A DNA stretch of 5,939 nt from IMG/VR virus record IMGVR_UViG_3300045988_036540; one strand, 5' to 3'. The notes under the pieces were generated by a model, which was not told the DNA's origin, ran no database searches, and worked only from the letters and a program-made list of their open reading frames with translations. Position 1 is the stretch's first letter, and each line of letters begins with the position of its first letter. A program made the translations under genes and the position numbers. Below are positions 1 to 5,939 of the stretch, in pieces. The DNA is from a virus.

Positions 1-20
1 ACTACTACGACTACAACAAG

Positions 21-42
21 TAAATAATAATATAATAAAAAT
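21..42. other. 22-nt tract of pure A/T (taaataataatataataaaaat); candidate easily melted element
   Basis: There is no G or C between 21 and 42. It directly abuts the GC-rich alternating tract at 43-81 and lies ~25 nt from the last iteron across the circle junction. Duplicated at 5861-5882. Confidence 0.6.
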
Positions 43-81
43 CGTGCGTGCATGTGCGCGATTACGTGCGCGTGCGCGCGC
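43..81. repeat. Two 18-nt perfectly alternating pyrimidine-purine tracts (43-60 and 63-80) built of CG/TG/CA steps, with three copies of GTGCGCG; Z-DNA-prone
   Basis: 43-60 cgtgcgtgcatgtgcgcg and 63-80 tacgtgcgcgtgcgcgcg alternate Py-Pu without a break. GTGCGCG occurs at 54-60, 66-72 and 72-78. Duplicated at 5883-5921. Confidence 0.8.
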
Positions 82-91
82 TGATAAACCT

Positions 92-140
92 AAAAAAATA
101 CTCAGCCAAGTATATATACTTGATAGTTACTTGGCTGAGT
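92..140 (-). terminator. Rho-independent terminator ending the phage operon, just downstream of the VP4 stop
   Basis: A perfect 13-bp stem pairs 100-112 (actcagccaagta) with 128-140 (tacttggctgagt), leaving a 15-nt loop. On the minus strand the stem is followed after 1 nt by T7 (plus-strand A run 92-98). It lies 10 nt after the VP4 stop at 151-153. Confidence 0.8.
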
Positions 141-150
141 GACACCAGGG

Positions 151-1170
151 CTAAAAAACGCCCTTTGCTTTGGACATCTTCTTCTTCATGACTGCTTCTT
201 TATCGGCCAGTTGTTCGGCATACCGTTTGTCAGTTTCCATGTTTCTTTCGATTAGGGACGCAATGGCTTTTCCTTGTCGATACTGCTTGATTCTCCACGC
301 CTTTTCAGGATTTTCAGCTTCCAGCTTTCGCCAGTAATATTCTGGAATGGCTGCTCTCTTGCCGTTTGTCAGCTGGATGTACCCAAGTTGCCATAGCCTT
401 TCTTGGTTCTTTTGGAACCATTCGTCTCCGAGTCCTGGCTTTCGGCTCATTACACAGAATGGCGGTATGAGCCCCATTTTCTTGTACCTGTCTTTGTCGT
501 TTCCGTACAGCTTCTTGGTCACATATCCAGCTACGTAGTTATACGTTTCTGGCGTTGCTTGAGCTATGTCAACCGTTCCTTGTCCCCAGACTTTGACTAG
601 TTTGTCGCTTGTGTAGTGTCCAAACCTTGATAGCCTGTGAATTGGCTTTAAGTCGTCTGGATACCACCCGTATAGTATCATGTGATAGTGTGGTCTTGAG
701 GTGTTGTCTCCATACTCTCCGGCTAAGAAGTATCTGAGAGGCTCTCTGACGGCCTTTCTAAGCCTTTTCATGAATAGTTGGACATCCTCCACGCTTAAAG
801 TTTGCACTGTTCTAGGACGCTCTGAGGCGTCTCTCCATACGTTCACGCCTCCCTTGAAGATTTCCCCTGTTTCTGTGTCCTGTGTTGGTACGTGTTCGTC
901 ATCATAGGTCAGTGTGATGAACCAGATGCTTTCCTTGTCGTGGCTGTATGCTTCCAGCTCCATCCGCGTAGCCCAGTCTTTGCGCTTGCGCAGCTTGCAT
1001 CCTGTGCATTGTCCACATGGAATCATCATTACGTCCTTGCGGTACATCAGGTCTTCATACTTCATGTTGGTCTTATGGCTCGCGTTAAAAGAAGCGAGTG
1101 AGTATACTCGCCCACTCGCTTCCCTGTCGTGAGGTACATAAAACCGGATTAACGGTTTGTTACACCCCAT
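151..1170 (-). CDS. VP4: Replication initiation protein (HUH rolling-circle endonuclease), Microviridae VP4 / phiX174 protein A family, 339 aa
   Basis: Motifs read in the translation: FITLTY (RCR motif 1), PHYHMILY (HUH motif 2), YNYVAGYVTKK (motif 3, two Tyr separated by 3 residues as in phiX174 A). The N-terminal MGCNKPL and the CGQCTGC Cys cluster are typical of gokushovirus VP4. ATG at 1168-1170 is preceded by GGAGGT (1174-1179), and the SD overlaps the VP2 stop. Confidence 0.95.
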   Translation of the reverse strand: MGCNKPLIRFYVPHDREASGRVYSLASFNASHKTNMKYEDLMYRKDVMMIPCGQCTGCKLRKRKDWATRMELEAYSHDKESIWFITLTYDDEHVPTQDTETGEIFKGGVNVWRDASERPRTVQTLSVEDVQLFMKRLRKAVREPLRYFLAGEYGDNTSRPHYHMILYGWYPDDLKPIHRLSRFGHYTSDKLVKVWGQGTVDIAQATPETYNYVAGYVTKKLYGNDKDRYKKMGLIPPFCVMSRKPGLGDEWFQKNQERLWQLGYIQLTNGKRAAIPEYYWRKLEAENPEKAWRIKQYRQGKAIASLIERNMETDKRYAEQLADKEAVMKKKMSKAKGVF

Positions 1171-1171
1171 T

Positions 1172-2050
1172 TTACCTCCAATAATTTCCGGTTGTTCCCA
1201 TGCCGATTGTTTGCCTGCGGCCTCTTTCGAGATTTCCCGCGGCTTCCCTTCTTACTTTGTCTTGGACAGGTAGGGCCGCAAGTTTTTCTTTCAGATTAAT
1301 CGCTCCGTCTACTGCCGCTCCGGCAATGCGCTCCATGTCGCCCCTGAGTCTCACAGGGTTCGTGCTACTCGACATGATAGCCTGCTGTATGCTCTCTGCC
1401 GCGCTTTCGGCGTGGCTCCATGCTTCACTGTGACTGCTCCAACTGCCGTCTTGTTTGATGCCCGGTAATGCTGTTGCGCCCAGTGCGCTACTGGATGCCA
1501 TGCCCATGCTTGCGCTTCCGATTGTTCCTTGTGCTCCGCTCGGAGTGCTTGCCCCGCCCTGAGTGTATGCCAAGATAGGATTGATTCCTGCTTTTCGCAT
1601 GTCCTCGACAGCCCTTTGATACGCAGAATTGCTCATCTGCTCTTGCCAAGCTCTGTTCTTTGCCGCTTCGGCTGAGTTGAATCTCATTGCCGTCTGTTGC
1701 TCGATATGATTGTATACGCCTTGCTGGATTGCTCCTAATGTGTTGTAGCCCATCTGCATAAGCATAGAATTCTTGTTGAATTTTTGCTGTGCTCCCATGT
1801 TGGCTTGACTCAGTGCGTTTGCAATGCTCGCGATCTCTTTATTGACACTGTCGTTCGTGCCGCCGTTGCTGAAACTCCCGCTGTTGCTACTGCTCTGCAT
1901 CCAGCTACTGCCGCTACTTTGGCTACTGGCCTGTCCCTGCTGTCCGTAACCGCTTGTGCCGAATAATTTACTTGCGGCCGCTCCTGCGATGCTAGGTATT
2001 GCGTTTAGTGCTAGTGATTTGAAGAATGGTATTAATGCCGCTAATGCCAT
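1172..2050 (-). CDS. VP2: Minor capsid / DNA pilot protein VP2, 292 aa
   Basis: Start taken at the internal ATG 2048-2050 (MALAALIPFFKSLALNAIPSIAGAAASKLFG...), not at the ORF-track start 2359, which lies inside VP1. It has a hydrophobic Gly/Ala N-terminus, a Ser/Gly/Gln-rich low-complexity stretch, and the segment MSNSAYQRAVEDMRKAGINPILAY that I recognise as the conserved core of microvirus VP2 proteins. The position between VP1 and VP4 is canonical. Confidence 0.88.
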   Translation of the reverse strand: MALAALIPFFKSLALNAIPSIAGAAASKLFGTSGYGQQGQASSQSSGSSWMQSSSNSGSFSNGGTNDSVNKEIASIANALSQANMGAQQKFNKNSMLMQMGYNTLGAIQQGVYNHIEQQTAMRFNSAEAAKNRAWQEQMSNSAYQRAVEDMRKAGINPILAYTQGGASTPSGAQGTIGSASMGMASSSALGATALPGIKQDGSWSSHSEAWSHAESAAESIQQAIMSSSTNPVRLRGDMERIAGAAVDGAINLKEKLAALPVQDKVRREAAGNLERGRRQTIGMGTTGNYWR

Positions 2051-2090
2051 AATAAAATAGCCCGGGGTTTTGCCCCGGGCTTCCCCCTTT
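2051..2090 (-). promoter_or_regulatory. VP1-VP2 intergenic GC hairpin with T-rich tail (terminator/attenuator-like), plus an upstream purine-rich SD-like element
   Basis: Minus strand reads TAA G AAAGGGGGAA GCCCGGGG CAAAA CCCCGGGC TATTTTATT ATG. The 8-bp all-GC-flanked stem pairs 2060-2067 with 2073-2080 around a 5-nt loop, followed by a T-rich run ending at the VP2 ATG. AAAGGGGGAA is at 2081-2090. Confidence 0.65.
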
Positions 2091-2091
2091 C

Positions 2092-3795
2092 TTAGTGATG
2101 GTCTACGAGACCCGGAATGCTGTACATTGGCATCGGTCTTACAGATGTATTGTCTATGATGGTGTCCATGATAAACTGCGGCTCGTTGTCCACGGCCAGA
2201 GTTCTCTGAATCTCGGAGTCTCCTTCCTTCATCCATGCTTGGCTCAGGCTCGGAGTCTCTTTGTAGTTGTCGCCGTAGTGCCAGCTGTCCAAGGTTCCCG
2301 CTGCATTCGAACGGAACTTGCCGCTGATGCGGTTTGGCTTCATTCGGTATTCTGCCCATGCTTCTTGATAGCCGAATGCCTGTTCATCAGTGCTCGTACC
2401 AGTGAGATACAGCTCCTTTTTGAGAATTGCTTGCTCTCCCAGATTTGCGAAGACCGGGTAATAGAAGTCCAGATTGGTTTTTCGGCTCCACATTCGTTCG
2501 AGTCCCTGCTGATAGGTGTGGTCATGCCGGATGCAACACACTCCGATAACATAGCCGTGCTCCTCGAAACTCTTTGTGAACATACTGCCGTTGTACGGTG
2601 TAACGCTCACGGCTGCGGTGTTGCCCTGCGGACTCTCTGCGGTCGTGCCGCTGGTCTGGATGACCTGACTCATGTTGATAGTGATACGCGTACCACCCAG
2701 ATATTCCGGAATCTGCACAGTCTTGTCCGAAATCTTGGTGTGGAATAAACTGTAAATCATCTCGCGGTAGCGGCTACCGCCTCGTGCTAACTGCTCGTAG
2801 TACTTCTGCACCTGAAATGCCTGTCTCAGCTGATTGATGGTTGTTGCTGTTGCGGTGGTCATATCAGCTCCAATCTCTATTTCTCTGTTTCCGTCCGGTG
2901 CTCCGTCTGCCGTCCCCAGAATTCCACTTCCGTAATAAAGGCCGTTTTCTCCCTTGGTTTCTGCTTGGACGCTTATGTTTGTGATAAGGTGGTATTCCGA
3001 GCTATTGGTAGTCCATCCGAGTTTATTCGGCCAGTTGTTCGGGTCGTACAGATTGAGATGTGCCACCCCTGTCGTCGGTACTTTTACCGGCTCTCCCGCT
3101 TTCTGAGGGGAAGGCAAAGCCGATGTGAAGTAGTCGTGGTACTTATTTACCGGCAGCGGTCTGCCGCCTGTGTATGCGTTCTGAAGGATGTACTCAAGGT
3201 TAGGCGTTTTTGCGTCCATGCCCTTTGCTTCATCATCCGTATAGTTTACGGTTGCGTCTGTGGTGCTGTTGATTGCCGGATTGTCCACGTTCTGGTCGCG
3301 GAACCACTCCTGCCAAATCATAGCGTAGGCTCTGAATGGTAATGCATTTACGCTGAATGCAGTATCAGCTCCTTTGCTCACCTTGGTAGGAATGCCCATG
3401 TAGTCCATGATGCTGCCCTCATAAGGTGCCGGTTTTTCTGCCGTTCCGGTCACTTTGACCTGCGGAATTGTGTATTCCTGAGTCTGTGCCCACGGTCCGG
3501 TGTCGTTTTCGCCCATGAACCGCTTGAAATGGTCCCAGATGATACGACAGGGAACATTGAAGTAGTATATATCCATATGGCAGTTGTCCATAACCGGGAA
3601 GATAGGAGTTGTCATGCGGATAATTGCTGCCTGGTCAATGCTGAAGGTATCACCCGGGAGCACTTCATCCACGTAGAACGGAATAAGCTGGCCCGCGTTC
3701 ATCGTCAACTTGACGTCCTGCCGCCGTTTGAAGCGACTTCGCGTAATGTCCAGCCTCGGAACCTGATTAAACCCTGCGTCTTTGTTTCTGTTCAT
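2092..3795 (-). CDS. VP1: Major capsid protein VP1 (Microviridae F-protein family), 567 aa
   Basis: The N-terminus has the characteristic microvirus capsid signature: FNQVPRLDITRSRFKRRQDVKLTMNAGQLIPFYVDEVLPGDTF. The length is typical for gokushovirus VP1. GGAGG at 3806-3810 lies 10 nt upstream of the ATG. The ATG (3793-3795) overlaps the VP3 TGA (3792-3794) as ATGA. Confidence 0.97.
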   Translation of the reverse strand: MNRNKDAGFNQVPRLDITRSRFKRRQDVKLTMNAGQLIPFYVDEVLPGDTFSIDQAAIIRMTTPIFPVMDNCHMDIYYFNVPCRIIWDHFKRFMGENDTGPWAQTQEYTIPQVKVTGTAEKPAPYEGSIMDYMGIPTKVSKGADTAFSVNALPFRAYAMIWQEWFRDQNVDNPAINSTTDATVNYTDDEAKGMDAKTPNLEYILQNAYTGGRPLPVNKYHDYFTSALPSPQKAGEPVKVPTTGVAHLNLYDPNNWPNKLGWTTNSSEYHLITNISVQAETKGENGLYYGSGILGTADGAPDGNREIEIGADMTTATATTINQLRQAFQVQKYYEQLARGGSRYREMIYSLFHTKISDKTVQIPEYLGGTRITINMSQVIQTSGTTAESPQGNTAAVSVTPYNGSMFTKSFEEHGYVIGVCCIRHDHTYQQGLERMWSRKTNLDFYYPVFANLGEQAILKKELYLTGTSTDEQAFGYQEAWAEYRMKPNRISGKFRSNAAGTLDSWHYGDNYKETPSLSQAWMKEGDSEIQRTLAVDNEPQFIMDTIIDNTSVRPMPMYSIPGLVDHH

Positions 3796-4271
3796 TCAGT
3801 GGCTTCCTCCTTTTTAGGCTCTTCAGGCTGCTTTTCTTGATAAATGCCCAGATTTTTTGCCCAGTCGATAGTTCCGAAGCTTGCTACGAATTTATCGACG
3901 TCATTGTCAAATTTGAGCTTGATTTCCTTCGGGATTTCATCCCAGATTTGCTCGGCCCGCAGCATGATGTTCTGAAGCTGCATCAGGTTTTCTGGCATCT
4001 CGGTTGCGTCTTGGAGCCCATTGCCTATGTCCGGTACCAGTCTGGCCGCAAGGTCAGGGTCGATGGATGCCCGTCGGATGATGTTTTCTAGCTTGGTCTC
4101 TTCCAGATAGCTGTCGATTTCCGCCTGCTGGTCGATGACCTGGTCAAGCGTCAGCACCTTTTCGCCTTTTTCGTTGAGTTCCCAGAGGTATGTGCGCCTC
4201 ACGGTCTCTCCGGCTTCGGTGGCCTTTTCTGTTGCGGTCTCCCTGAAGTTACTTACTGAGCGATACGCCAT
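3792..4271 (-). CDS. VP3: Internal scaffolding protein VP3, 159 aa
   Basis: Acidic, helical protein immediately upstream of and coupled to VP1. The C-terminal segment WDEIPKEIKLKFDNDVDKFVASF resembles the conserved VP3 motif as I recall it. Start placed at ATG 4269-4271 (MAYRSVSNF...), which is preceded by AAGGAGA with a ~9-nt spacer. The ORF-track start at 4319 is a TTG with no SD. Confidence 0.8.
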   Translation of the reverse strand: MAYRSVSNFRETATEKATEAGETVRRTYLWELNEKGEKVLTLDQVIDQQAEIDSYLEETKLENIIRRASIDPDLAARLVPDIGNGLQDATEMPENLMQLQNIMLRAEQIWDEIPKEIKLKFDNDVDKFVASFGTIDWAKNLGIYQEKQPEEPKKEEATE

Positions 4272-4485
4272 CGAAGATGTTCTCCTTTTCGTTCTCAAAC
4301 AGTCCAGTTTTCTCGTCAAACTTTGCCAGTCGCACTAGCCGATAGTCGCTCGGAGTTTTGCTCATTATGTTTCGTTCGTCAGTCAGCGCGATTTTGAAAT
4401 TGCGTTCGGCTACCTTGTCGTCACGTTCGGTAAGGATAGTGATATAGCCCATCACGCAGCTATCAAAAATTCCGTATACGTTCAT
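4249..4485 (-). CDS. Small nonstructural protein, 78 aa, probably the gokushovirus VP5-type protein
   Basis: ATG 4483-4485 is preceded by AAGGAGAA. The pattern MNVYGIFD...AERNF...KTPSDYRLVRLAKFDEKTGLF matches my memory of the small nonstructural protein encoded just upstream of VP3 in many gokushoviruses (M.v..i.D...A.R.F...P.DY.L...G.FD..TG). The 3' end overlaps the VP3 start by 23 nt. The functional assignment rests on memory only. Confidence 0.7.
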   Translation of the reverse strand: MNVYGIFDSCVMGYITILTERDDKVAERNFKIALTDERNIMSKTPSDYRLVRLAKFDEKTGLFENEKENIFDGVSLSK

Positions 4486-4495
4486 GTTGTTCTCC

Positions 4496-4573
4496 TTACT
4501 TGAACCAGTCTTTGATAATGTTGATTGTGTTAATGACGAGGTAAAACCCCGCTGCGAGAAATGCCATAGTCAT
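4496..4573 (-). CDS. Candidate 25-aa hydrophobic miniprotein (MTMAFLAAGFYLVINTINIIKDWFK), below the ORF-track size cutoff
   Basis: Hand translation of the minus strand from ATG 4571-4573 to TAA 4496-4498. It fills the only sizeable gap inside the coding block. Its stop lies inside the SD of the next gene (AGTAAGGAGAACAAC ATG). It begins 17 nt after the stop of the basic protein, and no clear SD of its own is visible. Confidence 0.35.
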   Translation of the reverse strand: MTMAFLAAGFYLVINTINIIKDWFK

Positions 4574-4590
4574 GCTTGCTAATACAGCGC

Positions 4591-4710
4591 TCACAGTCGG
4601 ATACCTCCTCGCATTGCCCCGCTTCCCAGGTTAATTGCCTTGGTCTTGCGTGCGGTCTTGTTGTAGATTTTTGCGTCTTTGGATTTGCGGACTCTACTCC
4701 TCTTTCCCAT
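4591..4710 (-). CDS. Small highly basic DNA-binding / packaging protein, 39 aa (functional analogue of phiX174 J; gokushovirus ORF8 type)
   Basis: The sequence MGKRSRVRKSKDAKIYNKTARKTKAINLGSGAMRGGIRL is Arg/Lys-rich, with the C-terminal MRGGIRL ending I recognise from small basic microvirus proteins. ATG is at 4708-4710. The longer ORF-track form starts at a TTG (4782) inside the upstream gene. It overlaps the upstream 75-aa ORF by 17 nt. Confidence 0.75.
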   Translation of the reverse strand: MGKRSRVRKSKDAKIYNKTARKTKAINLGSGAMRGGIRL

Positions 4711-4921
4711 GGTTGATTTCCCTTCTGAGGATTTCGACCTCAATGTCGTTTGCTGCCGCCTTCTTGCGAAATGCAAGGTCAACGTAATATCTTGCGTCTT
4801 CGATTGTTGCGGCCTTTCTGAGCATACTGTATGCGGCGTCGATTGCCTTGTAGGTTTTCGTCAACTCCCGCATAAGGTTCTCGTCGGTCTGGTCTCTTAC
4901 ATTCCACGGTTTGTTCTCCAT
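4694..4921 (-). CDS. Hypothetical protein, 75 aa, predicted helical; no family recognised
   Basis: ATG 4919-4921 is preceded by GGAGG (minus strand CCGGAGGCTTAAC ATG). It is co-directional and tightly packed with its neighbours. The sequence is MENKPWNVRDQTDENLMRELTKTYKAIDAAYSMLRKAATIEDARYYVDLAFRKKAAANDIEVEILRREINHGKEE. Confidence 0.7.
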   Translation of the reverse strand: MENKPWNVRDQTDENLMRELTKTYKAIDAAYSMLRKAATIEDARYYVDLAFRKKAAANDIEVEILRREINHGKEE

Positions 4922-4922
4922 G

Positions 4923-5006
4923 TTAAGCCTCCGGCTCGTTTCCTGTTACCGCATGGTAGATTTTGTCCAACATGGTAAGGATTTTTTGGATGTTTTCAAA
5001 CAGCAT
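4923..5006 (-). CDS. Possible 27-aa ORF (MLFENIQKILTMLDKIYHAVTGNEPEA), below the ORF-track cutoff
   Basis: Hand translation. The stop TAA (4923-4925) sits 1 nt before the ATG of the 75-aa ORF. A good SD (GAGGTG, 5035-5040) lies 28 nt upstream of the ATG, which is too far. However, it is 7 nt from an in-frame CTG (5025-5027) that would give a 34-aa product. The start is ambiguous. Confidence 0.25.
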   Translation of the reverse strand: MLFENIQKILTMLDKIYHAVTGNEPEA

Positions 5007-5113
5007 TTTGATTTCTTGGTAAGACAGAGCAGTTCACCTCTTTCGTAAAGTTATTTTTGTAAAAATGGAATTTGTTAAATGCACTTCTGCGCTGTTTGAC
5101 TATTTATGTTATA

Positions 5114-5296
5114 TCACTTTGGAGAGATTTTGTCAATTTCTCGTTTGTCAAGTTCTTTTTTGATTTCTTCGTAGACGTATCTGCAATGGTATCCTTCGAC
5201 TTTGCATGGGCAGCTCTCACAATCCCCGTTACAATGTTCGTATCTGTGCTCCATGTAGAGTAGCGTTTTGTCGCTTGCGAACCATAAGCTATTCAT
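5114..5296 (-). CDS. Hypothetical Cys/His-rich small protein, 60 aa; putative metal (Zn)-binding
   Basis: ATG 5294-5296 starts 1 nt after the upstream stop and is preceded by AAAGGAAAA. The core HRYEHCNGDCESCPCKVEGYHC holds 5 Cys and 3 His within 22 residues and is followed by a charged helical tail (YEEIKKELDKREIDK). Confidence 0.65.
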   Translation of the reverse strand: MNSLWFASDKTLLYMEHRYEHCNGDCESCPCKVEGYHCRYVYEEIKKELDKREIDKISPK

Positions 5297-5297
5297 G

Positions 5298-5483
5298 TTA
5301 GTTTTCCTTTACTGTGAAACAGCTTGCTACGCGTTTAACCTGGTATAGCGAGTAGATTCCAGGATTTTCCTCTGCGTATCTTTTCAGCTTTTGTTTTGCG
5401 ACTTTTGGTTCTTCTACAAACCAATCGACAATGTGTGTTGTCCCGTCGTTGTCGAATCTTTGGATTTCGTAGCTGTGTAACAT
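5298..5483 (-). CDS. Hypothetical protein, 61 aa; first gene downstream of the promoter
   Basis: Start placed at ATG 5481-5483 (MLHSYEIQRFDNDGTTHIVDWF...), preceded by AAAGGAACGGTGAAAACC. The ORF-track start at 5540 is the TTG of the promoter -35 hexamer, so the first 19 codons of that call are promoter and leader sequence. Confidence 0.65.
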   Translation of the reverse strand: MLHSYEIQRFDNDGTTHIVDWFVEEPKVAKQKLKRYAEENPGIYSLYQVKRVASCFTVKEN

Positions 5484-5511
5484 GGTTTTCACCGTTCCTT
5501 TCTGTGATTTA

Positions 5512-5540
5512 ATTGTATCATATTTTCGGAAAAAAGTCAA
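5512..5540 (-). promoter_or_regulatory. Sigma70/SigA-type promoter with extended -10, driving the whole minus-strand gene block
   Basis: Minus strand reads TTGACT (5535-5540), a 17-nt spacer TTTTTCCGAAAATATGA, then TACAAT (5512-5517). The TG one base upstream of the -10 gives a TGnTACAAT extended -10. An A/T-rich UP-like stretch (CTCAAAAAATC) lies directly upstream. The first ATG is ~28 nt downstream of the -10. Confidence 0.8.
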
Positions 5541-5579
5541 GATTTTTTGAGAAAGAGTTAGAAAAACTTTGTCTTAAAG

Positions 5580-5619
5580 GTCATGCGTTAGGCGCGGTGC
5601 GCCGTACGAAGAGCATGAC
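5580..5619. other. Nested GC-rich hairpin in the noncoding region, ~40 nt upstream of the promoter -35
   Basis: Outer 7-bp stem pairs 5580-5586 (gtcatgc) with 5613-5619 (gcatgac). Inner 5-bp stem pairs 5591-5595 (ggcgc) with 5599-5603 (gcgcc) around a 3-nt loop. It sits in a GC-rich island (5581-5650) within otherwise AT-rich noncoding DNA. Confidence 0.6.
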
Positions 5620-5658
5620 GTGACTTTCCGGCCAGCTGCCGAACTGCCTCTAATTGAG

Positions 5659-5835
5659 TTTTCAACACTTTCAACACTTTCAACAGGTTTTCCACAAAAA
5701 GTTGCACAAATGGTTTTGTGCATATTGCTACACTTTCAACAATTCAACAAGTTTTCCACAAAATTATCAACATTAAAATTAGTCACAAAATATCGTTTCA
5801 ATGATAGAAATTCATAGTATTCAACATTTCAACAC
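5659..5835. repeat. Iteron array: eight same-orientation TCAACA cores plus two copies of GTTTTCCACAAAA (DnaA-box-like core TTTTCCACA)
   Basis: TCAACA occurs at 5662, 5671, 5680, 5736, 5744, 5767, 5821 and 5829. The first three form 9-bp tandem units (TTTCAACAC, TTTCAACAC, TTTCAACAG; 5660-5686). GTTTTCCACAAAA occurs at 5687-5699 and 5751-5763. Confidence 0.9.
5703..5722. other. Perfect 8-bp hairpin (tgcacaaa / tttgtgca, 4-nt loop) centred between the two halves of the iteron array
   Basis: 5703-5710 tgcacaaa pairs with 5715-5722 tttgtgca; the loop is 5711-5714 (tggt). It is flanked by the direct repeats CACTTTCAACA..GTTTTCCACAAAA at 5675-5699 and 5731-5763. Confidence 0.75.
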
Positions 5836-5840
5836 TCCCT

Positions 5841-5939
5841 ACTACTACGACTACAACAAGTAAATAATAATATAATAAAAATCGTGCGTGCATGTGCGCG
5901 ATTACGTGCGCGTGCGCGCGCTGATAAACCTAAAAAAAT
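5841..5939. repeat. Terminal redundancy, copy 2 (identical to 1-99)
   Basis: Same comparison as copy 1. Confidence 0.95.

Follow-up and report, generated by a model that had tools for sequence, protein, structure and literature searches.

Four small ORFs of a gut gokushovirus genome belong to two units, one accessory and one conserved across the lineage

Four small ORFs of 61, 60, 27 and 75 aa follow the best promoter-like site of a 5.8-kb gut microvirus genome, and the question arises whether they form one cassette added to the genome or belong, at least in part, to the regular gene set of the lineage. The DNA analysed here (the window) is the whole 5,939-nt stretch of IMG/VR record IMGVR_UViG_3300045988_036540. 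It represents a circular genome, with a unit of 5,840 nt plus 99 nt of terminal redundancy, and all of its genes are located on the minus strand. In an initial annotation made from the sequence alone, the ORFs had been described as a promoter-proximal cassette that expands the genome. The lengths and positions given there proved exact, including the 1-nt gaps and a 17-nt overlap into the next gene, and cassette plus noncoding region do amount to about 1.3 kb.

The window genome is that of a gokushovirus of the group Gokushovirinae B. Its closest relatives are listed under this group, and their host calls, which rest on CRISPR spacers, name Faecalibacterium; these phages are thus targeted by the CRISPR systems of their host, and Faecalibacterium is the probable host of the window phage. 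Gokushovirinae B rank with the most abundant ssDNA phages in the gut of mammals; the likely host is a keystone commensal. The genome had been regarded as larger than typical. This holds in comparison with classical gokushovirus isolates (4.4–4.6 kb) but not within the mammal-gut lineage of the window, for which 5.2–6.2 kb is normal; larger genomes are a known trait of Gokushovirinae B (Kirchberger et al. 2022, PMC9239249). Genomes of this group are usually annotated with five or six genes only. For the comparisons described below, 44 close relatives (45 genomes) and six distant relatives were used, i.e., 50 relatives in all; promoter counts refer to 43 genomes.

The ORFs are short (27–75 aa), sited in AT-rich DNA and left unannotated in almost all GenBank relatives, features also expected of chance open frames within a noncoding or regulatory region. 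This explanation was refuted by selection tests and is regarded as extremely improbable. Reading frames were intact over dozens of genomes at 45–95% amino acid identity, and dN/dS amounted to 0.21 for orf75, 0.12 for orf27, 0.26 for orf61 and 0.25 for the orf60 family (n = 11), with 0.05 for the basic peptide gene located downstream. Diversity at third codon positions peaked in the annotated frames of the small ORFs. When orf75 was read in alternative frames, dN/dS rose to 1.2–1.5 and stops appeared in 21 of 21 sequences. Low dN/dS, intact frames and the failing alternative-frame controls together establish the small ORFs as real genes, and AF2 models of orf75 and orf61 were confident. A lack of purifying selection or broken frames in relatives, which had been named as grounds for rejecting the genes, was thus not found (dN/dS 0.12–0.26). 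A 42-codon ORF in an alternative frame inside orf75 is open in most genomes; it was discarded, as it shows no selection at the protein level.

The distribution of the genes among close relatives divided them into two groups. Genes for orf75 and the basic peptide were present in 44 of 44 relatives and orf27 in 42 of 44, versus about eight to nine genomes with orf61 and ten with orf60. Since orf27 and orf75 occur throughout the lineage while orf61 and orf60 are sporadic, the four ORFs do not form a single unit. Accessory unit A (positions 5540–5114, minus strand) consists of the promoter-like element P1, orf61 and orf60 and is dispensable and mobile; lineage-core unit B (5136–4694, minus strand) comprises a second promoter-like element, P2, a conserved leader, orf27 and orf75. 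The architecture as a whole is considered likely. The order orf27-orf75-basic peptide-VP5 does not vary among the close relatives and is kept in all six distant genomes, where orf75 is 33–53% identical; even L030 and L040, with no more than 43–50% identity to the window in VP1 and VP4, have this block. Both orf27 and orf75 occur in each of the six distant relatives, and orf75 was detected in 27 GenBank gokushoviruses, mostly unannotated. Thus, the notion of an expansion cassette applies to orf61 and orf60, which are non-core, dispensable and exchanged, but not to orf27 and orf75, which are core genes of the lineage and mostly lack annotation in GenBank. As the latter two (orf27 in the extended form described below) are kept lineage-wide and almost never annotated, the currently listed core gene set of Gokushovirinae B is incomplete.

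Unit A starts with P1 (5512–5540, minus strand), a candidate promoter made up of TTGACT, a 17-nt spacer, TACAAT and an extended −10 TG, located 29 nt upstream of the orf61 ATG. With 10 of 12 consensus positions plus TG, it is the best σ70-like match in the genome. The equivalent site in relatives lies approximately 430–470 nt after the VP4 stop. P1 was present in 29 of 31 genomes with cargo genes at this location and absent from 11 of 12 genomes without them (Fisher p = 1.5e-7), and an alignment of genomes with an empty slot showed that P1 and cargo are missing together. Genome-wide, promoter-like sites were not more frequent than expected by chance (5 found versus 6.9 expected); neither P1 nor P2 is more than a match to the consensus.

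The first cargo gene, orf61 (5298–5483, minus strand), has a Shine-Dalgarno sequence and encodes an accessory ORFan of 61 aa with an invariant NPGIYSLYQ motif. It is carried by 9 of 45 genomes, and homologs in a database of 5.8 billion proteins formed 13 clusters on contigs of microvirus size or shorter. The AF2 model (pLDDT 83 overall, about 90 over residues 1–50) predicts a β-β-α-β fold, for which the only significant Foldseek match was a Microviridae homolog; neither fold search nor sequence profile gave a significant match in the PDB. Resemblance of orf61 to AcrIC9 (Foldseek E = 1.3) and T4 Dmd (E = 0.2) was not significant. One nucleotide (5297) separates it from orf60 (5114–5296, minus strand), a 60-aa accessory ORFan with homologs in 4 clusters by word-indexed search and in 11 genomes by tblastn or clustering. 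Four cysteines (C22, C26, C29 and C38) are invariant in 10–11 sequences down to 40% identity, and C31 is nearly so. Their spacing, C-x3-C-x2-C-x8-C, resembles CxxC-type metal-ligand patterns, and orf60 is probably a small metal-binding protein. It gave no Pfam, PHROG or PDB-sequence match and belonged to no defined zinc-finger or Fe-S family, the best hit being an unrelated seed protein (E = 0.14). Both cargo products are predicted to be soluble mini-proteins.

Cargo of the slot changes rapidly. In relatives the slot is either empty or holds one or two ORFans of 55–65 aa, drawn from at least five unrelated families, and nine distinct configurations occur. It was empty of all five counted families in 14 of 45 genomes, some of which may carry ORFs below the length cut-off or from undefined families. 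The families counted were the clean clusters C6–C9 and C16; C0, a cluster of read-through chimeras produced by single-linkage clustering, was excluded. Slot content varied between genomes with 98–99% VP4 nucleotide identity, and the same cargo was found on backbones only about 79% identical. Synonymous divergence (pS) of the cargo was either far below that of VP4 (orf61 of L011 and L022, 0.05 versus 0.27; orf60 of L017 and L020, 0.00 versus 0.31) or far above it (orf61 of the window and L011, 0.77 versus 0.25), and the correlation between orf61 pS and VP4 pS was 0.18. This uncoupling from the backbone indicates horizontal exchange. Exchange is not unique to the slot, since VP1 and orf75 are likewise partly uncoupled from VP4 and the whole clade recombines. 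The GC content was 0.40 for cargo, 0.50 for core genes and 0.38 for the adjacent noncoding region; because the neighbouring DNA is just as rich in AT, composition says little for a foreign origin of the cargo. Turnover of orf61 and orf60 behind a good promoter-like site is what host-interaction or accessory genes would be expected to show.

Unit A would thus be a horizontally exchanged accessory transcription unit similar to the morons of lambdoid and other dsDNA phages, which are independent promoter-gene-terminator units inserted between conserved genes (the concept of Hendrix and Juhala). Its place may be a recombination hot spot, with the noncoding region that would carry the origin on one side and P2 on the other. 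Like a moron, unit A is inserted between blocks of conserved genes, is missing from close relatives, has its own promoter-like element and is horizontally mobile; in GC it departs from the core genes but not from the adjacent noncoding region. Moreover, 23 of 43 genomes have a terminator-like hairpin with a T-run (dG of −6 kcal/mol or stronger) after the cargo. In contrast, the window copy has no terminator between P1 and P2, with neither hairpin nor T-run after orf60, so that unit A lacks full moron-type insulation in this genome, and its ORFans are common only to gokushoviruses. Expression from a prophage would not apply to a 5.8-kb ssDNA microvirus without evidence of lysogeny: a scan of 185,579 bacterial and archaeal genomes yielded no orf75 relative, and a VP1 scan of bacterial genomes retrieved only two distant relatives (45–47%) in Clostridia MAGs, both lacking the orf27-orf75 block. 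No description of morons in Microviridae was found in the literature.

A related case is the horizontal acquisition of peptidase M15 genes by gut Microviridae (Roux et al. 2012, PMC3394797). Like the window cargo, the peptidase is an accessory gene of gut gokushoviruses, and it occupies the same slot, just upstream of the orf27 and orf75 homologs, in the more distant Gokushovirinae B genomes KX513868, MG945233, MG945430 and MG945219. It has cellular and dsDNA-phage homologs and a plausible role in lysis, whereas orf61 and orf60 have neither homologs outside microviruses nor a recognisable activity. Given this shared position, the proposal of the M15 peptidase as microvirus endolysin (PMC3394797) and the largely unknown lysis genes of gokushoviruses, orf61, orf60 and the products of clusters C8, C9 and C16 could be alternative lysis or lysis-modulating factors that replace the peptidase. 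We regard this as improbable. The cargo proteins have no transmembrane segment, signal peptide or enzyme-like motif; KX513868 carries the peptidase together with an orf61 homolog, which argues against mutual replacement; and the 14 of 45 cargo-less genomes must still lyse their host. The genes that microviruses take up have been described as peptidases and methyltransferases only (Kirchberger et al. 2022, PMC9239249). A 5.8-kb ssDNA phage whose promoter-equipped slot swaps ORFans and a peptidase qualifies this view of near-zero gene uptake. Small accessory peptides of microviruses are noted in the same paper, in the text of which we found no description of a promoter-equipped slot, an orf27-orf75 core pair or a CTG start.

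In unit B, the orf60 stop codon is overlapped by P2 (5108–5136, minus strand), which consists of TTGACA (5136–5131), a 17-nt spacer and TGATATAAC (TATAAC) ending at 5108, with an extended −10 TG. In the window, the −10 hexamer does not end in the canonical T. Because the promoter scan demanded a T at this sixth position, it missed P2, which was read from the sequence and an alignment of relatives. Among these, P2 variants with a −10 hexamer ending in C all have the TG, and TATACT variants do not. In 36 of 43 genomes, P2 lies at a fixed distance of 104–110 nt upstream of a CTG codon in front of orf27. The description of P1 as the only strong promoter hence could not be maintained, given this second σ70-like element between orf60 and orf27.

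P2 is followed by a leader (5028–5107, minus strand) whose nucleotide sequence is conserved in relatives with and without cargo and which includes the Shine-Dalgarno sequence GAGGTG (5040–5035). In all 38 distinct sequences this element is located 7–8 nt before the CTG, which is itself invariant (38 of 38). The conserved orf27 peptide begins nine codons upstream of the ATG at 5006, and in many relatives the first ATG occurs only at the 'AMLDKIYH' stretch. In distant homologs an ATG opens the peptide, within the motif M-A-L-I-S-I-K. Although bacteria rarely initiate translation at CTG, these alignments suggest that translation of orf27 probably starts at the CTG at 5027–5025 and not at the ATG. 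The predicted product, orf27* (4923–5027, minus strand), would be an amphipathic helical peptide of 34 aa, with a hydrophobic moment of 0.47 that was equalled by 0.1% of shuffled sequences. The ORF of 27 aa in the initial annotation (4923–5006) is thus a real gene, with a start that was probably placed too far downstream.

A single nucleotide (4922) separates orf27* from orf75 (4694–4921, minus strand), which encodes a 75-aa protein of an orphan family. AF2 (pLDDT 94) predicts a two-helix hairpin with helices at residues 13–35 and 40–74. Clustering at 90% identity divides the family into 289 groups, practically all of which stem from contigs no longer than about 6 kb. In an exhaustive profile search, 56 representatives were found among 1.84 billion, nearly all of them stand-alone proteins of about 75 aa; longer matches were frameshift fusions, e.g., P0163, which runs into VP5. 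No significant PDB, Pfam or fold match was obtained for orf75, only generic two-helix hairpins, of which the encapsulated ferritin EncB was best (E = 0.2). A ferroxidase-like ExxH site was dismissed, since members of the family have R or N in place of H71, as were weak matches to DUF2508 (E = 0.005) and KwaB (E = 0.007), which lie below curated cut-offs and reflect helical bias. The 3′ end of orf75 overlaps by 17 nt with the gene of the basic 39-aa peptide (4591–4710, minus strand; start at 4710), a VP8 or J-like DNA-binding protein that matched phrog_10695 at 4e-8 and is 90–97% identical at the amino acid level in nearly all relatives. Its HMM also matched the J-like ORF of phiMH2K.

The features of unit B bear on the initial proposal that all four ORFs are one early cassette for host takeover, anti-defence or superinfection exclusion. 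All four are ORFans without known microvirus homolog and lie downstream of the best σ70-like site in the genome, and co-transcription is possible in the window, where no terminator separates them. Against this stand the universal occurrence, fixed order and own P2 of orf27 and orf75 versus the sporadic occurrence of orf61 and orf60. It had further been argued that genes at this position are made earliest and most abundantly. With no terminator between P1 and P2, genes after P2 are expected to receive read-through from P1 plus initiations at P2, and thus to be transcribed no less than the cargo; moreover, microviruses, phiX174 included, are not known to have an early/late programme. The argument is hence not supported. 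The single-cassette proposal is therefore considered to have a low probability, and the division into two units is preferred.

No function was assigned to any of the ORFs by profile or fold searches, the latter covering orf75 and orf61, and the homology to ordinary microvirus proteins that might have overturned the earlier reading did not emerge, the one significant fold match being the Microviridae homolog of orf61. Pfam, PHROGs (including host-takeover families), NCBIfam and PADLOC contained no significant match to the four ORFs, to the extended orf27 or to the remaining cargo families, and sequence profiles of orf75, orf60 and orf61 gave nothing against PDB sequences. HMMs of orf75, orf27, orf60 and orf61 had only E > 0.4 with six-frame ORFs of phiX174, Chp2, phiMH2K and SpV4, in agreement with the earlier statement that none resembles a known Microviridae protein; control HMMs for VP5 and the basic peptide did match in classical genomes. 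Functional assignments made here are accordingly tentative at best.

Unit B would head the conserved operon orf27*-orf75-basic peptide-(tm32)-VP5-VP3-VP1, and its two small helical proteins may act jointly in phage replication, packaging or assembly beside VP8 and VP5. Alternatively, they could constitute a lysis or exit system or its regulator. Every other gene that is universal in the clade has an assigned role, and the pair directly follows the peptidase in distant relatives and is kept in the smallest genomes, which lack both cargo and tm32 (e.g., L024, 5,331 nt); in addition, orf27* is a strongly amphipathic helix. Yet both are near-neutral soluble helical proteins without a transmembrane segment: the highest 19-residue Kyte-Doolittle mean was at most 0.45 for all four small proteins, compared with 2.08 for the neighbouring tm32. 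None of the four ORFs had a significant match to lysis PHROGs, and classical gokushoviruses lyse their hosts without orf27* and orf75. A lysis role for the pair is thus judged quite improbable, and a joint role in replication, packaging or assembly remains the favoured proposal.

Products of unit A may be directed at the host and not at virion building: they might evade its defences, keep rival phages out or manipulate host functions, as suggested by a unit that is non-essential, self-promoted, rapidly turned over and exchanged between backbones. Promoter-proximal anti-defence genes are known from dsDNA phages, e.g., T7 gene 0.3 (Ocr) and anti-CRISPR loci. Unit A resembles such loci in that its genes are small, fast-evolving and dispensable, lie behind a strong promoter-like site in a variable locus, and belong to a phage lineage against which the host genus carries CRISPR spacers. 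It differs in that no significant similarity to anti-CRISPR or anti-restriction proteins was found in PHROGs, PADLOC or, for orf61, Foldseek, and no Aca-like HTH gene is adjacent. An anti-defence role of unit A is plausible. A more specific proposal is that the P1 slot serves as an island for anti-defence or host interaction in which orf61, orf60 and the C8, C9 and C16 products inhibit CRISPR-Cas, restriction or other immunity of Faecalibacterium and are exchanged as promoter-equipped modules, while CTG-initiated orf27* and orf75 form an essential core pair of Gokushovirinae B. In this complete form it is rather unlikely; if true, it would define the first anti-defence gene set and the first new core genes for gut gokushoviruses. 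At present the value of the map is to guide experiments, for which the slot supplies a short list of candidate proteins in microvirus handling of host defences or lysis.

In being small, tightly packed or overlapping and in part non-essential, the window ORFs resemble genes K, C, E and A* of phiX174, ORF6 and ORF7 of Chp2 and N and W–Z of phiMH2K, and VP5 and the basic peptide of the window match their counterparts in phiMH2K and Chp2. Unlike those small genes, the window ORFs are not overprinted on larger genes and show no HMM homology to them. Finally, one orf75 relative (P0004) is labelled 'Parasutterella', which is probably a binning artefact in view of the CRISPR-based Faecalibacterium calls for close relatives.

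The window is one 5,840-nt circular genome with 99 nt of terminal redundancy, and all genes lie on the minus strand. After a noncoding stretch of about 0.5 kb between the VP4 stop and orf61, transcription order is orf61 (5483-5298), orf60 (5296-5114), orf27 (5006-4923, as annotated from its ATG), orf75 (4921-4694), a basic peptide of 39 aa (4710-4591; phrog_10695, 4e-8), the 32-aa transmembrane peptide tm32 (4594-4496), VP5/ORF5 (4485-4249; PF20577, 5e-17), the VP3 scaffold (PF09675, 5e-20), VP1 (3795-2092), the VP2 pilot protein (phrog_8742, 9e-99) and the VP4 replication initiator (1170-151; phrog_942, 6e-112). The nearest GenBank records are gut gokushoviruses with 80-84% nucleotide identity (KT264788, KT264789, KT264790, MG945657, PV067914, MG945381, MG945138 and MG945780). 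KT264788, KT264789, MG945657 and KX513868 are listed under 'Family3_GokushovirinaeB' with Faecalibacterium as host, as assigned via the CRISPR-spacer tool CrisprOpenDB (Kirchberger et al., PMC9239249). The genome had been considered larger than typical; its size is ordinary for the subfamily, as relatives span 5.2-6.2 kb (classical isolates, 4.4-4.6 kb) and Gokushovirinae B genomes have been described as 'comparatively large, uniform genomes' (PMC9239249).

The initial annotation had grouped orf61, orf60, orf27 and orf75 as one promoter-proximal cassette. The ORFs and their junctions were recovered as described (1-nt gaps at 5297 and 4922, a 17-nt overlap into the basic-peptide gene; about 1.3 kb in total with the noncoding region). 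None had a significant match in Pfam, PHROGs, NCBIfam or PADLOC, and HMMs of all four found nothing in phiX174, Chp2, phiMH2K and SpV4, whereas VP5 and basic-peptide HMMs did match. In a comparison set of 44 related genomes (8 from GenBank, 36 from IMG/VR) the frames were intact, and dN/dS (Nei-Gojobori) came to 0.21 (orf75), 0.12 (orf27), 0.26 (orf61) and 0.25 (orf60 family, n=11); the basic peptide and VP5 scored 0.05-0.09. When the two alternative frames of orf75 were analysed as a control, the ratios were 1.2-1.5 and stops appeared in 21 of 21 sequences. The reservation that relatives might show broken frames or no purifying selection therefore did not materialize, and the four small ORFs are genuine genes. 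A 42-codon arginine-rich ORF in an alternative frame within orf75 (4779-4907, minus strand) is open in most relatives; it was rejected as a gene because that frame lacks protein-level constraint (dN/dS >1), and its openness probably follows from the constraint on orf75.

The single cassette did not survive comparison with relatives. In tblastn searches, orf75 and the basic peptide were found in 44 of 44 genomes and orf27 in 42, as against about nine genomes for orf61-like and 10 for orf60-like genes, and the region splits into unit A (5540-5114; promoter P1, orf61, orf60) and unit B (5136-4694; promoter-like element P2, a conserved leader, orf27, orf75). In each of six distant gokushoviruses, whose orf75 homologs are 33-53% identical, HMM searches found orf27-like, orf75-like, basic-peptide and VP5 genes in this order. 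At 90% identity, orf75 homologs in a large protein database fell into 289 clusters, practically all of them from contigs no longer than about 6 kb. When 1.84 billion representatives were searched exhaustively with a profile, only 56 orf75 relatives emerged; almost all are free-standing proteins of around 75 aa, and the handful of longer hits proved to be frameshift fusions. No relative of orf75 was detected in 185,579 bacterial and archaeal genomes. Lineage-wide presence, fixed order and absence outside argue that orf27 and orf75, mostly unannotated in GenBank relatives, are lineage-specific core genes, and the block from P2 to the basic peptide is conserved. In two genomes (L030 and L040), VP1 and VP4 are merely 43-50% identical to those of the window, yet orf75 (69-71%) and orf27 (76-82%) are close, which implies that the small-gene block has been swapped between gokushovirus backbones that diverged deeply. 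L030 also carries a VP5 with 84% identity.

An orf75 homolog lies on a 5,856-nt contig (P0004) labelled by NCBI as a Parasutterella excrementihominis MAG, in conflict with the CRISPR-based assignment of close relatives to Faecalibacterium; the label is probably a binning artefact. A 42.8-kb contig of a goat-colon Clostridia MAG (L055; JAFQUU010000009.1) contains a gokushovirus-like region with VP1 (47%), VP4 (33%), VP5 and basic peptide, lacking orf27 and orf75, which may be an integrated relative in Clostridia.

The interval from VP4 stop to VP5 start ranged from 943 to 1,645 nt in relatives (window, 1,509 nt), and all length variation fell between the conserved noncoding region and orf27. 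ORFs in this slot, hereafter cargo, fell into five or more unrelated families with members of 55-65 aa (orf60-like, orf61-like, C8, C9 and C16). Nine configurations occurred in 45 genomes: none (14), orf60 (8), C8 (6), C9 (6), orf61 (5), orf61 plus orf60 (3) and singletons (3). Slot content differed within the pairs L035/L002 and L037/L005, whose VP4 genes are 99.1% and 98.4% identical, and identical cargo types were found on backbones only about 79% identical. Synonymous divergence of cargo is uncoupled from that of the backbone: pS was 0.05 for orf61 vs 0.27 for VP4 (L011-L022), 0.00 for orf60 vs 0.31 (L017-L020) and 0.77 for orf61 vs 0.25 (window-L011), with a correlation between orf61 and VP4 pS of 0.18. 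GC content was 0.40 in cargo and 0.50 in the core; neighbouring noncoding DNA was likewise AT-rich (0.38). Distant relatives KX513868, MG945233, MG945430 and MG945219 carry an annotated peptidase M15 at the same position, in KX513868 together with an orf61 homolog; M15 peptidases of gut Microviridae have been reported as horizontally acquired (Roux et al., PMC3394797). In the empty slot of L012 (and, by shared flanks, L010 and L013), the 3' end of a C8 gene is kept about 430-520 nt after the VP4 stop, just upstream of a hairpin terminator and P2, and looks like the deletion scar of a former P1-C8 unit. A GC-rich hairpin at the left edge of the slot (5586-5605, plus-strand numbering; GGCGC-ACC-GCGCC on the gene strand), kept in all aligned relatives with or without cargo, may be an origin or other cis element and marks the left recombination boundary.

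P1 (5540-5512, minus strand; TTGACT, 17-nt spacer, TACAAT, extended -10 TG) was the top sigma70-like site genome-wide; the total count of such sites was not above chance. Most relatives have a counterpart some 430-470 nt past the VP4 stop. Across 43 genomes, P1 was present in 29 of 31 with cargo and absent from 11 of 12 without (Fisher p=1.5e-7), and the window's closest relatives with an empty slot (L012, L016) proved on alignment to lack both P1 and cargo. The comparisons show unit A to be dispensable and mobile, and to go together with its promoter.

P1 had been called the only strong promoter; a second promoter-like element, P2 (minus strand; TTGACA at 5136-5131, 17-nt spacer, TATAAC at 5113-5108 preceded by TG), overlaps the orf60 stop codon. 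In 36 of 43 genomes its distance to the downstream orf27 start is 104-110 nt, and a P2-like element is common to all aligned groups with and without cargo. In extended -10 promoters, TG compensates for a weak -10 hexamer. P2 hexamers ending in C always have the TG and TATACT variants lack it, a pattern that fits such compensation. Six C9-only genomes (L006, L007, L008, L025, L033 and L041) have neither a recognizable P2 nor a tm32-like ORF, which suggests that the operon head is arranged differently in this subgroup. In 23 of 43 genomes cargo is followed by a terminator-like hairpin (dG -6 to -12 kcal/mol) whose loop contains the P2 -35 hexamer, and a T-run. No such structure follows orf60 in the window; P1 transcripts should therefore read into the P2 operon, and transcription of orf27 and orf75 would at least equal that of cargo. 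This prediction contradicts the earlier proposal that the promoter-proximal genes are expressed most abundantly.

The gene orf27 is probably longer than the 27 codons annotated. In every close relative the conserved peptide begins about nine codons upstream of the window ATG, right after an in-frame stop, and many relatives have no ATG before the 'AMLDKIYH' stretch. A CTG two codons past the stop (window 5025-5027) is invariant in 38 of 38 distinct clade sequences and follows GAGGTG or AGGAGG (5035-5040 in the window) at a distance of 7-8 nt, and distant homologs begin M-A-L-I-S-I-K from an ordinary ATG that aligns with the CTG. Across the extension, diversity by codon position (0.25/0.04/0.24) points to a coding segment with relaxed first positions. 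From these alignments we infer CTG initiation, with a likely product of 34 aa (5027 to 4926; orf27*); if true, this would be an unusual case of conserved non-canonical initiation. The orf27* peptide forms a strongly amphipathic helix (hydrophobic moment 0.47, matched by 0.1% of shuffles).

AlphaFold2 predicted a confident two-helix hairpin for orf75 (pLDDT 94; helices 13-35 and 40-74), with conserved motifs W-N-V-R-D-Q-T preceding helix 1, IEDAK in the turn and E-L-x-R-R within helix 2. Foldseek against the PDB returned only generic hairpins (best E=0.2), and profile searches of PDB sequences and Pfam were negative. For orf61 a beta-beta-alpha-beta fold was predicted (pLDDT about 90 for residues 1-50); its sole significant structural match was an uncharacterized Microviridae homolog (1e-6), and similarities to AcrIC9 (E=1.3) and T4 Dmd (E=0.2) were not significant. 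The orf60 product has four invariant cysteines (C-x3-C-x2-C-x8-C) and no family match in Pfam or PDB-sequence profiles. Transmembrane segments were absent from all four proteins, and C8, C9 and C16 are likewise ORFans. Homology searches with all four small ORFs, and fold searches with orf61 and orf75, thus gave no match to a known microvirus protein of assigned function.

The genomes of dsDNA phages are well known to carry morons and accessory hot spots. With a promoter, gene(s) and usually a terminator between conserved blocks, unit A has moron anatomy, except that the window copy lacks the terminator, and is probably a moron-like accessory unit. We hold the architectural conclusions, taken together, with high confidence; the functional assignments for both units are, as a whole, tentative and rather doubtful. 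Products of unit A would most likely act on the host. As CRISPR spacers assigned to Faecalibacterium match close relatives, evasion of host defences is a reasonable guess; since a peptidase can occupy this slot, a role in lysis is the rival reading. The orf27* and orf75 products, putatively coupled in translation to the J-like peptide and encoded upstream of VP5 and VP3, might be small helical proteins that cooperate in replication, packaging or assembly. Earlier work on microviruses has recorded both acquired peptidases and small unexplained peptides (PMC9239249, PMC3394797); in the open-access literature we found no gokushovirus description of a promoter-equipped exchange slot, an orf27/orf75 core pair or a CTG start.

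Further features were observed outside the two units. The GTG start of tm32 (4496-4594, minus strand) overlaps the basic-peptide stop, and its single hydrophobic helix (19-residue Kyte-Doolittle mean 2.08) makes it a candidate small lysis, holin-like or K-like membrane peptide; similar ORFs of 32-38 aa occupy the equivalent position in about 29 of 45 relatives and are missing from the others. The noncoding 'iteron' region of the initial annotation (5651-5755 and 5820-5834) contains TTTCAACAC / TTCAACA repeats, with three tandem 9-nt copies and dispersed ones. A tract of alternating purines and pyrimidines (CGTGCGTGCATGTGCGCG...CGTGCGCGTGCGCGCGC; 44-80 and 5883-5919) follows closely on the VP4 stop, within noncoding DNA that is otherwise AT-rich. 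Between VP1 stop and VP2 start, a strong terminator-like hairpin (2059-2081, minus strand; 9 bp, eight of them G-C, then a T-rich tail) resembles the attenuating terminators between late genes of phiX174.

Follow-up and report, generated by a model that had tools for sequence, protein, structure and literature searches.

The noncoding region of this 5,840-bp circular gokushovirus genome probably contains a copy, some 225 bp in length, of the basal unwinding system (BUS) of bacterial chromosome origins (oriC), in which about ten DnaA boxes of the host's own dialect would permit DnaA-dependent opening of the duplex replicative form. The window analysed, 5,939 nt in all, consists of that genome plus a 99-bp terminal redundancy. 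Microviridae are the standard example of rolling-circle phages, held to replicate with no more than Rep and the elongation and priming factors of the host; the comparisons made here suggest that a rolling-circle phage would also recruit DnaA, the initiator of the host chromosome. Such an element was not found described in the literature on gokushovirus and Microviridae origins or on iterons, DnaA boxes and DnaA-trios in phages, and a literature search on the bare 9-mer of the array returned unrelated primer matches only. The module and the elements around it are:

5512-5540, minus strand: sigma-70-type promoter serving the small-ORF/VP5/VP3/VP1 block (TTGACT-17-TACAAT, with TG); the nearest box is some 120 bp away.
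5659-5696, plus strand: box cluster 1, four boxes head to tail, TTTTCAACA (5659-5667), CTTTCAACA (5668-5676), CTTTCAACA (5677-5685) and TTTTCCACA (5688-5696).
5703-5722: 8-bp perfect palindrome TGCACAAA-tggt-TTTGTGCA, which separates the first two box clusters (-8.1 kcal/mol, z -3.79).
5733-5772, plus strand: box cluster 2, CTTTCAACA (5733-5741), AATTCAACA (5741-5749), TTTTCCACA (5752-5760) and TTATCAACA (5764-5772).
5818-5834, plus strand: tandem box pair beside the putative unwinding element, TATTCAACA (5818-5826) and ATTTCAACA (5826-5834).
5835-5838, plus strand: GC-rich 4-nt spacer CTCC, from the last box to the first trio.
5839-5860, plus strand: DnaA-trio block, CTA CTA CTA CGA CTA CAA CAA G.
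5861-5882: 22-nt tract of A and T only, TAAATAATAATATAATAAAAAT, presumed to be the duplex-unwinding element, with a copy at 22-43 through the terminal redundancy.
5883-5925, plus strand: (CG/TG)n alternating imperfect palindrome, which on the plus strand only folds into a long hairpin containing G.T pairs.
100-141, minus strand: intrinsic-terminator-like 13-bp hairpin and T-run after VP4 (z -7 to -8), which bounds the noncoding region.
151-1170, minus strand: VP4, the rolling-circle Rep (PF23343, E 5e-18), with its HUH (HYH) and YxxxY motifs intact.

The preliminary description had drawn attention to eight TCAACA cores in one orientation, and these indeed lie on the plus strand at 5662, 5671, 5680, 5736, 5744, 5767, 5821 and 5829, with none further on that strand and four scattered on the minus strand. 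Counted genome-wide on both strands, TCAACA is clearly above chance (12 against 4.07 +/- 1.82 expected, a number reached by 0 of 200 shuffles). The finer details held as well: TRF gives the 9-bp tandem units as TTTCAACAC x2.9 at 5660-5685; the 13-mer GTTTTCCACAAAA occurs twice, at 5687 and 5751, 64 bp apart, its core providing the sole exact fits to TTWTNCACA (5688 and 5752); and TTATCAACA (5764), TTAGTCACA (5779) and TTTTCAACA (5659) are each one mismatch away from that consensus. TTWTNCACA itself, at up to one mismatch, is only weakly enriched in the genome (17 against 9.85 expected, reached by 6 of 200 shuffles). For TTTTCAACA at the same tolerance there are nine matches, all on the plus strand at 5659-5834 and none elsewhere in the genome, where 1.99 would be expected and 0 of 200 shuffles reach nine. 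What did not stand is the division of the array into iterons and two separate DnaA boxes, since all of the repeats form a single family, TTTTC(A/C)ACA. Within this TTTTCAACA family, TTTTCCACA is a minority variant, and orthologous box positions in relatives alternate between A and C. The array also runs beyond 5835, where it had been thought to end, through CTCC and CTACTACTACGACTACAACAAG and along the A/T-only tract to 5882; this continuation recurs at 1-43 because of the 99-bp terminal redundancy. The ORFs that cross the array (49 aa on the minus strand; 65 and 40 aa on the plus strand) were rejected as coding, as they translate the repeats, the indels of relatives are not multiples of three and the same DNA is intergenic in host oriC. 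An Rfam scan of the whole window, on both strands and with E up to 1, gave no match.

The BUS of B. subtilis incC and its homologues, reportedly described by Richardson in 2016 and treated also by Pelliciari 2021 (PMC8287927) and Winterhalter 2023 (PMC10201434), joins DnaA boxes 6 and 7 to DnaA-trios and an AT-rich region. The search rule for such systems is at least three trios (3'-NAN-5') within 16 bp of a DnaA box (PMC8287927); 3'-GAT-5' is the commonest trio and tandem boxes the commonest arrangement (PMC8287927, PMC10201434), and DnaA-ATP binds 3'-GAT-5' trios as ssDNA (PMC10201434). In the phage, the tandem pair at 5818-5834 stands just upstream of the trios, and TATTCAACA and ATTTCAACA are each at most one mismatch from the box that dominates Oscillospirales dnaA-dnaN spacers. 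At least three trios follow within 16 bp on the opposite strand, after the 4-nt spacer, and 22 consecutive A/T positions (5861-5882) lie distal to them. The trio block reads as 3'-GAT-5' on the minus strand and as TnnT repeats on the plus strand, with CTA three times at 5839-5847 and again at 5851-5853, and its end, CTACAACAAG, is a microvirus-specific extension. The likeness to a bacterial BUS extends to the tandem pair in one orientation, the short GC-rich spacer, three or more 3'-GAT-5' trios and the distal AT-rich tract. The phage module differs in being carried by an ssDNA phage of 5.8 kb that encodes an HUH Rep, in being compressed to about 225 bp, and in adding the CTACAACAAGTTA extension and the flanking (CG/TG)n hairpin. 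Its site is also not that of a chromosomal origin, next to dnaA and dnaN; it sits between VP4 and the small-ORF block and is therefore to be described as BUS-like on a phage rather than as a chromosomal oriC.

The same architecture recurs in the origins of Oscillospirales. More than 120 bacterial contigs contain the pattern TTTCAACA-N-TTTCAACA-N(1-4)-TTTTCMACA; the matches listed are nearly all from Oscillospirales, a taxonomic spread taken from a sample of at least 120. In at least 26 contigs among those listed (Pfam-checked), the pattern sits in the dnaA-dnaN spacer and always has the same orientation. Once the selected match is masked, TTTTCAACA (64 copies) is the most frequent 9-mer of these 26 spacers; it is identical to the array box and different from the canonical TTATCCACA. 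There are 31 copies of CTACTACTA on the dnaA-sense strand, against 0 on the reverse. The order box, 3-4 nt, (CTA)n, AT-rich is found in 15 of the 26. Before the trios, the host sequence reads ...TTTCAACA(N3)TTTCAACA; the box-trio spacers are CCCC, GCCC, CTC and CACT, and the trio equivalent is (CTA)3-5. Position frequencies of the box are near-identical between host and phage (at position 6, A 0.86/0.89 and C 0.11/0.11). From this position and architecture, we infer that TTTTCAACA would be the DnaA box of Oscillospirales. The recognition helix of DnaA in these hosts is (D/N)HST(M/I), versus DHTTV in the DnaA of B. subtilis and M. tuberculosis, a divergence that would fit an altered box. The box dialect likewise suggests Oscillospirales (Ruminococcaceae/Oscillospiraceae) as the predicted phage host. 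An earlier comparison with oriC- or theta-like origins, where DnaA-type boxes adjoin an AT-rich tract, is supported, and more strongly than the phage sequence alone could show: boxes, spacer, trios and tract are all present in Oscillospirales dnaA-dnaN spacers, with the same dialect and spacer length. The distinct iterons of that comparison are not supported.

Two other sources of the bacterial matches were considered. A prophage origin was rejected, given that only 1 of 120 listed loci has microvirus genes, and that one is a free contig of 5,840 bp that had been placed in a 'Prevotella' MAG; no integrated microvirus copies beside dnaA were seen among the matches listed. Recent transfer from a particular host was rejected as well, phage-host similarity being confined to motif stretches of 20-39 bp. 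In 77 of the 120 bacterial matches listed, there is no dnaA, dnaN, mraZ or groEL adjacent within the 8 kb examined.

Among phages, the search pattern is present in more than 120 IMG/VR contigs, nearly all of them microvirus-sized. More than 100 gut gokushoviruses keep the module at 90% conservation or above and with its spacing fixed, where VP4 is only 32-97% identical and VP1 38-92%. In megablast, the module alone matches gokushoviruses that are otherwise unalignable (85-89% identity). The repeats are conserved in related phages, with most of 5659-5866 at least 90% conserved over 98 distinct variants; this extends to box cluster 2, even though it lies outside the search pattern, and to the trio block (5839-5860). 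Repeat spacing is conserved too, the distance from first to last box being 158-160 bp in 90 of 97. CTCC is the most frequent spacer in relatives, the AT-rich tract again follows the trios, and at least three trios lie within 16 bp of a box in 97 of 121 phage segments. In a set selected by VP4, blind to the motif, box, spacer and trios occurred together in 43 of 58 genomes versus 1 of 1160 shuffles; a relatives search from a single VP4 had returned the query alone.

The module is not confined to one kind of phage. A 39-kb tailed-phage contig bears it; the stretch examined of this contig has neither VP1/VP4 nor dnaA/dnaN. Other small microviruses carry canonical tandem TTATCCACA boxes, followed in one of them (L387) by trios and an AT tract, and such differences between microvirus lineages are as expected if box type follows the host. 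The loose pattern TTATCCACA-N(3-5)-CTACTA matched mostly unrelated large contigs, and the cultured gokushoviruses phiMH2K, SpV4 and Chp2 have neither the box cluster nor the trios.

A plausible mechanism would begin with the binding of host DnaA-ATP to the boxes of the double-stranded replicative form. A DnaA oligomer would then grow from the tandem pair onto the trios, with melting of the adjacent AT tract, and the opened duplex would start or assist phage DNA replication. Action on duplex DNA is favoured by the occurrence of the module in both orientations relative to the genes and by its lack of ssDNA structure. The opening could admit the helicase and primosome of the host (DnaD/DnaB/DnaI-DnaC in Firmicutes), so that the replicative form is amplified in theta fashion, or it could furnish a melted substrate for the HUH Rep VP4, the sole replication protein found in the genome; both options may combine. 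Why a rolling-circle phage whose Rep is intact should require DnaA is not obvious. B. subtilis oriC plasmids presumably require more than the dnaA-dnaN part of oriC, so that a BUS alone may not sustain autonomous theta replication. A more far-reaching version, in which a large gut gokushovirus clade and at least one tailed phage of the same hosts captured the minimal opening module of the host origin and the replicative form is a DnaA-fired theta mini-chromosome, is put forward only tentatively and seems rather doubtful.

Should the BUS reading be correct, DnaA, the master chromosomal initiator, would be recruited by many of the ssDNA phages most common in human and animal guts, and a theta- or plasmid-like phase would be possible, which bears on the long-standing question of how gut microviruses persist. 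If the mini-chromosome version also holds, a 'lytic' microvirus would gain a second replication mode, coupled to the host cell cycle, along with plasmid-like persistence. The minimal BUS defined in B. subtilis would prove to be portable and selected as a unit on mobile elements, with natural versions of about 225 bp available for biochemistry. In Oscillospirales, TTTTCAACA would serve as a non-canonical DnaA box alongside an altered recognition helix in DnaA, and the box dialect would offer a culture-free host prediction (Ruminococcaceae/Oscillospiraceae) for a large uncultured gokushovirus clade.

Another means by which the array could act is as a regulatory element without origin function, the boxes only titrating DnaA (datA-like) or coupling phage transcription to DnaA-ATP levels. 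With about ten boxes on each copy of a multicopy replicative form, the array would make an effective sink; bacterial triple-box copies are also found outside oriC, at least seven loci having one upstream of mraZ, which fits DnaA as a transcription factor, and the phage has a promoter some 120 bp from the array. A sink, however, needs boxes alone, and in this module conservation is just as strong for the tandem pair, the 4-nt spacer, the CTA trios and the AT tract, which keep a fixed distance. Such joint conservation of trios, tract and geometry is the signature of an unwinding element and is unexplained by pure titration, while a regulatory role sits poorly with a module whose position relative to promoters varies between clades. 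A purely titrating or regulatory array is consequently judged unlikely.

The array could also consist of binding sites for the phage Rep, with VP4 recognizing direct repeats of a rolling-circle double-strand origin and nicking nearby, perhaps at the microvirus-specific CTACAACAAGTTA. Direct repeats beside a nick site are normal for rolling-circle replicons: RepB of pMV158 binds 'bind' repeats, and the Reps of geminiviruses and circoviruses bind iterons. The phage module resembles these origins and that of phiX174 in having direct repeats near an AT-rich or nick-like sequence beside a Rep gene; its AT-rich side always faces VP4, which in the window adjoins that side and ends at 151. The extension CTACAACAAGT(T/A)A, conserved in microviruses and absent from host oriC and the tailed-phage copy, resembles the phiX174 gpA site. 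Against this, the repeats show no covariation with Rep, being identical across phages whose VP4 proteins are just 32-35% identical; in host dnaA-dnaN spacers no 9-mer is commoner; and they occur in the tailed-phage contig without VP4. Nor is there a fixed orientation to the nicked (packaged) strand, as 76 genomes have the module antisense to their genes and 30, in which it is inverted, have it sense. Coding-strand AT/GC skews, VP1 four-fold sites included, are equal in both orientation classes and give no support for a flipped packaged strand in the inverted class. Inversion in one clade with unchanged skews does not fit easily with a nick site specific to one strand, and a search of the coding strand for other cis-elements common to both clades yielded a Shine-Dalgarno 10-mer only, with no Rep nick site located. 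Taken together, this makes Rep-binding iterons quite improbable.

Theta origins of plasmids and phages offer a related comparison. Those of pSC101, F, R6K and P1 oriR combine iterons, DnaA boxes and an AT-rich region with an initiator of their own. The phage shares with them a mobile replicon in which host DnaA boxes stand beside an AT-rich tract. It differs in that theirs have separate RepA-type iterons, whereas the phage has no iterons distinct from its DnaA boxes and no RepA-type initiator gene.

A single-strand origin, with DnaA or a primosome factor acting on the array or on the TAG trios of viral ssDNA to prime the complementary strand, has very little probability. In the clade of the window, the 3'-GAT-5' trio strand is the coding, presumably packaged, strand; however, inversion of the module in 30 genomes puts the trios on the opposite strand. 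The 241-nt region also folds no better than shuffles on either strand (z +0.39, +0.32), and the sole stable stem in the module's ssDNA folds is the box-free palindrome at 5703-5722. DnaA-dependent primosome loading on ssDNA, which had been suggested on the model of the ABC primosome and its DnaA box in an ssDNA hairpin stem, is not borne out: the boxes are all direct copies, and with no inverted copies no box can lie in a duplex stem.

Equally slight is the probability that the sites serve another protein, either a phage small protein (an operator array) or a host origin regulator with sites overlapping DnaA boxes, such as Spo0A. Many Oscillospirales form spores, the array unit on the minus strand, TGTTGAA, is one mismatch from the Spo0A 0A box, TGTCGAA, and the ORFs o75 and o63 are conserved in 71 and 84 relatives. 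Nevertheless, in the host dnaA-dnaN spacer the 9-mer stands immediately ahead of the trios, at the positions that DnaA boxes take in a BUS. The small-protein operator proposed earlier is not supported, as relatives of the 60- and 61-aa ORFs occur in just 4 and 16, respectively, of the motif-selected, array-bearing phage loci and the module is also found in host oriC and in the tailed-phage contig without these ORFs. Rep-specific iterons, a DnaA primosome site on ssDNA and a phage operator are accordingly all disfavoured.

A parallel to the BUS-like reading in phages may be found in the enterobacterial gokushovirus prophages of Kirchberger and Ochman (2020), which are said to use dif-like sites for XerCD integration. 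In both instances, a tiny phage would copy a short cis-element of the host chromosome in order to exploit a host enzyme; the element and enzyme are dif and XerCD there and oriC and DnaA here.

Finally, two secondary structures accompany the module. A palindrome at the position of 5703-5722 is commoner in relatives than in shuffles, but its sequence differs. The (CG/TG)n hairpin at 5883-5925 folds at -17 kcal/mol (z -3.05) on the plus strand and at -10.7 kcal/mol (z +0.11) on the minus strand, and in 61 of 87 relatives the box strand is likewise the more stable.

The window carries an exact 99-bp terminal direct repeat (1-99 = 5841-5939), so it represents one complete, circularly permuted circular genome of 5,840 bp, and the trios, AT tract and GC hairpin treated below appear twice in its coordinates. 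Megablast places this genome among gut gokushoviruses of human, monkey and pig, with KT264789 as the best match (81.5% identity over 86%). All genes lie on the - strand, where A greatly exceeds T (AT skew about 0.3 genome-wide). A 395-aa ORF (1172-2359, -) with a basic, low-complexity stretch of about 100 residues at its start overlaps the 3' end of VP1; the real start of VP2 is probably an internal Met near 2050 (MALAALIPFF...), matching the ~290-aa VP2 of relatives.

Features of the genome (window coordinates, strand, description)
100-141, -, terminator-like hairpin 3' of VP4 (z about -7 to -8)
151-1170, -, VP4 rolling-circle Rep (PF23343; HYH and YxxxY motifs)
2092-3795, -, VP1 major capsid protein (Phage_F, E 1e-142)
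-, VP2
-, VP3 scaffold (Chlamy_scaf)
-, VP5
-, several small ORFs
5540-5512, -, sigma-70-type promoter TTGACT-17-TACAAT
5541 through the junction to 150, noncoding region
5703-5722, perfect 8-bp palindrome between boxes 4 and 5, terminator-like, with a T-rich run next on the - strand
5818-5834, +, last two boxes
directly after the last two boxes, +, CTCC
5839-5860, +, CTA CTA CTA CGA CTA CAA CAA G
5861-5882, A/T-only 22-nt tract
5883-5925 (= 44-86), (CG/TG)n alternating imperfect palindrome, directly after the AT tract

The sequence statements of the preliminary description all proved correct on re-checking. TCAACA occurs eight times on the + strand, always within 5662-5834, and nowhere else on that strand; its 12 copies on both strands compare with 4.07 +/- 1.82 expected, a count reached by none of 200 shuffles. 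Enrichment of the relaxed DnaA consensus, to which some repeats had been fitted, is weak (17 vs 9.85 expected; 6/200 shuffles as high). A better descriptor is TTTTCAACA, for which nine matches with at most one mismatch were found, all on the + strand at 5659-5834 (1.99 expected; 0/200 shuffles), plus a tenth, weaker copy at 5741-5749. When relatives are aligned, orthologous sites alternate between TTTTCAACA and TTTTCCACA, and occasionally TTTTTAACA, so the iterons and DnaA-like boxes that had been described separately are one and the same element. The boxes lie where they had been placed, but the feature runs past 5835 and has three further parts on its 3' side, the CTCC spacer, the CTA block and the A/T tract, which are conserved as well as the boxes themselves.

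This arrangement is that of the basal unwinding system (BUS) of bacterial oriC, in which DnaA boxes, usually arranged as a tandem pair, precede at least three DnaA-trios (3'-NAN-5', most often 3'-GAT-5') within 16 bp and, beyond these, an AT-rich region (PMC8287927, PMC10201434). Once bound to the boxes, DnaA-ATP oligomerises along the single-stranded trios and opens the duplex; in Firmicutes the TnnT repeats of the opposite strand then serve as a recognition site for DnaD (PMC8287927, PMC10201434). Every sequence criterion of a BUS is present in the phage element: a tandem box pair, a 4-nt spacer, three consecutive CTA triplets and a fourth (3'-GAT-5' on the - strand), an AT tract, and TnnT repeats on the + strand. 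The phage box does differ from the canonical DnaA box TTATCCACA. The repeats are very likely DnaA boxes of the host type, set in a BUS-like module.

The module is conserved where little else is. Six gokushovirus genomes that are otherwise unalignable match the window by megablast only at 5658-5774 (85-89% identity), and the triple-box pattern TTTCAACA-N-TTTCAACA-N(1-4)-TTTTCMACA was found in >120 IMG/VR contigs, almost all of 5.3-6.2 kb. Most window positions between 5659 and 5866 reach 90% conservation or more among 98 distinct variants; box cluster 2, the CTA block and the tandem pair all fall in this stretch, even though they lie outside the search pattern. The distance between the first and last box starts is 158-160 bp in 90/97 genomes, and across motif-bearing genomes VP4 identity is 32-97% (median 55%) and VP1 identity 38-92%. 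When genomes were selected by VP4, blind to the motif, most of those of 5.2-6.2 kb held 6-12 clustered boxes, and a box, spacer and CTACTA trio block occurred in 43/58 genomes compared with 1/1,160 shuffled ones. No such cluster was found in the cultured models phiMH2K, SpV4 and Chp2, which may be why the feature has gone undescribed; literature searches turned up nothing on DnaA boxes, trios or oriC-like modules for Microviridae. The module is a known chromosomal element found, without an initiator of its own, in an unexpected replicon.

The same triple-box pattern occurs in >120 bacterial contigs among the matches listed, overwhelmingly Oscillospiraceae, Ruminococcus, Ruminococcaceae, Acutalibacteraceae, Butyricicoccaceae, Subdoligranulum, Gemmiger, Faecalibacterium, Caproiciproducens and Hominimerdicola, with a few Thermotogota. 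In 26 listed loci it lies in constant orientation between the genes for DnaA (~450 aa) and DnaN (~368 aa), the classical site of the Firmicute oriC unwinding region; Pfam confirmed Bac_DnaA, Bac_DnaA_C and three beta-clamp domains in one example. With the selected match masked, the commonest 9-mer in these 26 spacers is still TTTTCAACA (64 copies), and all 31 copies of CTACTACTA lie on the dnaA-sense strand. A box, a GC-rich spacer of 3-4 nt, (CTA)3-5 and an AT-rich tract follow one another in 15/26 spacers, as in TTTTCAACA-CCCC-CTACTACTACTACTA-TTTTATAAATAG, for which the phage equivalent is ATTTCAACA-CTCC-CTACTACTACGACTA...-TAAATAATAATATAAT. Per-position box frequencies are nearly identical in host and phage (position 6: A 0.86 vs 0.89, C 0.11 in both). 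The A-rich coding strand and strong Shine-Dalgarno sequence AAGGAGGAAG of both phage clades fit a Firmicute host.

The DnaA encoded beside these spacers carries (D/N)HST(M/I) in its domain IV recognition helix (loci L133-L248; e.g. L167, 219-1580), in place of the DHTTV of the B. subtilis and M. tuberculosis proteins; judged from sequence, the changed helix fits as a possible basis of a putative lineage-specific, non-canonical box TTTTCAACA. Phage and host DNA are similar only in motif stretches of 20-39 bp, which rules out recent transfer and points to functional mimicry or old capture. Microvirus genes were present in only one listed bacterial contig, a free 5,840-bp phage contig in a MAG bin. 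This contig (L234, CALBJK010000280.1) is a complete gokushovirus genome, with 96.7% identity to the array over 5660-5750 and 49% (VP4) and 55% (VP1) to the proteins; its placement in a 'Prevotella' MAG probably reflects misbinning, not the host. The triple box also lies directly upstream of mraZ in seven Oscillospirales loci (e.g. L154, L189, L202, L203), and in Thermotogota (Athalassotoga, Mesoaciditoga; L141, L158, L192, L215, L216) it adjoins groEL as large arrays.

How the phage might use the module can be judged partly from its orientation. The window's clade (76 genomes; VP4 41-97% identical) has the module after VP4, with its boxes antisense to the genes; a second clade (30 genomes; VP4 mostly 32-40% identical to the window's) has it between VP2 and the VP4 start, with its boxes on the coding strand. 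Coding-strand AT skew is alike in both orientation groups (0.33 vs 0.37; VP1 four-fold sites, 0.48 vs 0.49). Pure titration of host DnaA by the boxes, as suggested earlier, is a less probable alternative; it would not require conserved trios, spacer and AT tract. An operator for small phage proteins is disfavoured by the rarity of relatives of the 60-aa and 61-aa ORFs, which turned up in only 4 and 16, respectively, of the phage loci selected by motif. The idea of a single-stranded primosome site fares no better, since the 241-nt region gains no stability over shuffles when folded as ssDNA, whichever strand is taken (z +0.39, +0.32), no box lies within a stem of that fold, and the module occurs in both orientations relative to the genes. 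Rep-specific iterons are argued against by repeats that stay invariant while Rep varies and that occur without VP4 in a tailed-phage-like contig.

Taken together, orientation, structure, Rep-independence and the small-ORF results favour a host-factor element working on the double-stranded replicative form. On this reading the phage has borrowed an oriC BUS: a DnaA-dependent duplex-opening element in the dialect of the host, which would open the replicative form beside the Rep gene. Such opening could lead to loading of host helicase and primosome and theta-type amplification; alternatively, it could supply melted DNA to VP4. What the sequences show directly is the architecture, its match to the host, its conservation and its independence of orientation; binding by DnaA, unwinding and the use made of the opening are inferred from these. 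We regard the full proposal, with its role in replication initiation, as reasonably probable.

The trio block has an extension at 5851-5863 (CTACAACAAGTAA in the window, CTACAACAAGTTA in most relatives). Conservation of its form CTACAACAAGT(T/A)A is 88% or higher in either orientation class; the extension is microvirus-specific, being absent from the host oriC spacers and the tailed-phage copy. It resembles the phiX174 gpA cleavage site, CAACTTG/ATATTAATAAC, and is therefore a candidate VP4 site; if so, the two clades would package different strands. Outside the module, the only DNA 10-mer common to both clades' coding strands was the Shine-Dalgarno sequence AAGGAGGAAG, and a Rep nick site was not located.

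Only on the + (box) strand does the (CG/TG)n palindrome fold into a long hairpin, which includes G.T pairs (-17 vs -10.7 kcal/mol), a bias seen in 61/87 relatives; it could act as Z-DNA, as a cruciform or, once the origin is open, as a strand-specific hairpin. The palindrome that separates boxes 4 and 5 has a counterpart of different sequence at the same place in relatives (e.g. CGTCATTTTGACG), varying by clade. A nested hairpin at 5580-5619 (GTCATGC...GCATGAC around GGCGCggtGCGCC), between array and promoter, is kept in the closest relatives, and more distant ones have another GC hairpin in its place.

The same oriC-like module is found outside Microviridae, in the 39-kb tailed-phage-like contig L059 (IMGVR_UViG_3300045988_134603), which has a 916-aa tape-measure-like ORF and tail genes. 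It holds 11-12 TTTTCAACA boxes at reverse-complement coordinates ~6700-6900, ending in TTTCAACC-GCCC-CTACTACTA-AT-rich; neither VP1/VP4 nor dnaA/dnaN was present within the stretch examined. Large box clusters were also seen in loci L084, L124, L040 and L113. Tandem canonical DnaA boxes occur in four unrelated small microviruses of 4.0-4.6 kb, which suggests that DnaA-box modules exist in several microvirus lineages, with the box type depending on lineage. One of these (L387) has three canonical TTATCCACA boxes, the tandem TTATCCACATTATCCACA among them; this continues into TTACTACTA and an AT-rich stretch a short way upstream of VP4, the whole at 126-170, and the other three (L583, L496, L566) have TTATCCACAggTTATCCACAggTTACTAACAG in common, in either orientation.
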